Source: Candidatus Poribacteria bacterium
GTDB taxonomy: Bacteria; Poribacteria; WGA-4E; WGA-3G
Direction of reading: 5' to 3'
DNA length: 64,000 nucleotides
Assembly (NCBI GenBank): GCA_963663765.2
Contig: CAXXUA010000013.1
Coordinates: forward strand, 320,001 to 384,000
Within the stretch, counting starts at the first letter, position 1, and every line of letters begins with the position of its first letter. Positions 1-64,000 of the stretch are shown here, piece by piece. The notes below the pieces were generated by a model, which saw only the letters and a program-made list of their open reading frames with translations, was not told the DNA's origin and ran no database searches. A program made the position numbers and the translations under genes.

Positions 1-11
1 CAGTTTAGACA

Positions 12-275
12 TTAAGTTTTCTCTCCTTTTTTAATGTAAAAATAGGCATTGTCTTCACCGCAACAGTCTGCGAGAAGTTCATTGCCTATCATATTGCACC
101 ATGCCGCGATGTCCACGGGTGCTCCTGGGTCTACTGCATGGACCTGTGCAATCTGTCCTGTTTCAAGGGTTCTCATTGATTTCAAGAGTGCGATAATAAG
201 ATCACCGCATCCAAGTTCACCTAAGTCAAAGACGGCATCAGGCTTAATTTTCGGTAAAATGTTTCGTTCTTCCAT
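12..275 (-). CDS. TusA/SirA-family sulfur carrier protein
   Basis: Small protein with DLGELGC (variant of D-x-x-G-x-x-C-P) and DPGAPVDIAAWC motifs typical of TusA-like proteins. Confidence 0.8.
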   Translation of the reverse strand: MEERNILPKIKPDAVFDLGELGCGDLIIALLKSMRTLETGQIAQVHAVDPGAPVDIAAWCNMIGNELLADCCGEDNAYFYIKKGEKT

Positions 276-392
276 AATGAAAAGAATACCATATAATCAA
301 TGAAACGTCAATGAAAATTCAGTGGTGTAATGTACAGTGCAATGTAAGGTTGGCATATAAATTCTGCTCAATTATTGATTACAGTTATACAG

Positions 393-424
393 AAAAATAG
401 GATTAGACATTAATCTAATCCTAT
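393..424 (-). terminator. Rho-independent terminator
   Basis: ATAGGATTAGA/TCTAATCCTAT stem followed by a T5 run on the minus strand, just after the 459 stop codon. Confidence 0.6.
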
Positions 425-458
425 CTGTAAACTCAAAGATAATGTATCCAAGTTCTCA

Positions 459-1352
459 TTAGTTACGTTCTAACCATCCAGGAAGTTTTACCTTCTCTGA
501 TTTTTTCCACGCAGACAGAAATAAAGATGCTGTCCAACGTACTGATTCTCGTGAACGTTCTTTAGTAAATTCCTGTAACTCTTCTGAAGGTTTCTGTAAG
601 TCTAGATAATCATTGACTAATTCATAAACACGATCTACCAATCCATGTTCAGTCTTCATCTGTTTGACAATCGCAGGCATCAACTCTCCAACGGCTTTAA
701 CCATCTGATTCTTAGCGAGTTCAGTTGGATCAAGTTTCAAGACTTCAATTGAAGCATCAACTTTCTCATGAATTCCATCATGCAATTTTGTGCCATCCTC
801 CTGAACGATTCCATCATAATGTACCGTGAGGTGTAAGGGTTGACACATATCCTGCGCATAGTGTGCCAAAAAACCTGCGTAGACATAACACTTATATTGA
901 ATAATGGGATTATCGGGCCATTTCCGATATTCTGCAAATGCAATAGTGAGTCGTTCTGTCCACTCTGCTACAGAATAAGGTAGAAAACCGACTTTACTGG
1001 GTTCCAACTTCATTTCAGCACATAATTTCAAGAAAGCATCACGATCAGCAGGGACTGGATTGTCTCCAATGAGTTCAATATCAAAATAGTGCTCAGCATA
1101 TTCGGCTATCCGTGCATGTGGAAAATCACGGTTTTTTGATACATCAGGATCATAAGCACAATGTGCAATCATTTTAACAGCTTCTGCAGAACGGAAAAAC
1201 TCTGGGATTTCTTCAGGCAATGCCTTAACCGCTGCTTGTGATAGTATATCATGACCACCACCCCACCATGCACATGCAGCAGTTGTGAGAAGTGATAAGA
1301 TAAAAACAAAAACTATCTGTAAACGTTTCATAATTCTCCTTTCATAGTACAA
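459..1352 (-). CDS. Secreted Zn-dependent S1/P1 nuclease / phospholipase C-fold protein
   Basis: Signal peptide, then mature N-terminal W..GGH; EHYFD and HYAQDMCQPLH metal-binding motifs; likely start at MKRLQ. Confidence 0.75.
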   Translation of the reverse strand: MYYERRIMKRLQIVFVFILSLLTTAACAWWGGGHDILSQAAVKALPEEIPEFFRSAEAVKMIAHCAYDPDVSKNRDFPHARIAEYAEHYFDIELIGDNPVPADRDAFLKLCAEMKLEPSKVGFLPYSVAEWTERLTIAFAEYRKWPDNPIIQYKCYVYAGFLAHYAQDMCQPLHLTVHYDGIVQEDGTKLHDGIHEKVDASIEVLKLDPTELAKNQMVKAVGELMPAIVKQMKTEHGLVDRVYELVNDYLDLQKPSEELQEFTKERSRESVRWTASLFLSAWKKSEKVKLPGWLERN

Positions 1353-1465
1353 CCTATCTTATATATCGGTGGAAGGGTTTCTAACCCCGATTTACCACAT
1401 ACGCGATACAGTAATTTTGGACAAAATTGCATTTATGAGTTACGCTGTAAATTGATTGTTCCAAA

Positions 1466-2425
1466 TCAGTCTGCAGCGAGTAATGCTTCTGAATCCGTGT
1501 CTTGCCATTGAAACTGTAGTTCGGTCGTTTCATGAGGTTTAAAAGGAATTGCAACAGATTCAATAGCTGGACCAATTATCTCAATATTGTTGAGGTTTGC
1601 AGTACCGTATCCCAATTCGTTAGCATAATTGAAAAGACCGATCTCCATTGGTTCAAATCCCATTGCTTTTGATGTGACCGCGTCTGCTGCGAATACATCA
1701 CCACTTGCAACTGCAATACCGAGTGGAACAGAGTTTGTACCCCCAGGACCGTTTCCTTGCAATCCAACAGTACCGTCAACAATAGCAATATCCGGTTTCA
1801 GAAAACGTGCCAAACGTAACAAGTTGATATTAATTGTCTGTGCTTCAAGTGGTAGTTGACGGTCTGCATGCCGAAGATACCCATGCATTTTGATACGGTC
1901 AGCTTTATGTATCGTTCCCATGATCATGTTTTTCATTGCAAGCGTCACGACACCAGCATCATGCGTTTTGGCAATGGCAACAGAAATCGTGCATGGACAA
2001 TCAAGAACCGTCTTCGGCATTCGTACAGTATCTGTTTCCCGACCAGCAAGAAAAACGGTGGTTTCCACCCATTCAGTTTCTTGATGTAAGTCTACAAGTC
2101 GAATAGGTATATCGTATTCTGCCTGCAATGCATCATAACCGAATATTTGAAATGCTTCACCAGAAAAAGATTCATTTCCCCCTTCTGCTATAATAACTTC
2201 TTTCGAAGGGTGTGGTGTGCTGAGTAAGAAATCCAATGCACCACGCATGGTGTCAACATGAGACGAAGCAAGCTGATTTGTACTCGACAGGAAATTGGGT
2301 TTTAACAATACCTGTTCTTGTACTTTTGGTGCGATGTCGTTTCGTATATTGTCTAATGCTTCATATACATTAGAACGGCGTCTACCTGTCTTAGCAAGAC
2401 CTACTTTTATAGTGTTAGCAGACAT
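1466..2425 (-). CDS. DUF362 domain protein
   Basis: VLLKPN, IIAEG, AKTH..VTLAMKN, IVDG..G..GNGP and D.FAADAV motifs. Confidence 0.8.
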   Translation of the reverse strand: MSANTIKVGLAKTGRRRSNVYEALDNIRNDIAPKVQEQVLLKPNFLSSTNQLASSHVDTMRGALDFLLSTPHPSKEVIIAEGGNESFSGEAFQIFGYDALQAEYDIPIRLVDLHQETEWVETTVFLAGRETDTVRMPKTVLDCPCTISVAIAKTHDAGVVTLAMKNMIMGTIHKADRIKMHGYLRHADRQLPLEAQTININLLRLARFLKPDIAIVDGTVGLQGNGPGGTNSVPLGIAVASGDVFAADAVTSKAMGFEPMEIGLFNYANELGYGTANLNNIEIIGPAIESVAIPFKPHETTELQFQWQDTDSEALLAAD

Positions 2426-2485
2426 ACATTTACTCCTTTCATTAAAAACAACTTTAATATATTACAATGAACTAAAGGTTTTTTC

Positions 2486-3364
2486 TTATGATATTAATGG
2501 ACGTAAAAATCCTTGATGTTTATCTAACAAATCAACTGCTTCACATCGTTTAACATCCTTCATCAGCATAACAATTGCTATTTTTGCGCTACCTTCTGCC
2601 TCCTTTAATGTAACGTTTGCGGTCGTTTCATCAACTCCAGTAACTGTTTGAATGATTCGGATACTCCGATCAACCAATTTTGAATTAGACGTTTTCACGT
2701 CCACCATCAGGTTATCGTAGACCTTACCTAACTTGATCATTGAGATGGTCGTGAGCATGTTTAGTACTAACTTGGTTGCTGTCCCTGCTTTTAGTCTTGT
2801 AGAACCGGTAATGATCTCAGGTCCGACAATTAGTGTTATGAAATAGTCAACATACGCCTTAAGGTCTGCTGGTGGTGGTACACATGAAAGAAAAATCGTT
2901 TTGGCACCGATTTTGTGTGCTGCTTTTAGCGCACCTAAGACATACGGAGTTCGTCCACTACTTGCAATTCCGACAATTACATCTTTTTGTGTTAGGTTAT
3001 GTTCTCGTATTGCTGCTGCACCGCGTTCAGGTTTATCTTCTTCACCTTCCACAGACCTACGTAAAGCAATGTCTCCACCCGCTATTATTCCTTGTATCAT
3101 TTCTGGATCAGTGCTGAAAGTTGGTGGACATTCAGATGCATCCAACACACCCAATCTGCCGCTTGTTCCTGCCCCTATGTAAAACAGTTTACCGCCTTGA
3201 CAGAATGCATCTACGATAATCTCAATCGCAAGTGTTATCGCATCTGATTCAGCTGCGACTGCTTCTACTACTCTGCGGTCTTCCTGCTGAAATATCTCAA
3301 CTATCTCAGATATTGATTTCAAATCAATATCAGTAGAGTTTGGGTTTTGCTGTTCGGTAATCAC
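2486..3364 (-). CDS. murQ: N-acetylmuramic acid 6-phosphate etherase
   Basis: TEQQNP, GAGTSGRLGVLDASECPPTF, GPEIITGSTRLKAGTATK. Confidence 0.95.
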   Translation of the reverse strand: MITEQQNPNSTDIDLKSISEIVEIFQQEDRRVVEAVAAESDAITLAIEIIVDAFCQGGKLFYIGAGTSGRLGVLDASECPPTFSTDPEMIQGIIAGGDIALRRSVEGEEDKPERGAAAIREHNLTQKDVIVGIASSGRTPYVLGALKAAHKIGAKTIFLSCVPPPADLKAYVDYFITLIVGPEIITGSTRLKAGTATKLVLNMLTTISMIKLGKVYDNLMVDVKTSNSKLVDRSIRIIQTVTGVDETTANVTLKEAEGSAKIAIVMLMKDVKRCEAVDLLDKHQGFLRPLIS

Positions 3365-3406
3365 TGGATGATATGGTTACATTCCCGTGTCTAATAGTTT
3401 GATTGG

Positions 3407-4315
3407 TTATAGTCTTTCCATTGCCAATAACACTGCTCCGTATACTGGTTCATGTTTTGGATACCTCACCGTTGCATCCGTTATTCTTCCTTCAATCAGC
3501 ATCCGTAGTTTATCTGCATATAAGGGTTGATTTACTAAGTTCCCACCAGAAAAAACAATGTCAATGGGTATGGTAAATTCTAACTGCGTGACTACGGTCT
3601 CAATTGCACATACCAACTCACCAACAGCGATATCAATTATCCGTGTTGCTTGTGTATCACCACGGTCTGAAGCGGTAAACATAACATCAGACATTTGTGC
3701 AATTTCGTCTCTGCTTGCAGCGTGTGTCCAGCGAATCAAATCATTTGGTTCATTTAGTGAAAGTCTCTTTAGAATCAGTTGTGTTATTTGTGTTGCAGGT
3801 TCGCGCTGATCAGCAGCACGTGCCACTGCCTGTAGACCCTTGACAGCAATATCATAACCGCTGCCTTCATCACCCAGTATATAACCCCAACCCCCGGCGC
3901 GTACTTCTCTGCCGTGTTCATTGATACCGTACACAATTGACCCCGTACCAGATATAACGATGACACCTGACTGTTTACCAGTACCACTTACTAATCCGAT
4001 ATGTGCATCATGTGTTAGAATCCTATTTTTACTTATACCGATTTCATCACATATTTGTCCAATTATTTCTCTGTCCTCTTCACGTCCCAAACCTGCCATA
4101 CCGATACAGCAAAGGATGGAATCCAAGTCTGTATTTGGGACTTGCAGTTTTAGTTGACTAATGATTTCAGTTAGGACGTTTTTTGTTTGTTCTATCCCCA
4201 CGACATGGTAATTTGATGGACCTGTTTGGGTTTTGGCAATTGTTTGCCCATCCTTTGTAGCTAATAACCCTACTGTTTTTGTTCCACCACCATCAATACC
4301 AATGATATACTTCAT
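3407..4315 (-). CDS. BadF/BadG/BcrA/BcrD-type N-acetylglucosamine/N-acetylmuramate kinase
   Basis: GIDGGGTKT, VISGTGS, RAGGWGYILGDEGSG; adjacent to murQ. Confidence 0.85.
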   Translation of the reverse strand: MKYIIGIDGGGTKTVGLLATKDGQTIAKTQTGPSNYHVVGIEQTKNVLTEIISQLKLQVPNTDLDSILCCIGMAGLGREEDREIIGQICDEIGISKNRILTHDAHIGLVSGTGKQSGVIVISGTGSIVYGINEHGREVRAGGWGYILGDEGSGYDIAVKGLQAVARAADQREPATQITQLILKRLSLNEPNDLIRWTHAASRDEIAQMSDVMFTASDRGDTQATRIIDIAVGELVCAIETVVTQLEFTIPIDIVFSGGNLVNQPLYADKLRMLIEGRITDATVRYPKHEPVYGAVLLAMERL

Positions 4316-4454
4316 TTTATTCCATAATATGTAGCATAGAGTTTATAGAGACTGAGTACAAGGATGAAAATTAATATCTATTGACATACCTGAAGAAATA
4401 GATTACAGTAATTTATCACAATTCTATTTAGAACGCAATTATTTTCATTAGGAG

Positions 4455-5405
4455 TTGTTCATGCTTAAGAAATTATCTCTAATTATAACTCTCCTTACTC
4501 TAATCTGTTTGGGTTGTGCAGATGATAATTCTCAAGTTGAATGGGAAGTAGTACAAAGTGGAACAGATGCACATCTTTTTGGTGTTTATTTTATTGATGC
4601 AAAGAAGGGATGGGCAGTCGGTTCAAGTGCTACTGTTTTATCCTCAAAAGATGGAGGAAAAACTTGGATACAATCAGTGGATGAATCACTAAACAATGAT
4701 ACATTGACAGAAGTTAGTTTTGCGACACCAACAAATGGTTGGCTTGTTAGCATAGGGAAAGTGCATTATACTGGTAGCGGTGGTAACTCGTGGTCGGTTC
4801 AACATCAAGCACGCGCGCTGACAGATAAACCTCCAGGTATTTTGGATCTGTATTTTGTTGACACTGCTGAAGGTTGGGCAGTTGGTGGAACAGGGACAAT
4901 ACTGCATACATTGAATGGCGGTAGCAAATGGGAGACAAGAAATTCTCCATCAGAAAAACATCTGTGGGGTGTTCATTTTGTTGACTCTAAACACGGTTGG
5001 ATTGTGGGTGAAGATGGTGAAATACTTCATACAAGTGACGGTGGTAAACGGTGGGATAGACAGAACAGTAATGCAGAACAACCTTTATTTGCTGTTTATT
5101 TTATAAATCAAAAGACTGGTTGGATTGTCGGATCAAACGGATTAATTTTACACACAACGAATGGTGGGCAGACTTGGCATCAACAGAATAATCCGATGAA
5201 ACAGAGTTTGCGATCTGTTGCATTTCAAAATGAAAAAAAGGGTTGGGCAATCGGTGAAGAAGGACTCATTTTACATACAATAGATAGCGGGACAACTTGG
5301 AATCAATCTACTTCACCGACGACAAAAAATCTGCAAGACATTATGCTGTTAAAAAAGTCGGGTTGGATTGTTGGAGAAAAAGGCACAATTTTACGAATGG
5401 ACTAA
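4455..5405 (+). CDS. YCF48-like beta-propeller lipoprotein
   Basis: Lipobox LGC; repeated F.D...GW.VG..G.ILHT.DGG..W (BNR/Ycf48) units. Confidence 0.85.
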   Translation: MFMLKKLSLIITLLTLICLGCADDNSQVEWEVVQSGTDAHLFGVYFIDAKKGWAVGSSATVLSSKDGGKTWIQSVDESLNNDTLTEVSFATPTNGWLVSIGKVHYTGSGGNSWSVQHQARALTDKPPGILDLYFVDTAEGWAVGGTGTILHTLNGGSKWETRNSPSEKHLWGVHFVDSKHGWIVGEDGEILHTSDGGKRWDRQNSNAEQPLFAVYFINQKTGWIVGSNGLILHTTNGGQTWHQQNNPMKQSLRSVAFQNEKKGWAIGEEGLILHTIDSGTTWNQSTSPTTKNLQDIMLLKKSGWIVGEKGTILRMD

Positions 5406-5433
5406 TACAGATGTGTCTTTGAAACCAACAGTC

Positions 5434-5829
5434 TTACCAAAAAATATGCTTAACCTTCATCATCCAAACAGACAAACATATTACAATACCTAAAATACCT
5501 ATAAGATTACGTGTATTTGCAGAAAAACGGGACCAAGTGTTAGTTATGTGATTTGGAAAGAATGCTATACCAACGGCTAATCCAACTATCATATACGAGA
5601 AAGGATGGTAGTACCAAGCATCTTTGAAATTTACTTGTGTTATAGCAATGCAGGCACGTGTCATTCCACATCCTGGACAAGGCACATTGGTAACCGTATG
5701 AAAAGGACATGGCAATAGTGATACCTCGTCTGGTGCACTTTGCACTATTCTTGTGAAGATACCTATCCCAACTAAACCAATTAAGAATAATCGGGATAGC
5801 ATAACATGATTAAACATCAGATGAATCAC
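5434..5829 (-). CDS. DUF2752 family membrane protein
   Basis: PCPFHTVTNVPCPGCGMTRA motif. Confidence 0.85.
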   Translation of the reverse strand: MIHLMFNHVMLSRLFLIGLVGIGIFTRIVQSAPDEVSLLPCPFHTVTNVPCPGCGMTRACIAITQVNFKDAWYYHPFSYMIVGLAVGIAFFPNHITNTWSRFSANTRNLIGILGIVICLSVWMMKVKHIFW

Positions 5830-6205
5830 CGTAGAGTTTGTTAATCTGGTATTGCTGAATAGCTAAGGAAGCTATACCAATTCCAAATATTGCCAATAGC
5901 ACACAAATTATAGGTAAATTTGGATCATAGTGCATATCATTCTCACGTTGAATCTCATTGATACCATTTGCCATCTTGTATTCATAAAATATACCGAAGA
6001 TACCACAAGTGAGAATTGAGAGAAAGAACCATAACCAAAAAGAGTACTCGCGTTTCCCTAACCAACCATTAAGTGTGTCCATTTGTTTGTATTGCCAATA
6101 GAGTCCGTATATTCCACAAGTGATGAGTGAAATAATTATTCCAAACGCTATACTACGTTTTGCATCTTCTACTGGATAGGGATATTGATTAAGCATATAT
6201 GTCAC
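5810..6205 (-). CDS. DUF4234 family membrane protein
   Basis: Repeated LITCGIYGLYW / ILTCGIFGIFY helices. Confidence 0.8.
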   Translation of the reverse strand: MTYMLNQYPYPVEDAKRSIAFGIIISLITCGIYGLYWQYKQMDTLNGWLGKREYSFWLWFFLSILTCGIFGIFYEYKMANGINEIQRENDMHYDPNLPIICVLLAIFGIGIASLAIQQYQINKLYGDSSDV

Positions 6206-6301
6206 CTCTTACTTTTAAAATAAGTTTGAATGTACTGGAAATTAGTTACAATTTTTATGCATCGTTCAGAATCAGATAATTTATAGATGTGATGTATAAA
6301 T

Positions 6302-8021
6302 CCTACACTCCGCAGTTGTTTAATCAGATTTTAAGTATTTATGTTATACTCTTTATATCTTTATATAAGGAGTATAACATCATCACTCAATCTACTTTTA
6401 CAACACAACGTTTAGATCACCTCGGCATAGTAGCTGGTGTATGTGATCGTATTGACTTGATAAACACTATTGATACTTTTATTTCCCCAACGAAACGGAA
6501 AGTTTCAGTGGGTGAATCTGTTGTTGCTATGATCTTGAATGCTTTAGGCTTTGTCTCACGCCCACTCTACTTGACACCTGAGTTTTTTTCAAATAAACCG
6601 GTGGATCTATTGATACGCCCTCATCTCTGTGCTGCCGATTTCACGGACGATTGTCTTGGGCGTGCTTTAGATACACTTTATGAAAATGGTGTTACCGAAC
6701 TTTTTGCGACAGTTGCTTCTAAAGCATTATCAACTTATGAGATTGACCATCGTTTTGTTCATCTGGATAGCACCACGTTTAGTTTTCAGGGGAACTATGA
6801 TACCGAAACAGTTGATGAACAGGCTATTCACATTACCCACGGGTATAGTCGTGATCAGCGTCCGGATCTCAAACAAGTGGTAGTTCAACTTCTCTGTTCT
6901 TATCGGTCTCAGTTCCCTGTATGGTTCAAAGCACTTGATGGAAATCAGTCTGATAAAACAAGTTTTCCCAACACGATCCGAGAATATTTGTCTCAACTGC
7001 GTGGCAGTGATGCCCCTTATTTTGTAGCGGATAGTGCGCTTTATACAGCACAAAACATTGCGAAGCTGCGTGATGTGCGTTTTATTACGCGTGTGCCGGA
7101 AACACTCAAAGCTGTCAAAGAACTCTACCAAACTATTTCGACTGAAGATATGCAGCCAGCATCTCTTGATGGATATAGTTATCTATCAGTAGATAGCACC
7201 TATGCGGATGTTCCACAAAGGTGGTTAGTTGTTTATTCACAAGCTGCGTATCATCGTGAAGTGGCAACTTTAGTAAAAAAGATTGCCAAAGCACAGACAG
7301 CCGCACAAACATCTCTCAATCGTTTACAAAATAAAACGTATGAGACCGATACAGCTGCGGCAGCTGCGGCAACAGTCCTTGCCAAGTCATGGAAATATCA
7401 TAAACTTCGTTTCTCCATTATTTCTGTTCCACATTACACCACATCGGGACGCCCCAAAAAGACAGATAAACCGACACATTTTCGTTATCGGGTTGAAGGT
7501 GAAGTTATTGATGATATAGAAACGATTGAAAAACTCAAACGCAGCAAAGGCCGATTTGTCTTAGCTACCAATGAACTTGATACAACTTTACTTGACGATG
7601 CGACTATCCTTGAAGCATATAAAGCACAGAACGTGTCTGTAGAACGCGGTTTTCGGTTTTTGAAAGACCCCTTATTCTTTGCCGATAGTCTATATCTTGA
7701 AAAACCCCAGCGGATTATGGCATTACTGATGGTGATGGGACTTTCTTTACTTGTATACGCTCTTGCCGAACGATGGGTTCGGCAAGAGCTAAAAAAACAA
7801 GAACAAACAATACCCAACCAAGTTGGTAAACCCACGCAAAAACCAACACTCAGGCGTATTTTTCAAATGTTTGAAGGCGTTGATGTATTATTGATAGAAC
7901 AAAACGAACATATACAACGGTCTATTGTAAATTTAAATGAAATACACACACAAATCATCAACATTTTAGGCATAGAAGTAAAAAATGTCTATTTTCCAGA
8001 TCCATAACTGCGGAGTGTAGG
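6302..8021 (+). mobile_element. IS1634-family insertion sequence (1720 bp)
   Basis: Perfect 16-bp TIR CCTACACTCCGCAGTT (6302-6317 / 8006-8021); 6-bp TSD ATAAAT (6296-6301, 8022-8027). Confidence 0.92.
6379..8007 (+). CDS. IS1634-family DDE transposase
   Basis: RLDHLGIVAG, HLDSTT, GYSRDQRPDLKQ, VADSALY, VERGFRFLKDP. The ORF-track start (6289) lies outside the TIR; the probable start is ATC at 6379 after AAGGAG. Confidence 0.9.
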   Translation: MITQSTFTTQRLDHLGIVAGVCDRIDLINTIDTFISPTKRKVSVGESVVAMILNALGFVSRPLYLTPEFFSNKPVDLLIRPHLCAADFTDDCLGRALDTLYENGVTELFATVASKALSTYEIDHRFVHLDSTTFSFQGNYDTETVDEQAIHITHGYSRDQRPDLKQVVVQLLCSYRSQFPVWFKALDGNQSDKTSFPNTIREYLSQLRGSDAPYFVADSALYTAQNIAKLRDVRFITRVPETLKAVKELYQTISTEDMQPASLDGYSYLSVDSTYADVPQRWLVVYSQAAYHREVATLVKKIAKAQTAAQTSLNRLQNKTYETDTAAAAAATVLAKSWKYHKLRFSIISVPHYTTSGRPKKTDKPTHFRYRVEGEVIDDIETIEKLKRSKGRFVLATNELDTTLLDDATILEAYKAQNVSVERGFRFLKDPLFFADSLYLEKPQRIMALLMVMGLSLLVYALAERWVRQELKKQEQTIPNQVGKPTQKPTLRRIFQMFEGVDVLLIEQNEHIQRSIVNLNEIHTQIINILGIEVKNVYFPDP

Positions 8022-8069
8022 ATAAATGTATTATACAGGTGTTAACTGTAAAATACATTTATACAATAG

Positions 8070-9107
8070 CTACTCGCGTGGTAGTGTAATCTTATCGGGG
8101 ACGACAATCTCACCAGCGATGATTTGTGCTTTCAACGATTCAACTCTCTCAATAATCTCATCGGACAGAACAGATCGGTTGTGTTCATCAACGACATAAC
8201 TCACGTCACCATCTGCCAATCCAAAGTCACGGAGACCGGGTGTAAATTCCCCTTCCACGGTTTCTTGTATGATGCGATGCACAGAAGTAGAAATCTCTTT
8301 CGTCATACTCGTCAGGACTAATCCTGGTGCAAGATGATTTCCATTAGAGTCAACCCAAATGATAAACTTATTCTGTTCTTGTGCTGCTTCAAGAACACCG
8401 TGTCCAGCACCCCCTGCAGCAGCGTAAATGACATCAACTCCATCTGCATATTGCGCTAAGGCTAACTCTTTCGCTTTTTCTGGTTGATTGAAACCTGTTG
8501 CATCAAGACTAATATAGTCAACCGAAACTTCTGCTTCAGGATTTATCTGTTGGATTCCAGCGATATATCCTGCTTCAAATTCGTGTAATTTTGGAACATC
8601 CGCACCACCAATATATCCAATTTTTCCTGTCTCTGTCTTCAATGCAGCGATTGCCCCAACAAGGAACGAACCTTCATTATCTTTATAGTTCACAGATGTC
8701 ACATTATGGTTATCAATGACAGAGTCAAAAATAGCAAATTTAACTTCAGAAAACTCTGGGGCTATTTGAGCAAGAACATTTCCCATCTGGTATCCAGCTG
8801 TCAAAACAAGGTCTGAATTTTGTGCTGCATCCCTAAAGATTATCTCTGTAGCTTCAAGATCGTTTTCCATACCGTTTACTTCTGTTAGGACTATACCAAG
8901 TTCCGCTTCCGCAGCCCTTACTCCTATATGGAACGCAATACAATAAGTCGAATCGACAACACAATCACTGGGATAAACCATAGTTACGCGAATCGGATCG
9001 TCTGTAGAATCCGTATGCGTCACCTTCTCAATCGTTTCACAACCACAAATTAATAGTATTCCTAATACTAAAAATGTAAGAATATTTGTCAAGGAAATTC
9101 TATTCAT
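8070..9107 (-). CDS. BMP-family (PnrA/TmpC-like) ABC substrate-binding lipoprotein
   Basis: Lipobox ICGC; EGSFLVGAIAA, KIGYIGG, GVDVIYAAAGGAG, IWVDSN. Confidence 0.9.
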   Translation of the reverse strand: MNRISLTNILTFLVLGILLICGCETIEKVTHTDSTDDPIRVTMVYPSDCVVDSTYCIAFHIGVRAAEAELGIVLTEVNGMENDLEATEIIFRDAAQNSDLVLTAGYQMGNVLAQIAPEFSEVKFAIFDSVIDNHNVTSVNYKDNEGSFLVGAIAALKTETGKIGYIGGADVPKLHEFEAGYIAGIQQINPEAEVSVDYISLDATGFNQPEKAKELALAQYADGVDVIYAAAGGAGHGVLEAAQEQNKFIIWVDSNGNHLAPGLVLTSMTKEISTSVHRIIQETVEGEFTPGLRDFGLADGDVSYVVDEHNRSVLSDEIIERVESLKAQIIAGEIVVPDKITLPRE

Positions 9108-9132
9108 ATATACTCCTTATAGCTAAAGTTAA

Positions 9133-10746
9133 CGACTTGTGCCAGTTAACTAAATGTTTATACTAAATTCACATATATTGGGTATGGTATATAACATTTC
9201 GTCCCTACGGGACTAAAGATCATCCAAAGCAAAAGAAGGACGGTTAAATCCTCTTGTCTATGTGAAGTAATTTTTAATAAATAGTTATTTAGCACAAGTC
9301 GCTACTTTCAGGCAATTGGTAATTTTTTCTGTACACGAATCTTGTCTATGACTGGGTTTTTCCGAAGAAAAAATTACCAATTTTACCAATTAGTAATTTA
9401 GCGTAAATTGAGCAATATCCTGATTTGTGCCAGTTAACTAAATGTTTATACTAAATTCACATATGTTGGGTATGATATATAAACATTTAGTCCCTACAGG
9501 ACTGAAGATCGTTTCAACCTATTAGGGACACCTGCAATTAGGGACACCTGCAAAACGTTATGCTTATGTGAAACAATGGTTTACATAAAGTCATTTAGTA
9601 CAACTCGTATATATTAGTACTTAGTCAAGTGTTTATTGATGGGTCTAAATAGTAGTCGGGAATCGGAGTTCCCTCCTACAATACACACAATACACAAGAC
9701 TTCTGTAGGAGCAATCTACGAATCTCAACTGAACGCCTTGATAGTCGGGAATCGGAGTTCCCTCCTACAATACACAAGACTTCTGTAGGAGCAATCTACG
9801 AATCTCAACTGAACGCCTTGATAGTCGGGAATCGGAGTTCCCTCCTACAATACACAAGACTTCTGTAGGAGCAATCTACGAATCACAAATGAACGCCTTG
9901 ATAGTCGGGAATCGGAGTTCCCTCCTACAATACACAAGACTTCTGTAGGAGCAATCTACGAATCTCAACTGAACGCCTTGATAGTCGGGAATCGGAGTTC
10001 CCTCCTACAATACACAAGACTTCTGTAGGAGCAATCTACGAATCTCAACTGAACGCCTTGATAGTCGGGAATCGGAGTTCCCTCCTACAATACACACAAT
10101 ACACAAGACACAAGACTTCTGTAGGAGCAATCTACGAATCTCAACTGAACGCCTTGATAGTCGGGAATCGGAGTTCCCTCCTACAATACACACAATACAC
10201 AAGACTTCTGTAGGACCGATCTCCGAATCTCGACCTACAATAGTATGTTGACTCAACATTAGTTTTATAAGGCACACATATCGTCCCTAATGAAGTTTAA
10301 ATTATTAAACGGGTAATCTAATATTTACCTTAGGTGTGAATTTAATGAAATAACCTCATACACATTGTAGTGCGAAATCAAGAAATCAACGGTATGAATG
10401 CCTTTTGGCATTCCCCGGGTATGAATGCCATTTAGGCATTCCTCGGGTATGAATGCGCTTGGGTGAATACGCCAAATCAACGGTATGAATGCATTATGGT
10501 ATTTCCTGGGTCTCTGTGCCCCGCCATATCTGATGAGCAAAAACAAAGGCGAGGCACAGAGATCCCACCCTACAATAGGTGAAGGACATGTTGCATAAAT
10601 AGACTCCTATTATGGATAAGTAGAATTACTGAATTTATTTTATAATCTTTATACGTGATTAAAGAAGAAATCAACTCATGAAAAAACTAATAAAACGTCT
10701 ACAATTGTAAAATAGTGTATTACAATTAGTTATTTAGCACAAGTCG
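9133..10746. mobile_element. Non-coding composite MITE-like element (1614 bp)
   Basis: TIR CGACTTGTGC / GCACAAGTCG; 9-bp TSD TAAAGTTAA at 9124-9132 and 10747-10755; internal copies of the same ends near 9292-9301, 9421 and 9600. Confidence 0.8.
9652..10240. repeat. Tandem array of ~80-bp REP-doublet units (7 copies)
   Basis: GTCGGGAATCGGAGTTCCCTCCTAC + GTAGGAGCAATCTACGAATCTCAAC; period exactly 80 bp from 9741 to 10061; a related single unit sits at ~42696-42760. Confidence 0.9.
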
Positions 10747-10762
10747 TAAAGTTAATTATTTT

Positions 10763-11044
10763 TTAATTCTTTGAAAAACCTTCACAGAAATGATACCATT
10801 TTAGTTGCAGTATCAACTTTTTTCTATTAACCTTACCTACAAGAAGTCGTTTACTATCCATTTCTAGTACAGGGATAAGATATTTATACTGAGTAAACAG
10901 TCTCAAATTTTCAGTTATGTCAATATCTTCAATCACAATAAAAGGCAGTTTCTTTTTGATTTCTTGTAACACAGATTTTGCTTCGTCACATAGTTGACAA
11001 TCAGGTTTCGTATAGAAATGCAATTTGATTGGTGCTTTGTTCAT
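10763..11044 (-). CDS. Glutaredoxin-like protein (DUF836-like)
   Basis: YTKPDCQLCDEA...DI.EN...YKYLIPVL. Confidence 0.85.
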   Translation of the reverse strand: MNKAPIKLHFYTKPDCQLCDEAKSVLQEIKKKLPFIVIEDIDITENLRLFTQYKYLIPVLEMDSKRLLVGKVNRKKLILQLKWYHFCEGFSKN

Positions 11045-11080
11045 TTATATTATACGAAAAACAGAATCAGATACTATGGA

Positions 11081-12520
11081 TTACGTTAATATATCGCGGA
11101 CAACATGTCCATGAACATCTGTGAGTCGGAAATCTCGTCCTTGGAATCGGTATGTCAGTTTTTCATGGTCAATACCTAATACATGGAGCATTGTTGCATG
11201 GAAGTCATGCACATGCACGATGTTTTCGACAGCATTGTATCCAAGTTCATCTGTATTCCCATAACTGATTCCACCTTTGATGCCGCCGCCAGCCATCCAC
11301 ATAGAGAAACCCTTTATGTGATGATCACGACCACTGCCTTGTGCCATTGGGGTACGACCGAATTCTCCACCCCAGATAACTAAGGTTTCATCTAACATCC
11401 CACGTTGTTTCAAGTCGTTCACAAGTGCTGCCGTTGCCTTATCAACATAACCTGAAGTAGTCTTGATAGCGTTCTCAATGCCACCGTGATGGTCCCAACC
11501 GCGATGGTAGAGTTGAATAAATCTGACACCGCGTTCAGCCAACCGTCTTGCCAGTAGACAGTTAGATGCATAGGAACCATCACCCGGTTTGGCACCGTAC
11601 ATATCAAGAATGTTTTGCGGTTCTTTGGAAATATCGGTCAATTCAGGGACACTGGTTTGCATTCGGAATGCCATCTCATATTGATTGATGCGTGTAGAGA
11701 TTGTAGGGTCGTCTACAGTTTCATCTAAGATGCCATTTAAGGACTGTACCGCTCCAACCACGTCCTGTTGCTGTTCCTGACTAACACCGTCAGGACTTGA
11801 GACATAATGTACAGGATCACCTTTAGAATGGAATTGGACACCCTGAAATTGTCCCGGTAGAAATCCGCTATGCCATTGGCGTGTAGCGATCGGTTGGTCC
11901 TGTCCACCTCCAGAGGATATAAGGACGACATAACCGGGCAGGTTCTCGTTTTCGCTACCGAGTCCATATAACAGCCATGACCCCATACTCGGTCTACCCG
12001 AAATAGCAGTACCTGTATTCATAAACGTATGTGCGGGGTCGTGATTTATCTGTTCAGTTTTCAAAGATCGTACAATGCAGATGTCATCAGCGAGACTACC
12101 TATATTTGGAAACGTAGAACTCATTTCCTGTCCTGATTCACCATATTTTTCAAATGGATGTGTTGGACCAAGACATTTGAGTGCGTTTGCTTGCCCCTGC
12201 AGCTGCGCTATCGGCTGTCCTTTCGTGTATGACTGTGGCATCGGTTTGCCGTGCATTTCTGCAAGTTTCGGTTTGTAGTCCAATGTCTCTAAATGTGAGG
12301 GACCACCTGCCATACAGAGATGTATCACACGTTTTGCCTTCGGTAACACGTGTGGTTCGGTGATTATACCAGACCATCTTTCTATCTTCGGTGCAGCATT
12401 CAGCAACGACGGTGTGAGTAATGATGCAAGTGCAAGTGATCCAATACCTTGCGCTGATTTTCCTAAGAATGTTCGCCTTGTCAAGCGAAGTTTGGTTTCT
12501 TCATTTATATCTTTAGACAT
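11081..12520 (-). CDS. DUF1501 family (sulfatase-like) Tat-exported protein
   Basis: TRRTFL Tat motif; MAGGPSHLETLDYKP, LARRLAERGVRFIQ, WGGEFGRTP. Confidence 0.9.
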   Translation of the reverse strand: MSKDINEETKLRLTRRTFLGKSAQGIGSLALASLLTPSLLNAAPKIERWSGIITEPHVLPKAKRVIHLCMAGGPSHLETLDYKPKLAEMHGKPMPQSYTKGQPIAQLQGQANALKCLGPTHPFEKYGESGQEMSSTFPNIGSLADDICIVRSLKTEQINHDPAHTFMNTGTAISGRPSMGSWLLYGLGSENENLPGYVVLISSGGGQDQPIATRQWHSGFLPGQFQGVQFHSKGDPVHYVSSPDGVSQEQQQDVVGAVQSLNGILDETVDDPTISTRINQYEMAFRMQTSVPELTDISKEPQNILDMYGAKPGDGSYASNCLLARRLAERGVRFIQLYHRGWDHHGGIENAIKTTSGYVDKATAALVNDLKQRGMLDETLVIWGGEFGRTPMAQGSGRDHHIKGFSMWMAGGGIKGGISYGNTDELGYNAVENIVHVHDFHATMLHVLGIDHEKLTYRFQGRDFRLTDVHGHVVRDILT

Positions 12521-12579
12521 TCTTGATCCCGCCTTTTTTCTTAAAATTACAGAATTGTAGTGTATTTTGAACTATGTTC

Positions 12580-12958
12580 CTAACTTGTAAATCCCTTAAT
12601 AACAAAGAGTACTGCATAGTAAATTGGCCATTGAATAATAAAATATATTAACCACACAAATCCTAAAAATACTGTAGCAAAACCAAAAAAAAACCTTTTT
12701 TGGATTCTTAAAATATTTCTGTTCATCATCATCATCATCTTTGTCAACAAGTTTTCCCTTTATAGCAAGTAATGCGAAAATACTACCTATTACGACAGCA
12801 CCAACGATTGAGATAATAACAGCAATTCTGAATAACCCTTTTTTCCAATTTATCGTGTTACTTTCTGCAGCAGAATCATCAAAAAATTCAAAATAGACTC
12901 CACTTCCAATTCCGAATAGGATACATAAAATCATTATAATCAGTATCAGAGATTTCAT
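12580..12958 (-). CDS. Small membrane protein, probably frameshifted at a T9 tract
   Basis: Two TM helices and a poly-Asp run; removing one T at 12685-12693 gives a further TM helix ending at TAG 12580-12582. Confidence 0.55.
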
Positions 12959-12973
12959 TTTATGAATACCTTT

Positions 12974-15900
12974 TTAATATCTTGTAATAGTTTCATGCAA
13001 GTTCAGTATCACACGTGCAATGGAAATCCATGCTGCGTGTTCTGTTGGTTCAATTCCGTTTGAAACATGGGCTTGACCGACAGACACCAAACGTTTTGCT
13101 GCTTCCGGATTGTTGGTGTATTCAGTCTTATGCTTTTGAAACAGATCAGACATAACTTGTAACTCTTTTTCTTGTGGCAATCGTGATAAAGCTTGACGGT
13201 AAGCCCAACTGATACGATCTTCAGCAGTTTTTCCACCTTCCTTAACAATACGTGAAGCAAAGACACGTGCGGCTTCAACATAAGTTGGGTCGTTGAGCAG
13301 TGTTAGTGCTTGCATCGGTGTGTTAGAAGTTGACCTTTCTGCGGTACATTCCTGCCGACTTGGTGCATCAAACGCCATCATACTTGGATGCAAAAAGGTA
13401 CGTTGCCAGTGCGTGTACAGCCCACGTCGATATTGACTTTCACCAGTGTCGTGCACATATTTGCGTTTAGGAAAATTCAAGTTTGAATAGTATCCAACAG
13501 GCTGATACGGTCTCACACTCGGTCCTCCGATATTCTGAACGAGAAGACTACTCAATAGCAAAGCGTTATCACGCACAATTTCTGCATCTAATCTCCAACG
13601 AGATTGTCGCGCTATTTGTCTATTGTATGGGTCTTTTTCATGTAATACTTCATTCGGTTTTGACGATTGCCGGTATGCGTTGGAGGATACAATTAGTTTG
13701 ACCATGTGTTTGACATTCCAACCACTATCCATAAACTCTACAGCAAGCCAATCAAGTAATTCACTATGTACAGGAGGTTCACCTTGTGCACCTAAATCAT
13801 CTAAGACACGTGAAATACCGGTACCAAAATACAGTGCCCACAAGCGATTTACAAGAGTTCGCGCTGTCAGTGGGTTATTCCTTGATACTACCCATCTTGC
13901 TAAGTCTAATCGGGTCGGTCGCCGGTCATTGACCCCAAGATTACCAAGAAACTCTGGAATCATCGGATCAACGATTTCCCCTGAATCGTCCAACCAGTTA
14001 CCTCTTGGTAGTATTCGGGTAGTACGAGGTGATACGGATACTGACGTGAGCGAATACGGACTTTTTGATATTATTTCATTTTTACGTTTTTCCAGTTCCG
14101 AAATTTGATGACGGATTCCATCAAGCGCAGGTGCGATCTGTCGATAATAATCGGTTATCTGTTTACGATGATTTGTCGTTCTTATTGCCGGATCAACTTG
14201 AATTGCATTGATGACAGAAGCGTTATGTGAGTTCTTTGTTACCATACCGAGTGTCGTTTCCACACCTGCGACATCCCAATATGCTTTTCCACCAAATTGT
14301 GTAAATGCCATACCGTTTAGCACACTACCCGTTTTCAATCCTACCAGTGTAGGATCTACTTCAAGTCGGACCCATTCCCCTAATATTGGCAGCTCACCCA
14401 TCGGTTTGTGTGCAGGAGTATCATTACCAATCTCACCATAAGTGATTTTATCTTCACCCCAGAATGCACGGTGCTCCCAACTACCATCGTTCCACTGCAG
14501 CATAATTGTCTGTGGTGGATTATCTGGATCTAACCACACATAAGCAAAGAGTTTATCACCATCAGCCAAAGTAATTTTTCTATTTGCACCGTGGAATGTA
14601 TGCTGTATAAGTTGATTTGGGGCAGCAGTCTGAACACGTGAACGTTCATTGCTAAAAACAGGTCCCTCATTTTTGCCAATAAATCTCCATGTACCTTCCG
14701 TTTTACCTCCGTTGGATTGTGCATCGTCAACCCATGCAAATTCAGCAGGTTCTGTTGAATTGATGAGGGAACGTATCTCCTCTTCCCACTTCTTCTGTTC
14801 TGCTTGCAAACCGGGGGATGACAATTCAAACACTCTGCGTAATTTCTCTAACTCATCCTCAATTTCTCTCATCTCAGTCTGATGTTCGGATGATGGCAAC
14901 ATAACCACAGGATCCCATTTGCTTCCGCCTCTGTATACCCCGGGTCCTTGTAAATCGGCGAAGAATGCAGCGAAACTATAAAAGTCCTTAGCAGTATATG
15001 GATCAAATTTATGATCGTGACATTGTGCACAACCCAGTGTAGCACCTAACCACACGGAGGCTGTAGTACGTACGCGATCCGCTGCGTAAATTGACAGATA
15101 TTCTTTCGCTTGTGCACCACCTTCAGCAGTCGTCTGATTAAGTCGGTTATATCCTGATGCCACTTTTTGCTCTAACGATGCGTTGGGGAGTAGATCACCT
15201 GCAAGGTTTTCCAACGTAAACTGATCATAAGGCATGTTGTCATTAAACGCTTTAATCACATAGTCCCTATAGGGATAAACACTCACATTCTCATCTGAAT
15301 GGTAACCGCTTGTATCAGCATATCGCACCAAATCCAGCCAATAAATTGCAAGTCTTTCACCAAACTGTGGTTTTGACAGGAGACGATTGAGCAGTTCATC
15401 ATAAGCATCAGGACGTTTGTCACTGACAAAATAGTCCACTTCAGCGGGAGTTGGAAGTAAACCCGTCAAATCAAAGTGTAGTCGTCGAATCAGTGTGCGT
15501 TTATCGGCTACAGATGATGGCTCAAGTCCTTCCTTCTCTAACCTTGCAAGGATGAACTGATCTATTGGATTATGAATCCATTCCTTTTTTTTCACTTCCG
15601 GCGGAGCAACGCGTTTCGGTTGCTTGTATGCCCAATGTTCCTCCCATTCAGCACCTTCAGCAATCCATTGAGTCAATAGGTCAATTTCTGCTTGCGTAGG
15701 TTGGCGATGTGAGGTTTGCGGTGGCATACGTCTATCAATGTCTTCGTGTGTGATGCGTAGCACTAATTCACTGTTTTCAGGTTCCCTGGGAACAATTATC
15801 GGAAATCCACTCGGATCTGAGAACGCACTCTCTTTGATATCAAACCGAAGTTCTGCTTGACGCGTTGCAGGATCCGGTCCGTGACACGCATAGCATTTGT

Positions 15901-16060
15901 CAGACAGAATTGGACGAATGTCGCGGTCAAATTGGATCTTCTCTGCATCTGCTTTATGTGCCAGGGTAGACAACAACACAATTGAAAATAACAGACACAG
16001 AATTGCGTTATGAAAGGGTAACAACAATGATAACTTTCTTTTTATGTTTATCCTAAACAT
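12974..16060 (-). CDS. Planctomycete cytochrome c / DUF1549 / DUF1553 protein
   Basis: CYACHG and CAQCHDHKFDP heme motifs, WLDLVRYADT, NPLTART.VNR.W, PMQALTLLND. Likely ATG at 16060 after GGAGGAG (ORF-track start 16180). Confidence 0.92.
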   Translation of the reverse strand: MFRINIKRKLSLLLPFHNAILCLLFSIVLLSTLAHKADAEKIQFDRDIRPILSDKCYACHGPDPATRQAELRFDIKESAFSDPSGFPIIVPREPENSELVLRITHEDIDRRMPPQTSHRQPTQAEIDLLTQWIAEGAEWEEHWAYKQPKRVAPPEVKKKEWIHNPIDQFILARLEKEGLEPSSVADKRTLIRRLHFDLTGLLPTPAEVDYFVSDKRPDAYDELLNRLLSKPQFGERLAIYWLDLVRYADTSGYHSDENVSVYPYRDYVIKAFNDNMPYDQFTLENLAGDLLPNASLEQKVASGYNRLNQTTAEGGAQAKEYLSIYAADRVRTTASVWLGATLGCAQCHDHKFDPYTAKDFYSFAAFFADLQGPGVYRGGSKWDPVVMLPSSEHQTEMREIEDELEKLRRVFELSSPGLQAEQKKWEEEIRSLINSTEPAEFAWVDDAQSNGGKTEGTWRFIGKNEGPVFSNERSRVQTAAPNQLIQHTFHGANRKITLADGDKLFAYVWLDPDNPPQTIMLQWNDGSWEHRAFWGEDKITYGEIGNDTPAHKPMGELPILGEWVRLEVDPTLVGLKTGSVLNGMAFTQFGGKAYWDVAGVETTLGMVTKNSHNASVINAIQVDPAIRTTNHRKQITDYYRQIAPALDGIRHQISELEKRKNEIISKSPYSLTSVSVSPRTTRILPRGNWLDDSGEIVDPMIPEFLGNLGVNDRRPTRLDLARWVVSRNNPLTARTLVNRLWALYFGTGISRVLDDLGAQGEPPVHSELLDWLAVEFMDSGWNVKHMVKLIVSSNAYRQSSKPNEVLHEKDPYNRQIARQSRWRLDAEIVRDNALLLSSLLVQNIGGPSVRPYQPVGYYSNLNFPKRKYVHDTGESQYRRGLYTHWQRTFLHPSMMAFDAPSRQECTAERSTSNTPMQALTLLNDPTYVEAARVFASRIVKEGGKTAEDRISWAYRQALSRLPQEKELQVMSDLFQKHKTEYTNNPEAAKRLVSVGQAHVSNGIEPTEHAAWISIARVILNLHETITRY

Positions 16061-16669
16061 TGTGGAATATCTCCTCCCCACTTGAAATGCATTATTGTGT
16101 GAAATTTCTACAAGGTATTGTATGTCAAGTAATTTAGCATAATAATTAAAAATGTGCAAACCAAAACTTGAAAAATCCAAAGTAATCAGAGACGTTATAT
16201 TGTTGAAATGTACTCTTATTGTAGGAGTTTTTCATCCCCGACTTTCTCTATTTCTATAGGTGGGAAATTATTTTAGTTGTTTTTTTGGGGTTTTTACCTT
16301 TTTTTCAAAAGTATTCTCGATCCTTTCGTGGTATGGGTTTATGTCGATTTTCAATTTTTACGAAATTTTGAAAAAAACAACTAAATGGCTTTTTAGTTGA
16401 TTTTTTGTGTTATTGATTTGTACATATCAGAGATTATAACGTTTTCTAATTGTGCTACAAAATGTCCAATTAATTATATGTTTTTTATAAAACCCAATGG
16501 AGATCTATTGGAAATTCCAATAAACAGACACCCAAAAAACTACAAAACCCACAAAAAATCATATATAATATATACAAAAGAAAAGCACACTACAAATACA
16601 CTATGCAAAATCAACTCCCAAACACGAAAAAACACAAATTAAAAATCCGTACCAAAATCTGAAAATTAA

Positions 16670-16790
16670 CAGGACTTACGCAGTTTTCATGATTTGATGA
16701 AGAATTATGACAAAAATGGTGTAATTTTCAGCATTTTTTCGGTTTCCAGCGCGCTTACAAAGCACGCCTACCGTTTTTGCGTAAGTCCTG
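16670..16790. mobile_element. 121-bp MITE carrying a REP
   Basis: TIR CAGGACTTACGCA / TGCGTAAGTCCTG; ATTAA direct repeat on both sides; second copy at 50457. Confidence 0.8.
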
Positions 16791-17036
16791 ATTAATTTAG
16801 ACAAAAAGTGTATCGAAACCCCGAGAAAGCCTTATATATACTGGACGCATTACATGTTTCCAAAACCGTACCACAAACCGAATAAACCGTACCGTACGGT
16901 ACGGTTTAATAGAAGCAAATTCTTATGAAATCTTAAGAAATACACATTGAATTTGCATTGATTCCTCACATAAAAAAGAGTAATACAACAGACAACCTCA
17001 CCAGATAAGGGTGTGCTCAGTTTTTTGCATGGCGTT

Positions 17037-17192
17037 ATACCAATTCAGATAAATCTTGTCTCATTAAGGAATTCTACTGTTTACTGGCAGAGGGTTACTC
17101 TCTTCGGTAGGAGCGACCTCCCGGTCACGACCGGGAGGTCGCTCCTACTAGATTTCCGCTGCTAATGAGACATTATCACATGAAAATGGTAT
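17037..17192. mobile_element. MITE-like element carrying a GTAG REP doublet
   Basis: Imperfect ends ATACCAATTC..TGTCTCATTA / TAATGAGACA..AATGGTAT around the palindrome GTAGGAGCGACCTCCCGGTCACGACCGGGAGGTCGCTCCTAC (17107-17148). Confidence 0.6.
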
Positions 17193-17424
17193 TATTTGAA
17201 TTGTTGGGTTAATCAGAATCACGGAATACGCAGATGACACGGATTACACAGAAAAACCACCTGAGGTAGTATTGCTTAGTTAGAGCTGAACTCATGTCAT
17301 GCCTGCTAATGCAGCTGTCTTATACGCGAAATCCGTGAAATCCGCAATTCTGGTCTCGAAAAACTTTACACACCAATATAAAAATGCTATAATGCGTAAG
17401 ATAAAAATTCCATAGGAGATAAAT

Positions 17425-18237
17425 ATGCTTACCCAAACCCAAGTTGACACGTTTCGTGAGAAGGGTTTTCTTCTCGGCAACCGTGTTCTAACGGATGAAC
17501 AGGTAGAAGAATTAAGGACTGAATTAGCACGCGTCATTGATGATTACGAGAAAACCGATGTACAGCAACCCGTCCGAATAGCAAACCTCGGTGGACGAGA
17601 AGAAAGTCCTGTCTGGCAAATCGTAAATATTTGGGAGGCAAGTTCCGCCTACCACAGACTTATTTACAATCCCATCATCGTTGAAGAAATTGGACAACTC
17701 ACAGCAGCAACCGAGGTGCGTGTGTGGCACGACCAAATACAATACAAACCTCCCAAGATTGGCGGCATCAATAAGTGGCATCAAGATTCACCATTGTGGG
17801 GAATTCTTATGCCGAAAACAAGTCAAGTTACCGCTTGGGTTGCATTAGACGATGTTGACGAAAGCAATGGTTGTATGCGGATGGTACCCGGCTCCTATCA
17901 TTGGGGACCTCAGATGAAATTTTTAGGTTCAGTGAGAGACATCCATACGATGCATGATCACTTTGAAGAAAACAAACTCTCCGTAGAACTTTGTCCAGTG
18001 CCAAAAGGGCATGTGCATTTTCATCATTCTTTGACATGGCACGGTTCACACGACAATTCCAGTGACGCCGCTCGACGTGCTATCGCAGTGCACTATATGA
18101 CCGATGAAACCGTCTATTTTGAAAGTGGAAATCATCTCATGAAACAATTTGTTAATGTCAATGATGGAGAAAAATTAACAGGGGAACATTTCCCAATTGT
18201 CATGGATTCTGGAGTACCGACAAACCCAACTGCTTAG
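17425..18237 (+). CDS. PhyH-family Fe(II)/2-oxoglutarate dioxygenase (copy 1)
   Basis: WHQD, TAWVALDD, NGCM..VPGSY, HHSLTWHGS..N....RRA. Confidence 0.92.
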   Translation: MLTQTQVDTFREKGFLLGNRVLTDEQVEELRTELARVIDDYEKTDVQQPVRIANLGGREESPVWQIVNIWEASSAYHRLIYNPIIVEEIGQLTAATEVRVWHDQIQYKPPKIGGINKWHQDSPLWGILMPKTSQVTAWVALDDVDESNGCMRMVPGSYHWGPQMKFLGSVRDIHTMHDHFEENKLSVELCPVPKGHVHFHHSLTWHGSHDNSSDAARRAIAVHYMTDETVYFESGNHLMKQFVNVNDGEKLTGEHFPIVMDSGVPTNPTA

Positions 18238-18307
18238 TCCATAAGCATCAATATGCTGGAATATATAGTTACTAATCCTGCGAGAACATAAGCATTAGGA
18301 GACAAAT

Positions 18308-19114
18308 ATGCTAAACCAAGTCCAAATCAACGCATTTCAAGAAAAGGGATTCCTTCTTGGAAGTTGTGTTTTGATCGATGAACAGGTTGATGAACTACGT
18401 TCAGAATTGGCACGTGTCATTGATGACTACGAAAAGGACGATATTCCGCAACCGGTACATATCGCCAACCTTGGAGGTCGAGCAGAAACACCTGTCTGGC
18501 AAATTGTGAATATCTGGGAGGCAAGTTCCGCCTATCGCAAACTGGTTCATAACCCTATCATCGTTGAAGAAATTGGACAACTCACAGCAGCAACCGAGGT
18601 GCGGGTGTGGCACGACCAAATACAATACAAACCACCAGAAATAGGTGGTGTGAATATGTGGCATCAAGATTCACCATACTGGCCAATTCTTACACCGAAA
18701 ACCAGCCAAGTAACCGCTTGGGTCGCATTGGATGATGTTGACGAAAGCAATGGATGTATGCGGATGGTACCTGGGTCATACCACTGGGGTAATCAGATTG
18801 CTTTTCTACATTCTGTCAAGGACATCCATTCTATGCCAGCTCGCTTTGAAGAAAATGAATTAGATGTTGAATTATGTCCTGTGCCAAAAGGTTATGTGCA
18901 TTTTCATCATTCCTTGACATGGCACGGTTCCCATGCCAACAGCAGTGGTCAACCGCGCCGCGCCATAGCGGTGCATTATATGACAAGTGATACCCTTTAC
19001 GATGCAAATGGAAACCATGTTATGAAACGGTTTGTTACAGTCAATGACGGTGACAAATTAGCTGGTGATAGTTTTCCGCTTGTGATGGACGCGGGAAGTC
19101 CTACCATCCCATAG
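18308..19114 (+). CDS. PhyH-family Fe(II)/2-oxoglutarate dioxygenase (copy 2)
   Basis: Same motifs; close tandem paralog of 17425-18237. Confidence 0.92.
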   Translation: MLNQVQINAFQEKGFLLGSCVLIDEQVDELRSELARVIDDYEKDDIPQPVHIANLGGRAETPVWQIVNIWEASSAYRKLVHNPIIVEEIGQLTAATEVRVWHDQIQYKPPEIGGVNMWHQDSPYWPILTPKTSQVTAWVALDDVDESNGCMRMVPGSYHWGNQIAFLHSVKDIHSMPARFEENELDVELCPVPKGYVHFHHSLTWHGSHANSSGQPRRAIAVHYMTSDTLYDANGNHVMKRFVTVNDGDKLAGDSFPLVMDAGSPTIP

Positions 19115-19123
19115 GAGATATTT

Positions 19124-20758
19124 ATGAAAGTTGTTGATGCAGTCGCCAAAGTCCTAAAGACAGAGGGAGTGGAATACCTGTTTGCGTATCCAGTCAACCC
19201 GATTATTGAAGCAGCTGCAAAAGTAGACATCCGCACCGTCATTGTACGTCAAGAACGAATTGGGCTGCACATGGCAGACGGGATGAGTAGGATGACCTCC
19301 GGACAACAAATTGGCGTGTTCTGCATGCAAAGCGGACCGGGTTCAGAAAACGCATTCGGAGGTGTTGCACAAGCTTATGGGGATTCAGCACCCATACTCG
19401 TTTTACCGATGGGATATGCGCGACCATTGACCCAAATCCAACCGAACTTCAATTCGGCACTTAACTATCGGCATGTGACAAAGTCCTGCGAACAACTCAC
19501 GGTACCAGAAGCACTGCCAGAAGTGATGCGACGTGCCTTCACACAAGTCCGAAATGGCAGACCCAGACCCGCACTCGTCGAAATCCCTACTGATTTAATG
19601 TCACAAGAAGTTCCTGAACCCTTTGAACCGACACCCGTTCCACAAGTTCGATACGCTCCAAGCAGTGCAGAAATTGAATCGGTCGCAGATGCGTTAATCA
19701 ATGCTGAATGTCCTGTCATATACGCTGGACAAGGTGTCCACTACGCACAAGCATGGAATGCTTTGCAGGACCTCTCTGAACTCCTCGCAGCACCTGTCAC
19801 GACGAGTTTAGGGGGCAAAAGTGCTTTTCCAGAAAACCATCCGTTATCACTCGGATCAGGGGGTCGGTCCATTCCAAAACCGGTGCATCATTTCCTTCAA
19901 AAGACAGATCTGCTTTTTGGGATAGGATGTAGTTTCAGTAGGACACATTTTGGGATTACGATTCCTAAAGGTAAACGCGTCATCCATGCTACGTTAGACC
20001 CCGCGGACATCAACAAAGATGTTCCTGTGGATGCTGCCCTCGTCGGTGATGCGCAGTTAATTTTGGAAGGATTGGTGGAAGCCGTAAGAGACCGTATAGA
20101 TGACAAATTTGAAACAAAAAAGACTGCTGTTGTTGAAGAGATCCGCACAGTAAAAGCAGAATGGTTGGAACAGTGGAAACCAAAACTTACATCTGAGGAA
20201 GTGCCGTTAACTCCCTATCGCGTTATCTGGGATCTCCTCCATACCGTTGATGTTAAAAACACGATTATCACGCACGACGCAGGGAGTCCGCGCGACCAAC
20301 TTTCCCCATTTTGGCAATGTGAAAACCCGCTTACATACATCGGTTGGGGGAAAACGACTCAACTCGGATACGGACTCGGTCTGGCGATGGGAGCGAAACT
20401 TGCAAAACCGGACGCTCTCTGCATAAACGTCTGGGGTGACGCTGCTATCGGATTTACGGGTATGGACTTTGAAACCGCTGTACGAGAAAGAATACCGATA
20501 CTCTCTGTGCTTTTCAACAACTTCTCTATGGCAATTGAGATTCCAATTATGCCTGTTTCAACTGAAAAATACCGCAGTACAGATATCTCAGGTAACTACG
20601 CAGATATGGCTAAAGCATTCGGTGGTTATGGCGAACGCGTTGAAACTCCAGAACAGATTATACCTGCGATCAAGCGCGGTATCCAAAAAACAAATGAAGG
20701 AACGCCTGCACTATTGGAATTCATCACCGCAAAGGAAATCCAAATTTCAAAATTCTAA
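19124..20758 (+). CDS. Thiamine pyrophosphate-requiring enzyme (acetolactate synthase-like)
   Basis: RQER..HMADG, GPGSEN, GDAA..G...N TPP-binding motif. Confidence 0.88.
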   Translation: MKVVDAVAKVLKTEGVEYLFAYPVNPIIEAAAKVDIRTVIVRQERIGLHMADGMSRMTSGQQIGVFCMQSGPGSENAFGGVAQAYGDSAPILVLPMGYARPLTQIQPNFNSALNYRHVTKSCEQLTVPEALPEVMRRAFTQVRNGRPRPALVEIPTDLMSQEVPEPFEPTPVPQVRYAPSSAEIESVADALINAECPVIYAGQGVHYAQAWNALQDLSELLAAPVTTSLGGKSAFPENHPLSLGSGGRSIPKPVHHFLQKTDLLFGIGCSFSRTHFGITIPKGKRVIHATLDPADINKDVPVDAALVGDAQLILEGLVEAVRDRIDDKFETKKTAVVEEIRTVKAEWLEQWKPKLTSEEVPLTPYRVIWDLLHTVDVKNTIITHDAGSPRDQLSPFWQCENPLTYIGWGKTTQLGYGLGLAMGAKLAKPDALCINVWGDAAIGFTGMDFETAVRERIPILSVLFNNFSMAIEIPIMPVSTEKYRSTDISGNYADMAKAFGGYGERVETPEQIIPAIKRGIQKTNEGTPALLEFITAKEIQISKF

Positions 20759-20845
20759 CGCTGTGCATTATTTACAGAGTTGTTTGACTGTCTGTAGAAA
20801 ACAGATTAGGTCAACTAGCACAAAAATACTATAAAGGAGTTTGAA

Positions 20846-21613
20846 ATGAAATTATTTACAACTATTCTCATATTTGTTCTTATCTGCAGTGTCATCAATA
20901 CCTGGGCACTAAAAGATGACAAGGCACTTGTATTATATCTCCCTTTTGATGAGGGCAATGGCGATACGGCAATGGATGCAAGCGAAAGTAATCTGGAAGC
21001 AACCCTAAATGGCGCTACATGGTCTACAGATGGTAAAATTGATGGATGTATTCACTTGGAAACTACAGAACATTATGTAGAAATTGAAGACGTTGACGAA
21101 CTTGACATCACCGGCGAAATAACGATTCAAACATGGTTTTTCCCAAAACAATCCCAAGGTGATTCAAACCTAATGGGACGGAGAACATCAGAAAACAAAG
21201 GAGGTTATGTTCTTCAGTGGAGTGCAGAGTTTACAGGTACACCACAAATTGAAACATGGATTGACATTGCAGGATATAAAGGGACACGCAACAAACAAAC
21301 GATTAAACCTGAGTTAGAGGAATGGCATCATGTCGCTTCTACCTATGATGGTGAAAAGGTTCGTCAATATATTGATGGTGAATTAGATGTTGAAATCGAT
21401 GCACCAGCTGGAAACATCACCAGCGTTGATGCTGTCTTCCGCATCGGTAAATCCCAAACGCCTCTCGGTGGTGCAATAGGTTATGTAGACGAGGTAGCCA
21501 TCTACAACCGGGCACTCTCTGATGATGAAATCAAACAGGATATGAACCAAGGGGTGCTGTTTGATGTTACTCCTAATGGTAAACTGGCTACAACATGGGC
21601 AAAGGGTGTGTAA
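20846..21613 (+). CDS. Secreted LamG/concanavalin-A-like domain protein with C-terminus disrupted by an IS
   Basis: Signal peptide; YLPFDEG, WHHVASTYDG, DEVAIYNRALS. The last codons (KGV*) come from the IS end; the native end is TWANLKLFIK*. Confidence 0.85.
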   Translation: MKLFTTILIFVLICSVINTWALKDDKALVLYLPFDEGNGDTAMDASESNLEATLNGATWSTDGKIDGCIHLETTEHYVEIEDVDELDITGEITIQTWFFPKQSQGDSNLMGRRTSENKGGYVLQWSAEFTGTPQIETWIDIAGYKGTRNKQTIKPELEEWHHVASTYDGEKVRQYIDGELDVEIDAPAGNITSVDAVFRIGKSQTPLGGAIGYVDEVAIYNRALSDDEIKQDMNQGVLFDVTPNGKLATTWAKGV

Positions 21614-23061
21614 AGTTTTTGTCACAAGAATGTACTGAATACAGATCTTGCTTAGTATTAGGTTAAATGGTATCCTTCTAAAAAACACTTTTTTATCAGA
21701 GAGGATACCAATGTTTAGTATATCATTAGCAAGTTGTGAAGTCGAAGAGTTTAGAGAAGATGCAATCCATTTTGTAGAAAAGATCAATAATGTTTTACAC
21801 ACCCTTAGTTCAGACAGTCTTTATGTAGACGCTATGGAGATAATAGCCTTAGAGACGATGCGTTCGTTAGGTCAAATGATGTTAGAAATGGGTGTTCTCA
21901 AACATTCCGTTGAACAAGTTTCTGGATCTGTTGAATGTCCACAATGTCAACAAGCGTGTCGTCCGTATCGTAAAAGAGAACGCCGTATTACGACGCTATG
22001 TGGTGTTATTCGTGTTGACCGTTGGGTGTATCGTTGTGCTTCGGGTCATTATCATTTTCCGTGGGATACGAAAGAAAAGTTGAAAGGTCAATACACACAT
22101 CGTGTAGCTGAAGTGATGTGTCGTATGTCTGCGCGTCTTGACTTCAGGGAGGCAGCAGAGGAGTTGTTTCGTCAAGGGATAGAAGTCAGTCATACGACCC
22201 TCAATCAAAATGTGCGTGAATGGTCAAAAGCGTTGCGGGATTCACAACAAGTGGAAACACAAAAACTTGAGGCAAATCAGCGTTGGTATGTGAGTTGTGA
22301 TGGATGCCACACCAACTCACAAGAGGGGTGGAAAGAAACCAAAGTTGGTTGTATTTATAGAGATTATCCACAACCTCCAAATAGTTCTGGTGCGACACCG
22401 AGTGCGAGAACACCAAGCATTCGTTATGTTGCGGAGCGTGAGAATGCTGCTCATTTCGGTAAAGCGTTGTATAAGTTAGCAACGCAGAGCGGCATCTATC
22501 AAGAAGATATAGGCACGCAAGAGGTCGTGTTTATCGGAGATGGAGCGGCGTGGATATGGAACTTAGCGGCTGAATACTTCCCGAATGCTGTAGAGATTGT
22601 GGATTACATGCATGCCAAATCACATCTTTATGATGTGGCTAAAGTTGCCTTTGGTGAGACAGAAACAGAAGACGTAGAAACTTGGGTCACAGAGACAGAA
22701 CCCTTTCTTTTTGATGGCAACATTCCAGAAGTTGTCTCACGTATCCGTGCTTTAGCCACACAGCACCCAGACGTTTGTGAGATTTTAGTAAGAGAAACAG
22801 GTTATTTTGAAAAACACGCGAAACGGATGCAATATAAAACGTTTAGAGATAAGGGGTATCAGGTTGGGAGTGGTGTGATTGAGAGTGCGTGTAAACATGT
22901 TGTGGGACAAAGGTGTAAACAAGCTTCTATGAGATGGGAGAAACCGGGTATTAATGCTGTTCTAAGTTGGAGATGTCTGTTGAAGAATAATGCCTGGGAC
23001 AGATATTGGTATCCAGACACAAAAGCCGCATAACACTTAGTGACAAAAACTTTACACACCC
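21604..23061 (+). mobile_element. ISKra4-like insertion sequence (1458 bp)
   Basis: TIR GGGTGTGTAAAGTTTTTGTCAC; 8-bp TSD TGGGCAAA (21596-21603, 23062-23069). Confidence 0.9.
21711..23033 (+). CDS. ISKra4/UPF0236-type transposase
   Basis: CPQC..R..TLCG zinc ribbon, DG, IGDGAAWIW, VDYMHA, GSGVIESACK, MRW. ATG at 21711 follows GAGAGG. Confidence 0.88.
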   Translation: MFSISLASCEVEEFREDAIHFVEKINNVLHTLSSDSLYVDAMEIIALETMRSLGQMMLEMGVLKHSVEQVSGSVECPQCQQACRPYRKRERRITTLCGVIRVDRWVYRCASGHYHFPWDTKEKLKGQYTHRVAEVMCRMSARLDFREAAEELFRQGIEVSHTTLNQNVREWSKALRDSQQVETQKLEANQRWYVSCDGCHTNSQEGWKETKVGCIYRDYPQPPNSSGATPSARTPSIRYVAERENAAHFGKALYKLATQSGIYQEDIGTQEVVFIGDGAAWIWNLAAEYFPNAVEIVDYMHAKSHLYDVAKVAFGETETEDVETWVTETEPFLFDGNIPEVVSRIRALATQHPDVCEILVRETGYFEKHAKRMQYKTFRDKGYQVGSGVIESACKHVVGQRCKQASMRWEKPGINAVLSWRCLLKNNAWDRYWYPDTKAA

Positions 23062-23094
23062 TGGGCAAACCTTAAATTGTTTATAAAATAATAA

Positions 23095-23736
23095 TTGAAT
23101 ATGAAAAACACATGTGCTATTTTCGATCTTGACGGTACACTAATACGACGTTCTTCAGAACGAGTCTTTCTCAGGCATTTGTTGAAACAAGGTGAGATTC
23201 CAATATCAAATTTGCTTGCATGGACCTCCTATTATCTAAAGGTCAGGTCTTTTGGCAAAGCAAAATCAAACAAAGTACACCTGCGTGGCTTAGAAGCAAA
23301 CCACCTTATTAACCTTGCGAGAGACTGCTTTATCAATTCACTTCGTGCAAGCATTGTTCCTCAGATATCAACACTCATACGTACCCACCGCAATGCGGGA
23401 CGTGCGGTTATCATAATGTCCGGTTCGCTGTCAATTTTGGTTGAACACTTTCACAATCACTTCGAAACAGATATTATGGTCGCAGACGAACTGGAGGTGT
23501 CAAACGGAAGATTTACTGGGAATCGTGTTGGTTTGCGACCTTACGCACAGAACAAAGCAGCATTGGCAAGAGAACTTGCAACAACACATGGATTTGATCT
23601 CAGTGCTTCTTTTGCGTATGGTAATCATCACTCAGATGTCTATAAACTGGAATTATTCGGAAATCCTGTCGCTGTAAATCCTGATCGTGAACTCCGTAGG
23701 ATAGCAATGGAAAGAAATTGGAAAATAGAATCGTAG
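23095..23736 (+). CDS. HAD-IB family hydrolase (SerB-like)
   Basis: FDLDGTL, MSGS, AYGN..SD, PVAVNPD. Confidence 0.85.
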   Translation: MNMKNTCAIFDLDGTLIRRSSERVFLRHLLKQGEIPISNLLAWTSYYLKVRSFGKAKSNKVHLRGLEANHLINLARDCFINSLRASIVPQISTLIRTHRNAGRAVIIMSGSLSILVEHFHNHFETDIMVADELEVSNGRFTGNRVGLRPYAQNKAALARELATTHGFDLSASFAYGNHHSDVYKLELFGNPVAVNPDRELRRIAMERNWKIES

Positions 23737-23755
23737 TCATGGATGGTGAACAGTC

Positions 23756-24502
23756 GTGCGTCTTGAAAAATATATCGCTTCCGCAGGTATAGCATCGCGG
23801 CGCGCAGTCAAGCGAGCCATTCGTGAGGGATACGCCTCTGTTAACGGCACAACAATCCGCATTCCCGGACATCCGATTGATATGGAAAACGATTGTATTC
23901 TGTTTGAAGGAAAAGTGGTTGAACCCCTCGCTGAACGAGTTTATATCATGTTGAACAAACCAGCAGGTTATATAACTACCCGGCATGACGAACGTGGACG
24001 ACCAACAGTGATGGACTTGCTAACAGAATTACCGAAATCCATCTATCCAGTAGGACGTTTAGATTTGGAGACAGAAGGTCTCCTACTATTTACCAACGAT
24101 GGTGAGTTCGCTTATCAGTTGATGCATCCCAGTCATGAGATAGATAAGACTTACATTGCTTGGGTAAATGGTGTTTTGGGTAAACCCGCACTTGAACACC
24201 TACGCAACGGAGTGGACATAACAGGGGGGAAAACAGCACCTGCAAAAATAAAACAGCTTGATGTGAAAAACGAACTTAAAAAAGTTGTTAAAAAGAAAAC
24301 GAACAAATTCGGATTAGTAGCAAAATATAGGGTAATTATACATGAAGGGAAAAAACGGCAAATTCGTCTGATGTTTAAAGCGGTGGGACACCGAGTGACA
24401 CGTTTGAAACGGATACGTATCGGCACGTTGCAATTGGGCAATCTTCCACAGGGGCAATATCGATTTCTTACCCCCGCAGAAGTTGCTGATTTACAAAATT
24501 AG
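23756..24502 (+). CDS. rRNA pseudouridine synthase (RluB/RsuA family)
   Basis: N-terminal S4 domain, LNKPAG, PVGRLD, EGKKRQIR. Confidence 0.92.
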   Translation: MRLEKYIASAGIASRRAVKRAIREGYASVNGTTIRIPGHPIDMENDCILFEGKVVEPLAERVYIMLNKPAGYITTRHDERGRPTVMDLLTELPKSIYPVGRLDLETEGLLLFTNDGEFAYQLMHPSHEIDKTYIAWVNGVLGKPALEHLRNGVDITGGKTAPAKIKQLDVKNELKKVVKKKTNKFGLVAKYRVIIHEGKKRQIRLMFKAVGHRVTRLKRIRIGTLQLGNLPQGQYRFLTPAEVADLQN

Positions 24503-25638
24503 TTATCGGTTTTGCCTTCTGCAGCTAACTGCTCAAGACGTTGTAGTACAGTATTCGCTCTGAGTTTAATCTGTTCACTGGTCGTGTGATTGACTAACTT
24601 CTCAAGTACTTCTGTTGCTTTATCATATTGCTTACTGAGCATATATGTAACACCCAGAAAATATTGAGCATCTTCATATTCGTCACTCTTCGGATACATG
24701 TCAACCACTTTTTTGAAGTGCATTTCAGCGTTTTTGACAAGATTTGCATCATCAGGTTTACGTTGAAGTTGCATTGCATAAGCGAGCCCGAATTGGGTGT
24801 GTAATTTTGGCAGCAGTCCCGATTCGTTTTCAGGGTCTTTTGCCATGACCTTTTCACTGAACGTGAGTGCATCTTTTATATTTGCTTTTTTCAGGTATAC
24901 TAAAGCAAATTCAGTGTTTAACTCAACATCATCAGGCATCATCTCACTGATCTTGAGTGCTTTTTTCATTTGATCTTTGCCGAGATAGTAGATACCAAAT
25001 GCGCGGTTCAGATCAACATCATCGGGCATCTTTTCACTGATTGGCATTGCTTTATCAAGTTGTTGACGTTGCAAATAGAAAATGGCAATCTGACTGTTCA
25101 GTTTCGGATCGTCAGGCATCTTCTTTAATTTCGTCAATACTTCTTGGAATGCTTTCTCTTTTTTCAGAACATCTTCCATTTCCGGCAAGAATAGATCTGG
25201 TGGTTTGTAACCAGAGACATTCTTGATAACACCACCATCGGGGGCGATGAATAGGATTGCGGGAAACCCCTTAACACCGTATTTTTTCTGCGCTTCAGCA
25301 TTTTCGGGGTGTTCTTTAAGTTCGGGATTAACCTTTACGGGAACGAAGTTCTCTGCGATAGTAACTATACGTTCATCGGTGAATGTGTCGGCGTCCAGCC
25401 GCTTACACCATCCTCACCACTCCGTGTAGAAGTCCATCATAATCGGTTTACCCGTTTCAACGGACATTTTGGTTGCTTCCTCAATAGACATGCCCCATAC
25501 GACTTGTTTGACTTCAGTTGCGTCTTGTTTGGCTTCCCCTTCACCTTCTGCAAAGACAGGCATTGATACCGTCAGTAACAAAAGAACGCAGAAACCTGCC
25601 AGACAGGGAACGTATCGGTGAAAAACAGAATTAATCAT
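24499..25638 (-). CDS. Secreted thioredoxin-fold selenoprotein (U-G-W-C) with TPR repeats, 379 aa
   Basis: ORFs 25414-25638 and 24499-25188 are in one frame, interrupted only by TGA at 25414-25416: DFYTEW-U-GWCKRLD...YGVKGFPAILF. Confidence 0.85.
25381..25413 (-). promoter_or_regulatory. Putative bacterial SECIS element
   Basis: Immediately 3' of UGA: GGAUGGUGU-AAG-CGGC-UGGAC-GCCG-ACACAUUC hairpin, with the apical loop starting 16 nt after UGA. Confidence 0.6.
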
Positions 25639-25790
25639 TAATTCTCTCCTTATTTTTACTTATGCGATCAATTAGGTACGAACCTAAATTTTTGTGTTAA
25701 GCAGAAACTCCACAAAACAGCGAAATCGCTTTATTAGTTGACAACATAATATCACATTTAAAATAGTCTGTCCAGAACAAATTTTATTTT

Positions 25791-26302
25791 GGGTGTGTAA
25801 AGTTTTTGCACAGAGGTACAAACTTTTGTTCTCTTTATTCCCGTAGGGACGCAATGTTTATAGATAGGTGTAATCACCCTCTCTTGAGTTCCGTAGGAAC
25901 GACATAGAAGAATAAACATATCGTCCCTACGGGACTAAAGAACTGGGAAGGGTACTTGTTTTCTATAAACATTTCGTCCCTACGGGACTGAAGAGTATGG
26001 TTGATATTAACAATATTTCCTTATATTGACACCTATGGGTCTCTGTGCCCGCAATCTCTCATTTAATCAGTTGCGGCGGGGCACAGAGACCCTATAGGTG
26101 TCAACTTAAGGATTTAACCTCTTGTGGGAGGGGTTTTCAACCCCGATTTTTTAGTGCATTTCCGCTCAAATCGGGGTTGAAAACCCCTCCCACAAGAGAA
26201 AATGCAAACAATATTTTCTTAAGTTGACACCTATACGGCGGGGCACAGAGACCCCGCTCTACAATGGAGAATGTGCAGTTTGTGCAAAAACTTTACACAC
26301 CC
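25791..26302. mobile_element. ISKra4-derived MITE with nested elements (512 bp)
   Basis: TIR GGGTGTGTAAAGTTTTTGCACA, nearly identical to the IS at 21604; 9-bp TSD TTTTATTTT. Confidence 0.85.
26097..26231. mobile_element. Nested MITE with a REP-like inverted repeat
   Basis: TIR GGTGTCAACTTAAG / CTTAAGTTGACACC flanked by TATA; contains CTTGTGGGAGGGGTTTTCAACCCCGATTT and its reverse complement. Confidence 0.75.
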
Positions 26303-26515
26303 TTTTATTTTCATGTATGTACTTAAAAAAATTGATGGTATATAACCTATTTTCCTGACGGTAGATGTGGTTTCTCAATAAATACGAGACGCGTATCATT
26401 AGATTGAAATCATAAAATCTGGTAATAAGTTTGAATTACACCGTATCTTATTAAAGGTTGCATTTGCGAAAAACATGTATGTGAACATGACAAACGTATT
26501 GTGTTTAGATTGCGT

Positions 26516-27907
26516 TTACTTGCCTATACAAAACTGTGAGAATATACGATCAAGTATGTCTTCAGTGGTTGTTTTGCCTACAATGTCGCCAAGGGCATCA
26601 AGACTTATGCGTAGGTCAACAGAAACAAGGTCTGGCGGCATCTCGTTTTCTAAACTTGATATTACGTCCTCAAGTGCTTCGTGAGTACGACGCAGGGCAT
26701 CTTGATGGCGACTGTTGGTTATAATCGGGGATTCCCCCATGATAAAATCACCACCGAGTAGTTCCTCACGGATAGCAGTTTTCAGTGAATCAATACCGAT
26801 GTCTTCGGTGATTGCTGTCTGAACAACACGTGCTTTAGAACAGTGATTAGACAATATCCCCGGTTGGACAATTGTGGGAAGATCAATCTTATTCAATATA
26901 AGGATAGCACGGTGAGAATTAGCAATCTGCAATAGATCAATATCAGATTCATTTAGGGGGTGTGATGCATCAAACATAAGGAGTAGAAGTTCTGCTGTAT
27001 TGAGAACATCTTTGCTTCTCTGAACACCCTCTTGTTCAACGATATCATCTGTGTTTCGGATGCCGGCAGTATCAACGAGGTTGATGGGAATTCCACGGAT
27101 GTTTATTGTCTCCTCAATTGTGTCGCGCGTGGTACCTGGGATTTCAGTTACAATTGCACGTGCTGTGGTAACCAGTGCATTGAACAAGCTTGACTTTCCG
27201 ACATTGGGTTTACCCAAAATGCCGACGTTGACCCCTTCCTTGATAATTCGTCCTTCCGTAGCAGTTTCTAACAGAAATGTTAATTCTGTCTGGACAGAAC
27301 GGGCAGTTTGAAGTTGTGCTTCAACCTTCATAAAGTCAAGGTCTTCGTCTGGAAAATCAATGGATGCCTCAATTTCCGCAAGCAGATCTGCGAGTCTATC
27401 ACTAAGCGTATTAACGGTTTCTGAGAGTTTTCCCGAAAGTGCATCAATTGCAATTTTACTGCTGAGTTCTGTTTTGGCACTGATGAGATCAGCAACTGCC
27501 TCAGCTTGCGCAAGGTCAAGTCTACCGTTGAGAAAGGCACGTTTGGTGAACTCACCGGGTTCACCAAGTCTTGCTCCTGCCTTTACTACTAAGTCGAGGA
27601 CGTTAATTAGTGGGACGATACCACCGTGGCAATTGAATTCAACAATATCTTCAGTGGTATATGTATGCGGGGCACGCATTATACCGAGAAGCACTTCATC
27701 TACGACTTCATCGGATGCGGAGGTATCTTCTATAACATACCCATGTGTAAGTGTGTGGGTAGCGAGTTTGTCAATTTCAACTGGACGTGAGGGACGAAAC
27801 AACTGACATGCGATTGGAATAGCGAGTGAACCACTGACCCGCACTATCCCTATGCCGCCTTCACCTTTCGGTGTTGCTATGGCTGCGATGGTATCCTCAT
27901 ATTTCAT
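26516..27907 (-). CDS. mnmE: tRNA modification GTPase MnmE/TrmE
   Basis: DTIAAIAT, GKPNVGKSS, GTTRD, DTAG, FCIGK C-terminus. Confidence 0.97.
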   Translation of the reverse strand: MKYEDTIAAIATPKGEGGIGIVRVSGSLAIPIACQLFRPSRPVEIDKLATHTLTHGYVIEDTSASDEVVDEVLLGIMRAPHTYTTEDIVEFNCHGGIVPLINVLDLVVKAGARLGEPGEFTKRAFLNGRLDLAQAEAVADLISAKTELSSKIAIDALSGKLSETVNTLSDRLADLLAEIEASIDFPDEDLDFMKVEAQLQTARSVQTELTFLLETATEGRIIKEGVNVGILGKPNVGKSSLFNALVTTARAIVTEIPGTTRDTIEETINIRGIPINLVDTAGIRNTDDIVEQEGVQRSKDVLNTAELLLLMFDASHPLNESDIDLLQIANSHRAILILNKIDLPTIVQPGILSNHCSKARVVQTAITEDIGIDSLKTAIREELLGGDFIMGESPIITNSRHQDALRRTHEALEDVISSLENEMPPDLVSVDLRISLDALGDIVGKTTTEDILDRIFSQFCIGK

Positions 27908-28004
27908 GTCACAATTCCTGTTCCACGAATGTACAGGACGAGGTAAATGGGGTTATCTCTTGGTAATATTGTTTACACCTGAATATGTTGAACCAATCTC
28001 TGAG

Positions 28005-28631
28005 TCAATAATTATCTTGTCTTGTAATTACTATGCGACGCATATCACCTTCTCCTTGACTGAAGGTAGTAACGGAATCGTCTGATTGTAAGGTAATATG
28101 AATTATTCTACGGTCTTTAGCAGACATAGGTGAAAGAACAACATCCTGTCTGGTGCGTCTGACCTTTGCTGCAACCTGATGAGCGAGGTCAACGAGCATA
28201 TTCTCACGACGTTCACGGTAGCCTTCAGTATCAACAAAAACTTTTCTTTTAGCGAGTGCGTTTTTATTTATGATACAGTTGAGTATCCGTTCAATTGCAT
28301 CAAGCGTTTGCCCGTGCTTGCCGATTAGCAGGGCAGGTGAGTCGCTAACCATATTGAGGTGTAAACTACCATCACTAAAGTCGGATTCAATCTCACCATC
28401 TATTCCGATTCGCTTGAGTATTTCATTCAAAACGGTTTCAGGAGCGTTGGAAATATCTTCCTTTAGCGTGGCACGGACTTTTGCGGGTTTCGCGCCAAAA
28501 CTCAATATACCTTTTGTCGGTTCGTTAATAATGATTATGTTGACTTGTTCTCGGGTTGTATCAAGTTCGGAGAGAGCAATTTCAATTGCTTCTTCAACAG
28601 TTTCTGCTTCAGATTCAATATAATTTTGCAA
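28005..28631 (-). CDS. jag: Jag/KhpB (EloR) RNA-binding protein
   Basis: Jag-N domain (TVEEAI), KH domain (IGKHGQTL), R3H domain (RRIIH); conserved synteny. Confidence 0.92.
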   Translation of the reverse strand: MQNYIESEAETVEEAIEIALSELDTTREQVNIIIINEPTKGILSFGAKPAKVRATLKEDISNAPETVLNEILKRIGIDGEIESDFSDGSLHLNMVSDSPALLIGKHGQTLDAIERILNCIINKNALAKRKVFVDTEGYRERRENMLVDLAHQVAAKVRRTRQDVVLSPMSAKDRRIIHITLQSDDSVTTFSQGEGDMRRIVITRQDNY

Positions 28632-28718
28632 GAGGCACCACTCCTTTTGTCCGTTGAAAGATAATGTCTGTAAGTCAAAAAAATGTTAGTTGGACAATAT
28701 TTTTGTAATTTATTTTAA

Positions 28719-30572
28719 TTATCGTTTTTGTTTGTTTTCCTCTATTGTAACGGTATCATCATCATGGAAATACTTTGTTTGTATTAATTGTTGAGCCACA
28801 GTAAAGACATTATTACATAACCAGTATAACACAAAACCAGATGCCCAGTTATAGAACATGAAAACAAAAATAAGTGGCAAAAACTGCATGATTTTCATCT
28901 GTGTGCTTGAAGTTGCTGGTGCAGCGGACATTCCTCCTACAAATTTTTGTTGTAACCATGACGTCAATCCATTTAGTAACGGTAAGAACCGTATAGCATC
29001 TATGTCTAAAAAGAATAAAGGTATGGTAAATGGGAGTTCAAACAGTACATCTGGTGCCGATAAGTCGTTTATCCAAAAGAGGAATGGTGCCCCACGGAAT
29101 TCAACCGCAGTTCCAAGCAGTGCAAAGAGTGCCCAGAAAATGGGTATCTGAGGTAGCCACGGAATACACCCACTCAATGGGTTTACACCATTTTCTTTAT
29201 ATATCCGCATTGTCGCTTTATTCAGTTTTTGCGGGTCATCCCGGAATTTTTCTTTCAGTTCAAGCAATTGCGGTTGAAGTTGCTGCATCTTTTTCATAGA
29301 TACATGTGCTTTACGTGTGAGTGGAAAAGAGACTACCTTTACTAACGCGGTCAAAATGATGATTGAGATACCATAGTTTCCAAATACAGTGTGTAGCATA
29401 TTAACTAACCACAACATTGCCCATGCCAAAGGACCGAAAAAACCGAAATCAATGACTTTGGTTAGGTTGATAGGTTTTTCAAGATCATTTGGAGGGGTAA
29501 TTTCCTTCAACAGTGTATCGTCCTTAGGCCCCAAGTAGATACGAAACGAATGCGTTTGCTTTTTCTGTGATGGAAGTTGAAAATTTGGTATTGTCAGGAC
29601 AGCGGTTTCGGTAGGTGCTATAATGAATATATCTGGAGGTGTTTTTGGTTCTGGATTTTCCAATCTATATGTTGCTTGAAGTACTGGGTCCGGAATTATA
29701 AATGCACCGAAGTATTGGTTACTTAACCCTGCCCAGAGTATTGTTTCGTTTGCAAATTCACCTTTCAACTCTTTTTTTGGTTTTCCTGTACCGATATATG
29801 TTTTAGCTCCTACTTTTTTCGGGTCGAAACGTCCGCGCTTTCCAGAATCTTTTTCGTGTATAAGCAGGTCAGCATTTATCCCTTGTCCCCACAGCAGTTC
29901 GTAACCATCGGGGGTATCATTTCCTCCGATACTTATCGGTTCTGAATCATCAGTAAGGTTTTCAAAAGTCATACTCAAATCAACTGTGTAACTCTTGTTG
30001 TTATAGAAAGTCAACTTTTTCTGGACTTTCAATTTCTCACCAATTGTTGTCGTGAAAGTCATTGTGTCCTGCGGTTTAGCATCAGAAAGTTCAATGCCTT
30101 TTTTATCAGCTTCCCAGGTAGCAAGGCGATAATCTAAATCGTTTTGTAAATTCTCATTTCCCAGTCTTAGTGCAAGACATCTAAATGCTGTTTCGGGAAT
30201 CAGGTTAAACGGTATGTCATTAGCAGTGTTAGATCTGTCTGGAAATCGAAAATTACCATTTTCTCGTTTTTCCACCAATTCCCATTTCTTTGCAATCGCC
30301 AGTTTCTCATTAAAAGTAATGTCGTAAGTATCCGTTTTGACATGCACCATTTTGTCATCTGGACTGTCTTGCAGTATTATGGAAGGTTCAGTATTATTTG
30401 GTTCTTCTCCCTGATCTTCGGTGTCTATTTCATCGGGTGTTCCATCTTGTGGTGTTTGTTGAGATGTTGGAGGTTCATCCTGTTCTGGCATGAAACGATC
30501 ACCGACTAACAGAGTCCAAGTGATCATTACAGCAATCATCAGGACGAGTGCGAGAATATAACGTGCTCCCAT
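28719..30572 (-). CDS. yidC: Membrane protein insertase YidC
   Basis: GNYGISIIILT, KMQQLQP, NPLSGC, QIPIF, WINDLSAPD, LYW. Confidence 0.95.
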   Translation of the reverse strand: MGARYILALVLMIAVMITWTLLVGDRFMPEQDEPPTSQQTPQDGTPDEIDTEDQGEEPNNTEPSIILQDSPDDKMVHVKTDTYDITFNEKLAIAKKWELVEKRENGNFRFPDRSNTANDIPFNLIPETAFRCLALRLGNENLQNDLDYRLATWEADKKGIELSDAKPQDTMTFTTTIGEKLKVQKKLTFYNNKSYTVDLSMTFENLTDDSEPISIGGNDTPDGYELLWGQGINADLLIHEKDSGKRGRFDPKKVGAKTYIGTGKPKKELKGEFANETILWAGLSNQYFGAFIIPDPVLQATYRLENPEPKTPPDIFIIAPTETAVLTIPNFQLPSQKKQTHSFRIYLGPKDDTLLKEITPPNDLEKPINLTKVIDFGFFGPLAWAMLWLVNMLHTVFGNYGISIIILTALVKVVSFPLTRKAHVSMKKMQQLQPQLLELKEKFRDDPQKLNKATMRIYKENGVNPLSGCIPWLPQIPIFWALFALLGTAVEFRGAPFLFWINDLSAPDVLFELPFTIPLFFLDIDAIRFLPLLNGLTSWLQQKFVGGMSAAPATSSTQMKIMQFLPLIFVFMFYNWASGFVLYWLCNNVFTVAQQLIQTKYFHDDDTVTIEENKQKR

Positions 30573-30667
30573 TTAAATTTAGGTACTCCTCTTTTCTTTA
30601 CTATTATAAGCGCGAATTCCAAGTGTTTTCTTTACAGTGTATGTTGTAGATAAGTTTCATTGTTCTG

Positions 30668-30877
30668 CTATTGAAGCGGGTCAAACCCTCCTGGATGATA
30701 AGGGTGGCATTTTATCAGTCGTTTAATAGTTAACCAGATGCCTTTGAGGATACCATACTTTTCAAAAGCTTGTTGTGCATATTGTGAACAAGTCGGATAG
30801 AAGCGACACGTTGGTGGAAAAAGTGGAGAGATAAAGCGGCGATACCCGCGGATAACGTACAGAATGATGCGGTTCAT
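30668..30877 (-). CDS. yidD: Membrane protein insertion efficiency factor YidD
   Basis: [19 protein letters not shown]. Confidence 0.95.
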
Positions 30878-30994
30878 TATTATTATTCAATATCGCGCAC
30901 TTGAGGAAGTTTATATAAACCCTAATACACCATTAAGGTACAATCGTCTGTGAGAACTTAGTCCTCATCACAGAGTTTCAATCCGAATATTCTA

Positions 30995-31372
30995 TTATTC
31001 GTCCGTTTCACTGCTTGTGAAACTTGATGCTCTACGGAACAATCTTTGCAGGCTTGCGTGTGCTTGCTGTCCTGAAAGACCGTAGGCAGCGGGTCTACCT
31101 ACCACTACAATATCGTAGCGGGGTTGGAGTTTTGACTTTAACGAGCGAAACGCTTCACGAATAAGCCGTTTGACACGATTCCTCTGAACACTATTACCTA
31201 CTTTTTTACTCACTGTAATACCTAACCGAGTTTGGTGCAGCTGCGTTTGACAGACATAGATTACGAAGTAGGTATCCCAGTACTTCTTCCCCTTCTTATA
31301 CGTTCTTTGAAATTCCCATGACTTTTTCAGTCTTTCCGGATGTTGTTGATAGGACATAACGTCAAGACACAT
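30995..31372 (-). CDS. rnpA: Ribonuclease P protein component
   Basis: RLGITVSKKVGNSVQRNRVKRLIRE; true start may be at 31357. Confidence 0.95.
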   Translation of the reverse strand: MCLDVMSYQQHPERLKKSWEFQRTYKKGKKYWDTYFVIYVCQTQLHQTRLGITVSKKVGNSVQRNRVKRLIREAFRSLKSKLQPRYDIVVVGRPAAYGLSGQQAHASLQRLFRRASSFTSSETDE

Positions 31373-31472
31373 TCATTTCATTGTCACCTTCTTCGTTGCG
31401 AACACAACGTAAGAATACGTCATCTCTTTCCGTCATCAATTGTGTATGAGATATAGAAGTTACTCTACCATT

Positions 31473-31985
31473 TCAGTTTATATATAGGTACTTTTTCCAA
31501 GATGGATGGTACCCTCTGAAATGACGGTTGAGTTGCAAATACGTCAGAATTGAAGGCGTTTTCGGTAAACGTTTCAACTTGAATTGTGTTTCATCCAGCA
31601 TCCGACTGCCTTTTTTGTTGTTGCATCTTTTGCATGCTGTTACAACATTATCCCATGTGGTTTTCCCACCCTTTGAGATGGGGACGACATGGTCAAGTGT
31701 GAGAAGAGATGCAGACAAGTTTTGATGGCAATACTGACACGTATGCTGGTCGCGCGCAAGAACGTTCTTACGGGAAAACTTGACAACACTACGCGGAACA
31801 TGGACGTAATTTACCAAACGGATAACATGCGGTACTTTGAACGCAGTTGATGGTGACTGTATCTCCGTATCAGACATTTCTTCTGTCTGAGCCGTACCTT
31901 TGAATACCATCTTCAAGGCACGTCTTAGGTTGCAAACATTGATTGCTTCGTAACTTGCGTTTAGTACCAAAACGGTGACTTCCAC
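31473..31985 (-). CDS. HNH endonuclease
   Basis: VLVLNASY, RD.HTCQYC, TLDHVVP, WDNVVTAC..CN. Confidence 0.9.
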   Translation of the reverse strand: MEVTVLVLNASYEAINVCNLRRALKMVFKGTAQTEEMSDTEIQSPSTAFKVPHVIRLVNYVHVPRSVVKFSRKNVLARDQHTCQYCHQNLSASLLTLDHVVPISKGGKTTWDNVVTACKRCNNKKGSRMLDETQFKLKRLPKTPSILTYLQLNRHFRGYHPSWKKYLYIN

Positions 31986-32079
31986 TCGCCTGTCCTCCTA
32001 CAAGCAAGACATTCAGAGTATAATTACATGTAATATTACCACATCTATAAGGGAATTGCAACTAAAATCAGGTTTATGT

Positions 32080-32325
32080 CAGGGTTATTCAGTTTTAGGC
32101 ATTTTAGCTGATTCCTGAGAAAATCACGACGAGTAGACTGTCTAGACTTATTTTGTAGGTCAGGTAGAGGCACGAAACCCGAGATGTATTGATTGTTACT
32201 ATCATGTCGGGTTTCGTGCCTCTACCCGACCTACAATGTAAGAGTAGACAATCCATTAGGAGGTCGCTCCATACAAGCGTTTCATATTTGAAAAATCCGA
32301 AAAATAGGAAAACTGAAAAACCCTG
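32080..32325. mobile_element. MITE with CAGGG ends carrying a REP inverted pair
   Basis: CAGGGTTATTCAGTTTT / AAAACTGAAAAACCCTG ends; internal GTAGGTCAGGTAGAGGCACGAAACCCGA ... TCGGGTTTCGTGCCTCTACCCGACCTAC; no clear TSD. Confidence 0.6.
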
Positions 32326-32389
32326 CACAAATAAGTTGACAAAGTTCTATTCTTAAGGTATCCTATAAAAGAGCAAAACTGATTGGGAG

Positions 32390-33208
32390 ATGAAGATGTC
32401 AACTATACCGAGAAGTATCCTTGAAACACGTGAGTTAAGTCGTCACTACGGTGGTGTAATCGCTTTGTCACAGGTAACAATGCGGGTACTCCCTGGCCAA
32501 ATCTCCAGTTTGATTGGTCCAAACGGTGCAGGAAAAACAACACTCTTTAACTGTGTTACGAGTTTAGATAAACCTACGCTGGGGAATGTCAACTTTTTAG
32601 GGAAACGTATTACTGGTCTACGTCCAGATGAGGTTACGGGTCTTGGTATTGCCCGTACATTCCAAAATATTAGGTTGTTTACAGATCTAACGGTTTTGGA
32701 CAACGTAAAAATCGGGAGACACCTTCTAAATGATTATGTAGAATCATTTCGGACTCGTGCCTTCAGTGCTTTCGTCGGTGCAGTATTTCAAACAAAGATA
32801 CAGCAGCAAGAAGAACAACAGATTACCGAATTCGCAAAAGAGATGCTTAATTTTGTTGGATTAGGAGATGTTAGTAACCAAACAGCGGGTAATCTTTCAT
32901 ACGGAGACCAACGTCGCGTTGAGATTGCCAGAGCTTTAGCAACGGGACCGTCACTACTTCTTCTTGACGAACCCGCTGCAGGAATGAACCCGCAAGAGAC
33001 GCAAGAACTTATCTCTCTAATTTATACCATACGGGATCAAGGTATTTCAGTGCTGTTGATTGAACACGATATGAAAGTTGTTATGCAGATATCTGACTGG
33101 GTGACTGTATTAGACCATGGTGAGAAAATCAGTGAGGGACAACCCGCAGATGTGCAAAACGATGAACGTGTCATAGAAGCTTATTTAGGAACATCCGAAG
33201 ATGCTTGA
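32390..33208 (+). CDS. livG: Branched-chain amino acid-type ABC ATPase (LivG-like)
   Basis: GPNGAGKTT, GIARTFQNIRLF, LSYGDQRRVEIA, DEPAAG. Confidence 0.85.
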   Translation: MKMSTIPRSILETRELSRHYGGVIALSQVTMRVLPGQISSLIGPNGAGKTTLFNCVTSLDKPTLGNVNFLGKRITGLRPDEVTGLGIARTFQNIRLFTDLTVLDNVKIGRHLLNDYVESFRTRAFSAFVGAVFQTKIQQQEEQQITEFAKEMLNFVGLGDVSNQTAGNLSYGDQRRVEIARALATGPSLLLLDEPAAGMNPQETQELISLIYTIRDQGISVLLIEHDMKVVMQISDWVTVLDHGEKISEGQPADVQNDERVIEAYLGTSEDA

Positions 33209-33905
33209 ACTTAGAGATATCCACACATACTATGGAAATATCCGTGCTGTACGAGGTATTACTGTTAAGGTAAACGCTGGCGAAAAAGTTTGCATGATTG
33301 GCGCAAACGGTGCTGGTAAATCTACAACATTGATGACGATTTCAGGAGTACATAAGCCTGTTGAAGGAAGTGTTTTCTTTGAAGGACAAGATATAACAGC
33401 TACCTCAGCAGAACAACGCGTTTCACTCGGTATATCGCAAGTGCCAGAAGGACGTTTGATTTTTCCTGAGATGTCGGTGCTTGAAAATCTTGAACTCGGT
33501 GCTTACATCCGAAAAGACACATCAGGAATTCACTCGGATCTTGACAAAATATTTGATTATTTTCCAATTCTTGCGACGCGTCGTAAACAGCGCGGTGGTA
33601 GCCTCAGTGGGGGAGAACAGCAGATGTTGGCGATTGGACGCTCCCTGATGTCAAATCCGAGACTCCTCCTCCTTGATGAACCCTCTTTAGGACTTGCCCC
33701 CTTGATTGTAAAACAGATCTTTGAAATTATACAACAGATAAACAAGGAGGGAACAACAATCCTTTTGGTTGAGCAGAACGCACAAATTGCTTTGAATGTA
33801 ACGGATAGAGGGTATGTGATGGAAACTGGTGAAATCACGATTTCAGGTACCTCTGATGACCTATTAGCAGATGAACGTGTAAGGCAAGCGTATCTCGGGG
33901 AATAA
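33201..33905 (+). CDS. livF: Branched-chain amino acid-type ABC ATPase (LivF-like)
   Basis: GANGAGKST, VPEGR, LSGGEQQMLAI, DEPSLGLAP. Confidence 0.88.
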   Translation: MLELRDIHTYYGNIRAVRGITVKVNAGEKVCMIGANGAGKSTTLMTISGVHKPVEGSVFFEGQDITATSAEQRVSLGISQVPEGRLIFPEMSVLENLELGAYIRKDTSGIHSDLDKIFDYFPILATRRKQRGGSLSGGEQQMLAIGRSLMSNPRLLLLDEPSLGLAPLIVKQIFEIIQQINKEGTTILLVEQNAQIALNVTDRGYVMETGEITISGTSDDLLADERVRQAYLGE

Positions 33906-33910
33906 TCTGA

Positions 33911-34762
33911 ATGTACCCAACTCTGCTTGATTTCGGAACAATCTTTTCCATTCCCATCGGAATCCATAGTTATGGTGTTATGTTAGCCACTGCCTTCATT
34001 ACATGTAGTGTGTTTATACAACGTGAATTGAATCGACGAGGGTTTCAGGGAGATATAGCCACAACGATAGTCGTTGGGGGTGCGATTGGTGGGATAATTG
34101 GTGCAAAAATCTACTATGTACTATTTGTTGCATCAGCGTTTTCAATTCGAGAAATATTTAGTCCTACTGGTTTAGTATGGTATGGTGGTTTAATCGGTGG
34201 GAGTGTTGCTGTTGGTTGGGTTGTTCACCGTTCTCCAAATCCGTTTCTACCGTCCGTTGATGTCATCGGTCCCTTACTCCTACTCGGATACGGTATTGGT
34301 CGTATAGGGTGTTTACTTGCAGGTGACGGTGACTATGGTCCCGCTTCAGACCTACCTTGGGCAATGGCATTCCCAAATGGCACTGTTCCCACAGTTGTAC
34401 CTGTTCATCCAACACCTATCTATGAGACTTCCATGTCCTTGATTTTCTTCGGTATCCTCTGGTCTCAAAGGAAAAGAACTACATCAATCCCAGGACTGCT
34501 TTTTGGTGCGAGTCTTGTTCTGCTTGCCGTGGAGAGGTTTATCGCAGAATTTTGGAGATTGACACCACGTGTGTTCCCTACTGACCACGCAATGTCATGG
34601 CTGACATCCCCGCAGGTAGTAAGTGTTATCTTATTCTGGTTTGGTGTCGTCTTTATTTATGGGATGTATCAACGTCCAAGAGTTGCTGTTGATACTGAAG
34701 TGCCAATTCCGGGACCTGAAAAAGAGACCCCGCGTCTGCCAAAACGTAGACGGCGGCGATAA
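33911..34762 (+). CDS. lgt: Prolipoprotein diacylglyceryl transferase
   Basis: SYG, WYGGLIGG, GRIGC, HPTPIYE, RFIAEFWR. Confidence 0.85.
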   Translation: MYPTLLDFGTIFSIPIGIHSYGVMLATAFITCSVFIQRELNRRGFQGDIATTIVVGGAIGGIIGAKIYYVLFVASAFSIREIFSPTGLVWYGGLIGGSVAVGWVVHRSPNPFLPSVDVIGPLLLLGYGIGRIGCLLAGDGDYGPASDLPWAMAFPNGTVPTVVPVHPTPIYETSMSLIFFGILWSQRKRTTSIPGLLFGASLVLLAVERFIAEFWRLTPRVFPTDHAMSWLTSPQVVSVILFWFGVVFIYGMYQRPRVAVDTEVPIPGPEKETPRLPKRRRRR

Positions 34763-34807
34763 ATCTATTGTAGAATATTGGACAAATATGTTCTATTTTA
34801 TTTCACC

Positions 34808-36070
34808 TTACACCCGTATCTGACCATCCCCATAGATTACATACTTATAACTTGTCAATCCTTCAAGTCCCATAGGTCCGCGAGAGTGAAGTTTCTGTGT
34901 GCTGATACCTACCTCTGCACCTAACCCAAATTCATAACCATCGGTGAAAACGGTGCTCGCATTGACATAGACCGCAGCAGAATCTACCTCTTTCAGAAAA
35001 CGTTGTGATGCTGAATAACTTTCGGTGATGATTGCATCAGAATGATGTGAACCGTAAGTTTCTATGTGGTCAATTGCTGTGTCTATGTTGTCCACTACAC
35101 GAATGGAGAGGATATAATCGAGATATTCTGTCCGCCAGTCATCTTCAGTTGCAGGTTTGGCATCAGTAATAATGTTCTGGGTTTTATCGCATCCCCGGAT
35201 TTCAACTTTCGCTTCATGCATCAATTCACAGAAGTTGGGAAGGAATTCCTTAGCAACATCGGTATGCACGAGAAGTGTCTCTAATGCATTGCAGACAGCA
35301 ACCTTGTATCCTACCTTTGCATTCAGACAGATTTTGTTTGCCATGTCAAGGTCAGCAGCTGCATCTACATAGATATGACAGATACCGTCTGCATGTCCAA
35401 GTACCGGTATGTCAGATTCTCTCATCAAGAATTGGACAAATTCATTACTCCCACGTGGGATTACAAGATCAATATATTCTGGTAGACGAATAAGTTCATA
35501 GACTGCTTGTCTGTCTGTTGTGTCTACAAACTGGATTGCATCAGGTACACCTTCTGCTTCGGCAGTATCGCTGATGATTCTTGCCAGAATTGTGTTGGAT
35601 TTGATCGCTTCTGAACCACCCCGAAGAATCACACCGTTTCCTGATTTGATACATAGTGCCGACACCTCAACGGTCACATCAGGACGGGACTCATATACGA
35701 CACCGACTACACCGATGGGAACACGCACAGTACCGATTTTGAGGCCGTTGGGACGTTCTCCCATGCTGATAATCTCACCAATAGGGTCAGGAAGTGCGGC
35801 AACCTGCCTTAAGTTATCCGCCATCCGCACAATTTTCTTATCGTCAATCAGTAGACGTTGCAATAATGGCGTAGCGAGACCTGTTTTTTCAGCATTATCA
35901 AGGTCAGAAAGGTTAGCTTCTTGTATTTCGTCCTCGGCGTTTAGGATGTTTTCAGACATCTTTAGCAGTGTACTATTACGTATGTCAGCGGAGCTGCGTG
36001 ACAATATACGCATACCTGCTTTTGCTTTCTTTGCTTTTGCTCTGATCATCTTCTGGATGTTTTCGTTCAT
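34808..36070 (-). CDS. proA: Gamma-glutamyl phosphate reductase
   Basis: YESRP, IPRG, CNALETLL, NAST.FTDG.EFG.GAE.GISTQKLH.RGPMGL. Confidence 0.97.
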   Translation of the reverse strand: MNENIQKMIRAKAKKAKAGMRILSRSSADIRNSTLLKMSENILNAEDEIQEANLSDLDNAEKTGLATPLLQRLLIDDKKIVRMADNLRQVAALPDPIGEIISMGERPNGLKIGTVRVPIGVVGVVYESRPDVTVEVSALCIKSGNGVILRGGSEAIKSNTILARIISDTAEAEGVPDAIQFVDTTDRQAVYELIRLPEYIDLVIPRGSNEFVQFLMRESDIPVLGHADGICHIYVDAAADLDMANKICLNAKVGYKVAVCNALETLLVHTDVAKEFLPNFCELMHEAKVEIRGCDKTQNIITDAKPATEDDWRTEYLDYILSIRVVDNIDTAIDHIETYGSHHSDAIITESYSASQRFLKEVDSAAVYVNASTVFTDGYEFGLGAEVGISTQKLHSRGPMGLEGLTSYKYVIYGDGQIRV

Positions 36071-36138
36071 TCTCGATTTCCTTTGATGTGTTGGATTGAG
36101 ACATTACTTTACAACGTTTCCAACAAGTTTACTTGAGT

Positions 36139-37335
36139 TCAGTTTAGAAGCACAAGATTATCTCTATGTATAATTTCATCGTAATCGTGATATCCGAGTA
36201 TTTCTTTTATGTCCTGTGTTTGTTTACCAGCAAGTTTTGAAGTCTCTGTTGAGTTATAGTTTATCAGACCTCGCGCGATTTCCAAACCATCCTCTGTGAA
36301 ACATGAGACTGTATCGCTGTAATTAAAATGTCCCTCTACGCGACGAATACCCGCGGGCAACAGACTTTTCCCTCCTTGCATGAGTGCGTCATGCGCGCCG
36401 TTATCTACAACAAGGTAGCCTTGGGGTGGACGGGAATAGGCGATCCAACGTTTACGACCAGAGATTCGCGTGTTAGGAAGGAATAGCGTGCCAATTAGTT
36501 CACTTGAGAGAATACGTGTGACAATCATAGGTTCTCGACCATAAGCAATTAACACCATTTCACCAGAGGATGTAACGATTTCTGCTGCTCGTAGTTTTGT
36601 AACCATGCCACCAGTACCAGTTGCAGAACCAGCATTGCCAGCAGCTTGCCAAAGTTCTTCAGAAATAGAGTCAACTGTATGGATTAATTCCACATCTGGA
36701 TTATGTCTTGGATCTGCGGTGAAAAAACCTTGTTGGTCGGAAAGGATGATGAGCAGGTCGGCTTGGGTAAGGTTGGTAACATAAGCTGAAAGTGTGTCGT
36801 TGTCACCGACCTTAATTTCGTCAACAGCAACACTGTCATTTTCGTTGATAATCGGTATCGCACCGAGTTGAAGCAATTTCTGTATAGCATCGTTCATTCG
36901 GGTGTAACGTTTCCTATCGGAAAAGTCATCTTGAGTGAGTAAATGAGTGCTACATACTTGATTATAATTGCGGAAACGTTCTTCATAGGCAGCCATCAAC
37001 CGAATCTGTCCAACAGCAGCAGATGCCTGTAACTCGGGTAATGTCTGCGGTTTTGTGTTAAGACCAAGATAGGGCCAACCAGCTGCAATTGCACCCGATG
37101 TTACAAGTATGACTTCAATACCTTGCTGTTTGACTGTCGCTAAATCGTGAACAAGACCATCAAGTGCGGTTTCATTAATATGTAGATTGTCTGAAATTGT
37201 GCTGCTACCGACTTTTACGACAATTCGTTTGACATTGGTAAGACATTCACGGGTGTGAATTTGTCTTTTAGGATCCGTATTGTCGGTTTGTACAGACGTG
37301 TGAGTTTGCGTGAAAATCTCTTCTGAATTATTCAT
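36139..37335 (-). CDS. proB: Glutamate 5-kinase
   Basis: VVKVGSS, INENDSV, GDNDTL, GTGGMVTK, PUA domain. Confidence 0.96.
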   Translation of the reverse strand: MNNSEEIFTQTHTSVQTDNTDPKRQIHTRECLTNVKRIVVKVGSSTISDNLHINETALDGLVHDLATVKQQGIEVILVTSGAIAAGWPYLGLNTKPQTLPELQASAAVGQIRLMAAYEERFRNYNQVCSTHLLTQDDFSDRKRYTRMNDAIQKLLQLGAIPIINENDSVAVDEIKVGDNDTLSAYVTNLTQADLLIILSDQQGFFTADPRHNPDVELIHTVDSISEELWQAAGNAGSATGTGGMVTKLRAAEIVTSSGEMVLIAYGREPMIVTRILSSELIGTLFLPNTRISGRKRWIAYSRPPQGYLVVDNGAHDALMQGGKSLLPAGIRRVEGHFNYSDTVSCFTEDGLEIARGLINYNSTETSKLAGKQTQDIKEILGYHDYDEIIHRDNLVLLN

Positions 37336-37346
37336 CCTATTTTACT

Positions 37347-38639
37347 TCACTTGATTTTTCTTGGATTATAAGTGAATTCAAATTCATCAATCCGAATTGT
37401 ATCACCCTCTTTGACGCCTGCACGGGTTAATGCGTTTATTACTCCCATCTTTTTTAGTTTTCTAAACAATAGAATCAGTGCCTGTTCGTTTTCCATGTCA
37501 GTCATCACGACAGCGCGTTTCGGTTCAGTTCCACTAACGATAAATCCTTCTGTGGTATTCTCAAGTTCAAAACGGACTCGAGGTTCTGGTGGTAGTGTTT
37601 CTTCGTAGGTAATCGTTGTATCCGCTTCTTTCCGTGCTTTTTCTTCAAGGTAGAGTAAGGAACGGTTTGCCTGTTGCATTAACGTATCAACACCTTGTCC
37701 TGTAATAGCAGAGATAGGAAAGACCTTTCTCTTACCAAAATAGGTTTGGACTCGTTCTAAATTCGTTCCAGCTTCGGGTGTATCAATTTTATTGAGTGCA
37801 ATTAGTTGGGGTAGGTCAGTCAATTTGGGATTGTAGTGACCGAGTTCAAGGTTTAATTGTTCATAGTCTTTGATAGGGTCTCTTCCATCTGCTGCGCTTA
37901 GGTCTATAACATGGATCAACATTTTTGTGCGCTCAATGTGTCGGAGAAACTGATGACCTAAACCAGCACCTTTATGTGCCCCTTCAATCAAACCTGGAAT
38001 ATCTGCAAGGACAAAATTATGGTCTTGGTCAATGCGGACGACACCTAGGTTTGGGATTAGTGTTGTGAAGGGGTAGGATGCGATTTTTGGCGTTGCAGCA
38101 GAGGTTCGTGCAAGGAGTGTGGATTTACCAGCATTGGGGTAGCCAACTAACCCCACATCAGCAATGACTTTGACTTCAAGTCTAATCTCCCGTTCTTCCC
38201 CTGGTTCGCCTAATTCTGCGACACGTGGCACTTGAAAAGTGCTGCTTTTAAAACGTGAATTGCCTTTTCCACCAATACCACCGCCTGCTGCTATAACTGT
38301 CTGACCAGGTTCTGCCAAATCCGCAAGTAATTCATCTGTGTCATAATCTTTGACTATAGTACCGACTGGTACTTTTATGATTCGATCATCACCATCGGCT
38401 CCAGCCCGTTGTTTGCCAGTACCGTGTTTTCCGTTTTCTGCGACTTGACGTGGGTTATGGCGTAAATCTATCAGGGTACTTATGCCAAGTGTTGCAATGA
38501 GAATTACGTTGCCGCCGTTTCCTCCATCGCCACCATCGGGACCACCGCGAGGTACAAATTTCTCACGACGAAAACTGATACAACCATTACCACCGTTGCC
38601 AGCTTTGATTAGAATTCTTGCTGTATCCATATACGTCAC
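37347..38639 (-). CDS. obgE: GTPase ObgE/CgtA
   Basis: FRREKFVPRGGPDGGDGG, GYPNAGKST, YPFTT, DIPG, NKID. Confidence 0.97.
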   Translation of the reverse strand: MTYMDTARILIKAGNGGNGCISFRREKFVPRGGPDGGDGGNGGNVILIATLGISTLIDLRHNPRQVAENGKHGTGKQRAGADGDDRIIKVPVGTIVKDYDTDELLADLAEPGQTVIAAGGGIGGKGNSRFKSSTFQVPRVAELGEPGEEREIRLEVKVIADVGLVGYPNAGKSTLLARTSAATPKIASYPFTTLIPNLGVVRIDQDHNFVLADIPGLIEGAHKGAGLGHQFLRHIERTKMLIHVIDLSAADGRDPIKDYEQLNLELGHYNPKLTDLPQLIALNKIDTPEAGTNLERVQTYFGKRKVFPISAITGQGVDTLMQQANRSLLYLEEKARKEADTTITYEETLPPEPRVRFELENTTEGFIVSGTEPKRAVVMTDMENEQALILLFRKLKKMGVINALTRAGVKEGDTIRIDEFEFTYNPRKIK

Positions 38640-38679
38640 ACTTCAGAAGCAGAATTCATATTTACTCTTTACCTTACTA

Positions 38680-40404
38680 CTAATCCCATCTGTATTGGTT
38701 GTTATGATCAGGATCATAACCTTCGTCATCCCAATCTTTCATGCTAATTTCTTTCATGATGTTGAATTTTTGTGTCTGGCCAGAGTACATCCCGTCTTTC
38801 CAGACAATAGTAATCGTTAATTTTTCCGCACTTGTTTTAACGAAAAACTGTACGCTATAATCATTTCCGTCTGCCCCGCAGGGTACATCGTTATAGTCAT
38901 CACGGTAGTCTTGACCCAACTCACGCGTGTCTTCAGTATCAAGGGGAGGTGAAAGACCGATACGTTCGTCTGTGCAGGGACCTCTTGTTTGGCTAAAACT
39001 TTGTATCTCACCAGCATCCACCTTAAAGGTAAACCCGTAATCATCTCTATATTCTGTAATCGGATCGTCAACTGAAGCTGGACCAGTCAGCGGGTCCATC
39101 GGATACATGCCTAATCCACGCGGATTGTCTTCCACACCATTGTTGTCGTCGTCTTTCACATAGTTGTGAGGGTAGTATATCCAAACTAACCATCCGTCTA
39201 CCATCATGGGGTCGTGAGGATCGTCATCAGCGTGACCATAAACAAGGTGTGACAACACATTGTCTGGAGGATTGTGGCCACTTGGGTTAGGATTAGGCGT
39301 TGGTGTTCGACCGCCAACGTTGTTGTTATTGCCCCCGTTGTTGTTATTACCTCCGTTGTTCTCATTACCCCCGTTGTTCTCATTACCCCCGTTGTTCTCA
39401 TTGCCTCCGTTGTTCTCATTGCCTCCGTTGTTCTCATTACCCCCGTTGTTCTCATTACCCCCGTTGTTCTCATTACCCCCGTTGTTCTCATTGCCCCCGT
39501 TGTTCTCATTGCCTCCGTTGTTCTCATTACCTCCGTTGTTCTCATTGCCTCCGTTGTTGTTATTGCCCCCGTTGTTGTTATTGCCCCCGTTGTTGTTATT
39601 GCCTCCGTTGTTCTCATTGCCTCCGTTGTTCTCATTGCCTCCGTTGTTCTCATTGCCCCCGTTGTTCTCATTGCCCCCGTTGTTGTTATTACCCCCGTTG
39701 TTCTCATTACCCCCGTTGTTCTCATTGCCCCCGTTGTTGTTATTACCCCCGTTGTTCTCATTACCCCCGTTGTTCTCATTGCCCCCGTTGTTGTTATTGC
39801 CCCCGTTGTTCTCATTGCCCCCGTTGTTCTCATTGCCCCCGTTGTTCTCATTGCCCCCGTTGTTCTCATTACCCCCGTTGTTCCCATTATTTCCGTTGTT
39901 CCCATTATTTCCGTTGTTCCCATTATTTCCATTGTTCCCATTATTTCCATTGTTCCCGCCGTTGTTATCTCCTTTACCTGTGTTCTCTCCACCAGTTTCA
40001 GTAGGTTTTTCACCACCCCCTGTTATTTGGTCTCTAATATCAGAGGTATCCATTTCCTTTTCTGCACGTAATACCATTTGATCTCTATAATAAAAGACAT
40101 AAACAATACTTGTGTGATAAATATGAATTATTGGTATATCACTATTTTTGTTTTTTGGAACAAGTGTGATACATTTAGATTCGTACCCATTGTCAATGCA
40201 GACATATTCTGGATTAGAGTAGTTTAGATATTGGTCAACATCTCCTGGTTGCAACATTGAACCTGTAAATGGATTGTCAGAACAACCTGAGACACCGAGT
40301 AGAATAATACCAATAGTCCCTAAAAATAAAAAAAAACATCTCGTTAGAGTTTTAGTAGAAAATTGATATAGCATCCTATTATTTCTATATTTCTTTTTAT
40401 TCAT
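38680..40404 (-). CDS. Lipoprotein with a long GNN/GGNENN low-complexity insert
   Basis: Lipobox VSGC; N-terminal domain homologous to 40419-41339; ~215-aa Asn/Gly repeat. Confidence 0.8.
   Translation of the reverse strand: MNKKKYRNNRMLYQFSTKTLTRCFFLFLGTIGIILLGVSGCSDNPFTGSMLQPGDVDQYLNYSNPEYVCIDNGYESKCITLVPKNKNSDIPIIHIYHTSIVYVFYYRDQMVLRAEKEMDTSDIRDQITGGGEKPTETGGENTGKGDNNGGNNGNNGNNGNNGNNGNNGNNGNNGNNGGNENNGGNENNGGNENNGGNENNGGNNNNGGNENNGGNENNGGNNNNGGNENNGGNENNGGNNNNGGNENNGGNENNGGNENNGGNENNGGNNNNGGNNNNGGNNNNGGNENNGGNENNGGNENNGGNENNGGNENNGGNENNGGNENNGGNENNGGNENNGGNENNGGNENNGGNNNNGGNNNNVGGRTPTPNPNPSGHNPPDNVLSHLVYGHADDDPHDPMMVDGWLVWIYYPHNYVKDDDNNGVEDNPRGLGMYPMDPLTGPASVDDPITEYRDDYGFTFKVDAGEIQSFSQTRGPCTDERIGLSPPLDTEDTRELGQDYRDDYNDVPCGADGNDYSVQFFVKTSAEKLTITIVWKDGMYSGQTQKFNIMKEISMKDWDDEGYDPDHNNQYRWD
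39318..39966 (-). repeat. Coding tandem repeat (18-bp GGN(E/N)NN units plus 9-bp GNN units)
   Basis: About 30 copies of CCGTTGTTCTCATT(A/G)CC(C/T) plus about 8 GNN codon triplets; variation mostly synonymous. Confidence 0.95.
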
Positions 40405-40418
40405 GATGTATCTCCTTC

Positions 40419-41339
40419 CTACGGTTCATTGATGGGTTGTAATTGGAAGGTATATATATTCTCTTCTGATGCTACACCATCAGCTTTAATATAGAACATT
40501 GCTGTATAGTCTGGGACCAAACCATTTACATGAATTGTTATTTCTTTGCTCTCAGATTGAATAGTAAATTTAACCCCAGGGATGCCATTTGGTCCATCAA
40601 TTTGCAGGAAATTCTGAATTTCAAGATCGTCTTTCTTATCAGTAGCTAATTCCTTCCCTTCACCAATTCTTATGTCAAATCCACTGGTATCAGGTGTAGT
40701 ACCTCGGTCTGTTTCAGGAAAGTCTTCAGGATAATAGATCTCAATTATCCATTCTCCTGAGTCTTTTGAGGTATATCCGTTGTTTTCATTGTTATCTGGA
40801 GGCAATTGAAGTCTACCGGAATCTCTCAATTCCTGTATTAATTCAGTGGTATCCATAGCCTTTTCAGTACGTAGTATTGGACGGTTTTCGTAATAGAACA
40901 TAAAAACTACACTTGCAGGATGGATTTCAATGATTGGTGCAGGTGCAGGTGTTTCTTCTATCTCTATTTTTTTGAGACATATTGTATCAAACCCATCTTG
41001 AAGACAGACTGTGTCTTCACCAGTTGAACTCATATACCTATCAACATTATCAACAGTTAATACGGGTCCGGTATATGGTACATCTGAACAACCAATAATA
41101 CCTAAAAATAGAACAAATGCTGCACCAAGGAAGTGTATCTGTAGGAAGTTGATTTTTTTATTTTTGAAATTATGAAGCAAGTATATATTTTCAAGTTTAG
41201 CATCTTTTAACCATGTCAATACATTTTTATTTTCTACTGTGTTTTTTAAATGTTGGAAGGACACATCGTTTATTTTTTTTATATTATTTTCCATCTTCTT
41301 TTCCTTTTCTCTTGAAAGACATGTCTGCAACATGAACAT
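40419..41339 (-). CDS. Uncharacterised lipoprotein, paralog of 38680-40404
   Basis: IIGCSD lipobox; shared GCSD.P.TG, VC...G....C, PII.I, FYY, EK.MDT and W..IYYP blocks. Confidence 0.75.
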   Translation of the reverse strand: MFMLQTCLSREKEKKMENNIKKINDVSFQHLKNTVENKNVLTWLKDAKLENIYLLHNFKNKKINFLQIHFLGAAFVLFLGIIGCSDVPYTGPVLTVDNVDRYMSSTGEDTVCLQDGFDTICLKKIEIEETPAPAPIIEIHPASVVFMFYYENRPILRTEKAMDTTELIQELRDSGRLQLPPDNNENNGYTSKDSGEWIIEIYYPEDFPETDRGTTPDTSGFDIRIGEGKELATDKKDDLEIQNFLQIDGPNGIPGVKFTIQSESKEITIHVNGLVPDYTAMFYIKADGVASEENIYTFQLQPINEP

Positions 41340-41521
41340 ATTCCCTTGAAATCATACAATTCATAACGCTACAGCTGCAATTAGGTCTTTCTTTAATATC
41401 GCCAATTGAACGCATTTAGTCACTTGTATGTTTACTAAATTTATTTTGAACACAACTTTAATCCTTCCTATCACATCTATATCTGGTATTAGGAACACAA
41501 AGTTAACTTTCTACCCTTATT

Positions 41522-51450: not shown

Positions 51451-51757
51451 AATTTCCTCAAAAAGATTAGTAGTTTATAACTGGGATACAATCTTAAAAT
51501 GTTTTCAAATGATCACTTTTTTCGCTTTTTTGGTAACATTTAATAATTTGATGCAAACCCATTATTAGTAAGGGTTTACAGATGTTTTTATGAATTATTG
51601 GAATTTAAAAATAATTTTCGGAAAGTGTAACATTTTTTAGTTTTTTGTTTTTCATTAAATTGTATGTGTCAGTTTTAGTAATACCAATTCTAAGAATTAG
51701 TGTCGCATTACAGGTTTTAATGTATTTAAAAGAGGCAAATCATTTAGTCAATTACAT

Positions 51758-53035
51758 TTACTCTGGAAACTGTTCGCGTAGGGTCCACAGTCCTTGTCCT
51801 GGTTCACTAATATAGAAAACACCATCATCGTTATACCCATCATCAAGTGTTTCTGGATTGTATTTTGTAAGTACTTCATCTAACTGTGTCCATTCATAAC
51901 CAACCGATTCTATATCTTCTTTGGTTAGATGTTCTGTTGCATAGACAACATTGAAACGTCCCTCAGTACTTCCATGAATTAAGTGTGCAGCAGCAGATAG
52001 ATTTTCTCGGAGTTCAGCATTTTCTCTAACGGCTTTGAGAGTCGCTGATGTGCCGTTGTAGCCATATTTTCTGATGAGTCTATCGATTTCAGGGTCTTCA
52101 CCAAATTCCTGTAAACCAGGGGCAATAATAATCAATTCACTATCATCCTTCATTGCCATTCGTGTGCGGTAGATAGCCTTATTACCAAGCCAAGTGCTTT
52201 TAAACTCTCTTGGATCCAAATAGACAACAACTTTTGACAAAGGTTCGTCTAAGAATGTCATATTGACGTTTCTACTTAATTCTGCTGCTGCTTCAAATGT
52301 CTGTGCATCATCACCGATATATAGTCCACGCATCACACGGTTGTGATTTGCGTCTACATCCATTACACTCATCAGATATATTATTCCCAGTTGTTTCAGA
52401 AAATGTGTGTGTGCATAGTTTAACACTCGCCGGACAGATGTATCTGTTCGTCCCATCAACCGTTCCATCCCATCAACAGCCCCGAGGAAATGTGTTTTGT
52501 TTATCATTTCAACGCCACCAGTTCCTACCAGAATGTTCTTAAACCCATTTGCAATTCCGACAACTTCATGGGGTATTACTTGTCCGACAGAAATAATCAA
52601 GTCGTAGTTTCGATCAACAAGACGTTTGTTGATAGCTACAGGAATACTATAATCAAGTTTTCCACCAGAAACTTCTTGGATAAATTTGGATGGAACTTCA
52701 CCAAAGTGGTACAAGCCTATTCTCCATTGATGGTTATGGTATTTTGCTTTTGGTAAAGAACCGTACATCTCAGCAATTTGTGCTTCAGTCATCGGAGAAT
52801 GTGTGCCGATTGCAGGTAGAATATCAAAGGTGTAACCGTTGGCAGCTTCCCAAAGTTTATAGAGAATACGCGTAAGTTCACCAGCATTTGAATGTAGTCT
52901 GGTAATATCAGGTGGAACGACCAAAACCTTTTTTGGAATCCCTCCCAACTTGAGTAGTGCTTCGTGAAGTAGAGCGCGTTTCTGCTCGGTTGTGATGGTG
53001 GTATCTTTTCCACCGTGTGAAATGTATGTTGCCAT
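51758..53035 (-). CDS. LarA-superfamily (DUF2088) racemase/epimerase
   Basis: PDITR, AIGTH.PMT, PHEVVG..G.KNI motifs. Confidence 0.85.
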   Translation of the reverse strand: MATYISHGGKDTTITTEQKRALLHEALLKLGGIPKKVLVVPPDITRLHSNAGELTRILYKLWEAANGYTFDILPAIGTHSPMTEAQIAEMYGSLPKAKYHNHQWRIGLYHFGEVPSKFIQEVSGGKLDYSIPVAINKRLVDRNYDLIISVGQVIPHEVVGIANGFKNILVGTGGVEMINKTHFLGAVDGMERLMGRTDTSVRRVLNYAHTHFLKQLGIIYLMSVMDVDANHNRVMRGLYIGDDAQTFEAAAELSRNVNMTFLDEPLSKVVVYLDPREFKSTWLGNKAIYRTRMAMKDDSELIIIAPGLQEFGEDPEIDRLIRKYGYNGTSATLKAVRENAELRENLSAAAHLIHGSTEGRFNVVYATEHLTKEDIESVGYEWTQLDEVLTKYNPETLDDGYNDDGVFYISEPGQGLWTLREQFPE

Positions 53036-53318
53036 TTAATATAACTCAATTCTGTAAGTGTATATGAATTTGATCAAGGTTTGCAATGCAAGTATTATTC
53101 AGCCTATGATCTAATGATTACAGTATACAATGGGATGGAAAGATGGTCAAGGTTAATATTAGTTGTAGCGTGTGTAAAGTTTTTTGCGTAGAGAAACGCA
53201 AAATCAACGGTATGAATGCCTTTTCTGCATTCCCCGACTACCGTATAGTGTGTAAGTCCTGTTAATATTGTGTCATTTAGGAATTCAAAAGTAAATTTCA
53301 GATGAAAGATTTGTTTTT

Positions 53319-53595
53319 ATAGGAGCGACCTCACAGTCGCGACCAGGAGGTCGCTCCTACCAACGCAGGGAACGGTCACGACCAGGAGGTCGCTCCTACC
53401 AACGCAGGGAACGGTCGCGACCAGGAGGTCGCTCCTACCAACGCAGGGAACGGTCACGACCAGGAGGTCGCTCCTACCAACGCAGGGAACGGTCGCGACC
53501 AGGAGGTCGCTCCTACCAACGTAGGGAACGGTCACGACCAGGAGGTCGCTCCTACCAACACAGGGAACGGTCGCGACCAGGAGGTAGTTCCAACC
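53319..53595. repeat. Tandem 39-bp REP array (6 copies plus partial)
   Basis: GTC(G/A)CGACCAGGAGGTCGCTCCTACCAACGCAGGGAACG units; same REP family as 17107-17148. Confidence 0.92.
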
Positions 53596-53672
53596 TTAAG
53601 AAACCTATGTAAATTAAAATGTGTGCTTAAACGACAATTGTATGCCTCAAGGTTAATCTTTATGGTAAGTAT

Positions 53673-55322
53673 TTAATACAGCACATGCACTCTGTTATTG
53701 CCGCGCAATGTCTTATCTGACATCACAATTGGCATCTCAATGATAGCGATTAGTGAACCATCATCACTTATGGTAAGTGTATCGTAAGGGAGTTGACCCT
53801 CAGTTCGGTAAGTATAGAGATATTTCTGCAATCCACTACCTTTTGCTGTGAGATCAAATACGGAGATCCCATGTAGACTCTCGTTTGGGTTCTGACTTCT
53901 CTTAGATACTGCCAATGCTGCATATCGTCCTTTACTATCAATTCGTAATCCTTGTGGCATATTTTCAAGTTTCCACTGCCACACTTTTTCACCGGTCCAA
54001 TTATAAGCAAACATCGTCATTCCGTTTGGGTGGAGTGCTGATGGACGTTGCGCGCCCTTTTGCAAGTGGTATGGGATATAGGTGTCTCCTGTAACAAAGA
54101 GAGCGTAAGTGTCGGTTGTGCCAATTGTGCCAGTTGTAGCGATAATTGGTACACCGCTTACTTCAAGGGGAGTTGCTAAATTCTGTTTCCATATAGGTTC
54201 TGATTGGTTCGTATCAAAAATGAATGCGCGCCCATCATCCGTTGTAACGTTGACAAACTTACCGTTAGGTGACATACTCACACCACGCCAAAAAGTGACC
54301 CCTTTATAGTACGGTGTCAGTGGTTTAATCTCTGATTGCCATTTTTCTGAACCAGTATCTATATCAAGAATAGTCAAAGTGCCGTTTCCATTCCCGCTTT
54401 CATCTATGACACACGCGAGTGTTTTTCCATCAGCACTAACATCAAACCATCGGATAATCTTTTGTATGGCTTTATCTTGAGGATACTTCCATACTACATC
54501 CCCATTTGCATCAAATCGGTATAGCATTGACCGTCTTTGAGGTATCCCATTTTTTGACCATGAATGCACACCCGCTACCAATAAATCACCGTTTGGCATA
54601 GTTTGCATACAGGACGTTCCAGGATAACTCACCCATGCGTAAACGCTCTCAGGATTACTTGGTGTAGAAGTTTCAATATCATCTGCAGTTCGGTATTTCC
54701 AACGAAGATTTGGACGATCAGTCGTCAAGTCATAACAGTAGATACATCCATCTGCTGCTTGTTCACCGATGTAAAGCATGGAATTGTTAGAACTAAATGC
54801 AATGTGCTTTACATAACCTTCTGAAATGCGCGTCTTCCATACATTATTTCCAGAAATAGGATCTACAATCGCTAAATGTCCTCTGTCAGTAGCGATTGCG
54901 AGTTTTTGACTCTCCGTTCCGTGTCCGAATACAATCGCTGTCGGTTTTGCAGGTTGACGTAAGTTCTCCATAAGCGACAATAGTCCATCCAAATCAACCG
55001 TTCGTATTAGGTAAGGTGACGGTTTTAACGGTGAGCTTACTTCTGTAATGACTTTATTGACAAGAATCTTATACTGGACATTAGGTTGCCATATGAAAGT
55101 TAAAAGAACACGTTTCTCATCAATTTTTTCAAAAGGGACTGTATCATAAGATGTACCTTGTTTTCTTTCGTTGACCTTAAAAACCGTATTAGGTTCAATT
55201 TTCGTTTCAGTTTCCAGAACGACCCCAGTCCGAACCCAGGTAACATTCAGTTCTGCATTAACAACTCCAATAGGTATATAAATTAACAGCAATAGTAATA
55301 TAATAATTCGCAAATTCTTCAT
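53673..55322 (-). CDS. Secreted PQQ/WD40-like beta-propeller protein in the B12-regulated operon
   Basis: Signal peptide; repeated D..TG...W / G.VVW.Y propeller signatures. Confidence 0.75.
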   Translation of the reverse strand: MKNLRIIILLLLLIYIPIGVVNAELNVTWVRTGVVLETETKIEPNTVFKVNERKQGTSYDTVPFEKIDEKRVLLTFIWQPNVQYKILVNKVITEVSSPLKPSPYLIRTVDLDGLLSLMENLRQPAKPTAIVFGHGTESQKLAIATDRGHLAIVDPISGNNVWKTRISEGYVKHIAFSSNNSMLYIGEQAADGCIYCYDLTTDRPNLRWKYRTADDIETSTPSNPESVYAWVSYPGTSCMQTMPNGDLLVAGVHSWSKNGIPQRRSMLYRFDANGDVVWKYPQDKAIQKIIRWFDVSADGKTLACVIDESGNGNGTLTILDIDTGSEKWQSEIKPLTPYYKGVTFWRGVSMSPNGKFVNVTTDDGRAFIFDTNQSEPIWKQNLATPLEVSGVPIIATTGTIGTTDTYALFVTGDTYIPYHLQKGAQRPSALHPNGMTMFAYNWTGEKVWQWKLENMPQGLRIDSKGRYAALAVSKRSQNPNESLHGISVFDLTAKGSGLQKYLYTYRTEGQLPYDTLTISDDGSLIAIIEMPIVMSDKTLRGNNRVHVLY

Positions 55323-55382
55323 TTTATATCTCCAGTAAAGTTAAGTGTGATATGTTTCTTTTTTTGTTTTGATGTCAATCAA

Positions 55383-57302
55383 CTACTCAGTCACCCTCCA
55401 CAATCCACGACCTAATTTTGAACCGAGCAGCACACCGATGAAGGTATACATAAAACCTTCCAGAATTACTCTTAATAAGATGTACCAGTTTGCATAAAAA
55501 AGTCGGTAAAACAGGATCGAAAGTTGAAAATCTACATACACTGCTATTGCATCACAAACTGCAAGACCGATCGCCCATGCGAACAATCCCCGCTTGCGTA
55601 CCAGCCCAAAGCCTGTCTCCAATAGCAAAATACTTGTACCCGTGTAAATAATAGTCATTGGAGAAAAAAGACCCAGCGTAACAGCACCGAGTAGCAGACG
55701 AACTGCAGAGACAAGTAGAATAACCCCACCTTTTGTTGTATCTTGGTTGTTTCCAAACTCCAGTGATTTCTCTTTATCTGGTGCACCATAGATATAAAAC
55801 AATAGTGCAGTTAGTATCGCATAATAGAGAGTTTCATTGACCAAACCTGTTAGAATGACAGAGAATGGACCGAGGATCGCAGTAATGATATTCAAAAAGA
55901 GTGTTGATGGTACAACGACAGTAACGAATATCGTTGTACCAAATATTGCTATAACAATAAGCTGCTTAGTTGAGAAACGTATAAAAAAGCGTTTGTGAAA
56001 CCCAAGTAAAACAAATAGTCCAATACAACTTGAGAGAATTGCAAGTCCGCTTACAAATAGTGCGTGTCTGTTTGGAACAACGATGTGAAGTGGTCTTTTT
56101 TCGTTAATGATTGTAGTATCAGTACCCCATAGCTTAACAGTAATGTCTCGTTCGTATTCGCCAGCAATAGCAGAATGGGGTTGGAAGTAAATTGGTAAAG
56201 AAATAGAAGTATGTTCACCTCCAGCTAAACTCGCGAAACTAATACTCTGATTCGTTCCTGCATTTACTGCATCCGGTGGTGCAAGAAAGGATACTGCTTC
56301 ACCAGAATTCAAATCACGATTTATGGAGGACACTACCACGTGTATTGTCTCATCACCATGATTCATCAATCTAACAGTTTGAAATGTTATAGGCTCAAAA
56401 GGATCCGTTTGTTCTTTTCCAAGCAAGCTGAACAGTGGACGTGGATGATATATTGCATCTTTCCGTTGCCGTTGGTCTGCTTTACCATCAGAATCTGTAG
56501 GCATATCAATAGAAGTAACGGATAGTTGCTCAACAATGTCGGAGATAGGTACTATCCTTACCTGTAAGTATGTTTCCTGTTCCCATGTCTCACCATCTGA
56601 TGTTGTAAATTGAATTCTACCTGTTAAATCATAAGTATCTTTATGATTTGGTGAACCATTTATAACATCAGGTGGAGTTAGAACAATTTCATGAAACCAG
56701 ACTTCTGAAGCAACACTAAACGAGCCAGTGATTGAAAAACATTTCTGCTCACCTTTAGTTTTTATCACCCAATCCTCTGGAATCCCAGAAACTTCAAATG
56801 ACGTAGGTAGACATAACTCCACAGTATAGTTAGTCGGTGCATTCCCATTGGTAACAATTATCGTTGCAGTCATCTCGCTATCAATCGGAATAAGACTTTT
56901 CTGTTGATTTTGTATTGACGTTGGATGTGATAATCCACTTGATGTACCATAGGGAATTGCTATATCTAAAGTTCCTTGCGAAGAAGTCTTTGGTGCTTGA
57001 ACTGTCAGTATACTTATCTGTTCCGAAGACAAGGTCGCTTCAAACGTATATATTTCACCTGCTTGCCATTCAAAAAAAAGTGTTTCTATCTCTCTTGGTT
57101 TACTGGGAAATCTGATTTGTGCAACCATTGTACCCTCGGAATTGAAGGCAGATACCTGTTGAATCGGTGTCTTTTCTGTAAAATGGATTTTTGCACCGAG
57201 GTTGATAAAGGATATCTGCCATGATAATTCTCTCTCAGGTGTTTTCTGTGTACAAGCGAAGAAAAGTATCAATAGAAAAGGTAAGATTCCCCACTTGTGC
57301 AT
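55383..57302 (-). CDS. Lipoprotein-like extracytoplasmic beta-rich region fused to a multi-TM domain resembling an ECF-transporter S component
   Basis: FFAC lipobox; ~410-aa soluble region; 6-7 TM helices including FSTKQLIVIAIF. Confidence 0.6.
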   Translation of the reverse strand: MHKWGILPFLLILFFACTQKTPERELSWQISFINLGAKIHFTEKTPIQQVSAFNSEGTMVAQIRFPSKPREIETLFFEWQAGEIYTFEATLSSEQISILTVQAPKTSSQGTLDIAIPYGTSSGLSHPTSIQNQQKSLIPIDSEMTATIIVTNGNAPTNYTVELCLPTSFEVSGIPEDWVIKTKGEQKCFSITGSFSVASEVWFHEIVLTPPDVINGSPNHKDTYDLTGRIQFTTSDGETWEQETYLQVRIVPISDIVEQLSVTSIDMPTDSDGKADQRQRKDAIYHPRPLFSLLGKEQTDPFEPITFQTVRLMNHGDETIHVVVSSINRDLNSGEAVSFLAPPDAVNAGTNQSISFASLAGGEHTSISLPIYFQPHSAIAGEYERDITVKLWGTDTTIINEKRPLHIVVPNRHALFVSGLAILSSCIGLFVLLGFHKRFFIRFSTKQLIVIAIFGTTIFVTVVVPSTLFLNIITAILGPFSVILTGLVNETLYYAILTALLFYIYGAPDKEKSLEFGNNQDTTKGGVILLVSAVRLLLGAVTLGLFSPMTIIYTGTSILLLETGFGLVRKRGLFAWAIGLAVCDAIAVYVDFQLSILFYRLFYANWYILLRVILEGFMYTFIGVLLGSKLGRGLWRVTE

Positions 57303-57314
57303 AAAGAATACCAG

Positions 57315-58613
57315 TTAGAAATAGTTTGCCACAAGGACTAAATCAAGGATGTTCACCTCTCCATCGGTGTTTACATCACCTGTAATTCCAGGACCTCTTT
57401 GTCCGAAAGCTTGACCGACAATTACTAAGTCTTTTATGTTCACAAACCCATCATCGTTAACATCTTCATTTCTTGGAATAATCTGAACAATTGTAACATT
57501 ATCAGTGCCAAAACCGAGTTCATAGGTTTTCAGGAGTGTCTCATCTGAATCCATCACAATCATTGTTGACAATCCGCTTTGTGTCCAATCAGGTTTTGTT
57601 ATGTAGAGATTACCATCATGTCCGAAAGCCATTCCAGACCCACCAGCAAACGCACTGAGTGTGTTGTTTCGATCGCGTATCCATTCTTTGGTATGGACAT
57701 CGTAGATTAGCAATCCAGGATGCTGCCACCCTCCTTGAATAAACAGTTGTTTCTCCGAATTGATTGCTATTGCACCCGGTGTCGTCCTTGTGTTAACCTC
57801 AGTGATGATTTCATCAGTAGTCGTGTCAATTAGCACGAGTCTGCCCGTTATCAAATTGTAATCACCTGTGGTCTTTACGATAACAGTAGATTCACCGTCA
57901 TTCACTATTCCAGTAGCGTTTATTGGCATTGGAATAGATTTTAACACAGTGTCAGTCTGTGTATCAATTACTGTCACGCTGCTCTGATGGTAAATGGATT
58001 TACCTGCAAGCGCATCCCACTCCCAAGCGGGATTGGTCACATACGCTTTTCCATTCAAGAGTGTGATCCCCGTAGTTTTGTTCATGGATGGGTCGGTGAT
58101 AACTTTGGTCACTTTGCGTGTATCAATATTAACAACCAATACTTGATGAGCATTGTCACAGGTAACGTACATCTTAGTAGAATTAATAAGTGCCATGTTC
58201 TGTGGATAAGCTCCAGGAGGGATTGCAATTCTACCAACATACTTTCTATTTTCAAGATTAACAATTTCAATGGTATCGCTTTGGTCTCCAGATAACCAAT
58301 CAAAACGTGTTATATATGCAAGATGTCCATGAACCAGAATGTCAGTAGGAACATCCCCTATAGTGACAATCTCATCGTCAACAGCGCGTTGTAAATTCGG
58401 TTCATCTAAATCAATGATTGAGATCGTTGAAGTGATATGCCAATCTTCTCTATCAAGTGAATTCAAAACGACAGCAAGATTTTGGACATCTGATTGAGCA
58501 AGCGTGGAACCTACGAGGGATGTGAAAAGTAGAGCACTGATGAGTATCAGTGAATGTAGTTTATGTGTTGTGTAGAAACCGAAATGTCGCCTAAAGAAAA
58601 AACCTGTTTGCAT
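57315..58613 (-). CDS. YncE/BtuG-like beta-propeller with a C-terminal dockerin-like double EF-hand
   Basis: KMYVT/KAYVTN/VTVIDT blades; DVNDDGFVNIKDL..GDVNTDGEVNILDL; ATG at 58613 after GGAGG. Confidence 0.78.
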   Translation of the reverse strand: MQTGFFFRRHFGFYTTHKLHSLILISALLFTSLVGSTLAQSDVQNLAVVLNSLDREDWHITSTISIIDLDEPNLQRAVDDEIVTIGDVPTDILVHGHLAYITRFDWLSGDQSDTIEIVNLENRKYVGRIAIPPGAYPQNMALINSTKMYVTCDNAHQVLVVNIDTRKVTKVITDPSMNKTTGITLLNGKAYVTNPAWEWDALAGKSIYHQSSVTVIDTQTDTVLKSIPMPINATGIVNDGESTVIVKTTGDYNLITGRLVLIDTTTDEIITEVNTRTTPGAIAINSEKQLFIQGGWQHPGLLIYDVHTKEWIRDRNNTLSAFAGGSGMAFGHDGNLYITKPDWTQSGLSTMIVMDSDETLLKTYELGFGTDNVTIVQIIPRNEDVNDDGFVNIKDLVIVGQAFGQRGPGITGDVNTDGEVNILDLVLVANYF

Positions 58614-58629
58614 TAATACCTCCGTAATG

Positions 58630-58668
58630 AAACAAGAAACCCCTGCTTTCATAGGAAAGACAGGGGAC
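58630..58668 (-). terminator. Intrinsic terminator in the riboswitch expression platform
   Basis: Minus strand CCCCTGTCTTTC-CTAT-GAAAGCAGGGG-TTTCTTGTTT, just upstream of the SD. Confidence 0.65.
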
Positions 58669-58809
58669 AAGGGACACTTCGTATAACTATGATCCTGATA
58701 TTTAGGTTGATTGAGAAATATTTTATCAGTATTTCTATTCTATTTTGTCAGGATTACGTTGTGCTTTATTCCACCGCTTTCCCGCGAAAGCAGATTTGTG
58801 AAACACGAT

Positions 58810-59014
58810 CCAGGCAGGTCTCCTGACTTCCGATTAATTGGGTAGTTTACAATCAAAACTGGTACTACCTATCCCGCTGTGCCTTCCCATCAACCATTGA
58901 CAGTGGACTTTTACAGCGGTTATTCCTATTTAGGAATAAATCGTTTACAGTGGCGGGGCCGTGGCGGATTTTCACCGCGCTTCCCTATTCTCCGAACTTC
59001 GGCACCTGAACCGT
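58810..59014 (-). ncRNA. Cobalamin (AdoCbl) riboswitch
   Basis: Minus strand AGGTGC...AATAGGGAAGCGCGGTGAAAATCCGCCACGGCCCCGCCACTGTAA...CCACTG...TGGGAAGG...AAGTCAGGAGACCTGCCTG (B12 box). Confidence 0.95.
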
Positions 59015-59269
59015 TCATTATATTTAATTATTGATGTGTAAATTATATCAGATGACAGTATATTATGCAAATTTTTCTGAAATTAGAGGTGTGTAAAGTT
59101 TTTGTAGAAACCCTGATATTATATTGAAATCTAAAAAATATGTTTACATTTATTTGAATTTTGCTATATTTTAGTGTAGTTTGGACAGTTTATTACAAAT
59201 ATAAGTTGATGAGAAATTGGTTCACCGCTTATGTTACCAAATCAATACACTACGAACAAAACGCAAACC

Positions 59270-59425
59270 CTCTTTGCTCCAGCGGAGCATTATGTTTATA
59301 GCCAAATTGTCAACTGACAACTCCGCTCCAGCGGAGCGGTATGTGAGTTACAACACATAGCAATCCGCTGGAGTACAAGAATGGGGGATACCATTTTATA
59401 TAAACATAGTTCTCCGCTGGCGTGC
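59270..59425. repeat. Cluster of GCTCCAGCGGAGC palindromic REP-like repeats
   Basis: GCTCCAGCGGAGC twice, plus TCCGCTGG partial copies. Confidence 0.6.
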
Positions 59426-59589
59426 GGTATTTTATAAAGTTTCACGAATATGCGATCTAGTAGATAAATAGAAACACCTTTGAAAACAACTAGCAACAAA
59501 CGGAATATGACCAAACTATAGTATTTTTTTAAACCGTTCTTAAGAATTTCCTACTCATTATAACCGAAATCTAATTAGGAATTCTGTAT

Positions 59590-61374
59590 ATGTACTTCAA
59601 TTTTACGCCTATAAGCGACCTGAAAGATGAAAATCTCGTCCCGCTTGTCCAAGCTCGTGACGAAACAGCATTCAAGGAATTGATGGATCGTTACAATCCA
59701 AAAATCTGGTTTGTAGTTAACGAAAATTCAAGACAACGCCAAGATGCTGAAGAGATCCTTATGGACATCTGGATGGCAGTTTGGGATAACATTATCGGTT
59801 TACGAAAACCAGAAAGTTTTGGCGGGTGGTTACGCAGAATCGCACATAACGCCTGCAAAAGATACTACGCATCGGGCAAAAATCAGCATAGTGAAATACT
59901 ATTAGATTATGATGAACTCACTCTACAGATTGATAGAGAAGCGGAACAACGTTTTCAAAACGCAAGACTACGATCTGATGCAAGAGAAGCAGTACATCAA
60001 CTTCCACAACGCATAGTGTCTGTCGCGAGATTATACTATCTTGAGCAGTGGAACGTCAATGAGATCGCTACCGAACTCAACTTAGCTGTCGGTACTGTAA
60101 AGTCAAAACTCAGTGAAGTACGGAAACTGCTAAGAAAAGAATTTGAGGTTGAACCTATAAGGAGAGAAACTATGTCAGCTAACATGCAAAACAATGAAAA
60201 CGAACAGAAAAAAATAAAAATTATAGGTGTTGGCGGTGCTGGATGTAACACTCTTAAACGCCTAATTGATGAAAGTTGGAGAAACACTGAATTCTATGTT
60301 GTTGATACTGATAAGGAAACCCTTAGTTCTTGCAATGAGGTGACACAAGTACAAATCGGTATAAACAATCTTAAAGGGCAAAGTACCAACGGAAACCTGG
60401 AACTTGGGAAAAGGGCAGCTGCGGAAAGTATGGAAGAACTACGTGCTATCGTCTCAGACGCAAGTCTGGTTTTTGTAATTGCAGGTATGGGGGGAGGAAC
60501 TGGTACTGCGGTTGCACCAGTTATTACTTCACTGGCACGCCAACAAAAAGCATTAACGATCTGTATGGCAACACGTCCATTTGAAGTAGAAGGTAAACTA
60601 CGCTCAGAACAGGCAGAAGAAGGGATAAGGGAACTGCACAGTAACGAGCATCCCCAAGCTGATGCAGTTATCATTGTCCCAAACCAGCGAATACTCGATT
60701 TAGTTGACGTGGATTTACCTATACCCCAAGCTTTCTTGGAAAGTGATGAAATCTTGGTACAAGGTGTAAGTCTTATCGCAGAAATGGTTACATATAATGG
60801 TGAAATAAATGTAGACTTAGAAGATATTCAATCAATGCTACAAAACAAAGGAACTGTTCTAATGAGTTTCGGTAAAGCTAAAGGCGAAAATAGAGCAGGA
60901 ATCGCTGCACGGAACGCAATATCCTCACCCTTATTCGAGGAGAGTAAAGTCAATGAGGAATCTGCAGTCATTGTTGGTATCGCATCTCCACCAGATTTTA
61001 CCATGCATGATTTAGATGCAGTCATGAAGGAAATAGTTAAAGAAACCCCACATGATCAGTGTATGTTTGGATTAGTATATAAAAAAGAACTGGAGGCAAC
61101 TGGTGAAGTGATAGTAACAATCATTGCAACAATGCCTGATTCTTCTAAACAGCAAGTACTTACAATTGACACCAGTAAGGACACAGAAGCTCCCACCGAT
61201 GATAAGACCGTTTCCGCATCAAAAACACAAGAATTTACACATCAACCCAAATACAGTAATTTTGATCTTTCATATCTTATAAATCAAGTACCCGTAAATG
61301 TGCAAACAACGATTGAACAAGGTATTACTGCCACAGTAAAAAACCAACTTCAGTCAGAGAAAATACACAGTTGA
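59590..61374 (+). CDS. ECF sigma factor - FtsZ-like GTPase fusion protein
   Basis: aa 1-186: sigma2 (AF.EL..RY, DAEE, WLRRIAHN) and sigma4 (EIA..L....GTVKS.L). aa ~207-515: KIKIIGVGGAGCN, AGMGGGTGT, RPFEVEG, VPNQR, GEINVDLED, VIVTIIAT. Confidence 0.9.
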   Translation: MYFNFTPISDLKDENLVPLVQARDETAFKELMDRYNPKIWFVVNENSRQRQDAEEILMDIWMAVWDNIIGLRKPESFGGWLRRIAHNACKRYYASGKNQHSEILLDYDELTLQIDREAEQRFQNARLRSDAREAVHQLPQRIVSVARLYYLEQWNVNEIATELNLAVGTVKSKLSEVRKLLRKEFEVEPIRRETMSANMQNNENEQKKIKIIGVGGAGCNTLKRLIDESWRNTEFYVVDTDKETLSSCNEVTQVQIGINNLKGQSTNGNLELGKRAAAESMEELRAIVSDASLVFVIAGMGGGTGTAVAPVITSLARQQKALTICMATRPFEVEGKLRSEQAEEGIRELHSNEHPQADAVIIVPNQRILDLVDVDLPIPQAFLESDEILVQGVSLIAEMVTYNGEINVDLEDIQSMLQNKGTVLMSFGKAKGENRAGIAARNAISSPLFEESKVNEESAVIVGIASPPDFTMHDLDAVMKEIVKETPHDQCMFGLVYKKELEATGEVIVTIIATMPDSSKQQVLTIDTSKDTEAPTDDKTVSASKTQEFTHQPKYSNFDLSYLINQVPVNVQTTIEQGITATVKNQLQSEKIHS

Positions 61375-61389
61375 TATAATTATTACTGT

Positions 61390-61990
61390 GTTGTGGTAGG
61401 GGTTTCCAACCCCTACCCTTCTACCGGTAGAAGCGACCCGGGGAATGCCTTAATGGCTTTCATACCGTTGATTTGGTGCTTTGTAAGCGCGCTGGCACAT
61501 TAAGACCTAACAGAGCGCTTACAAAGCACGCCTACCGTGTGAGAAATATTTATTACCGAATTAATAAATTAATCTTCATCCAACCTCTACATCTTGCCGC
61601 TTCCCTCGCTTGTGGTCTGGTATCTCTTGTGGTCTGGTATCTCTTGTAGGAGGGGTTTCCAACCCCGATTTCTGAATCATGTATGACGCGAAATGCACAC
61701 ATCAAAAACCTTTGATGATGTAAATCCAGAAAATCTGTAAATCCCGGGGAATGCCATAAGGCATTCATACCCAGGGAATGCTTTATAGCATTCATACCGT
61801 TGATTTCTTGATTTGTAAATCATGGTTCAGAAAAAAAACACAGATAAAAAAACCAAGCCAATAAACCTAATGCAAATGTCTTATCCTGAAAATCTGTAAA
61901 TCCTGGTTCAGACAAAAAATTCGCGTAATCCGCGTAATCCGAGAATCCGTTCAACAAGTACAAAATCCAAAAAATCCGTGATACAAAACA
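61390..61990. repeat. Mosaic of REP-like palindromes, the 35-bp module and AATCCG(C/T)-type short repeats
   Basis: GTAGGGGTTTCCAACCCCTAC, GCGCTTACAAAGCACGCCTAC, GTAGGAGGGGTTTCCAACCCCGA, CGCGTAATCCGCGTAATCCG. Confidence 0.65.
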
Positions 61991-62111
61991 ACATGCAAAA
62001 TTTATTACACAACCATATAAATTGCAATTTCAGCGTTTTTCTGTTATATTTAAATAGCATTGAAATTGCACAGGATCAACAACCAATATCGTAAGACTAA
62101 GGAGAATAACA

Positions 62112-63749
62112 ATGAAAGCATCAGAACTGATGGTCAAGTGTTTAGAAAATGAAGATGTTAAATACATTTTTGGATTACCGGGTGAAGAAAACATGGATAT
62201 GTTAGATGCTTTATTAGAATCTAACATCCAATTTATTCAAACCCGAGATGAACGCGGAGCTGCTTTCATGGCAGATGTCTACGGCCGTTTGACTGGTAAG
62301 GCAGGTGTCTGTCTTGCAACCCTCGGTCCTGGTGCAATGAACCTTGTCACAGGTGTCGCAGACGCAAATATGGATAGAGCACCGCTTGTCGCAATCACTG
62401 GACAAGCAAGTTTAGATAGGATGCACAAAGAATCACATCAATACATGGATGTTGTCTCTGTCTTCAAACCCATGACAAAATGGAATACGCTTCTGCATAT
62501 CCCAGAAATTATCCCCGAATCCGTTAGTAAAGCATTCAAAACCGCCACAAGTGAAAAACCAGGTGCAACCCATATAGACTTTCCTGAAGACGTTGCAAAA
62601 ATGCAAATTGATGCTGAACCTATTCCTCATGACTTTCCCAGTGAAGCGGAACCTGTCGCAGCATGCCTCGAACGCGCCGCACAACTCATTAATCAAGCAA
62701 AACAACCGATTATCCTTGCAGGAAATGGGGTCGTCCGTCAAAACGCTTCCAGAATTCTAACGCAATTTGCTGAGATGACAAACATCCCTGTCGCACATAC
62801 TTTTATGGGGAAGGGTAGTATTCCTTGGACACATAGACTGTCGCTCCTATCCGTTGGACTACAGGCAAACGACTATGTCTCATGCGGTTTCGACCGCGCA
62901 GACCTTGTCATCGCTATCGGATATGACATCGTTGAATACCATCCAAGATTATGGAATCCAAACCGTGACAAAAAACTGGTACATATTGATACTGAACCCA
63001 GTGAAAGCGACGCATCCTACGTCACAGATGTGGAAATGGTTGGAAACATAAGACAGAGTGTCAGACATTTGATGGCAGAAGAAATAGAACCAAAAGATGC
63101 CGGATACGCTTCGGATACATTGCGAAAAATTATCCTTGAACAACTAAATGAACACAGAGATGACAAAGATTTTCCAATGAAACCACAAAAAATACTTAGC
63201 GATATTCGTTCCGTTCTCAAAGAAGATGATATACTCATCTCTGATGTCGGCGCACACAAAATGTGGATCGCTCGGATGTATCCATGCTACAAACCTAACA
63301 CATGTATTATCTCAAATGGGTTTGCATCAATGGGAATAGCAGTTCCGGGCGCGTACGTGGCAAAACTTATTTACCCAGAACGAAAATGTATCGCAGTCTG
63401 TGGAGATGGTGGATTCCTTATGAACTCACAGGAACTTGAAACCGCTACAAGAACAGGTGTACCATTTGTTACGCTCATCTTCAATGATGAAGCTTACGGA
63501 CTTATTGAATGGAAACAAATGAACGGTTTTGGAAGACCCGCAAACATTGATTTTACAAATCCTGATTTTGTCAAATACGCTGAAGCGTTCGGAGCAAAAG
63601 GCTACCGTGTTGAAGGCAGCGACGAACTCGTACCAATTCTAAATGACGCATTCAGTCAGAACGTACCCTCTATCATTGATTGTCCAGTAAATTATGACGA
63701 AAATCTACGCTTGACAGATGCTCTTGGTAAATTAACTTGTCCAATTTAA
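62112..63749 (+). CDS. Acetolactate synthase large subunit
   Basis: FGLPGEEN, TLGPGA, ESHQ, SDVGAHKMW, GDGGFLMNSQELET. Confidence 0.92.
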   Translation: MKASELMVKCLENEDVKYIFGLPGEENMDMLDALLESNIQFIQTRDERGAAFMADVYGRLTGKAGVCLATLGPGAMNLVTGVADANMDRAPLVAITGQASLDRMHKESHQYMDVVSVFKPMTKWNTLLHIPEIIPESVSKAFKTATSEKPGATHIDFPEDVAKMQIDAEPIPHDFPSEAEPVAACLERAAQLINQAKQPIILAGNGVVRQNASRILTQFAEMTNIPVAHTFMGKGSIPWTHRLSLLSVGLQANDYVSCGFDRADLVIAIGYDIVEYHPRLWNPNRDKKLVHIDTEPSESDASYVTDVEMVGNIRQSVRHLMAEEIEPKDAGYASDTLRKIILEQLNEHRDDKDFPMKPQKILSDIRSVLKEDDILISDVGAHKMWIARMYPCYKPNTCIISNGFASMGIAVPGAYVAKLIYPERKCIAVCGDGGFLMNSQELETATRTGVPFVTLIFNDEAYGLIEWKQMNGFGRPANIDFTNPDFVKYAEAFGAKGYRVEGSDELVPILNDAFSQNVPSIIDCPVNYDENLRLTDALGKLTCPI

Positions 63750-63801
63750 TAAAACCATAACAAATTTACTATTCTTACAACGGAGGAATCAACAACAATC
63801 T

Positions 63802-64000
63802 ATGGCATTTTCAACAATTGAATGGGATGATGATAAAATAAAATTAATAGATCAAACATTGTTACCCAACGAATTTAAACACATTTACTGTGACGACCTA
63901 CCATCTATATGGGAAGCAATAAAATCTCTACGAGTACGCGGTGCACCTGCCATAGGAATCGCTGGCGCTTTAGGCGCTGTATTGGGAATATGGAATTCAA
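63802..64000 (+). CDS. mtnA: S-methyl-5-thioribose-1-phosphate isomerase (5' part, truncated by the window end)
   Basis: MAFSTIEW..IKLIDQTLLP...AIKSLRVRGAPAIGIAGA. Confidence 0.85.
   Translation, partial: MAFSTIEWDDDKIKLIDQTLLPNEFKHIYCDDLPSIWEAIKSLRVRGAPAIGIAGALGAVLGIWNS

What the first reader, a model, noticed from the sequence alone, without database searches (positions are those of the whole stretch)
59590..61374. ECF sigma factor fused in-frame to an FtsZ-like GTPase
Seen in sequence: one 594-aa ORF. Its first ~186 aa have sigma2 and sigma4 ECF motifs. The rest carries FtsZ hallmarks: GVGGAGCN, the tubulin signature AGMGGGTGT, RPFEVEG..R, VPN, and a T7 loop GEINVDLED with the N-x-D-x-x-D residues intact. 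The GAG loop is altered (GQSTNGN), the usual C-terminal DIPxFLR peptide is absent, and no dcw genes are nearby. Known: ECF C-terminal extensions can act as built-in regulators; FtsZ binds GTP and polymerises. Inference: this sigma factor could be controlled by GTP binding or by co-polymerisation with the division ring, linking transcription to nucleotide state or cell division. I do not know of a characterised example.
Basis: partly seen in the sequence, partly recalled or inferred. Interest (0 to 1): 0.92.

Follow-up and report, generated by a model that had tools for sequence, protein, structure and literature searches.

The report
Sigma factor fused to FtsZ paralogue
A sponge-associated bacterium (Candidatus Poribacteria) carries an intact, conserved gene that joins a transcription-initiation (ECF sigma) factor to a diverged copy of its own cell-division protein FtsZ; no such pairing turned up in the literature I could search, and it may tie gene expression to the cell cycle.

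Summary
Window 59590-61374 (+) is one 594-aa ORF with ECF sigma2+sigma4, a disordered linker, and a complete FtsZ GTPase plus C-subdomain. It is not an artefact. The genome has a normal ftsA-ftsZ plus three sigma-FtsZ genes. Contigs from three public runs bridge the junction without indels. Junction-spanning homologues occur in 101 of 176 genomes of the phylum, all in one family. The usual form is a ~1430-aa sigma-FtsZ-DNA polymerase III alpha triple fusion. The window gene belongs to an old short lineage that keeps only a ~33-residue PHP relic. The FtsZ part arose once from the lineage's own FtsZ. Sigma and GTPase domains are under purifying selection. New features: a promoter-like block shared only by the six genes with this sigma head; an internal Shine-Dalgarno plus ATG in 34 of 34 loci; and a predicted sigma2 contact on the remodelled T3/H3/H4 face. 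Best reading (about 45%): an ECF sigma whose built-in regulatory extension is an FtsZ paralogue. GTP control or co-polymerisation remains untested.

The parts
59522..61413 (+). Gene-sized segment duplicated elsewhere in the genome (contig C6 275948-277839, 96.6% nt identity over 1892 bp): promoter-like block, ORF and hairpin
   Evidence: local blastn; the C6 copy is also a 594-aa ORF and sits behind the same ABC-permease gene as the orthologue in relative G022
59524..59564 (+). Promoter-like block: T-tract 59524-59530, AAACC 59531-59535, 18-nt spacer, CTCATTATAAC 59554-59564
   Evidence: Sequence. Conserved in 13 of 13 class A loci and 9 further class A/B loci. Present before all 6 sigma-head genes of this genome. 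Genome-wide 8 hits, of which 6 are these genes; block-shuffled genomes gave 1,5,2,1,4
59576..59592 (+). Ribosome-binding site (TAGGAA) and ATG start codon (59590-59592)
59680..59874 (+). ECF sigma region 2 (residues 31-95; core-binding/-10 helices DAEEILMDIWMAVW, FGGWLRRIAHNACKRYY)
   Evidence: Pfam; NCBIfam; AF2 pLDDT about 80-87; dN/dS 0.10-0.17 over residues 1-190
59986..60138 (+). ECF sigma region 4 (residues 133-183, helix-turn-helix for the -35 element)
   Evidence: Pfam; AF2 pLDDT 83-90
60151..60204 (+). Disordered linker (residues 188-205) holding an internal Shine-Dalgarno-like AAGGAG (60159-60164) and an in-frame ATG for M195 (60172-60174)
   Evidence: pLDDT 28. SD-like run plus ATG exactly 13 codons before the first FtsZ strand in 34 of 34 loci, although the peptide varies. 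Background 10.3% of internal ATGs. M195 is at least 90% conserved in 97 proteins
60211..60705 (+). FtsZ/tubulin GTPase domain (residues 208-372): T1 GVGGAGCN, altered T3 GQSTNGNLELG, signature AGMGGGTGT
   Evidence: Pfam; PDB FtsZ 4m8i_A E 1.3e-66; pLDDT above 90; dN/dS 0.10-0.19
60364..60651 (+). Predicted sigma2-docking face of the FtsZ-like domain (residues 260-354: T3 loop, helix H3, helix H4)
   Evidence: complex prediction; class-specific substitutions E278A, R281M, Q285R, A308V, I311V
60799..60825 (+). T7 synergy loop GEINVDLED with N407, D409, D412
   Evidence: in 97 family members N 70, D 71, D 96
60850..61131 (+). FtsZ C-terminal subdomain (residues 421-514)
   Evidence: Pfam; dN/dS 0.17-0.42 against orthologues, 1.36 between the two copies in this genome
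61231..61329 (+). Relic of the N-terminus of a DNA polymerase III alpha PHP domain (residues 548-580), within the tail 517-594
   Evidence: aligned to the PHP start EFVHLHNHSEYS... of 54 long forms; helix 569-593 in the model; tail dN/dS 0.34 against G016
61396..61419 (+). Hairpin after the stop codon (GTAGGGGTT-TCC-AACCCCTAC); most of it lies inside the duplicated segment
   Evidence: sequence; not followed by a T run, so its terminator function is not shown

Best explanation
This is a genuine gene for a composite regulator. An ECF-type sigma factor (sigma2+sigma4) is joined by a flexible ~18-residue linker to a diverged paralogue of the organism's own FtsZ. That paralogue has the complete GTPase and C-terminal subdomains but no C-terminal linker or FtsA-binding peptide. 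The protein ends in a short relic of a polymerase PHP domain. SHOWN: it belongs to a family confined to one family of Candidatus Poribacteria. Its commonest, ancestral-looking form is sigma-FtsZ-PolIII-alpha lacking the polymerase C-terminus. The window gene is a recent duplicate within an old short lineage that lost the polymerase. The FtsZ part descends from a single duplication of the lineage's FtsZ, and sigma and GTPase parts are under purifying selection. INFERRED mechanism: it works like the known ECF sigma factors whose regulatory C-terminal extension replaces a separate anti-sigma factor. The FtsZ-like domain docks through its remodelled T3-loop/H3/H4 face on sigma2. It sets whether sigma can engage RNA polymerase, depending on the domain's nucleotide state or on its engagement with cellular FtsZ. 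Sigma activity would then report division (and, in long forms, replication) status. The sigma drives at least the promoter shared by the six genes that carry this sigma head (positive autoregulation). The conserved internal SD-ATG probably also yields free FtsZ-like protein (about 400 aa), which could titrate or co-assemble with the fused form.
For: Architecture and intactness. Three sigma-FtsZ paralogues plus a canonical ftsA-ftsZ in the genome. Junction confirmed in independent contigs. Conservation: full-length matches in 19 of 24 same-genus genomes; 101 of 112 family genomes at E<=1e-99; junction-spanning matches in 100 of 111 other genomes of the family and 0 of 64 genomes of ten other families. 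Single origin from the lineage's own FtsZ: fused FtsZ domains form one clade (SH-aLRT 90), sister to the genus's canonical FtsZ (99). Purifying selection: sigma 0.10-0.17, GTPase 0.10-0.19. Sigma is bona fide by sequence: TIGR02937 above its cut-off; best PDB sigma matches are ECF sigmas. ECF-like bipartite promoter block before all six sigma-head genes and essentially nowhere else. Sigma2 to FtsZ-like contact: ipSAE 0.71 (runs 0.71, 0.70, 0.74) against a best control of 0.00. That mark was reached by 58 of 80 solved complexes and 2 of 110 mismatched pairs. Runs agree in at least 86% of contacts and the partner's pLDDT is at least 78. My own alignment was used, so the calibration counts hold only roughly. 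Class-specific substitutions fall on 5 of 19 predicted interface residues against 17 of 291 others (Fisher one-sided p=0.007; positions and rows are not independent). GGGTGT signature near-invariant; T7 N, D and D kept in the window protein. Precedent for regulatory ECF extensions: passages of PMC8999054.
Against: No biochemical or expression data exist, and no RNA run holds the locus. That this sigma recognises the shared promoter block is inference, since the block could be inherited by duplication and read by another sigma. No further genes with the motif were found, so no regulon is known. AlphaFold2 models give low pTM (0.54 for the window protein, 0.43 for the class B paralogue), so they do not place the domains confidently relative to each other. 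GTP control is doubtful: the T3 loop is non-canonical and T1 position 216 is Asp, Asn or Glu in 47 of 97 members, although it is Gly in the window protein. The polymerase part of the long forms keeps its catalytic Asp residues (50-54 of 54) and the PHP motif, which a purely regulatory-extension model does not explain. The FtsZ C-subdomain shows dN/dS 1.36 between the two copies in this genome (19 non-synonymous against 4 synonymous changes).
Confidence: 0.45

Rival explanations
1. Tethering model: the sigma head is mainly an RNA-polymerase-docking (or promoter-docking) anchor. It brings an FtsZ-like GTPase and, in long forms, an active DnaE-type polymerase core to transcribing or promoter-bound RNA polymerase. 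The output would then be a DNA or cytoskeletal transaction rather than a regulon.
For: The fused polymerase keeps the PHP motif (54 of 54) and the catalytic Asp residues (53, 50, 54 and 53 of 54) and all core Pfam domains. No regulon was found beyond the family's own promoters. Sigma-PolIII-alpha fusions without FtsZ also exist (P0197-P0199).
Against: The window's lineage lost the polymerase long ago yet keeps sigma and FtsZ under purifying selection. The same head is fused to WD40 propellers, which have no enzymatic output. The fused polymerase lacks about 300 C-terminal residues relative to the stand-alone DnaE.
Confidence: 0.15
2. Integrated-decoy (guard) model: duplicated copies of frequently attacked housekeeping proteins (FtsZ, DnaE) and WD40 binders are fused to a sigma factor as baits. 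Binding of a phage or competitor inhibitor to the bait frees the sigma and triggers a transcriptional response.
For: The extensions are paralogues of the cell's own FtsZ (about 50% identity) and DnaE (64-70%) rather than foreign domains. The same head carries alternative protein-binding modules. The FtsZ C-subdomain diverges fast between recent copies (dN/dS 1.36). That phages inhibit FtsZ is recalled knowledge and comes from no call.
Against: No PADLOC defence family matches P0001, the class B protein or the long form (0 families each). The neighbours are not defence genes. The orthologues are syntenic and chromosomal. No downstream effector genes with the promoter motif were found.
Confidence: 0.12
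3. Two-product gene whose main actor is the free FtsZ-like protein made from the internal start. This would be a tail-less FtsZ paralogue that tunes or caps Z-ring assembly, like the truncated FtsZ paralogues of Hyphomicrobiales. The sigma-fused isoform would be a minor, coupling or autoregulatory form.
For: SD-like run plus ATG in 34 of 34 loci against a 10.3% background, with a variable peptide. The ATG lies 13 codons before the first strand; the canonical FtsZ's own start lies about 15 codons before the same strand. The class B paralogue keeps the nucleotide face but ends before the T7 loop, as a filament capper would. Abstracts of bioRxiv 10.1101/2025.09.29.679267 and of 10.1101/412759 (listing) report that truncated FtsZ paralogues co-polymerise and can inhibit division.
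Against: The frame between sigma and FtsZ is kept open in all intact orthologues over saturated synonymous divergence. That would be unnecessary for a separate product. The same SD-ATG also precedes the WD40 part of at least one sister gene (L018). Initiation at the internal ATG is not shown.
Confidence: 0.13
4. Neutral or decaying chimera, or an assembly artefact, without a function of its own.
For: The window's form has lost the polymerase. Some relatives show further truncations or a split copy (G020). Between the two copies in this genome, selection on the C-subdomain looks relaxed.
Against: The family is present in 101 of 112 family genomes. dN/dS is 0.10-0.19 on sigma and GTPase. Independent contigs confirm the junction. 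The short-form clade is deep, with internal branches of 0.29-0.35 substitutions per site, and keeps open frames of 575-602 aa.
Confidence: 0.04

Closest known systems
[quoted passage not shown]
   Same: A sigma2+sigma4-only sigma, no adjacent anti-sigma gene, and a C-terminal domain predicted to contact the sigma domains. Sister genes with the same head carry WD40 propellers, as described for ECF57.
   Different: The extension is a complete FtsZ paralogue and, ancestrally, also a DnaE polymerase core. The words FtsZ, tubulin and polymerase III occur 0 times in that review and 0 times in the main text of the ECF reclassification paper PMC7826278 (supplements not visible). A conserved internal SD-ATG sits at the domain boundary.
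Canonical cell-division FtsZ (this genome's own copy, L001; solved structures such as 4m8i_A)
   Same: Same fold and domain order, about 50% identity to the genome's own FtsZ, GGGTGT signature, T7 loop N-x-D-x-x-D.
   Different: Below the ftsZ equivalog cut-off (277.8 against 295.2 bits). No C-terminal linker or FtsA-binding peptide. Not in the dcw region. T1 (GGAGCN) and T3 (GQSTNGN) loops altered. Much faster evolving. N-terminally fused to a sigma factor.
Truncated or tail-less FtsZ paralogues of Hyphomicrobiales (Agrobacterium FtsZ1/FtsZ3): abstract of bioRxiv 10.1101/2025.09.29.679267; abstract of 10.1101/412759 as shown in the listing
   Same: Lineage-specific FtsZ duplications that lack C-terminal parts and are proposed to tune division. 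Class B (GTPase domain only) resembles them most.
   Different: Those paralogues are stand-alone proteins. Here every paralogue is covalently joined to an ECF sigma factor.
Sporulation coupling of sigma-F activation to the asymmetric Z ring via SpoIIE in Bacillus subtilis (PMC4714977, abstract seen in the listing)
   Same: In concept, sigma activity made dependent on the division apparatus.
   Different: That coupling is indirect, through a phosphatase and a partner-switching cascade with separate proteins. Here the sigma and an FtsZ-like domain are one polypeptide.
DNA polymerase III alpha subunit (DnaE), relevant to the long orthologues and to the window protein's C-terminal relic
   Same: PHP, polymerase core, fingers and HhH domains with catalytic Asp residues conserved; 64-70% identical to the stand-alone DnaE of the same genomes.
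   Different: Lacks about 300 C-terminal residues and is fused behind sigma-FtsZ. In the window gene only residues 548-580 remain as a relic.

Membership tests
ECF (group 4) sigma-70 family | Only regions sigma2 and sigma4, both recognisable by family models | tested here: met
   TIGR02937 70.5 bits against a cut-off of 42.9; Pfam Sigma70_r2 33.4 against 24; Sigma70_r4_2 25.6 against 25.7, marginally under; no region 3 or 1.1 hit
ECF (group 4) sigma-70 family | Autoregulated promoter with an AAC-containing -35 element and a short -10 element | tested here: inconclusive
   T-tract-AAACC-N16-20-CTCWWW precedes all 6 sigma-head genes and accounts for 6 of 8 genome-wide hits. Recognition by this sigma is not shown
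ECF (group 4) sigma-70 family | Binds RNA polymerase core and directs promoter-specific initiation | not testable with these tools
   needs biochemistry
ECF sigma with regulatory C-terminal extension | No cognate anti-sigma gene adjacent; the extension contacts the sigma domains | tested here: inconclusive
   No anti-sigma-like neighbour. Complex prediction 0.71 against a best control of 0.00 (58 of 80 solved and 2 of 110 mismatched reach the mark; at least 86% contact agreement; partner pLDDT at least 78). But AF2 pTM is only 0.54 and 0.43
ECF57 (WD40-type extensions) | WD40-like extension and two conserved cysteines proposed to link sigma2 and sigma4 (PMC8999054 passage) | tested here: inconclusive
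   Sister genes carry WD40. Only one conserved Cys (C89) lies in the sigma part of 97 class A and 72 class B proteins. No ECF-group models were available
FtsZ (cell-division orthologue, TIGR00065 equivalog) | Score above the equivalog cut-off | tested here: not met
   277.8 against 295.2 bits; the genome's canonical copy scores 390.1
FtsZ (cell-division orthologue, TIGR00065 equivalog) | Conserved C-terminal peptide for membrane anchors (FtsA and others), and dcw/ftsA linkage | tested here: not met
   Absent from P0001; present as WDIPAFLRV next to ftsA in L001
FtsZ/tubulin superfamily | GTPase domain with the GGGTG(S/T)G signature plus the FtsZ_C subdomain and a T7 loop | tested here: met
   Pfam PF00091 2.1e-37 and PF12327 1.7e-13; signature and T7 residues present; confident FtsZ-like fold in the model
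FtsZ/tubulin superfamily | GTP binding, GTPase activity and polymerisation | not testable with these tools
   T1 and T3 loops deviate from canonical; needs biochemistry
DNA polymerase III alpha (DnaE) | PHP, polymerase core and finger domains | tested here: not met
   Only a 33-residue relic of the PHP N-terminus remains in the window protein, and no remnant lies downstream. The long orthologue G022 has all these domains

The most novel reading that the evidence does not exclude
The sigma-head family is a sensor system built from integrated copies of the cell's own core machines. Duplicated FtsZ and DnaE (and WD40 binders) would serve as baits or state sensors welded to an ECF sigma factor. 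Perturbation of the divisome or replisome, by cell-cycle state, phage inhibitors or competitor toxins in the sponge microbiome, would then be converted directly into transcription. The internal start would supply free bait that sets the threshold. This would be a bacterial counterpart of integrated decoys, and the first sigma factor regulated by a cytoskeletal paralogue.
Probability: 0.15. Interest if true: 0.92.

Novelty: new variant of a known kind. Interest (0 to 1): 0.8.

Why it matters
ECF sigma factors with fused regulatory domains are a known design, but the known extensions are small ligand- or protein-binding modules. Here the extension is a full paralogue of the division GTPase FtsZ and, ancestrally, also a catalytically intact-looking DNA polymerase III alpha core. 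It is conserved in about 90% of the genomes of one poribacterial family. If the sigma is regulated by the FtsZ-like domain, this is a direct, single-polypeptide link between transcription initiation and the division or replication machinery. It could be tested with ordinary biochemistry in a heterologous host. It also offers natural FtsZ variants with remodelled T1/T3/H3 surfaces, and a clear case of housekeeping-gene duplicates being recruited as signalling domains. The conserved in-frame SD-ATG at the domain boundary suggests programmed production of two isoforms. Automatic annotation names these genes 'FtsZ', 'sigma-70 family' or 'DNA polymerase III alpha', so the architecture is not visible in the names that the sources give.

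Tried and rejected
Assembly artefact or private read-through: rejected.

DnaE remnant downstream of the window ORF: a local tblastn of the G022 polymerase part against 61100-62200 gave only chance-level hits (E 0.067 and 6.4).

Regulon search with the promoter motif. The strict pattern gave 3 hits, all sigma-head genes. The medium pattern gave 8 hits, 6 of them sigma-head genes, against 1-5 in shuffles. The loose pattern without the T-tract gave 8 hits against 12-23 in shuffles, so there was no enrichment. No further targets were found.

Defence-system membership: PADLOC gave 0 families for P0001, the class B protein and the long form. The one hit, HEAT-ARM_XIII, fell on the WD40 part of a sister gene.

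Sigma-70-type promoter and terminator scan of 58600-62200: counts were at shuffle level (11 against 10.4; 5 against 2.8) and not informative.

Expression: no RNA holder is listed. Run X1 is only guessed to be RNA; it gave one 246-nt contig on 59899-60144 at depth 2.2, which I do not count as evidence.

AlphaFold2 monomer models were used to look for rigid domain packing. pTM was 0.54 and 0.43, so they give no confident relative placement. No PAE or coordinates were available to compare with the interface.

Search for the same architecture outside Poribacteria: of the best 150 of 49,923 representatives I scanned 10 candidates. Only P0227 is another sigma plus FtsZ-N fusion (unnamed 2078-nt contig). 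Four are FtsZ-FtsZ tandems and five are FtsZ with unannotated N-terminal extensions. Fusions ranking below the best 150 would have been missed.

None of the nine found a sigma-FtsZ or sigma-DnaE fusion. Supplementary tables of the ECF classification (PMC7826278) could not be opened and might list such an extension.

Rows dropped. For the tree and the motif tables, my T1-motif filter kept only proteins with G-[VIL]-G-G-[AG]-G. That left 7 of 25 sampled long forms and 31 short forms, and genus g13-type proteins (GVGDAG) were left out. In one search only 18 of 33 loci were parsed; the rest were recovered for the SD-ATG count, but their promoters were not examined. The script stopped with an error after 21 rows, and completed the set and re-did L015.
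Full report
OBSERVATION. Window 59590..61374 (+) is a single 594-aa ORF with an ATG start (translation P0001). Pfam finds Sigma70_r2 (31-95), Sigma70_r4_2 (133-181, 0.1 bit under its cut-off), the Tubulin/FtsZ GTPase domain (208-372, E 2.1e-37) and FtsZ_C (421-514, E 1.7e-13). NCBIfam places residues 27-184 in the sigma70-ECF superfamily, above the cut-off. Residues 196-528 match the ftsZ equivalog model at 277.8 bits, below its 295.2-bit cut-off.

NOT AN ARTEFACT. The genome (6.35 Mb, 15 contigs) has four FtsZ-type genes.
- A canonical 447-aa FtsZ lies next to ftsA and ends in WDIPAFLRV (390 bits).
- The window gene.
- A 95%-identical 594-aa copy lies on contig C6.
- A 406-aa gene on contig C5 encodes the same kind of sigma head plus only the FtsZ N-terminal GTPase domain; it ends after helix H7, before the T7 loop.

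The window and C6 copies share a gene-sized 1892-bp segment (59522-61413, 96.6% nt identity) bounded by short dispersed repeats. The C6 copy sits behind the same ABC-permease gene as the orthologue in relative G022, so the window copy is the recent duplicate. Contigs of three public runs from two studies each cover 59522-60792 in one 1271-nt piece with 0 gaps. No insertion or deletion is reported inside the ORF. Paired variant pieces further on match the two paralogues.

THE FAMILY. Sources that give a name call the relatives Candidatus Poribacteria and label them 'FtsZ', 'sigma-70 family sigma factor', 'DNA polymerase III subunit alpha' or 'hypothetical'. Of the 120 best near-length hits, 119 carry both a sigma Pfam domain and PF00091. 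About 45 clusters of roughly 490-714 aa also have FtsZ_C (class A, short). Seventy clusters of 396-443 aa lack it (class B).

Among longer proteins, 75 clusters of 1248-1743 aa are sigma + FtsZ + PHP + DNA_pol3_alpha + finger, with or without HHH_6. Three clusters are sigma-PolIII-alpha without FtsZ. The G022 orthologue (1435 aa) shows this order explicitly.

In whole genomes:
- A full-length match in one frame is found in 19 of 24 same-genus genomes, plus a split copy in G020. It is found in 0 of 16 genomes of three other families of the order.
- At E<=1e-99 it is found in 101 of 112 genomes of the family: genera g1 36/39, g13 62/65, g10 1/1, g12 1/1, g9 0/3, g11 0/2.
- A junction-spanning query (residues 100-330) matches 100 of 111 other genomes of the family and 0 of 64 genomes of ten other families of the phylum.

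The same sigma head (52-58% identity, same linker) is fused to WD40 propellers in three more genes of this genome. All other ECF sigmas of the genome are under 31% identical, and many of them are TM-anchored long fusions.

An exhaustive search of 1.84 billion representatives listed the three poribacterial classes at the top. I scanned 10 further candidates from its best 150. One was a distant sigma plus FtsZ-N protein of unknown origin (P0227, 35% identity). Four were FtsZ-FtsZ tandems and five were FtsZ with unannotated N-terminal extensions.

ORIGIN. In a tree of 70 FtsZ domains, all sigma-fused domains form one clade (SH-aLRT 90). That clade is sister to the genus's canonical FtsZ (99) and sits inside the FtsZ of other families of the order (100). 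Class B is one clade (99). Class A is one clade (100) apart from one long-branched row. The short forms are nested among the long ones as a 26-row clade (87), which contains the window protein, plus a 4-row clade. Proteins with a g13-type T1 loop were left out by my filter.

The long forms' polymerase part is 64-70% identical to the stand-alone DnaE of the same genomes and lacks about 300 C-terminal residues. In 54 long forms the PHP motif HLHNHSEYS is invariant apart from one Ser-to-Thr change. The catalytic Asp residues are kept in 53, 50, 54 and 53 of 54. The window protein's residues 548-580 align with the first ~33 residues of that PHP domain. The relic is conserved within the short clade, whereas other short forms are evidently more recent truncations. 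So the window gene is a derived, polymerase-less member of a sigma-FtsZ-DnaE family.

SELECTION AND RESIDUES. These are pairwise Nei-Gojobori estimates.
- Against the G016 orthologue (dS 0.49): sigma 0.17, FtsZ N-domain 0.15, C-subdomain 0.42, tail 0.34.
- Against more distant orthologues (dS saturated): 0.10-0.24 for the three domains.
- Between the two copies in this genome: sigma 0.10, N-domain 0.19, but C-subdomain 1.36 (19 non-synonymous, 4 synonymous). The derived changes are split between both copies.

In 97 class A proteins the GGGTGT signature is near-invariant. D412 is kept in 96, N407 in 70 and D409 in 71. T1 position 216 is Gly in 50, Asp in 42, Asn in 4 and Glu in 1. The T3 loop is non-canonical throughout. 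The window protein is among the most FtsZ-like members (G216, N407, D409, D412).

LINKER. The AlphaFold2 model has confident sigma2, sigma4 and FtsZ folds joined by a disordered segment at 188-205 (pLDDT 28). It also has a disordered stretch at 517-566 and a terminal helix at 569-593. Mean pLDDT is 75.4 and pTM 0.54. Within the linker, AAGGAG (60159-60164) lies 7 nt before an in-frame ATG (M195, 60172-60174). In 34 of 34 class A and B loci from four genera, an ATG lies exactly 13 codons before the first FtsZ strand. Each is preceded by a GGAG/GAGG/GGGG-type run, although the peptide there varies widely (PIRRET, TIKGET, EVKRGTT, PERGRT, LIGGNA and others). Only 10.3% of 14,558 internal in-frame ATGs in long ORFs of this genome have such a run. 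AGG, used here, is the rarest Arg codon at 8%. This points to nucleotide-level constraint, that is, a functional internal initiation site. It is inferred, not shown.

PROMOTER. All 13 class A loci first examined share a ~75-nt upstream block. The shared core, T-tract-AAACC-N16-20-CTC(W)(W)(W), precedes all six sigma-head genes of this genome, 53-67 nt before the start codon. It also precedes nine further class A/B loci. Genome-wide it occurs 8 times, and 6 of these are those six genes (shuffles 1,5,2,1,4). A looser pattern is not enriched. The layout resembles an ECF promoter (AAC-containing -35 element, short -10 element), which is my recollection of ECF promoters. It suggests autoregulation, but no other targets were found.

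INTERFACE. In a controlled prediction, chain 1 was the FtsZ-like residues 196-522 and chain 2 was sigma residues 1-192, both taken from the 97-row family alignment. It scored 0.71 (runs 0.71, 0.70, 0.74) against a best control of 0.00. The mark was reached by 58 of 80 solved complexes and 2 of 110 mismatched pairs. The runs agree in at least 86% of contacts and the partner's pLDDT is at least 78. Because my own alignment was used, the counts hold only roughly. The model supports binding but does not show it.

The interface is FtsZ-like residues 260, 271-285, 307-318, 348 and 354 (T3 loop, H3, H4) against sigma residues 5, 15-24 and 66-72. As a separate sequence-based check, positions conserved in class A but different from a conserved canonical residue number 22 of 310. 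Five of them lie among the 19 interface residues (E278A, R281M, Q285R, A308V, I311V) against 17 of 291 elsewhere (Fisher one-sided p=0.007). Positions and rows are not independent. Against a rigid arrangement, AF2 pTM is 0.54 for the window protein and 0.43 for the class B paralogue.

CONTEXT. The neighbours are a PQQ-type propeller, a membrane protein without a Pfam family, a dockerin protein and a TPP enzyme. No PADLOC defence family matches the fused proteins. No RNA run holds the locus.

INTERPRETATION. The most economical reading (about 45%) is an ECF sigma factor whose built-in regulatory or sensory extension is an FtsZ paralogue that docks on sigma2. It would be autoregulated from a family-specific promoter and probably co-expressed with a free FtsZ-like isoform. 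The rivals are:
- a tethering role for the sigma head (about 15%);
- a two-product gene whose main actor is the free tail-less FtsZ paralogue (about 13%);
- an integrated-decoy sensor (about 12%);
- a neutral chimera (about 4%).

The altered T1 and T3 loops weaken it.

COMPARISON WITH WHAT IS KNOWN. ECF sigmas with regulatory extensions are established. The review says at least 26 ECF groups have N- or C-terminal extensions, and it names ECF41, ECF42, ECF238 and ECF57 with WD40-like repeats (PMC8999054, passages). Neither that review nor the main text of the reclassification paper (PMC7826278, term search only) contains FtsZ, tubulin or polymerase III. Nine answered full-text searches found no description of a sigma-FtsZ or sigma-DnaE fusion. 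Stand-alone truncated FtsZ paralogues that tune division are described for Hyphomicrobiales (abstract). I therefore rate this a new variant of a known kind: an ECF sigma with a C-terminal extension of an unprecedented type.

Noticed in passing
window 59088-59529 and 61425-61840: Both intergenic flanks of the gene are built from short palindromic units (for example GGGAATGCC-ATAA-GGCATTC and GGGGTT-TCC-AACCCC). These units match very many places across the contigs of the genome, and the summed contig depth over them reached 19,000-186,000 in the metagenome runs. They look like REP/MITE-type repeats, and the gene-sized duplication ends exactly at them.
   Followed up: partly
G000 contig C11 44000-56000 (L018) and 75000-81000 (L019): A tandem array of sigma-WD40 genes (852-902 aa) carries the same sigma head, linker and promoter block. 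One array member (L018 5533..7962, 809 aa) starts inside sigma region 2, and a further WD40 ORF has no sigma head.
   Followed up: partly
relatives, e.g. L017 4097..8404 (G022); P0121-P0195: The 1342-1442-aa sigma-FtsZ-DNA polymerase III alpha triple fusion keeps its polymerase catalytic residues. Three clusters (P0197-P0199) are sigma-PolIII-alpha without FtsZ.
   Followed up: partly
G000 contig C5 312224-315679 and 1491083-1494631: This genome has two full-length stand-alone DnaE genes (1152- and 1183-aa frames), whereas relatives G003 and G016 have one. The extra copy lies just downstream of an ECF sigma plus a second ORF that I did not annotate (309596-310906).
   Followed up: no
L041-L050 (genus g13 class A loci): In genus g13 the phosphate-binding T1 loop reads GVG(D/N)AGGN instead of GVGGAG(G/C)N. 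In the 97-protein alignment the position is Asp in 42 and Asn in 4, which questions nucleotide binding in about half of the family.
   Followed up: partly
P0227 (456 aa, unnamed 2078-nt contig): A distant (35-37% identity) sigma2+sigma4+FtsZ-N fusion has a more typical ECF head and a different linker. The sigma plus FtsZ GTPase-domain architecture may therefore have arisen, or persisted, outside this family.
   Followed up: partly
P0202, P0210, P0229, P0244; P0200: Other unusual FtsZ architectures appear in the public libraries. There are head-to-tail FtsZ-FtsZ tandem proteins (731-840 aa). There is also a 1323-aa Woesearchaeota protein that combines FtsZ domains with AAA ATPase domains and a type I restriction specificity (Methylase_S) domain.
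   Followed up: no
G000, 12 of the 26 sigma-head tblastn hits: Many other ECF sigmas of this genome (under 31% identity to the window's head) are fused to a hydrophobic, TM-like segment and to extensions that bring the proteins to about 700-1060 aa. I judged the TM segments by eye.
   Followed up: no
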